From positions 620,001 to 684,000 of the forward strand of contig CBFDEM010000035.1 in NCBI GenBank assembly GCA_965603825.1: a stretch of 64,000 nt of DNA, read 5' to 3'. The translations under genes and the position numbers were made by a program. The notes below the pieces were generated by a model, which was not told the DNA's origin, did no database searches, and worked only from the letters and a program-made list of their open reading frames with translations. Positions 1 to 64,000 of the stretch are shown one piece after another; within the stretch, counting starts at the first letter, position 1, and each line of letters starts with the position of its first letter. The DNA comes from Blepharisma stoltei ATCC 30299. Its lineage: Eukaryota > Protista > Ciliophora.

Positions 1-426
1 TGCAAAGCTGAATTCACTTTTATTCCAGACTCTTCCACCTTCTAGCTGGTGAAAAGCTGGATAATGTGTGCTGTCTATTTCATCTCTTCGATATACATCT
101 CCTGTCATGAGAAATGCATTATGATTTTTCAACATTTCGCAGTCATGGGCAGTTGTATGGGTTCTAAGGACTGTGTTTTCATCAATATAGTATGTATCAC
201 TAGGACGCCTGGAAGGGTGGTCTGGAGCAATTAAAAGATTATCAAAATTTTCTCTGACTCCGACAACTGGGTCATAATCATCTTTTGTGATAAACACTCC
301 AGGGTAGGTTTTGTGGACAAATGAGTACATTTTGGAGCGGAGAATTGATAGAGGATGATTGGGGTTTGAGAGAAGCTTCCTTTTAGTTAATTCAATAATC
401 TTAGGGGTAATGTTGGATATTGACAT
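1..426 (-). CDS. FARS2: Mitochondrial-type phenylalanyl-tRNA synthetase, 5' part (runs off the window start)
   Basis: Hand translation from ATG at 426: MSISNITPKIIELTKRKLLSNPNHPL...NFDNLLIAPDHPSRRPSDTYYIDENTVLRTHTTAH...GDVYRRDEIDSTHYPAFHQLEG. These are hallmark motifs of monomeric mitochondrial PheRS. Not in the ORF track. Confidence 0.92.
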   Translation of the reverse strand, partial: MSISNITPKIIELTKRKLLSNPNHPLSILRSKMYSFVHKTYPGVFITKDDYDPVVGVRENFDNLLIAPDHPSRRPSDTYYIDENTVLRTHTTAHDCEMLKNHNAFLMTGDVYRRDEIDSTHYPAFHQLEGGRVWNKSEFSFA

Positions 427-458
427 ATTAGCTTAATAACACATTCATAATCATTATT

Positions 459-815
459 ATGGGAGACCATTCTAAAGCGTTCTTCAAAAGAGCTGGCTTT
501 GCTGTGCTAAGAGGTCAAAACTGAACCTACCTGCTTACAAACACACACATTATTATAGGAAGAAAGCCTCAAGCAAGTGACTCCCAATGGCAAGTTGACT
601 TAGACTTAGGCCCTTCTAAGTTTATTTCAAGGCAGCATGCTTTGCTGATTTATAATTTTAAAGATCAAAGGTTTGAAATCAGGTGCTTAACGAAGAAAGG
701 AAGAGTAAAAGTTGACGGGAAGGCTTACAGATATCAAGATGGGGCTGTGCCCTTGAAGCACCGTTCAGTGATTTCTATCAATAAGTGCAGTTTCTTATTT
801 GTGCTGCCATCATAG
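459..815 (+). CDS. Small stand-alone FHA-domain protein (118 aa)
   Basis: One TGA read as Trp gives GFAVLRGQNWTYLL...IIIGRK...VDLDLGPSKFISRQHALLIYNF...; the GR and SRxH FHA motifs resemble FOXK/plant FHA1-type FHA domains. Confidence 0.85.
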
Positions 816-888
816 GATTAAGATAATAAAAATAGTGTAATTTGTGTAAAATTTAAAAAAATAATCATGACTATTTAATGAGATTAAT

Positions 889-2236
889 TTATACTGAAAT
901 ATTGTAGACTGTGATGATATTTGTAAAAGAAATTGCAAGCTTTGTATTATCGTCACTCCAAACCCTACCTAAAAATTACATATCAATTGCTTGCTGCTTT
1001 ATTGAAAACGATTTAATTTTCTCTGCAGTTTCATAGTTCCATACATTGCAAATTCCATCTAGTCCTATAGTTGCGAACATCTGCCCATCTTTACTATGAG
1101 CGATTTTAATAATTTCTGAAGTTTCTGCAATAAATTGGTGTTTTATGACTCTTTTTTCTGGGTCAATGATTTCAACGACACCTCCTCCTTTAGCAACTAA
1201 TAATAATGGGGTATTAGGATTCCATTCAATTTGTTTACAAATAATGGTATTCCATCATGACCCTTCTTGTTCCCAAATCCCCAGCCTTTCATCTTCCAGC
1301 ATCGCTATAAATTTCCCTTCATAATCCCAAAATATTTTTTTTACATTTAAAGATTCCTCGATTTTTATTCTTTCAATTCTGCTCAATTTCCATAAAAATA
1401 CTCCTGTCATCGTTGCTGTACAAATTTCATCTGTATTGTGCCATTTTGCATCCCTAATCCCTGAGCATGACTCAATTGAGTTTATAGAGTTTCCTTGGCT
1501 ATTCCAAATTTTCAAAGCATCTTGTGACACAGTAAGAAACTTAGAGCCTGTAGACTCAAAATATGCACAAATTATAGGAGTGTTATGAGAAATTTCTGAG
1601 ACTAAAGTTCCAGTGCTTGTTCAAAATCTAGCCAAGCCATCGTTTACTACTGAAAGAATATCTCCTGCTTTATTTCAGTATAAACTTTTTATTTCAAAAT
1701 TCTCAATCTCTAGATTAGTCAGAGAAATCGTGACTACTAGGTCCCATTGATTAGGGTTTTCCCCAATTCTCCATATCTTAGCAGTGCGGTCTTTAGAGCT
1801 GAATTTTTGTTACCCTGAAAGAATATATGAGTTTTGGTAGTGGATTATTAATACTTCTTTTGAGTGGCCAAATAGAGAGGTATGCTCGAATGAATCGTCG
1901 ACCATCATACCAAGTGAAGTCTCTGGGACGAGTTTTGGGGTCTCTTCGCGATACATGCATTTATGGGAATGAGTTAGCTTGAATTCTGCGTGGCATTTTG
2001 GGAAACCTTGGGCTTTTAAGTCCTTTATTAGAAAATACCTCTTCGTTTGCGTGAAATTCAAGTTCTTCTAAAGTCAGAGATTTTTGTAAGTGGGTGACGA
2101 GGATGCCAGGCTGGATAGGAGAGTCTGTGATGTTAGCTTCTTTTTCTAAGGCAAATGCAGCGTGAATTAGACCTCGCTCTCTGAGATAATGCAGAATTAG
2201 TAAGTTAATATCTTGGCTGCTTATTGTAATTGCCAT
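889..2236 (-). CDS. TBL1: TBL1/Sif2-like LisH + WD40 repeat protein (433 aa, 3 introns)
   Basis: N-terminal LisH (ISSQDINLLILHYLRERGLIHAAFAL) followed by WD40 repeats (GHSKEV...SGSKDRTAKIW). Frame closes after removing introns 2023-2038, 1799-1813 and 965-979 and reading TGA as Trp. Confidence 0.85.
965..979 (-). other. 15-nt spliceosomal intron
   Basis: GTAATTTTTAGGTAG; removal restores ...IDMVWSDD... Confidence 0.8.
1799..1813 (-). other. 15-nt spliceosomal intron
   Basis: GTAACAAAAATTCAG; removal restores the WD motif SGSKDRTAKIW. Confidence 0.9.
2023..2038 (-). other. 16-nt spliceosomal intron
   Basis: GTATTTTCTAATAAAG; joins ORF 1961..2236 to the frame of ORF 1810..2061. Confidence 0.8.
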
Positions 2237-3572
2237 TTAATTAATAAATCATTTAGTTTCTATGAAGAAATATAAACAAATGAGCATTACTCTTTATATT
2301 ATTTATAGCAAATTATTTGCTTATTTTAATTAGAGCAAAAATTTGTTGAAGTTTTAAGGCTTTGTTAAAGCAAAAAAATTATTGTAAAACAAATTTATGT
2401 GTTTAAATAGTTTTACTTATGTAGATAGAACAAGATAAAGGTAAATTTCGTTTTTGGTTATAATTAATCTGCATTCAATTGGGATTTAAAGCTATTTTCA
2501 TAGATAGCATTCTTTCGCCTATAAAATTTAATTATATTCTATTTAAACGGACAACTTACCCAAAAAAGAAAATTATCAGTGTTTGCTCTATTCTAAAGCG
2601 GGGATAAAGGATTAGATTCAAGAATTTCAAGTAATAAGAATGATATCTTTAATTTGCAATTTTATTCACTTTGAAATCTACAGCCCAGGACCATTATGTA
2701 TGGATAATACGTATAATATTAGCCAGCGATGTGCAAACTAAACTCTTACCTCAAGCAATCTTTCAAATGGCAAGATGACTCATCAGTCAATGCTTTCTAG
2801 CGGTCATAATAAATTTTAAATGATTTCGTTATTAGAAAACTCGTAAACTAACGAGTGCAGCTATTTCATTTGAGTTTTTCTACTGAAATTCTAATAGATT
2901 AATATTGAATTTACTGATTTGATGAATTACCATATACCAAGCATAATATTTGTTTTGCAATCATATCGCTTAAATATAAAAATATTTCTTCTTTTATTTA
3001 AAAGTAGTATATAAATTGGAAAATCGGAATTTTGTTTATTCAGGGATGCAACTTCCTTGGAAAAAAAATTTATGTCGATATAAAGATTTATGCATGAATA
3101 CTTTATACGATTATAAATGATGTCCTAGATTTTAAAATTAATGCATTAAATTGATTGAATTCTGCTCAATCTATTCAATTACTTAAATATCTTCAGCATA
3201 AATAGCCAGCCTTATTGTATTCAACAGCTCTATTTAAATTATATTTGTTTGTCGTTATAGTTTTTCCCAATACGAGGCACCAAATCTTCCTTGTCGAATA
3301 CTCATTTTTTAATTAAAGCATCTTTTAAAACACAATAATAGTCTAAGATATCACCTTGACTATTCCTAATCTTACCTGAACAACTGGTAATTTTTTCATT
3401 ATGAGACAAACCTATTCTTCGAATTGGTAAATCAAGGCTATCTGCCAACAGTAAAATGGTTGCAATTTAGAATTAAAATCAATTTCATCAAGTTAGCTGG
3501 ACAACACATATTTTCCCAGTATTATTTGAGGGTTTAACCCAAATCAAAAACATGTATAATAATAGGAATAAT

Positions 3573-4924
3573 ATGAGAGAAGTTATATCGCTTCATATCG
3601 GGCAAGCAGGAATCCAAATCGGAAATGCTTGCTGAGAACTTTACTGCCTTGAGCACGGCATTCAACCAGATGGGCAATTATCAGGCGACAAAGATATAGG
3701 AGAAGATGATGCTTTTAAGACTTTTTTTAGCGAAACTAACGCTGGCAAGTTCGTTCCTCGCACTGTCTTCTTTGACTCTGAGTCAGCTGTTATTGATAAA
3801 GTCAGAACAGGTGCCTATAATCAGCTATTTAACCCTGAGCAGCTCATTTCTGGAAAAGAAGACACTTCTAGCATCTATTATCGTGGGAGGTGAAACTTGG
3901 AGCGTGATTTGGAAGACCTTTGCATGGACAGGATTAGAAAACTCGCAGATAATTGTGAGAGTCTTCAAGGTTTCTTACTTTTCCACTCAGTTGGCGGAGG
4001 TACAGGCTCAGGCTTTGGAATGCGTCTCCTTTGAAATCTTCGACGTGATTATTGCAAGAAACCAAGAATTGGCTTCTATGTTTACCCATCTCCTCAAATC
4101 TCAGTTTCTTCTGTCGAGCCATACAATGCAGTTTTATCGACTCATTCTATTATTAATGATACTGAGGCTGCTGTTGTTCTTGATAACGAAGCTATTTATG
4201 ATATCTGCGCAAAACAACTTAATATAGAGCAAATAACGTATACTAATTTGAATAGAATTATTGCCCAGGTTATTTCTTCTCTGACTGCTTCACTCAGATT
4301 TGACAGTTCCTTGAACGTTGATATTACTGAATTTCAAACTAACCTGATTCCATACCCAAGAATTAAATTTTTGCTCTCTTCTTATGCTCCAATTATTTCA
4401 GCTGAGAAAACTTACCATGAGCAACTCTCTGTGGCAGAAATTACTAATAGTGCTTTTGAGCCCGCTTCTATGATGGCTAAGTGTGACCCTAGAACTGGGA
4501 AATATATAGCCTGCTGCATGATGTATAGGGGAGATGTAACTCCAAAAGAAGTTAATGCGGCTGTTGCTACTATTAAGACCAAGAGTACAGTTCAATTTGT
4601 TGATTGGTGTCCAACTGGATTCAAATGTGGAATTAATTATCAGCCGCCAGCTTCTGTGAAGGAGGATGACTTAGCTAAAATAACGAGAGCTGCTTGTATG
4701 ATAAGTAACTCAACTGCTATTTCTGAAGTTTTCTCTAGGATTAGCCATGAGTTCGATTTAATGTGGTATAAAAGAGCTTTCATTCATTGGTATGCCGCAG
4801 AATCTAGTCATTCGAGAGATTTCTATGAATCAAGAGAAGTTTATTTGTGGTAGCTTATCTCATGGAAGATTATGAAATAACTGGCGCTGAAACTATGGAG
4901 ATTGAAGAAGAAGAGGGTTTGTAG
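3573..4924 (+). CDS. TUBA: Divergent alpha-tubulin, copy 1. An 8-nt insertion near 4840-4851 gives a premature TAG at 4851-4853; the tail continues in another frame to 4924. Possible pseudogene, truncated isoform or assembly error.
   Basis: [20 protein letters not shown][TGA=W][32 protein letters not shown] and [14 protein letters not shown] motifs. Alignment to copy 2 shows the +8 nt. Confidence 0.9.
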
Positions 4925-6181
4925 CTGCATACCCTTCATTTTATAAGTCTTTAGTCATAATAAATATCACACAGCAATTTATAAATTTCAATATTATAAA
5001 GTGAAGATTTATCAATATATGCCATGCTTTATCTATTATCTCAGGTGTAAGCTTTTTAATTTTTTTTTTACTTTATTTTTTAGTGCTAGTATGCGTTGTT
5101 TTTAATTAAAAAAGATAACATTGTGTGAGTTTAATTAAAAACTCAAATTATAGTCTCAAAATTACAATTAAAATTGTCAATTTGCAGGAAGATGGAGATC
5201 ACTTAATAGAGCTATTTTTATTCAGCTTTGATTCATGTTCTACTTGCACTGCTCATCCTATTTCCCTTGAATGTGCTAATTTAATCGTCCAAGATGGAAA
5301 TTTCTGCAGGTTTGACTAGAAATCAGTTGTTTTTATTTTAAATTATTATTCATATAAAAAGCGTTTTTGATCGGCATTCAATAATATATGGATAATACGA
5401 TTATAGTAAACAGCGATGTGTAAGCTAAACTCGTACCTCAAGCAATCTTTCAAATGGCAAGACGACTTATCAGTAAATACTTTCTAGAGCTCATAATAAA
5501 TTCTTTATGCATTAGTTATTAGAAAGCTCGTAAAATAGCGAGTGCACCTATTTCGCTTGAGATATTCTACTGAAGTTCTATTAAATTAATATTGAATTTG
5601 CTAATTGATGAATTACCATATTCCAAGTATAATATTTGTTTTGCAATCATATCGCTCAAATATAAAAGATATTTCTTCTTTTATTTAAAAGTAGTATATA
5701 AATTGGAAAATTGGAATTTTGTTTATTCAGGAAATAATTTACTTGGGAAAAATTTATATGTCGATATAAAGATTTATGCTTGTATATTTAATATGATTAT
5801 CGATGATGTCCTCAATTTTTAATTTAAAAGCATCAAATTAATTGAATTCTGCTCAATTTATTCTATTACTTATTTTAAATATATTCAGCATCAATAGCCA
5901 CCCTTCCCGCATGAAACAGCTTTATTCAAATTATATTTGTTAGCTGCTTAGTTTTTCCTAATAAGAGACACAAAATCTTCGTTGTCGAATGCTCATTTTT
6001 TAATTAAAGCATCTTTTAAAACACAATAATAGTCTGAGTAAAATATTGCTTGGGCTATTCCTAATCTTCCCTAAATAACTAGTAAATTTTTTATTCTGTA
6101 GCAAACCTATTCTTCGAATAGTAAATCAGGATTATCTGCTAACAGTAATATGGTGGCAATTTGGAATTAAATAGGAGTAAT

Positions 6182-7528
6182 ATGAGAGAAGTTATATCGC
6201 TTCATATCGGGCAAGCAGGAATCCAAATCGGAAATGCTTGCTGAGAACTTTACTGCCTTGAGCACGGCATTCAACCAGATGGGCAATTATCAGGCGACAA
6301 AGATATAGGAGAAGATGATGCTTTTAAGACTTTTTTTAGCGAAACTAACGCTGGCAAGTTCGTTCCTCGCACTGTCTTCTTTGACTCTGAGTCAGCTGTT
6401 ATTGATAAAGTCAGAACAGGTGCCTATAATCAGCTATTTAACCCTGAGCAGCTCATTTCTGGAAAAGAAGACACTTCTAGCATCTATTATCGTGGGAGGT
6501 GAAACTTGGAGCGTGATTTGGAAGACCTTTGCATGGACAGGATTAGAAAACTCGCAGATAATTGTGAGAGTCTTCAAGGTTTCTTACTTTTCCACTCAGT
6601 TGGCGGAGGTACAGGCTCAGGCTTTGGAATGCGTCTCCTTTGAAATCTTCGACGCGATTATGGCAAGAAACCAAGAATTGGCTTCTATGTCTACCCATCT
6701 CCTCAAATCTCAGTTTCATCTGTTGAGCCATACAATGCTGTTTTATCGACTCATTCTATTATTAGTGAAATTGAGGCTACTGTTGTTCTTGATAACGAAG
6801 CTATTTATGATATCTGCGCAAAACAACTTAATATAGAGCAAATAACGTATAATAATTTGAATAGAATTATTGCCCAAGTCATTTCTTCTCTGACTGCTTC
6901 ACTCAGATTTGACAGTTCCTTGAACGTTGATGTTACTGAATTTCAGACTAACTTGGTTCCATACCCAAGAATTAGCTTCTTGCTTTCTTCTTATGCTCCA
7001 ATTATTTCAGCTGAGAAAACTTACCATGAGCAACTCTCTGTGGCAGAAATTACCAATAGTGCTTTTGAGCCCGCTTCTATGATGGCTAAGTGTGACCCTA
7101 GAACTGGGAAATATATAGCCTGCTGCATGATGTATAGGGGAGATGTAACTCCAAAAGAAGTCAATGCAGCTGTTGCTACCATTAAGACCAAGAGTACAGT
7201 TCAATTTGTTGATTGGTGTCCAACTGGATTCAAATGTGGAATTAATTATCAGCCGCCAGCTGCTGTTAAGGATGATGACTTAGCTAAAATAATGAGAGCT
7301 GCTTGTATGATCAGTAACTCAACTGCTATTTCTGAAGTTTTCTCTAGGATTAGCCATGAGTTCGATTTAATGTTCGCTAAAAGAGCTTTCGTCCATTGGT
7401 ATTCCTATGAAAATATGTCAAGCAGAGATTTCACAGAAGCAAGAGAAGATTTAGCTTGCCTCATGGAAGATTATGAAATAACTGGAGCTGAAACTATGGA
7501 GATTGAAGGGGAAGAAGAGAGTTGGTAG
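6182..7528 (+). CDS. TUBA: Divergent alpha-tubulin, copy 2 (448 aa, intact)
   Basis: Same motifs as copy 1; three in-frame TGA=Trp; ends ...EIEGEEESW*. Confidence 0.95.
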
Positions 7529-8471
7529 CTGCATACCCTCCATTCGATTTGTCTTTAGTCATAATAAATATCACACAGCAATTTATAAATTTCAGTATTA
7601 TAAAGTGAAGATTTACCAATATATGCCATGCTTTATCTATTATTTCTGGTCTGAGCTTTTTAGTCATTTCTTTAACTTTTAGTGCTAACGCACCTTGTTT
7701 TTAATTAAATAAGATAAGACACTGTGAGCTCAACCAAAAGCTCAAATTATAGTCTTAAAAATTAAGATTAAAATGGTCATTTTGCAGGAAGATGAATCAC
7801 TTAGCAGGGTAATTTTATTTAGCTTGTGGTTCATGTTCTACTTGTAATTCTAGTCCTATTTACCTTAATGTGCTAATTTAATCGTCCAATATGGAAACTT
7901 CTGCATGTTTGACTAGAAATCAGTTGCTATTATTTTAAATCAATATATATTGAAAGAGATTTAATTTATGCAAAGAAAAAGCCAACTAAATGATTTAAAT
8001 CATTTAACTTAGATTTAATTTCAATGGTTTTTAAAAATTATAAAAAATTTTGCATTTATTGAAGTCTAGAAATACATATAGCTCATAAATTTTCTATTAC
8101 TAGTGATAGATTATCCAATTGGAATCAATTTAAACCTGATATTTTTGTTTGATTTTTTATTTAATTTTGATTTTCCAATATTAAGAATTGAATTTGTTTT
8201 TTCTCTATTTTATTGTTATTCTTTTTTTGGTTAAAATTTGAACATTAAATATAGAATTTAAGTTAAATAAATAATTTATAGCCTATATTCTTTGATTTGC
8301 TATCACTTTTCAAATAGAACTTAAAAAATTTAGACTACAAATAAACCTGCATAAATTTTTTAAAAAATTTATATTCCCTATTATATCCATCATATTCCTA
8401 TTTCCAGAACAGAACTAAAAATGCTTTCAAAATCCGTCAAATCCCCTTAAATCTGATAAACCGAAATTAAA

Positions 8472-10151
8472 ATGTCGTACTCATCTCAGCGCCGAGCAGA
8501 GAAGAGAGTACGTAGGTGTCATCTTGGCATTGAAGTCGCTGGAGCTTACAAGCAACTTACAATTTTCCAATGAACTTCGGTATCAGAGCTCAAACAAGAA
8601 ATAGTTCGATTATTCGGAGTTCCTGCACAACAGCAGCGTTTGTTTCATGGGCACATTGAGCTGTCAAATTCAAGACTTTTGGAAGATTATCATATTTTTG
8701 ACGAGCAGCACAACAATCGAGTCATCGTTGTCGAGTTCAAACAATTCGCTGGGTCATTCATCAGGAAATGCCCAGGCCTGATCGTCACTAATTCCTTATC
8801 TCAGCTCATCGAAGACGTAAACAGAGGCTTAGCACTTGGCTTGGCTCCAAATCTGACTATGGACGGAACTGGTGGGACTTATTTTTTACGAAATACATAT
8901 AGGGATATTCGCGCTATTTTTAAACCTTTAGACGAAGAAGCTTTTGCCCCAAATAACCCTCGTGGACACTCAGGGAAGATGGGAAATCCAGGATTTCGAA
9001 CTGGCGTCCTCTCTGGAGAAGGCGGATATAGAGAGGTAGCTGCGTATCTTTTGGATTTTGAAGGCTTTTCAGGGGTCCCTGCAACTACACTTGTTGAAGC
9101 TCAACATGACAGTTTTTGCTACACCCCAAATAGCCATCATTTTCCTAAAAAAGGCTCCTTGCAGGAGTTTATCAAAAGTAAAGGCTGCGTCGAAGATTTT
9201 TCGCACTCTATGTTTTCTAAAGAAGAAGTCCAAAAAATCGCAATTTTAGATATAAGGATCCTGAATATGGACAGAAATGAGGCAAACATTTTGGTAAAAG
9301 ACAATGATTATCATTTAATTCCTATAGACCACGGCCTTTCCATTCCTGACACTTTAGATATTTCTGAATACGACCTCTGCTGGATGTCATGGATGCAGGC
9401 TAAAAACCCGATCACTCCTAAATGTATGGATTACATACAAAGTATTGACCCTTTCTACGATATCAGCATGCTCAAAGATACTATGCCCTTCAGAGACATT
9501 TGTTTAAGAAACATGAGGATTTCTTCTACTTTGCTTAAAAAAGGTGCACATGCAGGGCTGTCTCTCTACAACATCGGCTCCATGCTATATCGCAATGGAT
9601 ACGACGACACTCCTTCTATTATAGAAAAAGTCTTAGAAAAAGCTTTCCAAGTCTATAAGACAATGAACAACTCATTATCAAGCCGTCTCTTTTTAGAGCA
9701 CACCTTATCCCCTAGAACTACCCCACGGAAACTTCCAGGACGCCAACGTGCGTTTTCCTCATGTGAATGCCTTTTAGAGTCCTCCCAGCTCTCTCCTACT
9801 TCCCAATACTCCCCCCAAAATACTGAGACTGATGCCTCGGATACTCAATATGACGTCGTCTTAACGATTTCTGAGATGTCTTCATCAGAAGAAGAAGACA
9901 GTGATGAAGACCTTAACCTTTCTTTTAAAGATTCAAACGGTAGAAGCCTTTCTTTGCCTTTTATCACGAAAATCAAGCCGAAGAAGACTGAAGAAAAGCC
10001 TAAAGAAATAGAGTCAGAAGCTTTCAACCAAAAACTGTTCTATTATATTGAAGCATTTATGGACCAAGCGATCCAAAAGAAGATTAAGGAAATTAGACAG
10101 TGTGAGACTCCTGAAGGAAGACATCGATCAAGCAGTTATGCGGTTGAATAA
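8472..10151 (+). CDS. Type II PI4-kinase gamma family protein with an N-terminal ubiquitin-like domain (559 aa)
   Basis: ATG at 8472 in frame through one TGA. UBL (SVSELKQEI..FGVPAQQQRLFHGHIELSNSRLLEDYHI); kinase motifs GTGGTYF, IFKPLDEE, REVAAYLLD, GSLQEF, NMDRNEANILV, PIDHGL. Confidence 0.9.
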
Positions 10152-10228
10152 GCAAGATTTCTCTAAAAAAATTAAAAGTAATAATATGGTTTTTGCTGTT
10201 TTAGGAATCTGCCATTTATTAGTTTAAA

Positions 10229-13200
10229 ATGATTGAAGAAGATAGGAATTTTAAAGTGCTTTGCAGATTTCGCCCTTGTGTAGAACAGCCAAGCTGTATA
10301 TTGCCATATCATGATGGAAAAACTGTAATTATATCGAAAAGAGACAGCACAGATCAAGATCGAAGAGAAAGGATTTCTCCGCATGCTTTTCAAATCCAGC
10401 CTACTGATTCTTTACATGTCAGATTTGATGGAATAATACAGCAAGATGACTCACAGAGTCAAATTTTTTCAGCGTGAATAGAAAACGCGATTAGTGATTT
10501 ATTAGCGGGGAGAAGTCTGAGCTTGATAGTTTTTGGGACCTCAGGGTCTGGAAAAAGCTTTACTATGCGAGGCGGTGAAGGCAAGCGGAGAGGGCTGGTC
10601 CTCAGAAGTGCTGAAATGCTATTATCGTTAACTAAAAAAAAGGAAAATACATATGACGTTAAAGTATCAGTCATCGCGGTCTGTGGTGAAAGAATTTTTG
10701 ACTTAATTACAAACACTCAAGACCGTAGTGAAGTCACTATCAAAAAAATTACCGATTTGCATGCTATTTTGCATCAAGCCTTAAAACACAGAAAACAAAT
10801 TGGCAAAGAACTTAAAGAAAAGCTGCATTTTATCGTTACTATGAGGGTTTATAAGCAAAACTCTTTAATTTCCCAAGGAGACTTTGTAGAGCTAGCTGCA
10901 TCAGAATATGCAAAAGGCGACAAGTCTATTTCAAGTGCTTTTAATTCACTAGCGAATATTCTGAAAAAAACTACTGGAAATTGGTATGATAATGCCCTGA
11001 CTTCTTATTTAAGAAATACATTGGATGTGTATAATCCTTTTAACCCAAGCCAAGCTATTATTATATGCTGCATTTACCCAGTTCAAGAGCTTCTAAAAGA
11101 CACTATCACTTTATTGAATTTTACAAGCAAAATGAGAGAAATTGCAGAGTCTAAAAGTCCTGATGAAGAAAAAAAGCCATTAATCAACCGTCTAAAGGCA
11201 AAAATTGAAGAAATTCCTGACCCTGCCAAGACCAGCCAGGACTTCAAAAATTCCAAACAATTTGAAAATAATTCCCTCAAGGGGCAAATTGAAAGAATCA
11301 GAGAAAGCTGGGCTAATAAAACTGACAGATACAGCCTAAGCCCAGAGCGAAAAGAAAGGTCTACAAGTGAATCAATTAGACAGTTAGAGCAAGCCTATAA
11401 TGAACTTAAATCAGAAAGGGAAAGACTCGAACTGGACCGAGAAAGAAGAATTTATCGAGAACAGTCCTTAAAAGACCAAATCGAAAAAATGGAAAATTTA
11501 TTATATGAAGAAAAAGAAAGCCATTTATTGCAAATCAAGTTACTTCAAAATGCAATGGCAAGGGAAGGGAAAAATTACAATGAGCCTATGGCTACTAAAA
11601 GAGGGGAAAATGATGAAGTATTGATGAAAAATGAAGAAATCAAAAGGCTTAAAGCACAAAATGAAGAAAATTTGTCAGCTGTGGGGCAGTATAAAGAACA
11701 ATTGGCAGCTAAAAACTCAATGATTTATCACCTACAACAAATAAATAATGATTTAAGGGCGAAAGTGGAAGAATATAAGTCGAAATTTGACTTGTCAGAG
11801 GAAAGGATAAGGCTTTATAAGCAAAAACAAGAAGAAATGAGAAACACTATGATAATTATCAGAAATAACATGGAAAAATCTAAATTAAGCTTGGAAGAAA
11901 AAGATAGGCAGCTGGAGCAGCTTAAATTTGCCATGGATTCTCCAGAAAGACTTACAAGAAGAGACAGGCTTGAAAACGCCGATCAATTTATTTCTCCTGA
12001 TTTTTGTAGGCAGCTTGCAAAAGCAGAAGAAATTCACGAAAAAACAGTTTCATCACTAACAGATGACATGGAAAAATATAAAGCGACGATAAAAGACCTG
12101 AACGACAAGCTTGCATCTCTTCAGTCAGAAAACCAAAAACTATCATCAAAAAGCTCAAAAATTGACAAAATTGAAGAGGAGCTTCAAAATCTCCAAATCC
12201 AATATTCTTCATTAGAAAAAGAATTTTCAAGCAGAGAAGAAACTTATATTGAGCAAATTTTTAAGCTTGAAGAGCAGCTTAAATCAAACAACTCTGATGC
12301 AAGAGTTTCTGACTCAGAGTTTGAGCAGCCTCCTCCCAACCAAAACTTGCATACAAGTATGACACAACTAAGCACGCTATCTATACAAGATGCTTTATTT
12401 ACCTGTAAAAATTTGATTTCGCTATTAGAGACGCTGATGAATCCGAATCAGTCAATTAAGAAAGTAAAGGAGCTGCAAAATAGACTGGAGATTGCTAAAA
12501 AAGAAATAATGAAAGATTTGGAAAATCCAAGCAGTGACGAGGCTTTTGATGTGCAGAATATCAGAAAAGAGCTGGATAAGGCTAAGCTAGAAAATGCTAT
12601 CTTAAAGCAGGGTAAAAATTCTGAGACTGAAAAATCAGAAGTCAGGAACACAACCATTAATAATATTTTAGAACTTGCAAAAGACCTTGAAAAGAAGCTT
12701 AAAGAAGAGCTTGAGTTTAGAAATAACATACTAGAAGCCCCAAAGTCTACGAATAAACTAGATTTGTCAAACATTGAAACAATCTCTGACATCACACATG
12801 ACTATTGCAAAATTGAGTTAAAAAATATGCATAGTACAGTTGAAGAGCTAAAAGGAGAAATCGGTGAATTAATGAAAAGATTAGAAAACTGTTTAAAAGA
12901 AAACAGATCAAAAGAAGAGCACATCCAAAATTTGCTGATTTCTTCATCTGTTTTAGACTCAGAAATCCAAAATGCTATTTCAATAATATGTGACTATGAA
13001 AACATTGTAAATGATTTAAAAAAGTTCACAAAACATGGATCGTCTACAAATAATGAAAAAGTTTTTCAAGAAAAAACTAGGGTTGAAATAGAAAATGAAG
13101 AACTTAAAGAAAGAGTTAAAAACCTAAAACAAAAACTCTATGAGGAAAGAAGCAAAAGTGATAGAGAAGTATTTAAATTTAAACAAGAAAGTGATTTATG

Positions 13201-13438
13201 CACTGAAAAAAATGAAAACACGTCAGCCAAGCTAGAGATTTTGCAAGTGAAATATACAAAACTGAAGCTGGACAATGACTGTCTAAAAATAAATAATAAT
13301 GAGCTGATGGCTGAGATAGAAAAGCTGAAAAAGCCTAATAAAGAAGTGGATGGCAGATTAAAGAAAATGCAAATCCATATTGATCATCTCAAAGATCTTT
13401 TAAAACCCAACGAAATTTTGGTAGAAGACATTTTTTAA
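10229..13438 (+). CDS. Kinesin-like protein with a degenerate motor domain and long coiled coil (1069 aa)
   Basis: Two track ORFs joined by TGA at 10475-10477. KVLCRFRP and P-loop GTSGSGKSFTM are present; switch II reads ELAASE; long heptad tail. Confidence 0.85.
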
Positions 13439-13477
13439 ATTTTGAAGCTAATAATTATAATATCCGTATAATGTCAA

Positions 13478-14014
13478 TTACCCTAATCTATAGCCTTGTC
13501 CAGAAAAAAATTGTTGCTCGTTTCTCTGATTATTGGAATTTTGAGCGAAATTTCAGCCTGATTCCAGCTCATATGATTGGCCTCCTCCTTGGCTGGTTAA
13601 AAATAAAGCTATTTAAAATTTACCTTTGAGCTCTTTATATGACAAAAATGTGTAATATAAGCTGACAATATAAAAAGGCAGCTTTATTAAAATAAAGAAA
13701 TAAATAAACCCAGATTCTGCTGTTATTGAGTATTGGCTAGTGAATAAGACTTCTCCACAGAAATTAATGCTAGAAAATAAGTCCATCAGTGTCAATACAA
13801 TATAAACCACACATGAGCATCAATTAGAATTTCTGATTGCAAGAAAAAGTATTAATGCTCCAATAAGCATCATAATCCCATTCCAAACGTCTGCAAAGAA
13901 TTGAAAAATAGCTAAAGTGATCTGAATTATGATGATAAGCTTGAGAATTTTGAATAGCTTGGTGGCTTCTTGAGATGGGTTTGGTCCTAGTCCAGTTGGC
14001 AAGCAGCAATTCAT
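13478..14014 (-). CDS. Small multi-pass membrane protein with a C-terminal SHP-box-like motif (173 aa, 1 intron)
   Basis: About four hydrophobic segments. Reading TGA as Trp and removing intron 13609-13623 gives the C-terminus ...QQFFSGQGYRLG*. Confidence 0.8.
13609..13623 (-). other. 15-nt spliceosomal intron
   Basis: GTAAATTTTAAATAG; contains the in-frame TAA. Confidence 0.85.
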
Positions 14015-14210
14015 ATTGAATTTTATTATTTTTTGTAATTTTATTATATTTTAGGAGTTTATGAGACTAGAAGATGAATTTTATATATACTGATAGATAT
14101 AGAATACTATTTTTTTGATAAATAAAGAAAAATAACTGAAATTGAAATTAGAAATAATTAAAGCAATTTTAAAGATTGCTGGCTATTACAATTAGTAAAA
14201 AAGCCAATCA

Positions 14211-15205
14211 TTATGTTTTTGGCTCAGAAAGCTTAGATATTCCGGCTATGATCTTTTCAGCTGTTTCTTTAGGATTATCTAAATATAGTTGATGTCCAGC
14301 GTTTGAAACAGTCTCAATGATAACGTTTGATTGGTTTACTTCTTTATTTTGATGAGCTCCTTGAGAGCTCATCCAGTCCTGATCTCCAAAAAGAAACACA
14401 ATTGGAATATTTTTTAGCCTATCACAGAGAGGTGCATGGGGATACAACAGTTCTTTCATAATTTTTGGTAATGCGTATTCTCCGCTTCCAGGGCACAAAT
14501 TCACTTGTTCGAAATAAATTTTTAAGTATTTCCTTTCAATTTTAGTAAGCCCAATAATTCTTCTTTTAAGATAATTTTTAATAAATCTTCCTCCAAAAGG
14601 TCCTATTTTTCTCAATAAAGTAGCAGGGTTAACATTTCTATTAAACAAATATCTTCCTGATTTAATCAAAATTCTCACAAATCAATTCTTAGACTCAAGA
14701 AACCTTTCAAAGTCATACTCCTCTGTCGGCTTAGAAATGCCAGCAGGAGATATCATAATTAATTTTTCTACTCTTTGTGGGTAGGCTTCTGCATAACACC
14801 CTGCTATATACCCTCCAAACGAATGCCCTGCTAATATCATTTTTTCTATTCCAAGATACTCTCTACAGATTTCAATTGGAATAATAAAAAAAGACTCACA
14901 TTCGCTATATCCGTTAGCCTTAAAAACTGGTCTGCTTGATCTCCCCATCCCGATAAGATCCAAACAATAAATTCGATAGTGCTCAGTAAGAAATTTCAAA
15001 ATTTTAAAGAACATTATGCTTCACCTAAATACCCATGCAATAGCATCATTGGAGGATTTTCCGAATTTCCACAGATGAGGCAATATACAGAATGGTTTTC
15101 ATCAATAGAAATCCTAGTTTTTTCTATTTCAATCCCTGATAGCTGAATTAAGTTATTTTCGGCTTCTTCAAGTAATTTAAAGTTAAGAGGTGACCATCCT
15201 GCCAT
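14211..15205 (-). CDS. ABHD4/ABHD5(CGI-58)/Ict1-like alpha/beta hydrolase-acyltransferase with a 1-nt frameshift near 15014-15022
   Basis: LLHGY, DLIGMGRSSRP, GHSFGGY and HQLYLD (HX4D) motifs. The span is 995 nt, one short of a multiple of three. Confidence 0.85.
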
Positions 15206-15231
15206 GATTTATTGAAATTTTATTTATTTTA

Positions 15232-17106
15232 TTAATTTACTTGTAGTTTTATAGCTTTTTCAATTAATTTCGCAATATCGTCAAGATTAGGGCTAAATAC
15301 AAAACTTGGAGGGTATTCTTTTTTTACCCTTTTAGGGCTTTCTTGAGACTGCAAAGCTCCTGCAGCTAAATTAAGCAAATATCCTTTGCTTTCATAAAAT
15401 TTATCGAGTTCTTTAAAGTATTTTCTTTTGCATTCTCTAATGAATTCAGTTAAAATTCTATCTCTTTGTATATCTGGAATGCTCGGCACTTTAGGCTGGG
15501 AATTTCCTTTCCCTTTTCCTTTTCCAGATTTCGGCTTTACTTGTGAATTAATATAAATTTGCATGCCTTGATTTCACAGCTCAATAAGCAAGCTTCATCT
15601 TTCGTTTTTCTTTTTTACATAAAGGGCTCATGCTTTCTGGATTTTTACAGCACATAAATAATAATCATTAAAATGCGTGGGAATATCTCTCATCCTGGCA
15701 CTCTGTTTTATCAGCTTCAATAATTTCTCTTTTACGTCTCTGTTTATTATTATTTTTATATTATGCGAATAAAGCTTCAACAATGGGCCAGCTCTCAATA
15801 AATTGATATCATTTGAGGTCACATTTTGCTTTTTTTTTCTATAAAACATCTGAATTTTCCTTGCAGACCCATTTTCTTTTAATTTTGATAAAGTCTTAGA
15901 TCTTTCTTTTCTTTTTCTTTCGTTTAAGGTTTCAAGCCCCTGCACGAATTTTATTAATACAATCCAAAGTTTTTGCTGGGCTTGCAAAATAGCTTCAGCT
16001 TCTTTGTATTCCCTTTGTTTTCTTTCTTCTGCTCGCTTTATTTCATTTCTAATTATCATCATTTCAGCTTTTTTTCTTTTTTCTAATAAAAATTTCTTTT
16101 TTCTTTCGATTGTCTGCTTATGTCTGATTTCTCAAGTCAAAGGCTTTGCGGAGACTCCTAATATTCCTTTAATTGTTTTTTTTTGGGTGTATTGTGCTCT
16201 GTGCTTTTCTAAGTCCATTTCCATTATTTTGGCTATTTCACTCTGGTATGCTTCGTCATTGTCTTTAGGGTCATATCTGTTTTGGGTGGATTTGTGCTCG
16301 TTTTCTCGTCCAAAAGCAATAATAATTGAATAATTTGAGTCAAAAACTGCATAAATCCCTAAATTTATAGTTTCAGCTCTGAATCTTAATCCAGGGTCAG
16401 AAACTTCAAAATTATAAGACTTTGAAGCTTGGTCATACGTAGCTTCGCTTGGCATAATTGCAGTTCTTGAGACAAAAGTTTTCACTTTTCCTTTGGCACA
16501 TTTTATTATCACCCTCATAGGACATTTTTTCCCTTTTACACTTACCCGAAAATAATGACTTTCTCCAATTTCTAAATAATCATCAAAGCGTTCCCCTTCT
16601 ACAAGCTCCATTCTTCTATTTCCTAAATTTTTATTCGAAATAACCATTTCCAGCCTATTTAAAATTTTTGTAAAATCCTGTTCTGAAGGTAGCCTTCTAT
16701 GTGTTTTTTCATTAATCATAAATTCATCGTTCCCTATAATTGGAGTGCTGCTAACTGAAAGCGATTTTCTTGAAAGTCTCTCATTTTCTCTTAATGTTAA
16801 GCCACATATATCACTTGTGAGCGGTTTTTTTGGAAAATAAAGCTCAACTTGGTATTGTGAATCGTCTGGTTTCATATGCTCGAATTCATCTAATTTTTCT
16901 CAATGATTATCATGCAATAAATTAAACCTATTTGTCATTGATGGCTTATCAATTGTCTGAATAAGATTATCTATTAAAAGCTTGGGCCTAAAAAGCGTCG
17001 AAGCTGTTGCAGCACGTGATGATAAAGACCCAGCTGAGCTGGTTTGTGGCCTTTTTACTAAAGAGCGTGTAGTTTGGGGTCTTGATCTGTCAGTGTATTT
17101 GTTCAT
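15232..17106 (-). CDS. Hypothetical protein with IQ-like motifs and coiled coil (624 aa)
   Basis: Four in-frame track ORFs joined by TGA=Trp; SARKIQMFYRK and AVKIQKAW resemble IQ motifs. Confidence 0.75.
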
Positions 17107-17201
17107 TTTTTAAACGTTTATGTACTTTATTATCCAGTAACGAATAAAATTGCTATTTAAACTAAGCGAATAATAAGTTAAAAATAGCCAGACTTCTTAC
17201 T

Positions 17202-18407
17202 TTAATGAGGACATACCATCATATTAGCTCTGATGTGATAAGCTTGAAGGGATCCAACGTAATGCCAAACTGCAGCTGCAACTACAAAGCAATGCCAAAT
17301 GTTATGGGAGTTCCCACAAAAGTCAAACTTTCCTGGATAAAGCCTTTCTGGGAATCTTGCGATATAAATAAGCACCCCTACAATATAACTAGCAGCCATC
17401 ATCAAATAGCACGCAAAGGCTGTCAAAAAATACTCTGCCTGGTCCCTACATAATTTTTACGAGTAAACCAAATGAACTGAAGGTATAACCCCAAGCAGCC
17501 CCAATACCAAAAAAATGGTCCCTCTAAACCACCTTAGCTCTGCAATCTGGAATTTGGGCATCATCGCAACTACAAACACTATTAAACTTGCTAGAGAAAT
17601 TCCAGTCAAATAAAACGTTATATATTCTATATACTTTTTACCTTGATGACAATAAAACGGATAATAAATCGCAGGGAAAAAAGATCCAGCAATTAAAAAA
17701 GAAATCCCAGCATAGTCTAGCCTTGCTAATGTACGACAAAGATTATTAGAATAATCCTTCCAGAGATGGTAAATTGAAGAGCAGCCTAGACATATGATGG
17801 CACTGGCAAGGAAAATCACGACTGGCCATCTTGAAAGCTGATGCTTAATAGCAAACTCTGGGTATGGGTTATAAATATCAATCCAGTCCAATTCTTTACT
17901 GTCAATTAATCTAACTAATTTAGATATTTTTTCTTTTAGAGGGTGAAATTTTTCAGTACCATTCAGAGACTGTAAATCAGAATATATGCTTAATATTTTG
18001 TGTTCGAGCTTTTCTCCATAATGTTGGGCTTCTTGCAAAAAATCGGTAAGTTTTATTTGCAATTGTTGCTCGTATTGATATGCAATTGATCCGATTTCGT
18101 TTATGGTAGAAACGCTGGCTTGGTAACTATTTAGAATGGTTGTTTTAAGGTCTTCGAGCAATTCAGGCTTGGAGTTTGAGGTTAATCCAAGTCATACAAC
18201 TGTGTAGTAAATAAACATGATAAATAGTATCACCCCAAGCAAGTGGGTCCAAACATTGACTGACTCATTGTGAATCATAAACAAGCTTTTTAGAATTCGT
18301 TTTGGGGAGCTGAAGTGTAAGCGGTAGCCTTGATGGATAAAATCGTTGTCCCGTAGAAACTCATGATCTTTGTCAAGTGGACCTATTCTCTCCTTAGGGA
18401 TTTTCAT
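17202..18407 (-). CDS. PAQR/AdipoR (haemolysin-III family) membrane protein (391 aa, 2 introns)
   Basis: DNDFIHQGYR, HNESVNVWTHLLG, SSIYH, RLDYAGI and RFPERLYPGKFDFCGNSHNIWH motifs. Confidence 0.93.
17446..17460 (-). other. 15-nt spliceosomal intron
   Basis: GTAAAAATTATGTAG; removes an in-frame TAA. Confidence 0.88.
17627..17641 (-). other. Probable 15-nt stop-free, in-frame intron
   Basis: GTAAAAAGTATATAG matches the intron consensus; translated in the track as GKKYI inside the PAQR. Confidence 0.7.
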
Positions 18408-19325
18408 TTTTATCAGAATTATTACGCTTGCGTCATAAGTAGATAACTATGCCATGGTCAATAAAATAAGTGCAATATGGAGCAATTATCAGTAGGGAAT
18501 TAATTTATTGAAATATTGGAATTTGTGTGAAATTTCAAAATTAATTAAAATAAAATATAATTAAATATAATTTGTATTTGTGGATTGGAAGAAATAGTGA
18601 ATATTAAATTTTCATTATGCTTTTCTTATGATTTAAGATATAGATAATCTATAGTGCTTTCTTAACTCGATGACGTATTCTACAAATCGTCATTAATTTG
18701 GACATATTTGAAAAATTAAAATTTTATATGATATTTATTAAAAGATGAAAAATAAATTACTCATTTTATGATATTTTCTTTTTATACTGAGGATTTATAT
18801 AGATTTAAAAAATTAAATATAAGTATTATAAACTGCTAAATTCGCTTCTTAGCTAAGAGTCAACATATTGCATTTAAAAAAGCATTGCAAGAGATCTCAT
18901 AGCAGTCTTATTATTTACAGAGACGCAATCCAGCCTGCATTACAAATTGCTACTTCGCCCATATATAATCATGAATTTTTATTAACGTAAAAATAGGATA
19001 ATTGATATAGATATAGCAAATTATAAATATAATACTGAATTACTATGACGTCATTCCATGCTCCCATTTTTAATCTAAATAATAATTTTAATTATTTTTA
19101 TCTTTATAACTCAAAGATCATTCACTTTTCCTTACTGCTTAATTTAATTTTTGACCTTAGCATATCTATTAACTCCTGAATTCTTTAAATTATAAAAATA
19201 TCAGCTTTTTATTGGCAAATCTTGCTTATCTTGCAATTAAGACACCAACAATAATTCATTTTTAAAGTCTCAGTTCAAATCAGATTTTCTCATTTTTTCA
19301 ACTGGTGACAAAAAATACAAAAATA

Positions 19326-20306
19326 ATGCAAAAAGGGATAATTCTCACATGCACTCTCATCCTCATCCAGTCACAGCAAATTGAAACAGAGTGTCCAATT
19401 TATCGTTGTCACGATGAATCTAAAGCAGAAGATGAGTGCGCTATTGTGAATGGGCCTGATTTTATAATTAAACCATGTCCTGAAGGCCAATCCTGCGATC
19501 CCACAATAAGAAAATGCGTAAAAAGCAGCAAAGTTTTAGCATTTCCAGGAAATAAATGTGATAGTGAGCAGAAATGTTTGTGGGACTGTATTGATGGGGT
19601 TTGCAGGGGAAAAAAAGAGTTCGAGAATTGCCATTCTGAAATAGAATGTGACAGCGAACTCATGTGCTACAAAGGCTCATGCCGTAAAAAGATCTCCCAC
19701 AGTGAAAAATGCCTCAAAGACTACGAGTGTCCTAACGATGAATTTTGCTATAATGGGGCTTGCACAAAATATTTCAGTTTAAAATCTGGAGAATTCATAC
19801 ACTCATGTATAGATTATGAATCCAAACAATGCTCATCAGGGATGTGCTATTCCTACCGTTGTATTGACGAACTCTCAATTGAAAGATTTGAAAAAAATCC
19901 TTGTTCTGACCATTTCTGTGAGGTAGTACATGGTGATATGCAATTTTACCACAAGTGTTCTTGTGGGCTAAGCCCTAATGGGGATTCTTATTGTGAATCA
20001 GTAGCTACAGACCCAGTAAGAGCAGTAAAACGCAAATTATGGAAAAAATGGGTAAATAGCAAAGAAATCCATAATTGCAATACAATACAAAGATTTGACC
20101 TTTCTTGTGTAAAAGATTGGGACTATGAACTGTACAAGAATATTTTATATTATGACATAATAATCAAAAATTTTGCCAAGTTGCAAAACATTGAAGAGTG
20201 TGTACAAAACAGTGTTTTTCCACAGATTCGTGACTTGATAGAGCAAGTTGATGGGTCTTATGGGATTGGGCTGTTTTTATATTTAATGACATTATTGTTA
20301 GTATAA
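19326..20306 (+). CDS. Cysteine-rich secreted/surface protein (326 aa)
   Basis: Signal-like N-terminus, many C-x5-C repeats and a hydrophobic C-terminus (GPI/TM-like). ATG at 19326 is preferred over the track's GTG. Confidence 0.8.
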   Translation: MQKGIILTCTLILIQSQQIETECPIYRCHDESKAEDECAIVNGPDFIIKPCPEGQSCDPTIRKCVKSSKVLAFPGNKCDSEQKCLWDCIDGVCRGKKEFENCHSEIECDSELMCYKGSCRKKISHSEKCLKDYECPNDEFCYNGACTKYFSLKSGEFIHSCIDYESKQCSSGMCYSYRCIDELSIERFEKNPCSDHFCEVVHGDMQFYHKCSCGLSPNGDSYCESVATDPVRAVKRKLWKKWVNSKEIHNCNTIQRFDLSCVKDWDYELYKNILYYDIIIKNFAKLQNIEECVQNSVFPQIRDLIEQVDGSYGIGLFLYLMTLLLV

Positions 20307-20328
20307 GTAATACACATTTACTATAGAA

Positions 20329-21759
20329 TTAATTCAGCCATGATATATTATGAGTTCTTTTTGAAAGACTTCGCTTTGGCGAATATGATCCAGGGCCTAC
20401 TTGGTTGCCATACTGGGTTTCCTTTATATAACTGCCTATTCCTCCTTTAAATCTAACCTCAGAGCCAATAGTAGCTCCCCTTTTCCGAGAGCTTTCAGCT
20501 GTACGATAAATTCCAGGATCAGGGTTTTCTTCAGCCCCATCCAAAAATTCTGCAACTCGAAGAGTTTTGCTTCCAAATGGAGCAGCTTGGTTCCTTTGAG
20601 AACTCCAAGGTGAAAAACTAGTATAATTCCCAGGACCTGGAGTTTTGGTATCACCTACAACATGTATATATTGGTCACTTGTAGGCTGGAATCTTGGAGA
20701 TTTTCAGTTCATTGGGGAGGCTTGCTTTTTTGCTTTAGGGGCATTATAAGTCCCAGGTCCAGGGGATTCGTGTCGAGAATTTATTGATTTAAACCGTGAT
20801 TCCATAGAGAAACTATACGAACTTAACGAAGAGCCACCTATTTCTACTTCATAAGTTCCTGGGCCAATTTGTGTTCTCGTTATTGGTTTTATGCACTCTC
20901 TTGCTGTACCTGACTTAAAAATTGGGCTTGGCTGTCTTGGTTTTGCTTTAAATTTTGTCGGTTTTGGCTCCACTCCTTCTCTTTTTGGTCCATAATCAAT
21001 ATTTCTCTGCGATTTATTAGCAATTACACTATGCGAGCTTGGTTTTACTACTTCTATATTAGGATCATAATATCCAGGCCCAGGAAGATTTGAGTCAGCT
21101 ACCTTAAATCTTGGTGACTTTGAGCTAAAATCTCTTTCTGAAAGCTTAGATTTCTCTTTCTCTTTTTCAGCTGCATATTTTCCAGGCCCTACGTTTTCTC
21201 TGCTTGGGATTTTGGTAAAAGGGTTTGTTTTGTCTCATAAATTTCTTTCATGCTTAGATTTCCCAAATAAAATTACTCCAAGGTTTGGTTTGGTTTGAGA
21301 CAATTTTGGATAGTATTCAGCTGGGCTTGCTTTTAAAACTTGTCCATCATATCTTGAAACTTCTTGCCTTTCTAATAGAGGAATTGAAACAGGAACTGGC
21401 GCAGGATGAATTGTTATCCTATGAACAGTTTTTAGTGAAGGCTTATTTTTTGGCTGATCTTCAATTAAATAGGTTCCTGGGCCTGGGCTGCGCTCTTTTT
21501 CACCTTGAAATCTGGGAGAGTTTGAGTTAAACGCAAACATCGAATGATTTACACCTTTTTGTGTAGGAGAATAAGTCCCTGGGCCTGGGAGATCTTCAAA
21601 ATCGTGGGCTGTTAGAAGACTGACACTTCGATCTGATTGAGAAAAGCTAAAAGAACTGCCTTTTCTATAAATTGAGGATGGCTTATAATATCCAGGGCCT
21701 GGATTTGGCTTTTTTTCAGTTATATCACTAAACTTTGGAGATCTGCATAAATTTATCAT
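20329..21759 (-). CDS. SHIPPO/PGP-repeat (ODF3/STPG-like) ciliary microtubule-associated protein (476 aa)
   Basis: About nine PGPGxY-like repeats; track ORFs are in frame through TGA=Trp. Confidence 0.88.
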
Positions 21760-22046
21760 TACAATTCAATAAGTAATTTATATACGTGAGCGATTTTAGT
21801 ATTATGATTATTTATCTATATAATGATAAATTTAGCTAAAGCTTCCAAAAATAAATAAGAATAGACCATTTGGTAAATATTAGCATTTTTATAGCGTAGC
21901 TTATATGAAAAACATAATAAGAAAAATTGATTTATTTAGATATTAAATATTTATCGAAAGCACTTCTTTCTTTTAGTAGTTATAATGATAAATTAATTCA
22001 TATTAGTAAATGCTGTTATTAAGATAAGCTTATTTCTGATATAAAA

Positions 22047-23360
22047 ATGAAAGCTTCTCCAACACAAACCCCATCAAGAGAACTTTTCTGAATTCCATTA
22101 ATTTTCTTTTCCTCCTCAATATCGCTGATTTTTGTATCATTAACACAAAAAAGCTGGGTTATTTTAGAAAATGAAGAGTTTTCGTTTAATATGAGCTTGG
22201 CAAGATGCACAAATTGCCCAAGTTTCTATGAAAATTGAACCTGAAAATGCTTTACGAAATTTGTATGTGATTCTATTGATAATTCAACAAATTGTATGAT
22301 TTATAGCTATGGATTTAAGGCCAGCTCTTTGCTTTATTTTTTAGACTTGATATCTTATGTGCTTGGCCTTATTGTGATTGAAAAACTGATATTAGCATTA
22401 AATTGAAGATATTATGGGAATAAAGCTGTATTGAGCTTGTCTGCTGTTTTTATGGTCCTGACACATGTATCCGGTATATTGATTTGATTTTTTATTGAAT
22501 GGTCTGATTTTGAAACATTTAAAAATAATTTTGATTTATATTTTCAGCAAGGACCTATTATTGGGCTAATAAATATCAGCTTTTGCTTTTTATCTTTGGC
22601 ATCTCTCTGAATTATTATGTGAAAAGTTGGAAAAATAAAGCATATACAAAACAGCATATCACTTACAGCTTGCATAAAATCCAAAACATTTCATAGCTGG
22701 ATGATAGTTGTAGGGGTGCTGCTAGGAATCTCCTTTTTTACTGTTTTATATGCTACTTTTTATGATACATGAATAATCCGATTTCATGAAAATATTTCGT
22801 GGAATGGAGGGCTGTTTTATTGTAATCATTGTGAAGAACTTTTTCCTCATTTAGAATGGGAATGCTTATCTCTCGAATATTGCAGCATTGATCCTTCCAG
22901 TCGTACATGCAAAATTTTTACAGATATTTCTGATGCAAATGAAATTTATTTTTTATTTGAAACTCTTGCATTGGTATCATTCATATTTTTTATGCAAGCT
23001 TATATAAATATTTTACGTGGGAAAAATTATGGATTTCCAATAATGTCTTATATTTATGTAGTTTGTATTCCAATATTCAACCTTTTGGCATTAATATCCT
23101 GAGTCCTTATAAGCAATGTAGACATCACTTTTAGTTGCAAAAGTGACGCAAAAAATATAGAAAAATCAGATGCATGCTCTTATTACGGCCCTCTTATACA
23201 TATCTCCTCGAATTTATTCTTAATTCCTATGGCAGCTATTTTTTGCTATGCATTTTACAAGAGAGAGTCAATTAGCAATAGAGTAAAAATGGAAGAAATT
23301 ACAGAAAATACTGAAAGAAATGCGCCAAAATCCCAAATTTCTAGTAAAAATGAATCATAA
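22047..23360 (+). CDS. Eight-TM membrane protein built from two tandem claudin/PMP22-like tetraspan units (437 aa)
   Basis: Absent from the track because of many TGA=Trp. Open from ATG 22047 to TAA 23360. Two repeats of TM-W...CxxC...W.C....C...C-TM (unit 2: WNGGLFYCNHC). Confidence 0.75.
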
Positions 23361-23660
23361 ATGAACAGGAACTAAATTACTCACAAACATAAATTGAATC
23401 TTCCTTTCTCCAAATAATTTCAAAACCCTATCATTATAATTAATATAAAATATCACTATTTAATTGCAAAATCAAATTTTCACAAAAATTTTATTTAAAA
23501 GTTGTTTCTTTTTCTCTATCAAAAATCACATTCCCAAATTTATTTTTCGAATTTATAATAAAATTTTATCAAATTAAATCCATTTTGTAAAGAGGTAAAA
23601 ATGCCTTGTTGAAATAAGTTATTTATTCTTTCTTATGTCTAACTCTATATAAAACTAATT

Positions 23661-24176
23661 ATGGAAAATATATCAGTTGCTAGCGGAGCAACAGAGTGTC
23701 CTATATGCTTAGATACATTCCATTTCCCAACTTCAACTCCTTGTGGTCACAATTTTTGCCTCACATGTATAGAAAACCTCATAAAGCACAAATTCTTCAC
23801 AGTAAAGTGCCCAATTTGCAGATCGTATATCCCCAGATCTGGCTATCAAATTAATAAATTGCTTGATGACGTGCTCACAGTCCTCTACCCTTCTGAATAT
23901 ATAAAAGGGAAAATTGATGATATTTGGAGCTCTTCACAAAAGCCCAAAACAAAAACTTTTCATATAAGGAAAACAATTATGATATTAATTGCGATAATAG
24001 GACTTATCCTCCTGAAAAAGAAAATTGCAATAAAGATCATAAATAAAATATGAATTTTGCTATCAAAATTCTCATCTTTGATTGTTACAATATTATTTGG
24101 ACAATACGCAGTCTATGGCCACATGCTTGTCTCAAATATTATCAATATCATTTTCAGAACAAGCATAGTGTGGTAG
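23661..24176 (+). CDS. C3HC4 RING finger protein with hydrophobic C-terminal segments (171 aa)
   Basis: CPICLD...CGHNFCLTCI...CPICR; read-through of TGA 24051-24053 to TAG 24176. Confidence 0.85.
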
Positions 24177-24209
24177 TTATTTTTAATTAATTTTTTATAT
24201 AAATTAACC

Positions 24210-25823
24210 ATGGGGTGCTGCCAATCTCTACCAAATTCTACAAGCGAGCTTATTAGTGTAGTTCGTGAAGCTACTAAGCAAGACCTTCATAAAGAAGATA
24301 TAAAAGAAACCACAGACACTCATGCTCCGCAGCCACAAATTTATGACGACACCGCAAGCGATATTTCATCTAAACATAACAAAGCGTCTGTGCATACAGA
24401 CCCAGGTGTAAAAATCCGTAGAAAGCAGTTCGTCCATGTTATCAATGGAGATATCAGGCAATTTTATCAGGTGCAAGAAAAGCTTGGCAACGGCTCTTTT
24501 GGCAGTGTGCATAAAGCAATTCATATTAGTAGCGGAGCAGTTAGGGCTATAAAGGTGCTATCGAAATCAAAATTCAAGAAAGACGACCGAGAGAAGCTTA
24601 TACAAGAAGTAGAAATCCTGAAAGACCTTGACCATCCTAACATTTTAAAAATCTACGAAGTTATTGAAGATGACATCTCTCTTTATATTGTTACTGAGCT
24701 TTGTACAGGCGGAGAGCTTTTTGATAGAATTATTTCTCAGCATAGATTCTATGAAAATACAGCTGCCAGCTATATGTACCAAATAGTCTCAGCACTAATG
24801 TACTGCCATCAAAATGGTATAGTTCACAGAGACCTCAAGCCAGAAAACCTACTTTTTGAGAATGACTCACAAGATGCCCCGATCAAGGTCATTGATTTTG
24901 GGACTTCTTTAAAATTTTCGCCTAATACTAAACTGTCGAATTTTACAGGAACCGTAAGCTATAAATAGGCGTATTATGTAGCTCCAGAGGTAATTAAAGG
25001 GAAATATGACGAAAAATGTGATGTCTGAAGCGCTGGAGTTATTTTGTATATTATGCTATGTGGAATCCCACCATTTAACGCATCTTCTGAAAATGGGATT
25101 TTAATGAAAGTTTCTAGAGGCGTCTTCACCTTCGCAATGCCTGAGTGAAAAAACGTGTCTCAAGAAGCCAAAAGTCTAATAACAAAAATGCTTACCAAAG
25201 ACCCTGCAAAGCGGCCTTCAGCTGAAGAAGTCCTCCAAGACAAATGATTGCAAGGCAGAGTTGATCGGGAAATTAAAGGAAATCGACTCGCGAGGTCAAC
25301 CTTAACAAATCTTGGCGCTTTTAAAGTAAATTTTATATAGTCCGGCTGGAAACTCCAACAAGCGACTTTAGAATATATTGCGTCCCATTTAACAACTAAT
25401 GAAGAAACAGAAGAAATCAGAAAAGCTTTTATAGCACTTGATGATAATGGAGATGGAAAATTAAGCCCAGAAGAAATAAGGGCTGGCTGCTTGTCATTAA
25501 ACTTAGGAGCGGATGTAGAAGAAATTCTAGCACACTGCGACGCAGATGGGAATGGGTATATTGATTACACAGAATTTGTGACCGCCACGCTGGATTGGAA
25601 AAAAGTCCTTTCTCAAGAAAAGTTAGAGGCAGCTTTTAAGGCTTATGATACAGATAATAGTGGGACGATTTCTATAGACGAGTTTAAAGCATTTTTGGGT
25701 GGAAATGAAGGAGTAGAAGACTCAGTGTGGAAACAAATTTTTGATGAAGCCGATTCCAATGGAGACGGAGTGATTGATTTGGAAGAATTCAAGACAATAA
25801 TGATGAAAAATATGAATAATTAG
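24210..25823 (+). CDS. CDPK: Calcium-dependent protein kinase (527 aa, 2 introns)
   Basis: MGCC acylation motif, [22 protein letters not shown][TGA=W]SAG and four EF hands. Confidence 0.96.
24954..24968 (+). other. 15-nt spliceosomal intron
   Basis: GTAAGCTATAAATAG; removal restores GTAYYVAPE. Confidence 0.95.
25326..25340 (+). other. 15-nt spliceosomal intron
   Basis: GTAAATTTTATATAG; removal restores the CDPK junction [10 protein letters not shown]. Confidence 0.9.
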
Positions 25824-25890
25824 GCTTCTTATCAAATAATCTTATCTCATATTAAGATAAATAGCTTATTTATCTTTTAAGTGGATAAAT

Positions 25891-27819
25891 ATGTCAAACT
25901 CAGAACAGACTCCTCCGCAACAATCAGGTTTGAACGTAAATGCTGCTGAATTCAACTTCAACTTAAATGCCAGTGAGTTTGTTCCATCTTTTGGCACTAC
26001 ACAAGTAAACCCTCCTGGATATGAGAATCCTTCGTATCAAAATACGTACTTGTATAATCAAGACCCACAGAACATGTATTATAACCAGCAGTACCAGCAA
26101 TACGGCCAATATGGTCAATACGAATATCCTCAGCAGTACTATAACCTCCAGCAGCCTTATTATTACCCAGAAAATCAACCCCCTGAGGAGCCAGAAGAAC
26201 CAGAAGATAACACAATCAGCTTCAGTGACTTCGAAAACTCACGGTCAAGCAAGCCTAAAGTTACACCAGGCCCAAAACTTGGCTTTAAAAGTATAAATGT
26301 AGGGGAAGAAGTGCGACAAGTAGTCGAACAAGAAGAAGCCCCTAAAGAAGAAGTAAAAGTCGCCCCAAAAGTCAGGAAACCAGTCATCAAAAGCATCACA
26401 GAAAAACCAATTGACAAAGCTGCCTTAATCGCGAAACTAAGAGAATCAGCTGCTAATGAAGAACAGCCGCTTGTCGAGCCTGATAAAATAAAAGAGCCAG
26501 TTAACATTGTGTTTATTGGCCACGTGGACTCTGGGAAGTCAACTATTTGTGGAAGCATTTTATTGCTGTCTGGAAAAGTTGACCAAAGAATCATCGAAAC
26601 TTATGAACAAGAAGCCAAAAGGCTTGGAAGGGACTCATGGTGGCTTGCTTATATTATGGATCAAACTGACGAAGAAAGAGAAAAAGGGATCACGGTTGAA
26701 GTCGGAAAAGCGTTTTTTGAGACTCCGACAAAAAGATTTTCAATTTTAGATGCCCCAGGCCATAAAGCTTATGTCCCTAATATGATAGGAGGTGCATCTC
26801 AAGCTGACTATGCATCTTTGGTGATTTCTGCAAGAATTAGTGAGTTCGAAACTGGATTCGACAGAGGTGGCCAAACCCGAGAGCATGCTATGTTGGCCAA
26901 GTCTCTAGGAATTAGCAACTTAATAGTCGTCATCAACAAAATGGACGACCCTTCAGTCAACTGGTCTCAAGATCGCTTTGAACAGATCAAGCGAGAAATG
27001 AGCCCATTTTTGTCGGAAAAATGCAAATATGACCTTAGCCAAGTCCACTGGATCCCAATTTCTGGCATTTCAGGGGCTAATATTATAGAAAGAGTTAAAC
27101 CAGAGACTGCACCTTGGTATAATGGCCCAACACTTTTTGAGATTTTCGACTCTTTACCACTGCCTGTGAGGTCTGCTGAAGCTCCATTAAGAATCCCAAT
27201 ACTTGACAGAAGCAAAGACCAAGGAATAATCATATATGGAAAAGTAGAAAGTGGGCAAGTTGTCAAAGGGCAGAGAGTTATCGTCATGCCTATCAGGATA
27301 AAAGGAGAAATCGTAGAAATTATTGGAGCTGAAGAATCTAGGCTTATGTACGCAAATGCTGGAGAAAATGTAAGGATCAAATTGAAGGTCCCTGAAGAAG
27401 TTGAAATTCAGAGAGGGTTTACTATTTGTGATATACACGATGTCTGTCATGCAGCACAAGAATTTTCTGCTGACGTACAACTCTTAGATCTTTTAGAAGA
27501 AAAGCAAGTCGTCTCAGCTGGCTACCAATGTGTTATGCACGCCCACACAGCAGTTGAAGAATGCGAGATCTTAGAAATCACTGCCCTAATTGATGTTGCT
27601 AGAAAAAAGAAATCAAAAACGTCATTTGGCAGGTCAAACCAAAGGATTTTGATGCGTGTTAAAGCAGAAGAAGAAATCTGTGTAGAGCCATTTACCAAAA
27701 TGAACCAGCTTGGAAGATTTACACTGAGAGATGAAGGTAAAACAGTTGGGCTTGGAAAAATCATTGAAATTGTGGAAGCAGCAGAAGAAGCTCCAGAAGA
27801 AGAGCCAGCTAATAAGTAA
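25891..27819 (+). CDS. SUP35: Eukaryotic release factor 3 (eRF3/Sup35/GSPT), 642 aa
   Basis: GHVDSGKST, EREKGITVEVG, LDAPGHKAYVPNMIGGASQAD, GGQTREH, NKMD and GRFTLRDEGKTV; N-terminal PAM2 motifs. Confidence 0.96.
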   Translation: MSNSEQTPPQQSGLNVNAAEFNFNLNASEFVPSFGTTQVNPPGYENPSYQNTYLYNQDPQNMYYNQQYQQYGQYGQYEYPQQYYNLQQPYYYPENQPPEEPEEPEDNTISFSDFENSRSSKPKVTPGPKLGFKSINVGEEVRQVVEQEEAPKEEVKVAPKVRKPVIKSITEKPIDKAALIAKLRESAANEEQPLVEPDKIKEPVNIVFIGHVDSGKSTICGSILLLSGKVDQRIIETYEQEAKRLGRDSWWLAYIMDQTDEEREKGITVEVGKAFFETPTKRFSILDAPGHKAYVPNMIGGASQADYASLVISARISEFETGFDRGGQTREHAMLAKSLGISNLIVVINKMDDPSVNWSQDRFEQIKREMSPFLSEKCKYDLSQVHWIPISGISGANIIERVKPETAPWYNGPTLFEIFDSLPLPVRSAEAPLRIPILDRSKDQGIIIYGKVESGQVVKGQRVIVMPIRIKGEIVEIIGAEESRLMYANAGENVRIKLKVPEEVEIQRGFTICDIHDVCHAAQEFSADVQLLDLLEEKQVVSAGYQCVMHAHTAVEECEILEITALIDVARKKKSKTSFGRSNQRILMRVKAEEEICVEPFTKMNQLGRFTLRDEGKTVGLGKIIEIVEAAEEAPEEEPANK

Positions 27820-27822
27820 TCT

Positions 27823-28713
27823 CTATTCTTTAATTATACTAGCTCTTAAAGGATTGTCTCCTTCTTTTCCCTCATCTTCATTTTTCTCATCCTCTTCTTC
27901 TTTCTTTTCTTCCTCATGTTCTTGCCCTATTTCATTCTTTTCTTCTTCTTCTTCTTCTTCCTCGCTACTTTCCTCTTCTACTTTTTCTTCTTCTACCTCA
28001 GCTTCTTTTTTAACTTCAATATGGTGTTTACAATTTGGGCATTCTTCAATATTTAGCTTGCATAAAATGCAAACATAACACCCACAAAGGCATTTGTTAA
28101 AAAATGCATCCTCATCAAATATACCTTTGCAAATGCTGCATCTATCAAATAATGGGATTTTTTCTCCTGGTTTTTCTTTGGTTCCTATTTCGTATATTTC
28201 TTTAATATCTTTTCTATCATATTCGCGCTTGCATGAAGGACAGCTCAATATGCGCTCTGAATAATTTAAATATATACAGGCATCGCAAACTCTGCAAAAG
28301 CATTTTTGATCCATAAGCGATTTCAGTTTATAAAGAGAATTACAAGAAAAGCAGCAGCCATTTTTTATTTTGAACAACACATCCGATTCTAAGTTTTTAA
28401 GCACTTCTAGTTGCCAAGGAATATTCTTTTGCTCAAATCTCGTAAATTTTACGTTGTGTTCGCAGCTCTGTAATTCAAAATATTTTTCTAAGCATTGCAA
28501 ACAATGATTTTTTTGGCAATTAGTTAGCTGTATTTCCATGCCCTCAAAATGGCCATCTAGTGAGTGTTTTATGTTAAATCCAGCATCAAGCTCTTTATGA
28601 AGTCTTAACCCATCGATATCTTCCTCAATTTCCTTTATTTTTTCTTCTGTCAGCATTCCATTTGATAAAGTGTCCAGAAGTATGACTCTACAAATATCTT
28701 CTCATATATCCAT
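27823..28713 (-). CDS. Cys-rich (degenerate RING-like) protein with an acidic tail (296 aa)
   Basis: Several CxxC/CxC clusters and a Glu-rich C-terminus; extended to ATG 28713 through one TGA. Confidence 0.7.
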
Positions 28714-28992
28714 TGTAAGCTATTTATTATTGAGATATTGCATTGAAGAAATTTTGCATTTTTATACTTAGAATTTATGATTTTTTAATTATTTAAGCAA
28801 TAAATTGCTAATGATTACAATTTGTTGTAATTTTTATTATTCTTAGTAGAGATTTTACTTTTAAAAATAAATATTCGAATTTTTATATGAAATCGTTTCA
28901 AACAATCATAGAGTGAGAATGATTGCATAATCATCGTTAAAATTCATTGATTTTGTTGAATTGGGGATAAAAATCTATTAAAAAGTTTATAA

Positions 28993-29598
<606 letters not shown>

Positions 29599-29663
29599 TT
29601 TTCCATATTCCCTACTAAAAATTTTAAGATTATATAGATATTTATTTAATAATTTTAATTATC

Positions 29664-30485
29664 ATGGATGATGGACTCACATTAGTGGAAAGAATCAGGC
29701 AAGATCAAATTGAAGAAGCTTTAAGGAATAAACAAACGTAAAAATAATGCAGGCAAGCTGAAGAAAAGCCAAAAATAGTTAAATCGAAGGGCATGAGGGA
29801 TCGGTACAAGATACACCGAGACCCTTACTTGATACTGGAAGATACTTTAGAAGGGTTTGTGATGAAATTTATAAAGGAGGCAGGGGGAGAGGTTTATGAA
29901 TCCCAGCTTATAGATGCCCTTGAAAACAATCTTGGCTATTTGCGCTCTTATGTAAAAGCTACTTACAAAGGGAGCCCAAAATTTTATATTGACAAATTAG
30001 TTAAAAAAAGAGTCATTCTTCAAGAAAATTTAACGTTCAGAGTCAATGTAAAATTTATTTAGGAAAAATTTGCCGAAAGTTTTGCAGAGATCATGATCCC
30101 AAAAATCAAGAGTTTCCAATATAAAAAGCTGCATGGCCCAGCTAATCCAAGGCTAAATCCTACTAGAAACCAAAAAATAATATCCATGTTTAAACGTTTC
30201 GCGATTCTATTAATTTCTGACCCAGAAACCAAACATTTGCTTCAGCGGCCTCTCAGAAAAGTTGAAGGGACTGAAAACTTTTCAGATTTTGCCAAAGCTA
30301 TGGGTCAAGAAAGAGCAATTGGGATATTGCAGACCTATAATTACATTAGAAAATTAAAAAGACCAAGAATGAAAATTAAAGAAAAAGTCAAAAAACTTTC
30401 AAAAGAGGTTGATGAAGGGTTTTACAACCTATGCAAAACTATGGAAAACATTGAGAAAAACGTGATTAGGTGGAACGAAATTTAA
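29664..30485 (+). CDS. Hypothetical basic protein (263 aa, 2 introns)
   Basis: Frame closes after removing introns 29738-29752 and 30048-30062. Confidence 0.75.
29738..29752 (+). other. 15-nt spliceosomal intron
   Basis: GTAAAAATAATGCAG; removes an in-frame TAA. Confidence 0.8.
30048..30062 (+). other. 15-nt spliceosomal intron
   Basis: GTAAAATTTATTTAG; removes an in-frame TAG. Confidence 0.85.
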
Positions 30486-30608
30486 AAATGTTTAAATAAC
30501 CGTTAGTATTTTAAATTTGCAGGGTATCTGTGCAATTTATTTAATAATGATAATTTATTTCAAATTTATTAGATATTTAATAATTCATCCTCAAATTATT
30601 AGAAGAAT

Positions 30609-32408
30609 ATGGAAACCAATAAGCAATGCCAACTTTGCAAGCAAAATGCTGAACTTATATGTTTTTGTACTCAAATTTTATTATGCTCAAATTGCATTGG
30701 TACGCATTTAATTAAAGACACTAGCATTATCCATAACCCTATTTCTCTGAAAGACACGAGAACAGCTTCATTAATGTCCAGTTCATGATTTGAGTTAAAA
30801 GAAAAGGAAAGCCAGATTATAACAAAAGCAAAAATCAGGGATGAATTAAATTCTGCTTGTAGGCTTAAACTTCATGAAGAACTTACAGAACTTGAAAATT
30901 TTAAAAAAGAGTCTTTTTTCGCAATTGACCAATATATTGATAAACTTCAGAAAGAATTATCAGAACTTGGGGAATTTTTAAAGGAAAAAGTCAATAAAGA
31001 ATGCGAAAATAAAGAAAAAATCATTAATGAAGCTATTGACTGCTTTGCATCAGGAAACACTCAAAATAATTATATATCAAATATGCTAGCAGGCTTGAAA
31101 ACTAAAGGAGAAATAGATACACTCAAATTGATCACAAAAAAAATTGGGATTCATGACTTTGAAATTAGAGACGCCATTATGAATAAATTTGATTTGCAAG
31201 TTTGGCTTATAAACAGTAAAAATAATGAAAGAACAATTAATACCCCTTATAGCGGAAACTCATTAGAAATTCCTACATTTAAGACTAGCCACAATATTAG
31301 CCAAACTCCTAAAGCATCAGAAGCATCCAAAATCTCAAAACCAAGACATGTTTCCAGGCCAAGTCTTCCTGATCCAGAAATTATAAACATTCTTGAAAAT
31401 TCCCCTGAAATTTTGCTCAATATGGAAACTCCAGAGTCTTCTCCAATAAGCCAAGCTACACCAATCTGAGATGAATATCTCACAGACACTAACCCTTTTA
31501 GTCCAGACACATCAGTAATTGAAAGAACAGTAAAATCGCCTATGGCACGCTCAGCTACCAAAAAATCATTTGCTTTTAGTAAATCTAATCGACCTGTCCA
31601 AAAGTCAAATTCAGGAAGCAAGCTAAGCAAATTAACATTAGAAATTAAAAAAAATCCTCCAAAAAATCCAAATGCTTTATATTGCTTTTTTCCGAACCAA
31701 CTTATAATTTATCATATAGATTCAGGAAATGTTGAACAAATGTCATTGCATAATAAAGACCTTGGGATTAAAGGAAACGCGTGGACTTTTTCTCCTGATG
31801 GCTATATATTTGCTACTGGAGGCTTATCTTTATCTGCAAAACGCTACCTTTGAATATTTAATACTAATAACTATCAGCTTGACCCTGGCCCACCTATGAA
31901 AATTCCTAGGTATAACCATGCTTCCTTAATTTCTGGGAATTATTTATATGTAATCGGAGGATGCAATTTCGCCTCAATAAAAGACTGTGAAAGGTTCAAT
32001 CTTATCTCTAAAAAATGGCAACAAATAGGAAATTTAAATGTAGCTAGAGAAAATCTGGCAGCTTGTGTCCACAAAGGTCGGATTTTTGTAGCTGGAGGAA
32101 TCAAAGAAAACTCAATAGAAAGTTACAACGCTGTTAATAATAAATTTTCTCTGTTAAGGATTCAAATGCCAATTGGAGGAAGTAGCTTGATGTTTTCTTA
32201 TAAAGATCAAATTTTAATTTTCCATTGTAAGCAAATCAGCACTTTTGATACTATAAGCTGCTCAGATTATCAGAGTTTAGAAGAAGAGGAATGGTGGTCA
32301 CCTACTGATGTAGTAGAAAAAAATGGATCTTTTTATTTTATCAGCAGAGGAACTGTATACAAATACGACCCAAATGAATTCCAGTTGTCGTCATTGATGC
32401 ATTTCTAA
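30609..32408 (+). CDS. Zinc-finger (B-box-like), coiled-coil and Kelch-repeat protein (599 aa)
   Basis: N-terminal CQLC..CFC..LCSNCIGTH; Kelch repeats (PRYNHAS..YLYVIGG..CERFN..W); track ORFs joined by TGA=Trp. Confidence 0.85.
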
Positions 32409-32663
32409 ATGAACACAAATGTTTCTTAAATATTAATAAATCTTTTGCAGTTATGATTTTTGTAGCTCAATTTTCTACAGTTTTGCCTCAAAGATTTATA
32501 TTTTAAGTCATGTTTTTATAAGATATCCAGTTAAAGTATAATTTATACTCTCTTTATCGTATTTTAAAATGAAATCTTTAATTTTATTTAAATATAATTA
32601 TTTCTAAATTCAAATTCTTAATTAAAATTCAAAATTTCTTATTGCAATATTTTTTATATTAAA

Positions 32664-33239
32664 TTACGCTTGCTTTTGTAAAGGCAAAAATAGCTTAAAC
32701 TCAGGCGGTAGTTCTTCTTCTGAATACAGTCTGTCTGAAAAATAAATTCTCCTCATCCTACAATTAGCATGGATTTGCACCCTTAAAGTTTCAATATAAT
32801 TCGTTCCATATGCTCTTCTCGTAAAATCAGACAAGTTGAACTGAATTTGGTTTCACCCTTCATCTAAGCGCATTGGCATCGTACAGATGAACGGTTTTAC
32901 CCTGGTTGTGCTTTGATAGTTTGATGCCCTAAACCTTCGGCGAATATTTTTATCGTCCAAGACTTGAACTTCAAAGGTGAAGTATTTTTTGAGATTTTTT
33001 ATGATCATGACAAGGAAAGGAAGCTTGATACCAAGGGTTTGGTTTGGGTCAGCTGGGCAAGTGATAAAAGTGGTGCTCACATTAGTTCCCATGATTTCTA
33101 GGACCGAGCTTTGTATATCTTGATCTGTAATACGCTTTATATGGCCGTTCCGGACACTTTTATCCCAGATCTGAAGAGGCTTACTGCCTATGCTGTAGAG
33201 GATCGATAAGAAGCCTGATTGAAATGTGTTCTTGAACAT
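32664..33239 (-). CDS. CFAP20: Cilia- and flagella-associated protein 20 (Bug22), 191 aa
   Basis: [25 protein letters not shown]...RLDEG[TGA=W][19 protein letters not shown]...[13 protein letters not shown]. Confidence 0.98.
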
Positions 33240-33373
33240 AACTGTAATAATATGGCGCTGGCTTTTAAGATTATATGAAAAGAAGTTACGCAGGTTTTAA
33301 TTGAAATAAGAAACACATCAAAAGCAGTACTTAGAGAGTTTTTTTATTATAAACCTGGAGATTATGCATAGGC

Positions 33374-34891
33374 TTATTTATATACACTTTTAATTGAAGC
33401 TGAAGTGCTATTGCTTCTCTGCTGCTTTAGCATGATGGTTTTCTTTAGGTTTTCAAAGCATTTTGTATCTCTTTTGGATACTGCTTTGGGTTGGGATGGG
33501 GTTTGGCTGGCGCTCTTCAGCGGATTTAAGTTAAATGGCTTGCTGAAGTCTTCAATTAGAACATTTTCTTCATATTTTTTGGGTTCTGGAGATTTTTGAT
33601 AAATTTCGTGGGTGAATTGAGAAAATAGAGGCTCATTTTTGGATAGGGTATCACATAAGGACTCTATGTCACTTGTATTTGTTTCACAATTATTTGATAA
33701 CTGCCAGCCGTTTTCTCTATTCCTATGAGTATTTAAATAATAATCTTCTAATAAGGATTTTTCTTTTGAATTTTCTGAATTGTTTTCTTTTAGAATCAAT
33801 TTTGGACTTATTTTAAGGAATTTGTGTGAATCATCATTTAGCTCTTCAGTTCTATCTGTATCTTTTATACCTATTTCAAGATTGAGTCTTTTTGATCGTA
33901 AATGAGAGCTTTTATCTTTTATTTCGTAGGCTTGATTTTCTAAATATTTATATTTAGACCCTTCTTGACTATTCAAATCTTTTTGAGGTTTTTGTATGTC
34001 ATCATGATCTTTAATGGAATTTTCTGAGTTAGATTTATCTTTTTCGCTTTTTGGCTCTTTAGAGCTAGAAAAAGTAGTTCCAGCAGAATTTAAATGATCC
34101 ACACTTTCAATATTTATTTTTTGGTAAATTCTTTCCATATCTTGCATCATTTTAGTTTTTTCGTCTTGAATAAAATGATATTCATTATCTATTTTTATTT
34201 TTTCATTTGTTATTCACATCTTTTCTTCAGTGATTCTTTTCTTTTCACTCTCCACAACTTTTTGCATAATTGCTAGATCATTTTCTTGTGATTGTATCAT
34301 ATTTTCTCTTTCTTTAAGAATATTTCCATAACTCCTAAGGTTGCTTGCAGCCTTCTCAATCTGCTCAAAAACTCTTAAGAACAACAAATTTTGGCCTTTC
34401 AGCATTATTTCCAATTCTTGGATGACAGCTAAGCCGCTTCCTTTCATATCAATATTTGATAATATTTTCATAAAATTTTCTTTTAACAATCTATTTTCAC
34501 TCATGACTTCATTAATAAATTCAAGCACAGATGGTGATTCTTGCTTTCCTTCATTTTTTTCAACAGAAAATTTACCATCAAGCCTTGTTAACTCTTTTTC
34601 AATTTCTTTTCTAAAATTATTTTTTGCTTTTTCTTCTAATCCTTTATCATAAATCGCTTTTTTAATCTCTGTGCATTCTCTTTCAGTCTGCATAATAAGG
34701 CTATCCAGATGAGATGTAGGTGTTGTCACACAATTGATGGAAGAAAGACCTATGCTGGTATTTGAGTATTTAGGACTGCTTAATAAAAATTTATTTGGGA
34801 TATCTGAGTTTCACTGCTTTAGCCTTGGAATTGAAGATGATCTTTCACTTGCTTTGGGAAGGCCAATTTTGTTATCAAAACTTTTGTTCAT
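33374..34891 (-). CDS. Hypothetical coiled-coil protein (~505 aa)
   Basis: In-frame track ORFs joined by TGA; ATG at 34891. A possible terminal 15-nt intron (33373-33387, GTGTATATAAATAAG) would move the stop to 33362. Confidence 0.7.
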
Positions 34892-35126
34892 CTATTTGAA
34901 ATTTCTTTGTAAAATATGAATAATTTTCTTAATTCCCACAAAATATTTTGCAGCTTCATCATCATTGGTATGCCAAAAATTATTTTTCAATAAATTATCA
35001 TAAAATAATTAAGCCTAAAGTTTCTATAATACTCCTAATAAAGACATTGACTAAATTTTTCGTTAAAATCTAAATATTTTTTCTGAATTTATCTGTTGTT
35101 TCATTATAATTTAATTAGACTTCAAA

Positions 35127-38006
35127 ATGTTTCAGCCTTACGAACCCCCTAAGAAGAAAGGCTCAGAAGAAGCCAAAGGAAACCTACAGCAGCTGATGGA
35201 AGCCAGAAAGTTCACAAAGGCATGCACAGCTATTCAAGCTCTATTAAGGTCTCGTAATGCTAAAGATACTGTATCAGAATTGGCTATCACTAAAGCTCAA
35301 AGCAAAATTTCTGATATAAAGAAGCTTAAATTGATGCTAGGAGACAAGCTAAAAGTTTTACCTTTAAAAAATCTTAAAGAATTGATCAATCTGGCAATTA
35401 TGACAAAAAGATGGGAAGTATTTTGGGAATTAAGAGATTGGATAGAAGCAAGCTACAATTGCCAACAACCTGATTTTAATATTTTTGGGTCAAAAAATAA
35501 TTGAAATTTGATTGTGAATGTCGGAGTCTGGCTTGCCAGAGCTTTTCAAAACGAAGAATCAGCAGGGAAATTTATTCTCGCCTTCTTCGAAGTTCCTAGG
35601 TTTGAAATCCCTTCTTTTCACATGTTCCTGCTATACTCTCAGCTAGTTTGTGACGAAAATCTGCTAAAAAGCTGCAAAAAACACTTAGAAATAAAAACTT
35701 TACTCGCTTCAGACAATAAAATTACCAAAGATATTCAAATCCTCCTCCACCTAACTTTATTATCAAACTTGCTTTATTATCAAATAAACATAGAAGAATT
35801 AAGCCAGTCTGATAGGAGCCTAATTTATGATCATTTTGTGGACATTCAAGGGTTCATTGTAGAACATGTTTTGTCAATACCAAGAATGTCGAAATTTATA
35901 TTGCAAGATCCTTATTGCAATTCTGTGAAATGGAAAGAAATGATTCAGTCTTATTATTATGGGCAGCTTTTGACGAGAAATACGCTAGGATATGACGAAA
36001 AAGAAATTTATTTATTTGCCAATTTGTGAGAACTTTTTTCAGCAAAATTATTTAGCTCGATGAGTCCTTCGGAAATGGCACCTTTATTGATGACGTGCGC
36101 TAAAGCTGTAACAAAATTGACCCCAAGGCTGCTAGAGTCCGATTCTTCTGCCTGTATAAGTGAACCAACTAATCTAAAAGTCCTTAGGAAGCAGCTATCA
36201 ATTTTTACAGACCCAAACAAGCTTTCTTCAATTTTCTTAAAAGTTTTTGATCACGGGCATGATGAATTTACTGATCAGTTTAACCCAAGTGTGGCCCAAG
36301 ATTTGTGCCAAATTTATAACACATTCTTAGAGAAATGCCAGACTAGCAAAGAAGCTCAATTTGTGGTGACAGGGATTATGGGCGGGATTGCTTTTAATAA
36401 AAAAGTTCTATATAGGATTTGGAAATTCATTCAGCTCTTTTGTGATGTCAATGTGTTTTTAAACCCAGATAGCTTGGCATCTACAAATAGGAACCCTGAA
36501 TTTTATAAGTTCAGCCCTGCTTTATCATTATTTTGCTGCTCTTATCAAAGCTTGCTCTTAATTGTGGATGATGCTGAGTTTCCATATATTTTTGATGAAG
36601 GAGAGCTTATTTATTTCACTGATTTTATAATTCAGCTTGTCCATGCAGGACTTCTACATCAAGACTTAAACCCTGTGGCTGAAAACCTTGTATCAAGTGC
36701 CTGTAAAGTCTTAAAACTTCTCCATGAATTCAACTCGTCCAAACACTTTTTCGAAGAAGCTCAATTTCAGCTCCCCCATAATCAATTAAACGAGCTTATA
36801 GATAAAATGACTGAGGACTCTAAAATTTTAAGCCCAATAATTCAAAGATTCCCATTTTGTTTGCCATTCACAGTTAGGGCTGAGATTCTATCAATGAATA
36901 TTGCTCAGACTAAGGAATTGTATATGGCTGCTCCATCTACAAGAATAGTGGTAAGAAGAGAAAACCTAATGGTCGACAGTATTGCACAGATTATTAACGT
37001 CCCTGATATCAGAGGGAAATTAGAAGTGATTTTCGTTAATGCGCTAGGGACTGTAGAAGAAGGAATTGATGCAGGTGGGCTATTTAAAGAATATTGAACT
37101 TCACTTAGCGCAGAAGCTTTTAACCCTCAATATGGGCTCTTTAGTGTCACTTCAGACCAATGCTTGTATCCAAATCCTGCTTCTGAGCTCTTCTTTGGGA
37201 AAGAGCATTTAGGGATGTTTTTCTTGGTAGGGAGAATATTAGGAAAAGCAATATATGAAAGGATCACTGTCGAGCCTAAATTCGCAGAATTCTTTTTGAG
37301 GAAAATGGTAGGAAAATACAACTTTTTAGAAGACCTGAAAAGCCTCGACAAAGAAGTATACCAAAATTTGAAATTTTTGAAAAATTACCAAGGCAACGCT
37401 GAAGACTTATCCCTTAATTTCGTCGTCACAAATGTCGATGGCTCAGAAGTTGAGCTAATTCCAAAAGGTCGCGACAAGTCAGTCACAAATGATAATAAGC
37501 TTCAGTATATTTACAAGCTTGCTGATTACCGATTAAATGTTCAGATTAAAGACCAATGCTCAGCAATATTTAAAGGATTGAGTGAATTAATACCTTCAAG
37601 CTGACTGTCTATGTTTACTCCAAGCGAGATGCAAATAATCATTTCTGGGACAACGGAAAAAATTGATATAGAAGACTTAAAAATTCATACACGCTATATT
37701 GACTGCTCGCACAGAGACTCTTTTGTGAAGTATTTCTGGCAAGCTTTGGAGTCTTTTTCTTCTGAAGAACTTTCTCTTTTATTAAGATTTGTGACTAGCT
37801 GCCCTAGGCCACCTTTGTTTGGGTTTAAGAATTTATATCCACCATTTACTATAAGTAAAGTGCCTATTGATAGAGATGATGAAAAACTGCCCACTGCACA
37901 AACGTGTGTAAATACACTGAGGCTACCTACATATACGAGCGTAAAAAGAACAAAAGAAAAGCTATTGTACTCAATTAAATCAGGGGCTGGGTTTGAGTTT
38001 CGTTAA
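35127..38006 (+). CDS. HECT E3 ubiquitin ligase, UBE3B/UBE3C (Hul5/UPL6-7) type (959 aa)
   Basis: N-terminal IQ-like motif; EEGIDAGGLFKEY, LLRFVTSCPRPPLFGF and catalytic LPTAQTCVNTLRLP. Five track ORFs are in frame. Confidence 0.93.
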
Positions 38007-38178
38007 AAATACCCTAAAATTAATATTAAAAATATATAAAATTTGTTTTATGATACTAATAAATATAAAATTTCGCTTTTTTGGCAAGAATTATTATTGA
38101 AAATCATAAGAAAAATGAATTTATATTTTAGCAAGAATTTTGACAAAAATTAACTTTAACAAAGTTAGTACAAGCCAA

Positions 38179-39180
38179 TTAATACAAGTTCATTGGACTA
38201 GGATCATCTGATGCCTCAATCAAGTTCAATTCTTCATTGGTGTCCCTTGATAACGCTTGTCCTAAATCTGTCATTGCTCTTCCTACTCTGTCGATAACTG
38301 GCGCTATATAAATTTTCAAATTTTCTAACTCATTTTTCATCTGTTCTTGCTGATCTCCTATATTGTGAACATTAAAAAATTGACCAATTTGTTGAAAAGT
38401 ATTTAAGGACTGTTTTATAACTGAGTATTTTTCCATGAAATTTTTCACAATATCTACATAAATACTTGTCTGAAGAGTCATTGTAGAAATATCCTCATTT
38501 CCTGATTTCCTTATCACAGGAGGATTTGACGGGACTGGAGACTGTATTCCTAACCCACTAGCCTGTCTTGTCTTTGATCTAAAGGGCATTATTCTTGGCG
38601 ATTCTGCATTAATTCACTCATCTCATCTGTCAGGCCAGCCATTATAATGCACCAGAACTCTTGTTCCTGACCTTGTTGTCCTCAGTTGTAAAATCTGTGC
38701 ATCGAGCCATTGGTTTACAGTATCCAGCACATCAACCCATTGTCCTTCTCTAAGCACCCTCCTGCTTACTCCTTGGTCGTTGTTATAATTCCTTATCAAA
38801 TCATCAATCACATACAAATTTTGCCTTAAAACCTCTGCTATTTGGTCATTGCTTAAGGCTCTTCTAGGTATTCGTGGCCTTCTCTGAGACCTTAAGTTGT
38901 TTAAAAGTGACAGCTGGGCAAGGGCGACTATAGGGTCTTCGTCTCTTTGAACGTTCCCTACTAAATAGATGGTCTCGTTGTTGGAGATGCCAATTTCTTC
39001 AAGACTTTCTTCGTCTTTGAGAAGGTATCCTTGGAAAATAAGTCTTTGGCGGTGGACTGGGATGCCTACGCGCAGATTAATGAAATATTTGATTTCCGTC
39101 ACCCTAGCTAGAGAAGTGATTGATAATAGCAGTTCTTGTGAGTCAAGAGTTCGTATTATGATATTTAAGAATTCGCCCAT
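38179..39180 (-). CDS. Ubiquitin-like domain + Tudor/chromo-barrel domain protein (333 aa)
   Basis: UBL (IPVHRQRLIFQGYLLKDEESLEEIGI); GQWVDVLD..NQWLDAQI...LVHYNGWPDR[W]DE[W], with both Trp encoded by TGA. Confidence 0.85.
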
Positions 39181-39269
39181 TTTGGTTTACTTATGAAAAA
39201 ACACTTATTTTTAAGCTAATTTTGTAATTTTGAAAAATTTACCGATAAAAGCTAATCTTTAAGTTATTA

Positions 39270-40049
39270 TTATTCTTGGTTGGCGTCCTTAGTTGTATGA
39301 TTGTGATGACGATGATGGTGATGGTGCTCGTGTTCCACTTCAAATCGGTTATCTGAGGCCATTCTGTCTGATTCTGCGCCTTTAGTTGTCATTGGGAATT
39401 CGCCTTCAGGCTCATGTAGCCGCTGTTTTTTCGCAGCTAGATATACAAGGGTATGGAGTAAAGCGACAAATGGGATGAATAAAACACAAGCCAAAGAGAT
39501 AGCTGGGCCTTCTTTTCCACAAACTCTAGCTTGGCTTTGTCCATGATTCCATGTTATGCTTTTGCAGTCCTCGTCCCAGTACATGATGGCAAGTCCTGAC
39601 CAAATGACTAAGGCGAAGAAGTGCCAGGCCAACACGTTCCAAATGAAGACTACTGAAAGCCAGAGGGCTCGTGTTTCTCGACACATGTCTAAAATTAGGA
39701 TAAAAATCGTGGCTGAGATGAAAAACAGTGAAATTGTCTCGAAAAGAATGTAAATTACTCCACCCGCCCAAAGACTGTGCCACATCTCACAGAGCCCATC
39801 TTGTCCAGTGACTGAGCCATCGTTGCAGCGGTCCCATCTGTTTGAATAAGGCAGTGCGTCTGAAAAGTAGTTTGAGTCAGGCGTTGGACCCAATAAGCCT
39901 CCTTCCCAATCAGTTTCTGGCTCATCTCCTTGTTTAAACCATCTAGTAACCCCTAAGGATGCGAGTTCTAGAGCCATTACCATCAAAAGCAAAAGGATAT
40001 GGAAAACCCACCAGAATCCTGTCCTCATGCAGCATACAGTTATTGCCAT
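39270..40049 (-). CDS. Claudin/PMP22-like tetraspan protein with a His-rich tail (259 aa)
   Basis: TM1-W...WEGGLL...C...C-TM2-TM3-TM4 layout; tail HEHHHHHRHHNH. Confidence 0.75.
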   Translation of the reverse strand: MAITVCCMRTGFWWVFHILLLLMVMALELASLGVTRWFKQGDEPETDWEGGLLGPTPDSNYFSDALPYSNRWDRCNDGSVTGQDGLCEMWHSLWAGGVIYILFETISLFFISATIFILILDMCRETRALWLSVVFIWNVLAWHFFALVIWSGLAIMYWDEDCKSITWNHGQSQARVCGKEGPAISLACVLFIPFVALLHTLVYLAAKKQRLHEPEGEFPMTTKGAESDRMASDNRFEVEHEHHHHHRHHNHTTKDANQE

Positions 40050-40161
40050 AATTAAAAATTTATATGATTTGCCAATTATTTAATAAATTTTTTCGCTAGT
40101 TTTTAGTATATTATTGGAAAAAACAATATTTTTATGATTTCAGCGTAAATGAAGTCATTAA

Positions 40162-40632
40162 TTAAATCCCAACTTTGTTTGGTGGCTGATAACCTTGTGT
40201 TTGGCCCATAAATGTTGGCTCCATGCTATATCCTTCTGGCTGCTGCATCTGCTGAGTTTTCAATCCACCAAAAGTAATTGTAGCAATCCCCGAAATTAAA
40301 AATGTGATCCCTGCTGCAATTCCTATTCCACTCATTTCTGAGCCAAAACAAAAAGTGGAAATCATGATATAAAAGACTCCTTTTCCTAATGTTTGGGATA
40401 GGAATGGGAAGATCTGGAGGATATAGTTTTCTAGGATATAAGGAGAAATTTCGCCTGCCACTACAATGATTGAACAGATTCTGAATAAATGTTACATAAG
40501 GTAAAAACATACAAGAGTTGGTGTATAAGATCCTACTTCAAAAATATTTGTGACACCAGTTAAAAATACTAGGAGACCAGAAAAAACTATGAAAACTTTG
40601 AGAAGGACTTCTTTATTGTTCAACAGACCCAT
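40162..40632 (-). CDS. COPI-associated / Tvp15-like Golgi membrane protein (151 aa, 1 intron)
   Basis: FPFL...GKGVFYIMIS motif with four hydrophobic segments; intron 40481-40495. Confidence 0.75.
40481..40495 (-). other. 15-nt spliceosomal intron
   Basis: GTAACATTTATTCAG; removes an in-frame TAA. Confidence 0.88.
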
Positions 40633-40802
40633 ATTTTATTTCTTATTCAGAAATGAATTTTAGGATAAATAATGAAAGACAAAGATTTTTGGAAATTTTA
40701 TTGAAAATATTATATTTTTCTTTTAAAGATTATATTATGAAAATAGGAAATAGTTGTGCTAGAATGGTATTTTATACGATTGATTAGGATTAACCTAAAA
40801 AT

Positions 40803-43667
40803 CTAATTCAGAATTTGATTTAAAACTAGCATTTCCTCTTCTGTCAGTATTTCACAAGCTTGAGAGTGTATATCTGGGTAACTTATAGAAACATTCAAGA
40901 AAGTGTTTTTAAGATGTTCTCTTAATTCAAGACTTTCTATTGGTGAATCGTATAAATCAGAAAACACAATATCTTCATCTTCTCAATCATCAGATTCTTC
41001 GTCCATTTTTGTGTCTTCTTCTTCTTCCTCCTCCTCAGGTCTCTCATCCATCACAACATCTTCATCAATATTTTTTCATAACTCCAGAATCTTTTTCAGC
41101 AATTCTGGCATTTTTTCACTAAAAAAAGAAGGTAATTCTTTAAAAGTCACGATTATCGATGATAATCCTAAAATTGCATATCTTTTGGCCAAACTTTCCT
41201 GGTACTGCTTGAGGTCTCCAAAGCAAAATTTCCAGATATTTTTTAATATATTGGTATTTTGTAAGGTCTGGATAGTTACTATAGGATTATTCCATAATGA
41301 AATACAAATAACTTCAGAAGCCTTAGCTTTTATAATTTTATTGACTGAAAATCCATACAAGTTGGAAACTTGATTAATAATTGTAGGGATATGTTGATCT
41401 AAAGAGCCTTTAAGATTTTCTAAAAGAACAATCAGGACTTTGCAGCCTGTCAATAAAATATTGCTCTCCTCATTTTTATTTTTTGATAGACCAAGACCTA
41501 TTGAAAGAAATATATCAAGATTTGTTGCAGTGAGTAATGGATATTTTGATATAAAATTTGCTATAGGAGAAAAAAACTCAACGCTGTTATACAGTCCACA
41601 TGGCTGGATATTCCCTTCTCCCAGTAAATAAGTTCTTATACACCTGGCAAATGGAAACAGATGTGGCAAAAAGTTATTTGGTGATGAATAAAGTAACCTT
41701 GCCAGCAAAATTGCTGCTTCATGTATAAAATCTTCTAAATACTCATTAAAGCAATAATTAAAAACCGGCACTAGTAAATGTGATGCAGCTAATAACTCTT
41801 GTGGCTTGTTTTCAAGATAACTAACGAGCTTATCAATAATTTTCAAAATTGATGCCCCCATAAGAAAGCCTTCATCCTCATTTATGCTGTCTATATTTTT
41901 TGTTATTTTTAAGAAAAATTGAAGCAAATACTTAATAAGTTCAGCGGCATAATCTGTAACTTCAGCTTGAAATTTTTCTACAATTACTCCTAAAGCATCA
42001 ATAAGCTCTTCATTATCAACTTGGCTCATAAGCTTTAGATAAACTTCAATTATATTTCTGGAGTAGCCTGATAGCTTTTCATTAGGAATTCTTCAGTCTA
42101 AGGTTCTAGGAAATGCAAGGGCTGCTTCAAATCTTACAGGAAGGTCTGGATCTAGCATCATTTGTGAGATTTTTTCAAATCCTAAGAGCTGAGTTTCTAG
42201 GTCTGCTGTTAAAAATGAAGAAAATTGTGCGAAAACCCAACAAGCAATTGCTCTAAGAAATCCTATTCTACTGCTAAATTCAGGTAGCACATATATGATA
42301 AGTAAATTTTTGATACTTTCTGATAAGTCTTTTTTTTCCTTTAAGATTCGGGAAATAGATCCTAGTGCATATAGAATTGCTTCTTTATGGAATATTTGAG
42401 GATTCGACTGTAGTTCTACACTAGTATAGTCTAAAAATAATTGCAGATTACCTTTTTCGCAAATTATTTCTAAAAGGCTAATTGCAGAATTTTTTATATA
42501 GCAAATACTATTTGCAAAGTTTTTTTCTTTTCTTAGGAATTCAGCAGGATTTTCTTGCCAGGCTAGCTCGTCTGATCTAGTTCGGTATAAAACTGAAATA
42601 ATTACATCAGAAATCAAGGCTGGAACAGCTAGTTTTCCATTAGGTGTAGGAGGCATTTTTATTATGTTTTCAGCATTTTTTAATTTAAGGGCTCTTATCA
42701 CACACTCCAATAAATACGTAGTCACCTTCTCTGGTATGTAGCATGCTGGCTTCTTATATAATAAGGCTAAAACTGCTGATAATAATGGATTTGCTCAGTG
42801 GCTCTCAAAATGGTTACCTGCCGATTTACTAATACCTTTGTCAGCCATAAAATAGCGTGCAAAAAATCTACTTAAAAGTTGTGCAATTTTTTTTTTGCAT
42901 ACCCAATTTGGGTGCAAATCTCTTGACTTAGCATCCTCTTCATTTTCAGCTTGTGTTTCTAGGCTTCCCAAGCTGCTTTCTAATATATTTTTTAATTTCC
43001 CAAGCCATAAATCTAGCTGCTGAACTATTGAAAAGCTCAGTGGATATTCTATCTTAAAACTAGTCCAGTATATTTTGAGTATTAATAAAATGTACCAATA
43101 AGCGTCTGCATTACTGTCATTTAGAAAGGCCTCTAAAAATTTATCTAATTTTCCAAGAGTTCTATCAATAAGTGCTTCAAAGCATTTCCTACTCTCCCTC
43201 GTTTGATACTGATAAACTTTGGCGACTTGATGAATTAAAGTAAGTCCAGCATAGACTTGGTCAACATCTGACTCTAAAGCCTCATCAATTTGTTGAAAGA
43301 TTCCTTCTCATGGGAAATCTACTCTAATTATTTGGTAAGCAATTTCTTTAAATTGAGATCTGATCTGATTAGGAATAGAAAACTTTAAGCATTTTATAAC
43401 ATTAGTTCGTAAAAATGTTTTGTCAGCTTGTGGGAGAGGAAATTCTCGTTTTGAGTCTTCTCAGATTTTAGATAAGTTTTTAATATAGGTTGCAGCTAGC
43501 TGTCTAATTTCAATAGGATTGTCGCTTAAAAAAATACTCATGAGTTTAGGGATAAGACCTTCAATTGATGTTTGGATTGAGGAAATTAATGCTTGAACGT
43601 TTTGATTAGGCTCATTATCTAACTGTAAACTTGCTTTAAAGGCTTCTATAATTATTGCTTCATCCAT
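40803..43667 (-). CDS. Importin-7/8 (Nmd5/SAD2)-like karyopherin (954 aa)
   Basis: IRQLAATYIKN..[W], DFP[W], WQENPAEF, GFLRAIACW, LPVRFEAALA and an acidic C-terminal patch; all segments in one frame. Confidence 0.88.
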
Positions 43668-43690
43668 TAATTTATTAATATACTGAAGAT

Positions 43691-44404
43691 ATGATAAATT
43701 GCCTGAATAAAAAAATTGAAAAGAAAACCATGGAATTTCATGAGAAAAAACAACAAATTTTGAAGGAAATCCAGATGAAACATGAAAATATTTCAAAAAT
43801 TTTGAAAGAAAATGAAAAAGTGGGAGCGAAGATAAAAAGTCTTGCTGCTATGGAGGGTCTTAAAGAAGGTTATAACAATGATCTTACTAAAAAATTAAAT
43901 AAATTGCAAAGATGTTCAGATAAACTTAATGAGGAAATTATTATTGCCAACTCTTCAATAGTCGAGTATGAAGCTAAGCATAAAATTTTACAGTACAAAA
44001 TAAAAGAAATTACTGATAAGGAATCACAATTGCAAAGTATGAAGCAAAATAAAATTGAAAAATCAAATAAATTAAAAGAAGAAATTTTTGAGAAACAAAT
44101 ACATGTAGATAAGATTAAGCGAAGTAACAAAATATTAAAAAATAAAATAGAAAAACTGAAGGTTGAGTGTAGCTCATTAGATAAAGAGATAAAAAAGGCT
44201 TACATTGAAGATCTAAGCAGGAATCCACTATTAGAACATTCTAAGGACCCCTATAAATTCCTTAGAATGGCTGTTAACGCTCAATCTCAAGAAATTAAAG
44301 AACTTCAAGCTCAGATACAAAAATACAAAAACCAAGAAATCTATATAAGCCCAAACAGCTCTGAATCGATATCCCGCAAAGATTGCCATTGTGTAATACA
44401 ATAA
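43691..44404 (+). CDS. Coiled-coil protein ending in a CaaX motif (CHCVIQ)
   Basis: Heptad K/E-rich sequence; start could instead be ATG 43730. Confidence 0.75.
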   Translation: MINCLNKKIEKKTMEFHEKKQQILKEIQMKHENISKILKENEKVGAKIKSLAAMEGLKEGYNNDLTKKLNKLQRCSDKLNEEIIIANSSIVEYEAKHKILQYKIKEITDKESQLQSMKQNKIEKSNKLKEEIFEKQIHVDKIKRSNKILKNKIEKLKVECSSLDKEIKKAYIEDLSRNPLLEHSKDPYKFLRMAVNAQSQEIKELQAQIQKYKNQEIYISPNSSESISRKDCHCVIQ

Positions 44405-44428
44405 TAACGTATTTAATATTTTAAAAAA

Positions 44429-45559
44429 ATGAAGCTCGACTATAATATTTCTACTCTGCTAAATAATCTGGATGATTTCCAGATATTTGAAAATGTTTAT
44501 TTAAGTGATCTTTTGATGATAGATCTAGGGCTTGACATCAAGGTTCATTTCGCAATCGCTTATTTAAAGTAAATTATATTTAGGTCAAAAAAATCCAAAT
44601 GCAAGATTTTTACAAAAATTGACGATTTTAATAATTATCCAAAGCAAGCTGTAGCGCTATTAGACGATTGAACTGTATGCTACAACAATGAGACCGTAAT
44701 TTTGGTATTTAAAACAGGGATCGGCAATTCTGATAGAAGCTTGAATTTCCATGACAAATTCGCAAAAGTTACAATTATTGATCCAAGTTTATGAGGAAAC
44801 TATAAAATATCATATATAAGCACATATATTTGCTGGAGTATTATAACAAATAAAATAAATAAAAAAAACAAATGTGATATAGAAAGTATGATAAAAGACT
44901 TATTCAGGTGAGTTCATTTGAATTCCAAGATAAAAACAGAAAAAATATTATCATCGTTAAAAGCTGCAAAAGAATTTATATCTCAAAATAAAATGAATTT
45001 TGGAGCAAACTCGGAAGTTGCTACTATATCATATAGGCCTGAACCAAAGTGCATTATCAATTTGTTATATATTTCTGAGAAAGAAGACCATTCTTTGATA
45101 GAGACTTCCATAATAGATAGCATTGAAAAGTATTCAGACATGCCTTTTACCTTTCAAACAATGAGCGACTCCTTAGGGTTTTCGTGTCTTTCTTGCTCTA
45201 GTTTCATAGACGAATCTTCTACCACTCACATTTTCCTGAATAATTTCTTAAAAGATGAGCTTTCCTATTCCCGCAGAAGTCCCAAGAAGCTTTGTTCAGA
45301 AACTGTCGAAACTGAAAGAATGTGCACAATCCCTGAATCCCTAAATCTTTCCTTAAAAACAGATGACTCCACTTATCCTCATGAAACTGACTACCGAGAC
45401 CACTCAGAAAAGCTCCCAACTATCCTCTTTGACTCCTTCAACATCTCCAACGTCTCTTCTCTCCACAATCTCTCCCCTATAAACCCTTCCGCCTTCGAAG
45501 AATCTTCTTTCTACACTACCCGGTCTGATTGTAAATGCAATGAATGTAATTTATTTTAA
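44429..45559 (+). CDS. Hypothetical protein ending in a Cys cluster/CaaX-like motif (371 aa, 1 intron)
   Basis: Open with TGA=Trp after removing 44569-44583; ends CKCNECNLF*. Confidence 0.7.
44569..44583 (+). other. 15-nt spliceosomal intron
   Basis: GTAAATTATATTTAG; removes an in-frame TAA. Confidence 0.85.
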
Positions 45560-45590
45560 AGAAAATCCTTATTAATTCGAAATATTTAAA

Positions 45591-45998
45591 ATGGTCGCAC
45601 CAAAGCCGGACATAAACCCTGACTGGAGAAATGAGGATTTTTTGCCCGTTTCTATACCTGTATTGGGAGCACATTTTGAGGTACAAAGAGCAGCTTGGGT
45701 TGTAGAAAGTGGGGAAAGCAAGTCTAAAGAATCTCAAATTAGGAATAATTATAAGAGGGAAGAGCTTAGGCAAGGATTTCTTATGCATTTACTTACTGAT
45801 AAAGAAGTGAAGCTTATGAGAGTGAGGAAAGAAATTGCAATGATATTAAAAGAGCACGAAGGGATATTGGATATGCAAGGCTTTCCAGTTAAAGAGCTGT
45901 TAGCTCAAACTGATGTGGAGAGGCTGCTAAAAGAAGAAGATATTGGAGAAATTGGTAAAACAACTACAGAAATTTTTAAAGAAAAAATTTTAAGCTAA
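45591..45998 (+). CDS. Hypothetical protein (135 aa)
   Basis: Clean ATG-TAA ORF with AT-rich start context; family not recognised. Confidence 0.7.
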   Translation: MVAPKPDINPDWRNEDFLPVSIPVLGAHFEVQRAAWVVESGESKSKESQIRNNYKREELRQGFLMHLLTDKEVKLMRVRKEIAMILKEHEGILDMQGFPVKELLAQTDVERLLKEEDIGEIGKTTTEIFKEKILS

Positions 45999-46006
45999 TT
46001 TTATAA

Positions 46007-47563
46007 ATGCTAACACAAAAATGCATACTTGTTTTTCTAAACACCTCAGAGATTGCAAAACTGTACACTTTAAATAAAGAGCACCATACAAAATTAAGCG
46101 AGAATCATGAAATTAAAAAAAGCATATGAAGAGGAGACTTGCCTGAAGCCTCCCGAAAACATTTTTGGAAGCAGTGCTGCAAGATTAACAAGTAACTGAT
46201 AATTAGAGTAAAAACTGAAGTCAGAGGTATTTTAAACTACACTGATAATGCATCAAATATTTATTCTTATATACAAAATCAAGCAGAAGAAGACCCTAAG
46301 TTTTACACAGTAAAAAACGATATCAGCAAAGACCTTCCGAGAACTTATCTTGTGGCTAATTCACAAATAGACAAATCTCAGTTATCTAAAATTTTGATTG
46401 CTTTAGCTTATGTGAAACCGCATATAGGGTATTGTCAAGGACTTAATTTTATAGCTGCGATTATTTTGAAAGTTGTTCAAAATGAAGAAGATGCTTTTTA
46501 TGCTTTATTGGGAATAATAAAGTCTTGAAATTTGGAAAATATGTTTGTTTCAGGAGTTCCTGATCTTACGTTACGTGAATATCAAGTAAGCTATTACTTT
46601 AAAACGATGATTCCTGATTTATATGCTCATTTTCGCAGAATTAACTTTTCAAACGGCTTTTTTATATCAAGATGCATTTTAACAATTTTTTCAGCTGATC
46701 TCCCATTTGATACTCTTGTCAAAATCTGGGATTGCATTTTTATTGGGAATTGAAAAGTCATTGTTAGAACTGAGTGTGCTATATTAAGAGAGCTTAAGCC
46801 TATTTTTTTAGATTTAAATTTGGAAGAGATATCAATATACTTAAGAAATAACGTCAGGGAAAACCATTATGATTATAAATCATTATTAGCGAGCGCAAAA
46901 TCTTTTAAAATAAGCTTAAAAGAGCTGAAATATATTGAAGACGATTTCTATAAAGTCCAAAGTAGCTTAAAAATTGACTCAGACAACCAAACCTATTCAG
47001 AAAATGAGGATTTAGTTAAAGATATAAATGAAAGCGAAGGGGGAGAGCTAGATCAAGTTAAACAAGATATTGCAAGATTTCAAGAAAAAATAAAAAAGAT
47101 TGATGAAGACTATGAAACTGTTCAGCAACACTATTTAAGTGTCAGCATGGAAATGCAGTATGTAGAAAAAGATATCGCGTCTCTTTCTGAGAAAAAAATA
47201 GCCTACCTTCGTATTTATAAAGATATGGAAAATAAATACAAGCAGTCTCAAAATGGTATCTCAAAATATGTCCCTGATATTATGAGCAAAATATTTTTTT
47301 CAAAAAATGAAATATCTGAGGCAGATGAAATAAAACTTGCTGATATGAAAAAATATTATGAAAAAATGAAAATCATAGAAAAAGAACTAGAAGAACTAAA
47401 AATCTTGCAAAGAGAAAAGGTGAAATTTATATAGTTTTCGATTTATCAAGATGCATATTCCAGACTTGAAGACATTAAAGAGAAAAAACTCAGGTACTCT
47501 GAACAGCTCTGCAACTATTTGCTTAAATGCAAACAAAGCTCAGAAATTAGTGTAAATCCATAA
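46007..47563 (+). CDS. TBC-domain Rab GTPase-activating protein with a coiled-coil tail (508 aa, 2 introns)
   Basis: ISKDLPRT (R finger), GYCQGLNFIAA (Q finger) and KIWD motifs. Confidence 0.9.
46192..46206 (+). other. 15-nt spliceosomal intron
   Basis: GTAACTGATAATTAG; removes an in-frame TAA. Confidence 0.85.
47420..47434 (+). other. 15-nt spliceosomal intron
   Basis: GTGAAATTTATATAG; the coiled coil continues after removal. Confidence 0.8.
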
Positions 47564-47585
47564 TAATCAATTTTATTAATTATTT

Positions 47586-48134
47586 CTAAGCAAACAATAA
47601 ATTAATTGCTTGCTGAGGGTCATAATTCGACTTTTTCAAAGCTTCTCTGCACTTGGCTTCGTCAGTGAATCCACAGGAGTTCATAAGAATATCTAGTCCT
47701 TGAATCATTTTCTGCTCTTCTTCGGATATTCTGGCTCTTGGAGCAGCCTTCTTGCCCCTTGTTCCTCTCTGAGGAGGATCAGGTGATACTGATTTTTCCC
47801 CGATTTCTCGAGCTCTCATCATTGCTTTATTTTTTAAATCAGATATATCAGTAGACCTTTGTGAAAAGAGTTCTGATGTATCTTCAGTGTCTACTGGAGC
47901 TGAATAATCAACTGTTAAAAATAGTTCAAGAGAATCGCTAGTATTTACTCAAACATTGTAATTGAAATCAGTTACATCTGTTGAAAATTGATCTTTTAAT
48001 CTAAGGCCAGACTTCCCAGCTCTGAAGGTCCTTGCAAGGTTATCGATAATTTCAGTGTAGTCGTTTGGTGCTTGAAGCCATTTAATTCTGCCAATAGGAG
48101 ATTGTATTAGAAGCTCTTTGGCAAGAGAAACCAT
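47586..48134 (-). CDS. Small protein with a C-terminal UBA domain (182 aa)
   Basis: CGFTDEAKCREALKKSNYDPQQAINLLF; two track ORFs joined by TGA. Confidence 0.8.
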
Positions 48135-49127
48135 TTTATTATTAAGTATATTTGATTGGTTTTTCTTTTATTGCACAATATCAGAATACATAATCTCAGC
48201 TGCTATGGCTTTCTTTCCTTTGAAAAAGGCGCCATTCTCAAATGAAAATGCTGAGTTAAATGAAAATTTTGCTGAGCTAATAGTCTGGAAAGCTGATATA
48301 AATCAACCAATAAAGGTTGAAGGTTTAATTATAAAGAAAGAAAAGAGCGACAAATTATACTTGAGTAACATTCAGAAGTTGTTCGGAAGATCAAAATTAA
48401 CAAAATCAGAGCCAAAACTATAATAAAATCTACAATACTTTAGCTACAGAAGCGGTAGAAGTACTTCTCGAATCTAATTCTGTGTCTAAAGATGTAAATA
48501 GCAATATAAGCCGAACTTATCTTAAGAGTTGAATATCGAAAAATGCCTAAATACCCAAAAACAAGCGAGCCTATGCCAGATAACAGATACTCTGAGTCTT
48601 AAAATGCTTTAACAATGCTCATTATATTCCAGGGAGATTGGCTGATCAAAATATTCCTAAGAGAAAGATTTTTGAATGAAAAAGATCAATTAATAAAAAC
48701 TATAAATACATTCCAGCAAATATGCGTGAATTAAGTCAATCGTCCCTCTTTTATAATTTAATAAATAGCCTAAAGAGAATCCCATATGAAGAAGAACTAA
48801 GCAGATCAATAAATATATTCAAAAATATTCCGGGATTTTAACATAATTTTAGATAGCTTATAGCGATGAAAAATCTAAATTAAAATTCGCTATAATGCTA
48901 TATAAAGTGTTCTTGTATTTACTGAGAGAGAAGCTCAGCATTAATTTAATCAAATTATTCATTCATGAGTTTACTAATAAAAACTTATTCTTTTTGCTAA
49001 CACAAGGAGATATTATCACAAGCTATTACCAGGTAACAAGAATATTTTTAATTTTTATTAAACTCCTATTTATCAAAATTTCAATAAAATGAGAGGAAAC
49101 AATTTATATAATTTTCTTTATATTTTA

Positions 49128-50063
49128 TTATTTCTGGCCTAAAGAAATAAAAAGATCAACTTTCGCTTGTGATTCCCCACAAAATTCTCCTAACTCTTCT
49201 CCCAATGTATTTAGCTGCTGTGAGACAAGTAAACTTTCAAGTCTACTTGGTGGCTGTATAGGTCTATAAAGTGATCCTGTCCCTTCTGTCAAATCTAACA
49301 AAGGCTCTCCTCTCTCTTCTCTTTTTTTATTTTCCGCCTCTCTCTGAGCCTCATGAAATTTTTGCTGTTGTTTTTGTTTTTGTACCGCCTTTGTATACCC
49401 ATACAGCTTTTGCTGCCTTTCTAACAGCTCATCAAGCCCTTGCTCTATCGCTTCCAAATGCTTCTTAATAAAAGGCTCAAAGCAGTCTTTATCTGTGACC
49501 TCATAAGGATCTGGGGCGTATTGTGCTAAAAAGGCATTAGTTACCATGCTGTTTTCTATTCTTAAAGGAATTTCAGTGAAAACTGTTTTTGAGTTGACTC
49601 CTAATGAAGCTGCTCTTTGTGTAGTGAATTCTTCATCACTGAAAAAATCAAGGAATTCTTGAGTGAGTCTATATGCTTTTAATGGAAACCCACCAGAAAC
49701 AAGCAAAACTGGGTCATAGACGACCATAACAGCATTAGGGATTTCAATCTGCATGTTGTACTGGTACTCAATGGAACTTATGTCTAAAAATTCTCCTTCA
49801 TCTGAACGCTGATACCAGCCGATTACGGAATTTTCAAAATATAGGTCTTTTAGCTGTTTACACATTATTCTGCTATAATCTTCCAATTCTTGAGGGCCGA
49901 TAGAGGAGTTTGAAGGGAGAGGGAAACAATTTGTGACTTCGAGTGAGTTAGATGACTCGAGACCTATAAGTTGGCCAATAGCTGTAGCATCTGTATCTTG
50001 ACAGTGCTGAATTACTTTGAGAAGAACTGTTCCTTCTAATTTAACACAGAAAAGATCTGACAT
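49128..50063 (-). CDS. EIF3H: Translation initiation factor eIF3 subunit h (311 aa)
   Basis: MPN domain (VKLEGTVLLKVIQHC, GQLIGL, LEVTNCFPLP, IGWY) and EAENKKREERGEPLL..PPSRLESLL; ATG at 50063. Confidence 0.93.
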   Translation of the reverse strand: MSDLFCVKLEGTVLLKVIQHCQDTDATAIGQLIGLESSNSLEVTNCFPLPSNSSIGPQELEDYSRIMCKQLKDLYFENSVIGWYQRSDEGEFLDISSIEYQYNMQIEIPNAVMVVYDPVLLVSGGFPLKAYRLTQEFLDFFSDEEFTTQRAASLGVNSKTVFTEIPLRIENSMVTNAFLAQYAPDPYEVTDKDCFEPFIKKHLEAIEQGLDELLERQQKLYGYTKAVQKQKQQQKFHEAQREAENKKREERGEPLLDLTEGTGSLYRPIQPPSRLESLLVSQQLNTLGEELGEFCGESQAKVDLFISLGQK

Positions 50064-50442
50064 TTTTGGCCTGTAAATTATATAATTTAACACAAGTGAT
50101 AAACTGGAGAAAGTAATACTAAATTACTGATAATAAAGAAATTTCACTGTTATTTTCTTTAAAATATGCATTTTTGGCATTAAGCCAAGTTCATTTTGTA
50201 CCTTGATATTGATAGAGCTCCCTGTATATTTAATAAAAGCCGAAGAAAAATGATTTTAAATAAAATTTTGTTAGCGAGAGATTTTTTTGATCCCTAAAAA
50301 AAGGAATAAAAGACCTATAGTTATTCATTCCGCGCCTCTAAAATGATTGCCTAATTAATTAGCACCTATGTAATTCTAAAAACAAGGATAATTTCAAACA
50401 TTTAAAGAATAAAAATATTATTAAATAGGTTTTATTTAATAA

Positions 50443-51114
50443 ATGTTAAAACAATTTAAAGAGTTCTTAAATACTCCATATCGGAAGGTAACTCCTATAA
50501 ATATTTGGAATGCTTCAAAATGCACATGGAATTACTACTCACAAAGAAGAGAATTATCAGTTAAACATAAGCTCCGGCCTTATCATTTGCCATACCTGAT
50601 TTTTCAGCAGCAATATTTAGATTATAAAAGATGAAAAAACTCATTAGACTTCAATACAAAATTATATAGATATCAGCATAAAGAAACAATATTCAGAGAT
50701 ATCACTGAAGTAAAATATTTTATTCCAGACAGACAGAGAATATTAAAGGAGTCGATTAAGCCCGGACTGACTTTAAAGCAAAAATTGATGCATTTTTGGA
50801 GCGAAATCAAGGTAGAAGGTCCGCTACATATCATGATACCAGGGATCTTACAGAATTTCTTAAAATATCTACGGTCTGCCAAATGGCTTGACTCTTTCTC
50901 AAAATGGATAATTACATACGTCAACCTCTACCACAAAGCTTTACAGGAACTTGTAGAAGGACACAGAGAAGTAACAAAAAATCACAGCACTGAAATTAAT
51001 GGGAAAACTGTCGAGCAAAAAATAAAAGAATTCGAAGAAAAACTTCAATCAAACCAATTCTCTTATGAGCATGCAAGGTCGCTTATTAAAAATAAAAAAG
51101 ATGAGAATAATTAA
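50443..51114 (+). CDS. Hypothetical protein (223 aa)
   Basis: Two in-frame track ORFs joined by TGA 50632-50634. Confidence 0.7.
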
Positions 51115-51149
51115 GTTGGGATTGAAAAATCTATAAAATTAGGTTTATT

Positions 51150-51771
51150 ATGAAGCCTAGTAAAAAAATGAAATATATGATTTATTTTAATTTGTCTTCA
51201 TTGTGGTGTTGTGCCCCAGTAGATCCAACAGTTGATTTCCGTCATAGTCATATCGAAGCCAGTGATGGTTTATTGTGAACAGACGTTTTTATACAAGTTG
51301 ACAGAACGACAATATGAGATAGTGATTATCTTAAAACCACAAAATCTGGAGAAACAATATCACCAGATACTGAACAGTAATTCTTATTCAAGATATAAAA
51401 TAACAAAAGACCAAGGAAACACATCAGGAGTAGCAAAGATTTTTTTACCTAGAGAGCCTGGAAACTACGATATTTTTTATATTCGGGAAGAAAATTATCA
51501 TGCAAGGATTTTAGGAAAATATATCATAAAGCTAAGCCCAATTCTTATATCAAGCTTTCAAGAACTTAAAGTTGAAAGAGTCCATTACCCTCCATATCTT
51601 CAAGCTTTGCTAAAAAGACAAGGGATGCTATTTACAGTTCAGGAAACAAGCAGCCCAGGGAGAAGTGAGTCTATTAAAAGCAGCGTCAATCACTCTCAGC
51701 TAGTAATTGATGAGTACCCATTTGAAATAATTCCAAAAAGTAATATGTATAATAAAGTAAATCCTTTATAG
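51150..51771 (+). CDS. Hypothetical protein, possibly a SKICH-like beta-sandwich (201 aa, 1 intron)
   Basis: ATG 51150; frame closes with intron 51377-51392; SGVAKIFLPREPGNYDIFY is weakly SKICH-like. Confidence 0.6.
51377..51392 (+). other. 16-nt spliceosomal intron
   Basis: GTAATTCTTATTCAAG; joins the two reading frames. Confidence 0.7.
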
Positions 51772-52147
51772 AAGTTAAAAGAGATACTGTTTTATTTTAA
51801 ACCTCAAAATTAAGCTTTTAACTAAGTATGAAATTACTGGCATTTTTTATACGATGCAGATTCGAATTAGCTATAGAAGATTAAAGCAGGTGCTGAATTT
51901 ATAAGAAGGACTATCAGTAGCGGCAATCAAAGCCTTAAGGTTGCTCTAATTTATTTATATTATGAAATATGCAAAATTACAATAAATTTTGTTAAAATTA
52001 ATTTCAGCAATAAATATTTAATTCCTTATTTTTAATTTTTGAGCATAAGCAAAGATCGTTGACTTCAATGAACGTCTTTCTCATTTTCCCATTTTTGACA
52101 GTTTTATAAGAAATTGAATCTGTTTTGAATTCTCTATCAAGTCAAAA

Positions 52148-53554
52148 ATGGAAATAGGGGAAAGGCTCAACACTCTTAAATCCGAACTAAATCTAAGTGA
52201 AAACGATGAAAAAGACTTAAAATACAATCTCGCAAGGGTTGATTTCTACATCCACAAATTCGAAATTGAAAAGAGATCTGGAGAAAATTTAGACGAACAA
52301 TTAGAAATTTTAAGAAATAAGATCATCAAAAAGAGAGCACAACTTAGCCAATCCCAGCAAAGAGAAAACAACACAAAAGCTGAAAAAAAATTCGATAGTC
52401 TCTACGACAATATCACACTTACCAAAGCAAAACTTGGCCAGCTCCGAAAAGAAACAGAGGAAATCAAAAACAAAATTCAGCTTTTAAGGCGATTTAATAT
52501 GATTGCAGAGAAAAAACGATATGAAATTAATACAGAAATCAGCAGATCTAAAAGCGCTTCTAGAAGTTTAATTAATTCAGCAACGGCAAATGTTAGCATT
52601 ATTCGCAGCACAAAATCAGTCATGGGCAAGCTTAATAAAAGCTTTAAAACTGACTTTCAAGACAGTAAATTCAAAGAATCAATGCTGTATGCTCAGCTAA
52701 GGGACTGCAAATCAGTCACCCCAAAAGTAAAAAGACCGAGAACTCCCTTTGCTGAAATTTCTGTCTATTTAAAACTTTTGAAATTTTTAGGCAAAAAATG
52801 AATAAAAGCGACTAAAGAAAGGTCGCTGCAGATTAAGGAGTATCAAAGCCATATAAAAGATATATCAAGGGCGCTTTTTGCGATAGGAAATTCCATTTCT
52901 TCACATGATGTGGCTGAAATCGCAAAAATGCATTCTTCAAGCTATGATCAGGAATTACGGTTAAGATGCCATATTTTGGAAATAAGTGAAAATATAGAGA
53001 AAATTGAGAAGAAGCTTGCAAATACTGAGATGAAAATTAAGGCTATATCGAATTCTTCCCAGTCTGTAGATTATCATAAAATAAATTTTGTTTCAGCAAA
53101 AAAGGGTGAGCTGAGTAAAGTCAAAGAGAAAATTGAGAAAAAAAATAATCAGCACAAAGAATGTGAAGATGGCATTAAATATTATATGAAAATCTTAACT
53201 GAGCTTTCCTCGTCTTTAAAAACGATATGTCCTTTTAAGCCAACAATTGGATTTCCTGATGAAGAAATCAGCTGAAAAAACCAAGATGTCTATATGAGCG
53301 CTACAGAAGAAATGATAAAATGACTATCACACGGATACTCAAGCATCACAGGCGAAAAATCAGATACCTTTGACTCTATAATCAGCACCAGCACATCTCC
53401 ACATTCAAAATTTGATTTTCAGCTAAAAAAAGTCGAATCAGGGATTTTCACACAAAATTTCGACGAAATACAAACCCCTCTCTCCCTTACCGACCTCAGA
53501 CACAATGCCAGATGGCACTTAAGCAAGTTCGCCTCCTCCAAGCAGTTACACTAA
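52148..53554 (+). CDS. Coiled-coil protein, loosely outer-dynein-arm docking complex-like (468 aa)
   Basis: In-frame through three TGA codons to TAA 53554; family call is weak. Confidence 0.7.
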
Positions 53555-53611
53555 CCTCCATTTTGCTATCATTAATATTAATTTAATTTAATGGGGGTTT
53601 TATAAATAATA

Positions 53612-53878
53612 ATGGACAATTCTCAAAAGCAGCACACTTTATTTAAGCAAGCCAGGGTCAAAGAAGCAATGATTTACGGTCTCCACCGAGCCTCAAAAAA
53701 GAGCTATATCCCAATCCCTCTGCTTGAAAGATGAATGAGTGACATGGACCCTGATTTTACCCCAGAGCAAGAAATAGAGCCTGATGTAAGTGTAAGCGAC
53801 CTTCTCGAAGAGTGGGAAAAAATGCATGGAAAGCCTGGGAAAACCAGTCAAGAAAAATATTTTAATATAGATGATTAA
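53612..53878 (+). CDS. Small acidic protein (88 aa)
   Basis: MDNSQKQ...LLER[W]MSDMDPDFTPEQEIEPD...FNIDD*; missed by the track because of TGA. Confidence 0.7.
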
Positions 53879-53887
53879 TTCATATAA

Positions 53888-54526
53888 ATGGAAGATTTAA
53901 AAGAACTTGTCATAGAAACTCTTGATAACAATGGGATTTTGGATACAATAAGGGCACAGCTTAGAAGCAGTGTTTTTAATGCGCTACAGCAGGAGCAGGC
54001 TAAAGCAGGCGGCAATAAGACTGAAGCCCAAAAAGTGATGGAAACTGAGCCAGGGCAGCTTTGCTCTGAGCTGTTCAGGGATTTTTTGCAAAATTTAGGC
54101 ATGGTGCATACCTTAAATGTCTGGCTTCCTGAGTGCAAGCTCCCTGAAGAGCCGAAAGATAGGTCTTTTATTGAGAACAAACTGAATATCAAAGGTGACA
54201 ACAACCCGCTCATATATCAAGTCATTAAGAAATTCAAAGAAAGCCAGTCCCAGAAGCAAGAAAGCAAAGAGCCAGAAGAGCTTAAGCCTCCAGCTTCAGA
54301 AGAGAGGCCTAAAACTATAGGAAGTGACGAACAGGAGTACACTGACGATTTTGATGAAATTGATGAGGACATTGAAATCGAAGGCAGTCTAGGGACTGGA
54401 GGAAGAGATTCCCACGGGCCGATAGGAGAAAGCGGTGGTAGCAGCATGGGAATCGACCAATCTGTAGACTCCTTAGCACTAGAAGACTATGACTATACCG
54501 AAAAAGTGAAAAGGGCACAAAAATAA
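53888..54526 (+). CDS. CEP43: FOP/FGFR1OP-like basal body protein (212 aa)
   Basis: TOF/LisH N-terminus LKELVIETLDNNGILDTIRAQLRSSVF; C-terminal DQSVDSLALEDYDYTE. Confidence 0.82.
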   Translation: MEDLKELVIETLDNNGILDTIRAQLRSSVFNALQQEQAKAGGNKTEAQKVMETEPGQLCSELFRDFLQNLGMVHTLNVWLPECKLPEEPKDRSFIENKLNIKGDNNPLIYQVIKKFKESQSQKQESKEPEELKPPASEERPKTIGSDEQEYTDDFDEIDEDIEIEGSLGTGGRDSHGPIGESGGSSMGIDQSVDSLALEDYDYTEKVKRAQK

Positions 54527-54560
54527 AATTGTAAGGATTCTAAGCTAAATAAATTATCAA

Positions 54561-57500
54561 TTAAGAAAGGTGAAAAGCCTCGTGGCCTTCTTCCATGGCG
54601 TATTTCAAATTTCTTTGCAAAATGTCGATTGAGGAATATTCGGGGATTTTTAAGTAGTTTTGGCAGGTCATTACAGAGGGTAAATATTCGTCAGGGTGAG
54701 CGCCAGGCATGCTTGGCTCTTTTTTAACGACTGTGAGTTTTGGGGATAAGTTGGGAAATCCGCCGATAGGAAGTCTTGAGGAGCCTGTGACAAACTGTAA
54801 AAATGTTCGACGCTCAGAAGCAGAAAATTGAGAAATTATGATGAGAAGATTTTGGATAGTTTGGGAAGAGTGGGTGTAGCCATGATCAGGGACTATTGAT
54901 TCTTTTAAAGTGTCTATATCCCATGACTCGTCGATTTCGCCACAAATCATAGTCTCAAGCTCTTCTCCTGTAAATCCTTTTAGAAGATCATATGGAATCA
55001 CGGAATCCAGCCCTTCACGAAATGCAACAGCTTGGGATTCTTGCATTAAAGAGTGCTTAGCAATCAGGCAAATATACTCTTCTAAATTATGCAATGTCAG
55101 AGAAATATTTTTTCCGTTAGGCTTTAGCTCAATTTCATCATATCCAGGCAGGGTAAATGTAAGTCCTAAGTCCTTAATTCTAGCTCCTTTATACGAGTAG
55201 TCTCCCTTTCTATCTTTTGAGCTGTTTCTTTTATTAACAATTTCATATAAATCAAATAAGGTTTTCCCAAGTGTTTTATCAATGCTCAAAATGTCATTCA
55301 TCGTAATATTCTCGTTCATAACTAATTTCCAAAACACTGAAGATAAAGGCAAATCCAGCTGTTTTTCATCAAGCAGTGATTTTCCTACAAGTCTTCCTAT
55401 AAATGAAAAATATTTCAAAGCATTTTTTCCAGCTGACTGCAATGGTGACGGAAACAGTCCCAACTCTTCTCCTGAATTTCTCCAAATTCTGAGATTTCTT
55501 ATAGACCTTCCGACCAAGCTATAAAACTCTTGAGTCGGGCCTATTCCAGTCCCAACTTCATTTTCATACTCAAACTCAATCGGTCCCATCTTCAATAATG
55601 TAGCATCCGACATCACAAACATCGCATTTTCTAGCATTTTTTCTCTATTTATCCTTATTTTTTGCTTATTCGGTATCCCTTCTTTCCATAAGCTGCTCAT
55701 TTTTTCTATTCCTATATATCTAAAAATCCCGAACTTAATAGGATAAGGGACTAAAAATTTGCATTCTTGAAGAAGTGATGCAGCCCAGCTTGGTAAGTCT
55801 GAGTTTTCTTCTTGCAAATGCCTTGATAATTGGATGCTGATCTTATTAGATTTAAAATAATTTTCGTGGATTGGATAAACAATGCTTTGAGGTTCTGAGG
55901 ATTTAAATAAAAGCGAGGAAGGGGATAAAATCAAAGGCAAAAAACTATTCACTTTGTAAAAGAATTTAAGGAGGCTGAGATAGGGTATTATTTTTGCTTC
56001 TTCAGTGCTGTCTAAGCCTGTTTTTTGACTTTCTTTGATCAAGTCTTTGTAAATTGAGACTGAGTCTCAGAGAAACTTGCATTCTTTTGAGATACGCCTG
56101 GGGGGAGAAAATCGGAATTTTATTTCTTCAAATCTGCCATATTTAATGAGCAAGTCATAAACGCATAGCCCGGGTTCTATTTCTTGGCCATTTATTGTCG
56201 TGATTACTTCGATTTCATCAGGCTTTGATTTGGTTTTTTGAGCGACTTCAAAGTGGTTGCTGTGCTTAAGGGGTTTGAGATCTTTAGAAGTAATTAGCAT
56301 TTTATGCTTGGCACTAATTGTTTCTAATTTTTGTGTTTTTTGATTAAATGCAGCATTTTTTTTAAAAACGTTTTTAAAGACGTTTAATTCTTCTTTATCT
56401 CTTATCCTTAATAAGGCAGTTTTTATCTCATCAAACGGAATTGAATTTTCAGCTATAATATTAAATTTGCTATTTTTTGCAAAAAAAGCCATTTTCCCAG
56501 CTAGCTCATGCTTATATTCTTGATTAATGATTTCAGCTTCATTTGGTGCGAAATCAAAAACCAAACGTGTTTTTTGAGCAAGCTCCTTGTTATTTGGCCT
56601 AACCAAAGCAGGCTCAGGGTCTTTTTCTATGAACTTGTGGTCATAATTTCCAGCACCTTCAAGCAGTCTAATTAAAGTGATCAAGCGATATTCTCCTTTA
56701 TTATTTTCTTTAATAAACTCATGTAAAAACTCTTGCAGCCTTCATATAAAAACTTTGCATGATTTATTATCCTCCAAATCCCCTTCACTGAATCACCTTC
56801 ATATAGCTTCCACAAGTCCTGAATTACTAAACTCAAATAAACTTGGACATTTTTCACCTTCCAGCATTTCAATTAGTCTGCTTCAAATTTCTTGTGCAGT
56901 TTCATTTTGGAATAATTTTCTTGCAAGTTTTTTAAGGTCTTTGGCAACGCGCAAAGCTTTTTTGTTTTCTAGCTGGTCTGCTTTAGCAATTATAGCGGAG
57001 CTTTCTCTTTTTATTTCGTTTTTGTGAAATCCTCTTTCATAGGTAAGCGTTTTAAATGTTGGAAAAAACTCAGGCGGCGGCTCAGTCCCAGTCCTATTTA
57101 TACGTCTTGGCATTTTTCAGTCATCTGGAGGTTGGAGGGTATTTTCTTCGCCAATATTATTAATTGATTTTCTTATTTGAGGAACTTGTTTACTTGCATC
57201 CTGATTATTGAATAATTGAGCTTTATATACAATGCCTTCTCTTATAAAAAGTTCAGAAATTTCTTGAGGAATTTTATCATAACAAATATTTACAATTTTC
57301 AGTCCGCTTAAAATTACAGTTGGGTAGCTTGAATGTAAGACTTCCGATAAAAAGCTTGCTATAGCTTGTGAGTTGGTAAACGTTAATAAATACTCTGAGT
57401 GGGCCATAACAAAAATTTTTACCAAACTATTCACAATCAAACTTTCTTCTTCTTTATTAATACACGTTTGATAGCACAAAATTAGACTCGATGTCAAATT

Positions 57501-58577
57501 TTCCCCCAAGTTTCTAATATATCTTGTATGTTTTCTAAATGCATACGCTTTTTCTTTTACTATTGGGTCTTTAGTGAAGTCTTCAGGCAGAATTGTGTCA
57601 ATTAGTTGCAAAGCATCAAAAAAATAGTCTTTATCGAACCCTTTTTCAAGAGCTTCTTTAAGGATCGGACCAATCCCAAGATTAATCAGGCTAATGCTGA
57701 GCGCTGACGAGCATCGACATATTAATCCTAATAATTTAAAAATTTTCATTTCCAATACTGGAGCTTCATGGACAATTCCTAATATATTATTAAGTATCCC
57801 TTGCTCTCCCATACTTTGCAAGTGAGCTTTAAGCTCCTTCAAGTCTTTTGAAAACAGTCTGGCTAGGTTTTCTAATAAAGCTATTAAGAAATCAATAGCA
57901 GACTCAGTTTGTAGACAATGGTCTGCGCCTCTATACGTCATCATTGATAAAATGCTAGGTAGCATAGGGACGATATATTGCAAAAAAAATTTTTGTGATG
58001 TCAATGATTTTGCAATATTTACGATTATACTCCATATTCTTTTTTGTGTCTCTTTATCATAAAACTCTAATGTATTTACCAAATTTTCAAAAACTCTGTC
58101 CATTATGATTTCTGATGTAGACTCATACGAAATTTTTTCAAGTAATTTAATTGCCTGCTCAGCGACATCAATAAATTCAAAATTTGCGAGTTTTGTACTG
58201 AGAATCCCTATGCCTCCTCTTGCTATGAATAGCCCAGCTATGTTAGGTAACGTGTCCAGCATAGTCATCAAGCAAGAAATTGCTTGGAGTACTATGTCAG
58301 GAAAATGGTCAATTTGCAGACAAGTGGCGAAGGCAGTGACCAGAGGATCGAGGGGTATAGCAGCCAAGAGGTCTTCTTGAATAATTGCAAGCTCTATAGA
58401 GAGCTGATTGAGGATGATAAGAATATTGATTTCATCAGAATTGTCAAGAGCCATTATGAGGGCGTGAATACTTTGAGCTATTGTTGTGAAGCCTGACAAC
58501 TGAAACATGTTGTGTCCTCCGTGATCAGAAAACTCATGACTATTAGAGGATGGTCCTTTATTGTTTGTTTTTCTCAT
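54561..58577 (-). CDS. TRIP12: ARM-repeat HECT E3 ligase, TRIP12/UPL3/Ufd4 type (1338 aa)
   Basis: FIDVAEQAIKLLEKIS, FIREGIV, EVGTGIGPTQEFY and YLPSVMTCQNYLKIPEYSS; one frame via TGA=Trp. Confidence 0.92.
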
Positions 58578-58974
58578 ATTATTATAACAGATTCTCTATG
58601 AATTCATTTAAAAGTTAAGGGATTAGTGAGGGCTTTGAAGTTCTATAGGGATAGATGAGGGAAAAAAGAGGCAAATTTTTGAGGCAGACAGAAGATTTTC
58701 GGATATTTTTTAAAATTAAAAAAAAATTATGAAATTGGAAGGTAAATAAAAAATTTACTTGGAAAATCTTAAAGAAGACTTTTAGCTTGCATAGATTGCA
58801 CTTTGAAGCTTAAGGGCTTTTTACAAGAATAAGTGGTCTATAATAAAAGTGGTATTTTCTCCAAGTTAAATAGTCTTTCCATATTTATCAAACAACCTCA
58901 CACAGTTATACATGATATGAATTATTTTTACCTTTCTATTGACATTAAACGCTACTTAATTATCAAAAATCTGC

Positions 58975-60906
58975 CTAACTGGACTGAAAATCATATCGAA
59001 TTTTCAAGCTATTTATATGCTCCACAGGAATTATAGGCACAACTTTCCATTCCGATATTTTAAGTACCACAACATCTTCATTAATTCTTTCAAAATGCAG
59101 CACATAATATCCATAGTCCTGCAGCCCTTCTTTTACACTTTCCTCCTCTATAGAGTCATACTCAATATAAGGCTCATTGACTAATCTTCCAAGCAGCGAC
59201 ACATTTTGGCATATTACCTTTCTTTTCGTAATAAATTTCGACACAAATGGCAGCGCGTCTTGCATAGGCCGGTGCATGCAGTTTGACTTTGACTCTTTTT
59301 CTCTGTTTTTTGTAAAAGCGACCACTCCCATGTTAAAAATTTTGAGTTTTTTAGAGGAGTCTAGGGCTAGAAAATCTGTGATATGTGAAGAAACGTAGTA
59401 AAAATTTTTCTTTTTTGAGGAGGCTGTGAAGAGTTGGGAGAGTGGGAGAGTTTCAATACCGTAGCAGGATAAGAGATTTTGGTATTCTTCGGAGTCTTCT
59501 GATAGCGGCAAAAAATTCTCACCTTTGATGACGTCTCGCCATTTTTGCTTTTTTTGTGGATTTTTGGCTTCTTCGACTGGTTGAGGGGCTTCACTTAGTG
59601 GCTGAGAGGCATCAACTAAAGGTTGAGAAGCTTCGCTTGGTGGCTGAGAGGCTTCTTCAGTAGGCTGAGTAGCTTCTTCAACAGGCTGAGGAGCTTCTAT
59701 GTGAGGCTGCACTGAAATAAGCTTTTCTGCAGTTTTTCGAAATAGCGCAATATAAAACCCTCCAGAATTCTGGTCATGCGGCATAATTCTTACTGTATTT
59801 ATAATCTCTTCTGGAATATCCACTGGAAACGCCGATGCTTTTATAGCTGTATTCTGACCAGCCAGCTCCTCAATATTCTTATACTCAATAAACCTATACT
59901 GCTCCTTTTTCCTGGCATTCCCAAACACCTTCCAAGTCTTCAGACCCCTTCTAAACGCAAGTCCAGGGCATTTTTCTTCTAAAATCTCAGGCAAATTTTG
60001 TATTTCTAGCGTCCCTTGAAATCTCTTATAAACCTCATTAACGACCGCCTCATTTTCAATAGGATTTAATGAGCACGTAGAATAGCACACCAATCCTCCT
60101 ACCTTACAAAGCTCAATTGCCCTTATTAAAATGTCAATTTGTAGCCCATGGATTGCGTAGCCTTCTTTTACGTTCCATTCTTTCCATTTCAAAGGTAATT
60201 TTCTAATAGCTCCATCTCCTGTGCAAGGGACGTCACATAAAACTCGGTCAAATTTGAAATTCCCTTCACCAATCATAGGGAAATTTTGGGCTGGGTGGTT
60301 TACAACGACCATACAGCTTGTATTGCTTCTGTGCAGCTGGTGGATTAGCATATAAGCGCGATTTTTATCGACATCGTTAGCGACCACGAGGCCTTCACCT
60401 TGCATGATTTCAATTATTTGGGCTGTTTTTGAGCCAGGAGCTGCGCAGATGTCTAAGACAGTTTGGTTAGGGTGTATGTCAAGAACAAGAGGAGGAATCA
60501 TAGAGACCAGCTCTTGGCGGGTGACTAAGCCACAGTCATTAGCGTTTAATAAAAATGTGTGGAACGCCTTGACTGATGGCACCTTCCTCAGCTCAGTCTT
60601 GTGGCTGTTTGCTTCTCATACTAAAGAATTAGGGTACCAAGGGATGCATTTTAATTTGAAATTTTCAGTCTCATAGAGAGATGAGGACAGCTTGCTTATG
60701 ACTATTTGATAATTTTGCTGTGTTGGATTAACCCTAAAAGCTATTGGTAAAGGCTGTTTAGCTATTTCCCAAAAAGCCTCAAAATCTTCATCAGTAATCC
60801 CCAGCTGCCTCTGATAGAACTCTTTCATGACCAAATTTTCTTTCTTTGGAGTATACCCATATTTCTCATTTTTCTGCTTCTTTTCTTCTATCCCTAGCTC
60901 TTCCAT
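58975..60906 (-). CDS. NSUN2: tRNA (cytosine-5)-methyltransferase NSUN2/Trm4 (643 aa)
   Basis: RQELVSMIPP, VLDICAAPGSKT, DVPCTGDG, YSTCSLNPIENE and PHDQNSGGF. Confidence 0.95.
59568..59697 (-). repeat. About six imperfect 21-bp coding tandem repeats (EA[S/P/T]QPxx)
   Basis: EAPQPVE EATQPTE EASQPPS EASQPLV DASQPLS EAPQPVE inside NSUN2. Confidence 0.9.
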
Positions 60907-60961
60907 CTTGCAACCTTAATTTTACACGTAGAAATTGCGGAATTTCTGAAGTTAATAATAA

Positions 60962-61378
60962 ATGGCCATCAAAACAATCAGTCTCCTTGTTCTACTTAGC
61001 GTTGTGCTCCTTACCTCAGCTGACGAAGATTCCAACGTCTTGGTGCTTACTGATGCCACCGTCGACAAAGCTATTGCAGACAACGAAAACATCCTCGTCG
61101 AGTTCTACGCCCCATGGTGCGGACACTGCAAGAGACTTGCTCCTGAATACGAGAAAGCTGCTAATTTGCTAAAGGAAAAGGGCTCTAAGGTTGTTATTGC
61201 CAAAGTAGACGCTACTGTTGAGAAAGCTGCAGCATCATCAAGACAAATCAGAGGATACCCAACACTTATATTTTTCCAAAGAGGACAAGAAGTTGAGAAA
61301 TACGGAGGAGCTAGAACTGCTGAAGCCATTGTGGACTACCTACAAGGCAAGGCTGGAGAAAAGAGAACAGAACTCTAA
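60962..61378 (+). CDS. Single-thioredoxin-domain protein disulfide isomerase (138 aa)
   Basis: Signal peptide, EFYAPWCGHCK and a C-terminal RTEL ER-retention-like signal. Confidence 0.93.
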   Translation: MAIKTISLLVLLSVVLLTSADEDSNVLVLTDATVDKAIADNENILVEFYAPWCGHCKRLAPEYEKAANLLKEKGSKVVIAKVDATVEKAAASSRQIRGYPTLIFFQRGQEVEKYGGARTAEAIVDYLQGKAGEKRTEL

Positions 61379-62968
61379 TAGCTTAAAAATATTTAGATAA
61401 TTGGGTTTAGTTTTAAGGGAATTAATTACTATGAGAAAAATTAAATAAGTGTTTTGAGATAATAGGGGAAATTATAGATTAAATCTTAAAAGTTAGATTT
61501 ATGGCTATAAGGTAGCAGCCCATTTTCAATCAAATTTAGTATAGTCACTTGCTAAAAGATTCAGTAGCTCAGAATTTGGTAATGCTTTTATCTTATACTC
61601 TCTTAAGCTTTTACTGCCGGTCTTGCAAGCACTTCTCTCTTTTTCACCTCTTCCACAACAAATGGTTACATCTTTCCACAAAGCAAAAGTCCTATTACCT
61701 CCGCCAAGCAGAAACTCCGCATATTTCACAGCAACAAACAACAACAATAAAACTCCATCAGACTTCCAAGTGCATCCACATTCACGAGAAATTTTGTTTT
61801 AAATGCATACCTACTAGCACAAACAAGGTAGGCCATCTAAAATCAAAATTTTTCCTGGAACCCACTGAATCTCTAGCTTCTGTTTAATAAAAAAAAAACT
61901 CATTGCATCATTTCTTTATTTCCATTTCAAGCTCAATGCTTCATAGATTCAGCACTAGAGAGATTCATTCTGTTGCAGAATCCTTCCTCAAAATGCAAAA
62001 TCCTCCTATATTTGCAGGATAAGCACTTCCAACTTTTGACGAGAAGGCGCCATATGTGCGGGAAATAATTATTTGGTAATGTTTTTACTATCTCAGCTAA
62101 TTCTCTAGGTGAGAACTCATCAATTCTTCTAACGCATGATTTAAAAATACTTTTTCATCTTCAGGTCTTCCAACAACCTATGGGTCAATAGCACTAATGA
62201 TTTTCCTCTTAAGGGTATTAATTTTCGTTATAGCCCGTTCCCAGGGCTATAATCAAAGGAGAAATAATTATTAAATTTTAATATTTTATAACAAAATGCA
62301 ATTAAATAAAGAGTTGTTTGTTTGAAGCTTGAGAAATTTTAATTATTTTTTATTAAGCTATGCTGAAAGTGTTCAAATTGTTATAATTTCGATCCATTTT
62401 GGCTGGCCTTAAATTTATACAGGCCATATACCAGATATTAAATGGCTTTCTTAACTCCAGAAATTGACTGAATTCAATAATTTCTTAACTCCAGAAATTC
62501 AATAATTTGCTATTAATCGTGATTTTTTTACTAAAAAATCAATCATAGCTCCCTTCCTAGAAGTAATAAAATTATTTAATTTTAAAGCACTATAATTTAT
62601 AAAATATAGCTTGCATTAATTTGCAATGAGCCAGTAGCGGATTCTTGTCTTTAGATAAAAGATTATTGGAAGTACGCTCTCTACACTAGAGAGATAGGAT
62701 AATACTTTTGGAATATATAAATAAACTTAATCAGGTATGATCGAGCTTAAAGGGCAGCTACCCAGAAAATATTGATCAAGGCGCATATGCTGGTTTTTAA
62801 GATCAGCTCAAGATTGAGACTGATTAAGCTGCAAAAATTTAAAAAGTTTTTGCGAATATTAGAATAAAAATTAGTTCAATAAATTTAATAAAGCTAATCT
62901 TTGCCTTAAGGCTGAAATATTTACATAAGTCCATTTTTTTCCTTTATCTAAAAGCTTAATAAAAATAT

Positions 62969-64000
62969 ATGGTAGTGGTAGCGTTTATTCTTATCCTGAT
63001 GTTTGGAGCTTCTGCAATGCAAGACAACATCATTGAGTATGAAGAAAATTCTAATGGTGGCTTAAAAACTCCTATTACAGATCCTGAGATTCTTAATCAG
63101 CTTTTCCAAAACAACGAAGGATCTCGCCAAGAAATAAGATCAAATGCTACAGAAAAAGAAAGAAAACTAACACCAACTTGCACAAATGGTCAAAATAATT
63201 GCCAGACTTGTGCATCTGCAAGCTATTGTCAACAGTGCACTACAAATGCTGCTATTCCTGACACTTATGGTGGATGCACTTCATCATATATGAGAAATTG
63301 TGCTATAGTTTCTTCCGCTACTGTATGTGAAACTTGCAAAGCAGACCATTACAAAGGCTGTGCATCATGTAGTGCCTTAATGGAAGGTTGTCTTACTTGC
63401 TCTGATGATGGAAAATGCACCAAATGTGATTCAGGATATCAATTAGTTTCGGATTTTTCTTGCGGGAAATGCAGTGATTCAAACTGCGATACCTGCACAG
63501 GCGGAGGTTTAACTTGCAATACATGCAAAACAGGGTATTTTGAGGAATCTGGCAGTTGTAAGCCATGCTATGACTTTAGTCCAAATTGTAGGGAATGTCT
63601 AAGAAAGAACTTCTGTACCAAATGTACGGGAGGAGATATAGCAAATGATAAAGGCGCTTGCACTTTCTTATCAATTCCAAATTGTAAAGTAGTCTATTCT
63701 GTGACAGGCAAATGTAGCACTTGTGAGAGCGGGTATTACCTTAATGGTGAATCCTGCGACCAAATAATAGTATGCACAGGCACTCAATACTGGGATGGTG
63801 TCAACAAGCAATGCCAGGAATGCAGCACAATTGATACAGACTGCACCGCTTGCACCTCAGATGGAAAATGCACTTCATGTATGGCTGGAAAAATACTTAA
63901 TGATTTAAACTCATGCTCCGATTCACCTCTTACTCATTGTTCTTTGGTTAGAGGTACAGATCCAAATTATTGCACGAAATGCTCAACTGGATATATCTCT
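62969..64000 (+). CDS. Secreted/surface Cys-rich (CxxC, furin-like/VSP-like repeat) protein, 5' part
   Basis: MVVVAFILILMFGASA signal, then NCQTCASASYCQQC, GCLTCSDDGKCTKCDSGY and similar repeats; open to the window end. Confidence 0.88.
   Translation, partial: MVVVAFILILMFGASAMQDNIIEYEENSNGGLKTPITDPEILNQLFQNNEGSRQEIRSNATEKERKLTPTCTNGQNNCQTCASASYCQQCTTNAAIPDTYGGCTSSYMRNCAIVSSATVCETCKADHYKGCASCSALMEGCLTCSDDGKCTKCDSGYQLVSDFSCGKCSDSNCDTCTGGGLTCNTCKTGYFEESGSCKPCYDFSPNCRECLRKNFCTKCTGGDIANDKGACTFLSIPNCKVVYSVTGKCSTCESGYYLNGESCDQIIVCTGTQYWDGVNKQCQECSTIDTDCTACTSDGKCTSCMAGKILNDLNSCSDSPLTHCSLVRGTDPNYCTKCSTGYIS

Follow-up and report, generated by a model that had tools for sequence, protein, structure and literature searches.

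The translation-termination factor eRF3 of Blepharisma stoltei with an overlapping PAM2 pair and a Tyr/Gln/Asn-rich stretch of prion-like composition

[quoted passage not shown] The eRF3 of yeast is devoid of PAM2 (PMC4274632). The PAM2 motif is defined by a hydrophobic residue at position 3, a polar residue at position 4 and invariant Ala and Phe at positions 7 and 10, and Pro at position 12 is usual, not invariant (PMC2854688). In Blepharisma, UGA is depleted ahead of stop codons, and the eRF1 of B. japonicum weakly recognises UGA in vitro (bioRxiv 10.1101/2023.10.09.561518).

In the window, the whole analysed stretch of 64,000 nucleotides to which all positions refer, an open reading frame of 642 aa without internal stops and without TGA codons was detected (25891-27819). 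Its first part (25891-26460) translates exactly as described in an earlier model-made annotation, referred to below as the sequence-only reading. Transcript-type contigs are colinear with the genome from 25931 to 27833, with 0 differences and 0 gaps, and the ORF is therefore considered intronless; the listed exact contigs start at 25931 and leave the initial 40 nt of the coding sequence uncovered. The 15-nt introns typical of heterotrichs, which could be hidden in frame, were ruled out over 25931-27833 by the gap-free contigs. The eRF3 gene is transcribed alongside its paralogue, whose contig was found at a depth similar to that of the eRF3 contigs. Behind 27836, eight A's form a loose end in run X4, and the genomic bases past this position are not A's.

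The closest named proteins are a B. stoltei paralogue (82% identity) and those of Stentor coeruleus (57-58%), and the farther matches are named eRF3. The identity amounts to 50-58% for proteins designated eRF3 or peptide chain release factor subunit 3 by their source, but only to 38-40% for other EF1A-family loci of the own genome. The G domain carries the motifs GHVDSGKS (G1, 210), DAPGH (G3, 287) and NKMD (G4, 349), and 3′ of it PF03144, PF03143 and PF22594 each score above their own cut-off. In a tree (MAFFT + FastTree) that was rooted on the eEF1A-like gene of the genome and built without bona fide HBS1 and without L003, one of the eRF3-like paralogues described below, the protein is placed inside the eRF3 clade together with Stentor eRF3. 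Judged from domains and phylogeny, the protein is assigned to eRF3/GSPT, the class-II release factor, with a complete GTPase core, and appears to be an ordinary expressed translation-termination GTPase for which eRF1 binding and GTP-dependent release are predicted. The gene is best explained as a member of a pair of major eRF3 paralogues in Blepharisma that are expressed together and diverged recently. The coordinates of its features are collected in Table 1.

Table 1. Features of the eRF3 gene, with positions given in the window.
Feature	Residues	Position	Strand	Basis
eRF3 coding sequence, intronless, 642 codons + TAA		25891..27819	+	ORF; Pfam GTP_EFTU, D2 and D3; colinear transcript-type contigs
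PAM2-N	12-23	25924..25959	+	Pfam PAM2 match; ungapped alignment to human eRF3a 68-97; definition in PMC2854688
PAM2-C, overlapping PAM2-N, Phe21 common to both	21-32	25951..25986	+	best Pfam PAM2 stretch at residues 23-34
Tyr/Gln/Asn-rich low-complexity stretch	43-96	26017..26178	+	counts, genome outlier, PAPA, pLDDT
Acidic Pro/Glu cluster	97-106	26179..26208	+	kept in paralogue
Heterotrich-conserved motifs, ISFSDF helix and GPKLGFK	109-118 and 127-133	26215..26289	+	(nearly) invariant columns in alignments A1 and A2
Charged Glu/Lys/Pro linker with conserved terminal helix (EKPIDK..L..KLRE, residues 171-188) just before the G domain		26290..26490	+	composition, alignment, AF2
GTPase domain	203-399	26497..27087	+	Pfam PF00009, E = 2.7e-44; G1/G3/G4 motifs
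EF-Tu-type domains 2 and 3	445-627	27223..27771	+	Pfam PF03144, PF03143, PF22594
3′ UTR, 17 nt		27820..27836	+	contig ends at 27833/27836; non-templated poly(A) run begins past 27836

Two overlapping PAM2 motifs near the N-terminus had been proposed by the sequence-only reading, and they were recovered by Pfam (PF07145) with 22.0 bits for the whole protein and 25.7 bits for the N-terminal 190 aa (cut-off 20), in two stretches, as well as by an alignment without gaps of residues 13-42 to residues 68-97 of human eRF3a, which span its overlapping PAM2-N and PAM2-C. The two motifs overlap by three residues with one Phe in common, in the register of human eRF3a, and a regular expression written for the double motif also recovers them. 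Both halves fit the definition at positions 3, 4, 7 and 10: PAM2-N contains Leu14, Asn15, Val16, Ala18, Glu20 and Phe21 at positions 3, 4, 5, 7, 9 and 10, and PAM2-C contains Phe23, Asn24, Ala27, Glu29, Phe30 and Pro32 at positions 3, 4, 7, 9, 10 and 12. Position 12 of PAM2-N is Phe23 and not Pro, as in most non-metazoan eRF3s. The same reading regarded overlapping PAM2 motifs as typical of metazoan GSPT, which did not hold up: of the 120 best eRF3 matches, 42 show the 19-residue double PAM2 in the same register, among them proteins of Stentor and other ciliates, of land plants, and of a green alga and a nematode. From this distribution the overlapping PAM2 pair appears to be an ancestral eukaryotic feature of eRF3. 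The known receptor of PAM2 is the MLLE domain. A family profile search of the genome resulted in 12 MLLE matches above the cut-off, and the KITGMLLE signature is intact in four PABP-like ORFs.

The reassignment of UGA to Trp, another claim of the earlier annotation, is borne out by a TGA in an eRF3 paralogue that aligns with the conserved Trp250 and by in-frame TGA codons in 99 of the 167 sampled ORFs, with a TGA/(TGA+TGG) ratio of 0.34. The published depletion of UGA ahead of stops was reproduced in our own ORF sample, in which 6 of 258 TGA versus 49 of 507 TGG codons fall into the last 25 codons (Fisher p = 9e-5). TGA depletion near stops and the short 3′ UTR agree with PMC4967479 and bioRxiv 10.1101/2023.10.09.561518. 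Competition between eRF1 and tRNA near poly(A) tails is supported by published and local evidence, and as a premise, release-factor competition at UGA is not absurd. The PAM2 pair would dock eRF3 on PABP-coated poly(A) tails and, together with short 3′ UTRs, this docking could concentrate the release complex at genuine stops. Such a docking model is in line with the scarcity of TGA (Trp) that was seen among the last ~25 codons of genes.

For residues 43-96, a recount gave the same numbers as the earlier hand count, with 16 Y, 14 Q and 7 N of 54 (68.5%) and four charged residues; Tyr accounts for 30% and Pro for ~9% of the stretch. As a background, 167 ORFs with 67.6 k aa in total were sampled from ~290 kb of the same genome; their best Q/N/Y count per 54 aa has a median of 12 and a 99th percentile of ~24. 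The eRF3 ranks highest with 37/54, followed by its paralogue with 27/54 and the next unrelated ORF with 22/54. With a proteome frequency of 0.135, the binomial P for the eRF3 count is ~3e-20, and the Q/N/Y bias is more than chance. According to our own re-implementation of the algorithm and scale of PAPA, which underlies every PAPA score given here, eRF3 reaches 0.095 against a threshold of 0.05 (window start at residue 42; FoldIndex -0.38) and the paralogue 0.102, whereas values of -0.02 and -0.10 were obtained for Stentor and -0.10 for mammalian eRF3B; the threshold is also passed by 3 of 165 unrelated ORFs. AlphaFold assigns a pLDDT of 43-48 and no secondary structure to residues 43-96, and the stretch is predicted to be disordered and prion-like by composition. 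No family match was found for it, and a search for look-alikes of residues 1-110 in the ESM Atlas revealed no usable match, with all structural rows at TM < 0.35.

The repeats in the stretch comprise two weak 9-nt arrays of 2.2-2.8 copies, and the QQY/GQY patterns are not regular. Synonymous codons are mixed across the stretch, the local GC of 0.42 is above that of the surroundings, and Lys, Ile and Phe are not in excess. An origin by AT-drift or from a microsatellite could be ruled out by this GC value, the mixed codons and the weak 9-nt periodicity.

Downstream, the sequence-only reading had described a charged E/K/P linker. The charge was confirmed (37.5% of residues 97-200), but a plain linker it is not, as it includes the heterotrich-conserved motifs and two predicted helices. 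AF2 places these helices at residues 111-118 and 176-188; E171, K176 and L179 are invariant, and the ISFSDF and GPKLGFK motifs also occur in the RWD-bearing paralogue L003.

The stretch is older than the old duplication that separates the two main paralogues, because the co-expressed paralogue has it as well. In a transcript contig of a sister organism, it aligns at the DNA level with a length within one codon. Two further eRF3-like paralogues of the genome (L003 and L004) have no such stretch; for these two, which contain in-frame TGA, the family scan was carried out on the pieces between TGA codons, and TGA was otherwise translated as Trp. The G1 motif of L003 is GHLDSGKS. Between eRF3 and the co-expressed paralogue, dN is 0.47 in the stretch and 0.07 in the GTPase, while dS is saturated.

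These data bear on the possible, although on balance doubtful, explanation that residues 43-96 are a weakly constrained low-complexity spacer which replaced a folded module or degenerated from it, with the sole role of setting the distance between PAM2 and GTPase and an incidental prion-like score. The stretch is the fastest-evolving part of the protein, indels are present, only 45 of its 54 codons could be aligned with the paralogue, which is 10 aa shorter and has a much weaker bias, and there is neither a fold nor a family match; eRF3 N domains are, moreover, notoriously variable in length and sequence (PMC2613156). On the other hand, a mere spacer does not lead one to expect the most extreme bias among 167 sampled ORFs, with AT-drift excluded and no pure repeat that would point to recent slippage, nor that composition and PAPA score are kept in both paralogues despite saturated dS and that the stretch is colinear in the sister organism. 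Fast amino-acid evolution of the stretch also fits a weakly constrained spacer.

As the best explanation, we tentatively propose a PAM2-docking eRF3 in which the stretch serves as a flexible tether with many aromatic 'stickers' and occupies the slot of the folded module of Stentor-type eRF3s. Judged from composition, the stickers could mediate a weak, reversible self-association of eRF3 of the condensate type, which may be responsive to stress. This self-association would be analogous to, not homologous with, that of the yeast Sup35 N domain, and the stretch is not read as a heritable prion determinant. In the PABP-like proteins of the genome, no matching Q/N/Y-rich region was present, which was counted against co-assembly. 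The short length of 54 aa, the Pro content of ~9% and the Q/N count of 28/80 were counted against self-association.

A Sup35-like architecture had been claimed by the sequence-only reading. Order and composition stood up, with a disordered Q/N/Y stretch followed by a charged region and a positive PAPA score, but not the Q/N content: the best count of 28/80 falls short of the minimum of 30 Q/N per 80 residues set by the classical criterion, and the bias results largely from Tyr. A true [PSI+]-like prion domain, with self-templating amyloid, cytoplasmic inheritance and less active eRF3, and with altered termination at UAA/UAG and an altered eRF1-tRNA balance at UGA, is considered very improbable, even if the stretch is N-terminal, PAPA is above the threshold in both paralogues, the QQY/GQY pattern resembles the oligopeptide repeats of Sup35 and a residual recognition of UGA by Blepharisma eRF1 is published (bioRxiv 10.1101/2023.10.09.561518). 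Against it stand the Q/N count, the shortness of the stretch and its weak repeats, and termination could be kept up by the two additional eRF3-like paralogues, which lack the stretch. The propagation of yeast prions requires Hsp104 for the fragmentation of propagons. In a six-frame family scan of the genome, by which divergent genes can be missed, neither an Hsp104/ClpB-type disaggregase nor a two-ring ClpB-like match was found, which also argues against a prion; the single ClpB_D2-small match (29.8 bits) lies in a 405-aa frame that also yielded the best AAA_2 match (77.2 bits). Furthermore, the Q/G/N/Y repeats of kinetoplastids come without evidence of prion behaviour (PMC2613156), and the aggregates of Dictyostelium ERF3 are not heritable (PMC11537047).

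The 'switch on codon meaning' of the earlier annotation, its prion or condensate behaviour and its link to UGA decoding are speculation. In the form of a protein-assembly switch, the stretch in the two PABP-docking paralogues would sequester the release complex reversibly and depending on conditions and thereby shift the balance of eRF1/eRF3 versus tRNA near poly(A). With UGA read by a near-cognate tRNA and weakly recognised by eRF1, read-through of UAA/UAG and accidental 3′-proximal termination at UGA would then vary with physiology. We regard this as highly unlikely; codon specificity resides in eRF1 and the tRNA, and the two further eRF3-like paralogues that are free of the stretch could buffer the sequestration.

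With 57-58% identity and a tree support of 0.95, SteCoe_18710 and SteCoe_35078 of Stentor coeruleus form the nearest outgroup clade together with the Stentor-like sequences P0005-P0011. These Stentor-type eRF3s share the PAM2 pair, the ISFSDF and GPK.GFK motifs and the helix in front of the GTPase, whereas between PAM2 and ISFSDF their slot is filled by a conserved module instead of a low-complexity stretch, with Q/N/Y counts of 10-15/54 and negative PAPA scores. The module is confidently folded by AF2 into three strands and a helix (pLDDT 85-92), a Foldseek search of it against the PDB gave no match at E <= 0.001, and a probable remnant was found in the outgroup sequence P0012. Stentor uses the standard genetic code and is without the stretch, while Blepharisma reads UGA as Trp; in the comparison of eRF3 N-termini across heterotrich codes, as proposed by the earlier annotation, Stentor is the one named heterotrich covered besides Blepharisma. 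From these comparisons, the Q/N/Y stretch appears to be Blepharisma-specific and to have arisen within that lineage.

The Stentor-type module suggests one more explanation, in which the Tyr-rich stretch is its degenerate descendant and binds the same ligand, e.g., a ribosomal or mRNA-decay factor, via short aromatic motifs. Alignment A1 sets the YY/Y..Y of Blepharisma opposite the conserved aromatic core of the module, and both the confident fold in Stentor and the likely remnant in P0012 are in favour of it, but the alignment is compositional and gapped here, AF2 gives the Blepharisma stretch no residual structure, and the module itself is without a match to a known fold. Such a partner-binding region is considered unlikely.

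The Blepharisma eRF3 is a real new case of a known kind, an eRF3 with a prion-like composition of the N domain. The PAM2-PABP link and the availability of eRF3 are central to the leading model, according to which ciliates tell stop from sense by the proximity of poly(A). In this heterotrich, where UGA = Trp, the canonical pair of overlapping PAM2 motifs has been retained along with MLLE receptors, and just 17 nt separate the stop codon of its eRF3 from poly(A). This eRF3 appears to have gained independently a prion-like, Tyr-rich disordered stretch where a folded module stood. Self-assembly of the stretch, if it occurs, would make this the third case in which a Sup35-like regulatory N-domain originated independently on eRF3, and would render conditional termination tractable in an organism with a variant code. 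Without self-assembly, the stretch would be a clean example of release-factor N-termini often drifting into prion-like composition and would argue against function being read from composition alone.

Compared with human eRF3a/GSPT1 (sequence of PDB 5LZT chain jj; MLLE complexes in PMC2854688), the same 19-residue double motif is present in the same register: the central Phe is shared, each half has the invariant Ala7 and Phe10, and PAM2-C has Pro12. A difference lies in the residue that serves both as position 12 of PAM2-N and as position 3 of PAM2-C, where Blepharisma, like plants and other ciliates, has Phe in place of Pro. The human protein has a Gly repeat, no Q/N/Y-rich stretch and a negative PAPA score.

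Sup35 of Saccharomyces cerevisiae, whose N/M region is the [PSI+] determinant, belongs to the same family and has the same succession of an N-terminal disordered Q/N/Y-rich stretch with QQY/GQY-like patterns, a charged region and the GTPase; the Blepharisma stretch also passes the yeast-trained prion-propensity score as re-implemented here. It is, however, shorter than Sup35 N (54 versus ~120 aa), dominated by Tyr (30%) and lower in Q/N (28/80), a canonical PAM2 pair stands in front of it and a middle region with conserved motifs behind it, and, unlike in yeast, an Hsp104-type disaggregase was not found in the genome scan. Neither the sister Stentor-type clade nor other ciliate eRF3s have the stretch, their slot being occupied by another sequence; the stretch is therefore interpreted as convergent with the Sup35 N domain and, by sequence comparison, as not homologous to it.

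Another convergent, non-fungal N-terminal extension of prion-like composition is formed by the Gln/Gly/Asn/Tyr repeats of the eRF3 of Leishmania major and Trypanosoma cruzi (Atkinson et al. 2008, PMC2613156), which, compared by their published description, belong to another lineage and differ in repeat organisation. ERF3 of Dictyostelium discoideum is a protist eRF3 that was checked for Sup35-like behaviour (PMC11537047). It aggregates under stress and has no Q/N-rich region, which implies that eRF3 aggregation needs no prion-like stretch.

The eRF3 gene consists of a single open frame that ends with a TAA codon at 27817-27819 and contains 0 internal stops and 0 TGA codons. The translation from 25891 presented in the sequence-only reading was reproduced exactly, and all G motifs of the encoded GTPase are intact. 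The nearest named protein (82% identity), recorded for Blepharisma stoltei as 'unnamed protein product', is a paralogue located in the same assembly (locus L002; 41.46 Mb in 64 contigs searched). It is followed by two proteins from Stentor coeruleus with 57-58% identity, and remoter homologues bear the names eRF3 or peptide chain release factor subunit 3.

Features of the eRF3 gene, its neighbours and further eRF3-like loci (PAM2 motif positions in brackets; res, residues of eRF3)
Feature	Position	Description
Upstream ORF	25491-25823 (+)	
eRF3 ORF	25891-27819 (+)	642 codons
PAM2-N	res 12-23	L14 (3), N15 (4), V16 (5), A18 (7), E20 (9), F21 (10), F23 (12)
PAM2-C	res 21-32	F23 (3), N24 (4), L25 (5), A27 (7), E29 (9), F30 (10), P32 (12)
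PAM2 (PF07145)	two stretches	22.0 bits whole protein, 25.7 bits first 190 residues; gathering cut-off 20
Q/N/Y stretch	26017-26178; res 43-96	16 Y, 14 Q, 7 N of 54; 4 charged
Short helices	res 111-118, 176-188	AlphaFold
EF-Tu-type GTPase	res 203-399	Pfam, E = 2.7e-44
Domain 2	res 445-513	Pfam
Domain 3 / eEF1A-C	res 520-627	Pfam
Convergent ORF	27823-28656 (-)	277 aa, Glu-rich and Cys-rich
Third eRF3-like paralogue	L003:1048-3069 (contig C33, about 66985-69006)	58% identity from res 107 on
Fourth eRF3-like paralogue	L004:1342-2988 (contig C44, about 506702-508348)	52% identity, without PAM2

Heterotrich introns are tiny, often 15 nt in length. Since introns of this size are invisible in an ORF, the locus was compared with public transcript-type contigs. 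Contigs of ~1.9 kb from three runs of one 2022 study match 25931-27833 (or 25977/25979 to 27833/27836) colinearly, without a single difference or gap, and one of them carries eight non-templated A's past 27836. The coding sequence is therefore intronless at least for codons 14-642, and the gene is transcribed with a 3′UTR of 17 nt. A second transcript contig, ~82% alike and of comparable depth, represents the paralogue. The convergent ORF faces the eRF3 3′ end, and the eRF3 poly(A) site lies ~14 nt inside the 3′ end of that ORF, so that the two transcripts must share a few bases at their tails. Judged by eye, the upstream ORF, with its loops of D.D.NG type, resembles the EF-hand tail of a calmodulin-like protein or a calcium-dependent kinase.

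According to Kozlov and Gehring, PAM2 motifs have a hydrophobic residue at position 3, a polar one at 4, Pro or Val at 5, an invariant Ala at 7, preferably Glu at 9, an invariant Phe at 10 and usually Pro at 12 (PMC2854688). In human eRF3a two such motifs overlap and have Phe76 in common (PMC2854688); in Blepharisma the common Phe is F21, and the region aligns with residues 68-97 of the human protein without gaps. The earlier statement that overlapping PAM2s are typical of metazoan GSPT was too narrow, as the double motif (19-residue pattern) is present in 42 of the 120 best eRF3 matches. These include both Stentor and all unnamed Stentor-like proteins as well as gymnosperms, ferns, bryophytes, Chlorella, a nematode and vertebrates; in most non-metazoan cases, Blepharisma included, the junction residue is Phe or Trp, not Pro. 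The occurrence in heterotrichs, plants, an alga and animals points to an ancient eukaryotic eRF3 feature, and budding yeast is a lineage without the pair (PMC4274632). On the receptor side, 12 MLLE matches above the cut-off were found in the genome, and the KITGMLLE signature is unchanged in four PABP-like ORFs of ~550-585 aa each.

The residue counts of the Q/N/Y stretch, previously made by hand, are exact. The background set comprised 167 ORFs that do not overlap one another and have a minimum length of 150 aa (67.6 k aa in total, with TGA translated as Trp); it was drawn from the window and from loci L002-L026, which cover the paralogues and 200 kb from other parts of the genome. Q, N and Y account for 13.5% of these residues, and the best 54-residue window per ORF has a median of 12 and a 99th percentile of ~24. 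With 37, eRF3 ranks first, followed by the paralogue (27), which is not an independent draw because it was obtained by homology, and the top unrelated ORF (22). This confirms the stretch as a real feature that is statistically extreme for this genome.

Two origins of the bias were considered and rejected. For AT drift, the local GC of 0.42 is higher than in the flanks and the residues Lys, Ile and Phe are not overrepresented; for a fresh microsatellite, the only arrays detected are two weak ones with 2-3 copies of a 9-nt unit, and synonymous codons are mixed (TAT 10 / TAC 6, CAG 8 / CAA 6).

In an alignment of 16 eRF3 N-terminal regions, the PAM2 pair, ISFSDF, GPK.GFK, a charged Glu/Lys stretch and the subsequent pre-GTPase motif EKPIDK..L..KLRE are kept across heterotrich-like eRF3s. 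The linker described earlier is indeed 37.5% charged, but due to these conserved motifs the 'M-like' region is not featureless. Between PAM2 and ISFSDF, Stentor-type eRF3s possess a strongly conserved aromatic module (68% mean column identity in a separate alignment), which in Stentor coeruleus eRF3 (residues ~40-95) is modelled by AlphaFold with a pLDDT of 85-92, strands at 60-63, 69-72 and 78-82 and a helix at 84-94. The module matched neither a Pfam family nor, at E <= 0.001, a PDB fold. The equivalent slot in Blepharisma, in contrast, is predicted to be disordered, with a pLDDT of 43-48 and no secondary structure (PAM2 region 67-68).

In a FastTree phylogeny of the region from the GTPase to the C-terminus, the paralogues of Blepharisma form a pair (support 1.0) that is sister to the Stentor-type clade (0.95); the homologue P0012, which possibly retains a remnant of the aromatic module, lies outside both (0.99). 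From this we weakly infer that the folded module was the ancestral state and that the Blepharisma stem lost it, by replacement or degeneration, before the gene was duplicated. That the stretch is itself a degenerate partner-binding region is unlikely.

The paralogues have diverged to saturation at synonymous sites (dS ~0.85-1.3), and dN between them is 0.07 for the GTPase, 0.11 for the middle region, 0.13 for the PAM2 region and 0.47 for the Q/N/Y stretch, which also contains indels; here composition persists rather than sequence. A 2015 transcript run of a sister organism contains orthologues of both. The eRF3 orthologue aligns as a single segment between 25973 and 27808 (118 differences, net length change 3 nt), thus the stretch is colinear at the DNA level; the version in the paralogue is too divergent for alignment and appears as a replaced segment. 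A merely tolerated spacer is a possible reading of such a stretch, though not the first choice. We tentatively prefer an eRF3 that docks on PABP and has, as a lineage-specific feature, a disordered tether rich in Tyr which would, judged by composition, give weak reversible self-association.

Prion-like propensity was scored with a re-implementation of PAPA (propensity scale, 41-residue windows, FoldIndex filter, usual threshold 0.05), so that all PAPA figures are indicative only. Blepharisma eRF3 reached 0.095 (window start at residue 42), the paralogue 0.102 and P0025, a Q/Y-rich eRF3, 0.111, compared to -0.02 and -0.10 for Stentor and -0.10 for mammalian eRF3B; 3 of 165 unrelated ORFs exceeded the threshold. 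A true heritable determinant of the Sup35 type is nevertheless very improbable: no 80-residue window holds more than 28 Q/N, just short of the classical 30, the stretch comprises only 54 residues with ~9% Pro, its repeats are weak, and scanning the genome with two Pfam families revealed no Hsp104/ClpB-type two-ring disaggregase. The sole ClpB_D2-small match, which is also the best AAA_2 match, is one 405-aa frame on contig C56 (~223268-223846) that may be ClpX-like.

Two further eRF3-like paralogues were found. The L003 protein shares the middle region (ISFSDF, KLGFK, EKPIDK..L..KLKE) and an intact P-loop (GHLDSGKS), and carries an RWD domain (PF05773, 68.6 bits) in place of PAM2 and the Q/N/Y stretch, which looks like N-terminal module swapping on a single release-factor scaffold. 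The N-terminus of L004 is similar to the acidic 'D.WE.LD' start of the homologues P0021 and P0022, the motif Trp being encoded by TGA, and L004 groups with P0022 (support 0.99), separate from the PAM2-bearing pair.

The reassignment of UGA is borne out by L003, where one of two in-frame TGA codons is aligned to the conserved Trp250. In-frame TGA occurs in 99 of the 167 ORFs, and TGA/(TGA+TGG) is 0.34, close to the published counts of 44,087 TGA and 78,535 TGG (bioRxiv 10.1101/2023.10.09.561518). Swart et al. described decoding by a tRNA-Trp(CCA) with a 4-bp anticodon stem, and regarded the weak UGA recognition that persists in vitro for B. japonicum eRF1 and the UGA depletion 25-30 codons ahead of stops as signs of ongoing eRF1-tRNA competition (bioRxiv 10.1101/2023.10.09.561518). 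In the 167 ORFs, TGA is likewise underrepresented among the final 25 codons (6 of 258, expected 15.9) and TGG enriched there (49 of 507, expected 31.3; Fisher p = 9e-5 versus TGA). In an earlier model, nearby PABP-bound poly(A) triggers termination via eRF3 (PMC4967479). At the sequence level, the physical link assumed there is backed by the PAM2 pair, by MLLE receptors in the genome and by the 3′UTR of 17 nt, which is the best-supported mechanistic conclusion on this locus. The proposal that the Q/N/Y stretch specifically affects what codons mean is not supported, because codon specificity is a property of eRF1 and tRNA, a single heterotrich lineage underlies the link to a variant code, fungi and kinetoplastids with the standard code also have eRF3 N-domains of prion-like type, and the two stretch-less paralogues could sustain termination.

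The eRF3 of Plagiopyla frontata (EukProt), a ciliate reported with UGA = Trp/stop (bioRxiv 10.1101/2023.10.09.561518), is a second case of a Q/Y-rich N-terminus in a UGA = Trp ciliate. Its long Q/Y/D/E-rich extension reaches 32 Q/N/Y in 54 residues, with UAR = Gln inflating Gln generally, and a PAPA value of 0.156 (same re-implementation) elsewhere in the N region; no PAM2 was detected by family scan or double-motif pattern.

Q/G/N/Y-rich repeats in eRF3 N-domains are described for fungi and, convergently, for Leishmania and T. cruzi, where evidence for prion behaviour is lacking (PMC2613156). Dictyostelium ERF3 aggregates under stress via its ordered C-domain, and this state is not inherited (PMC11537047). 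Prion-like composition of eRF3 N-termini is thus already known and recurrent, and Blepharisma eRF3 is a ciliate instance, of added interest in that the stretch is found together with a canonical PAM2 pair and stands in place of a folded module.
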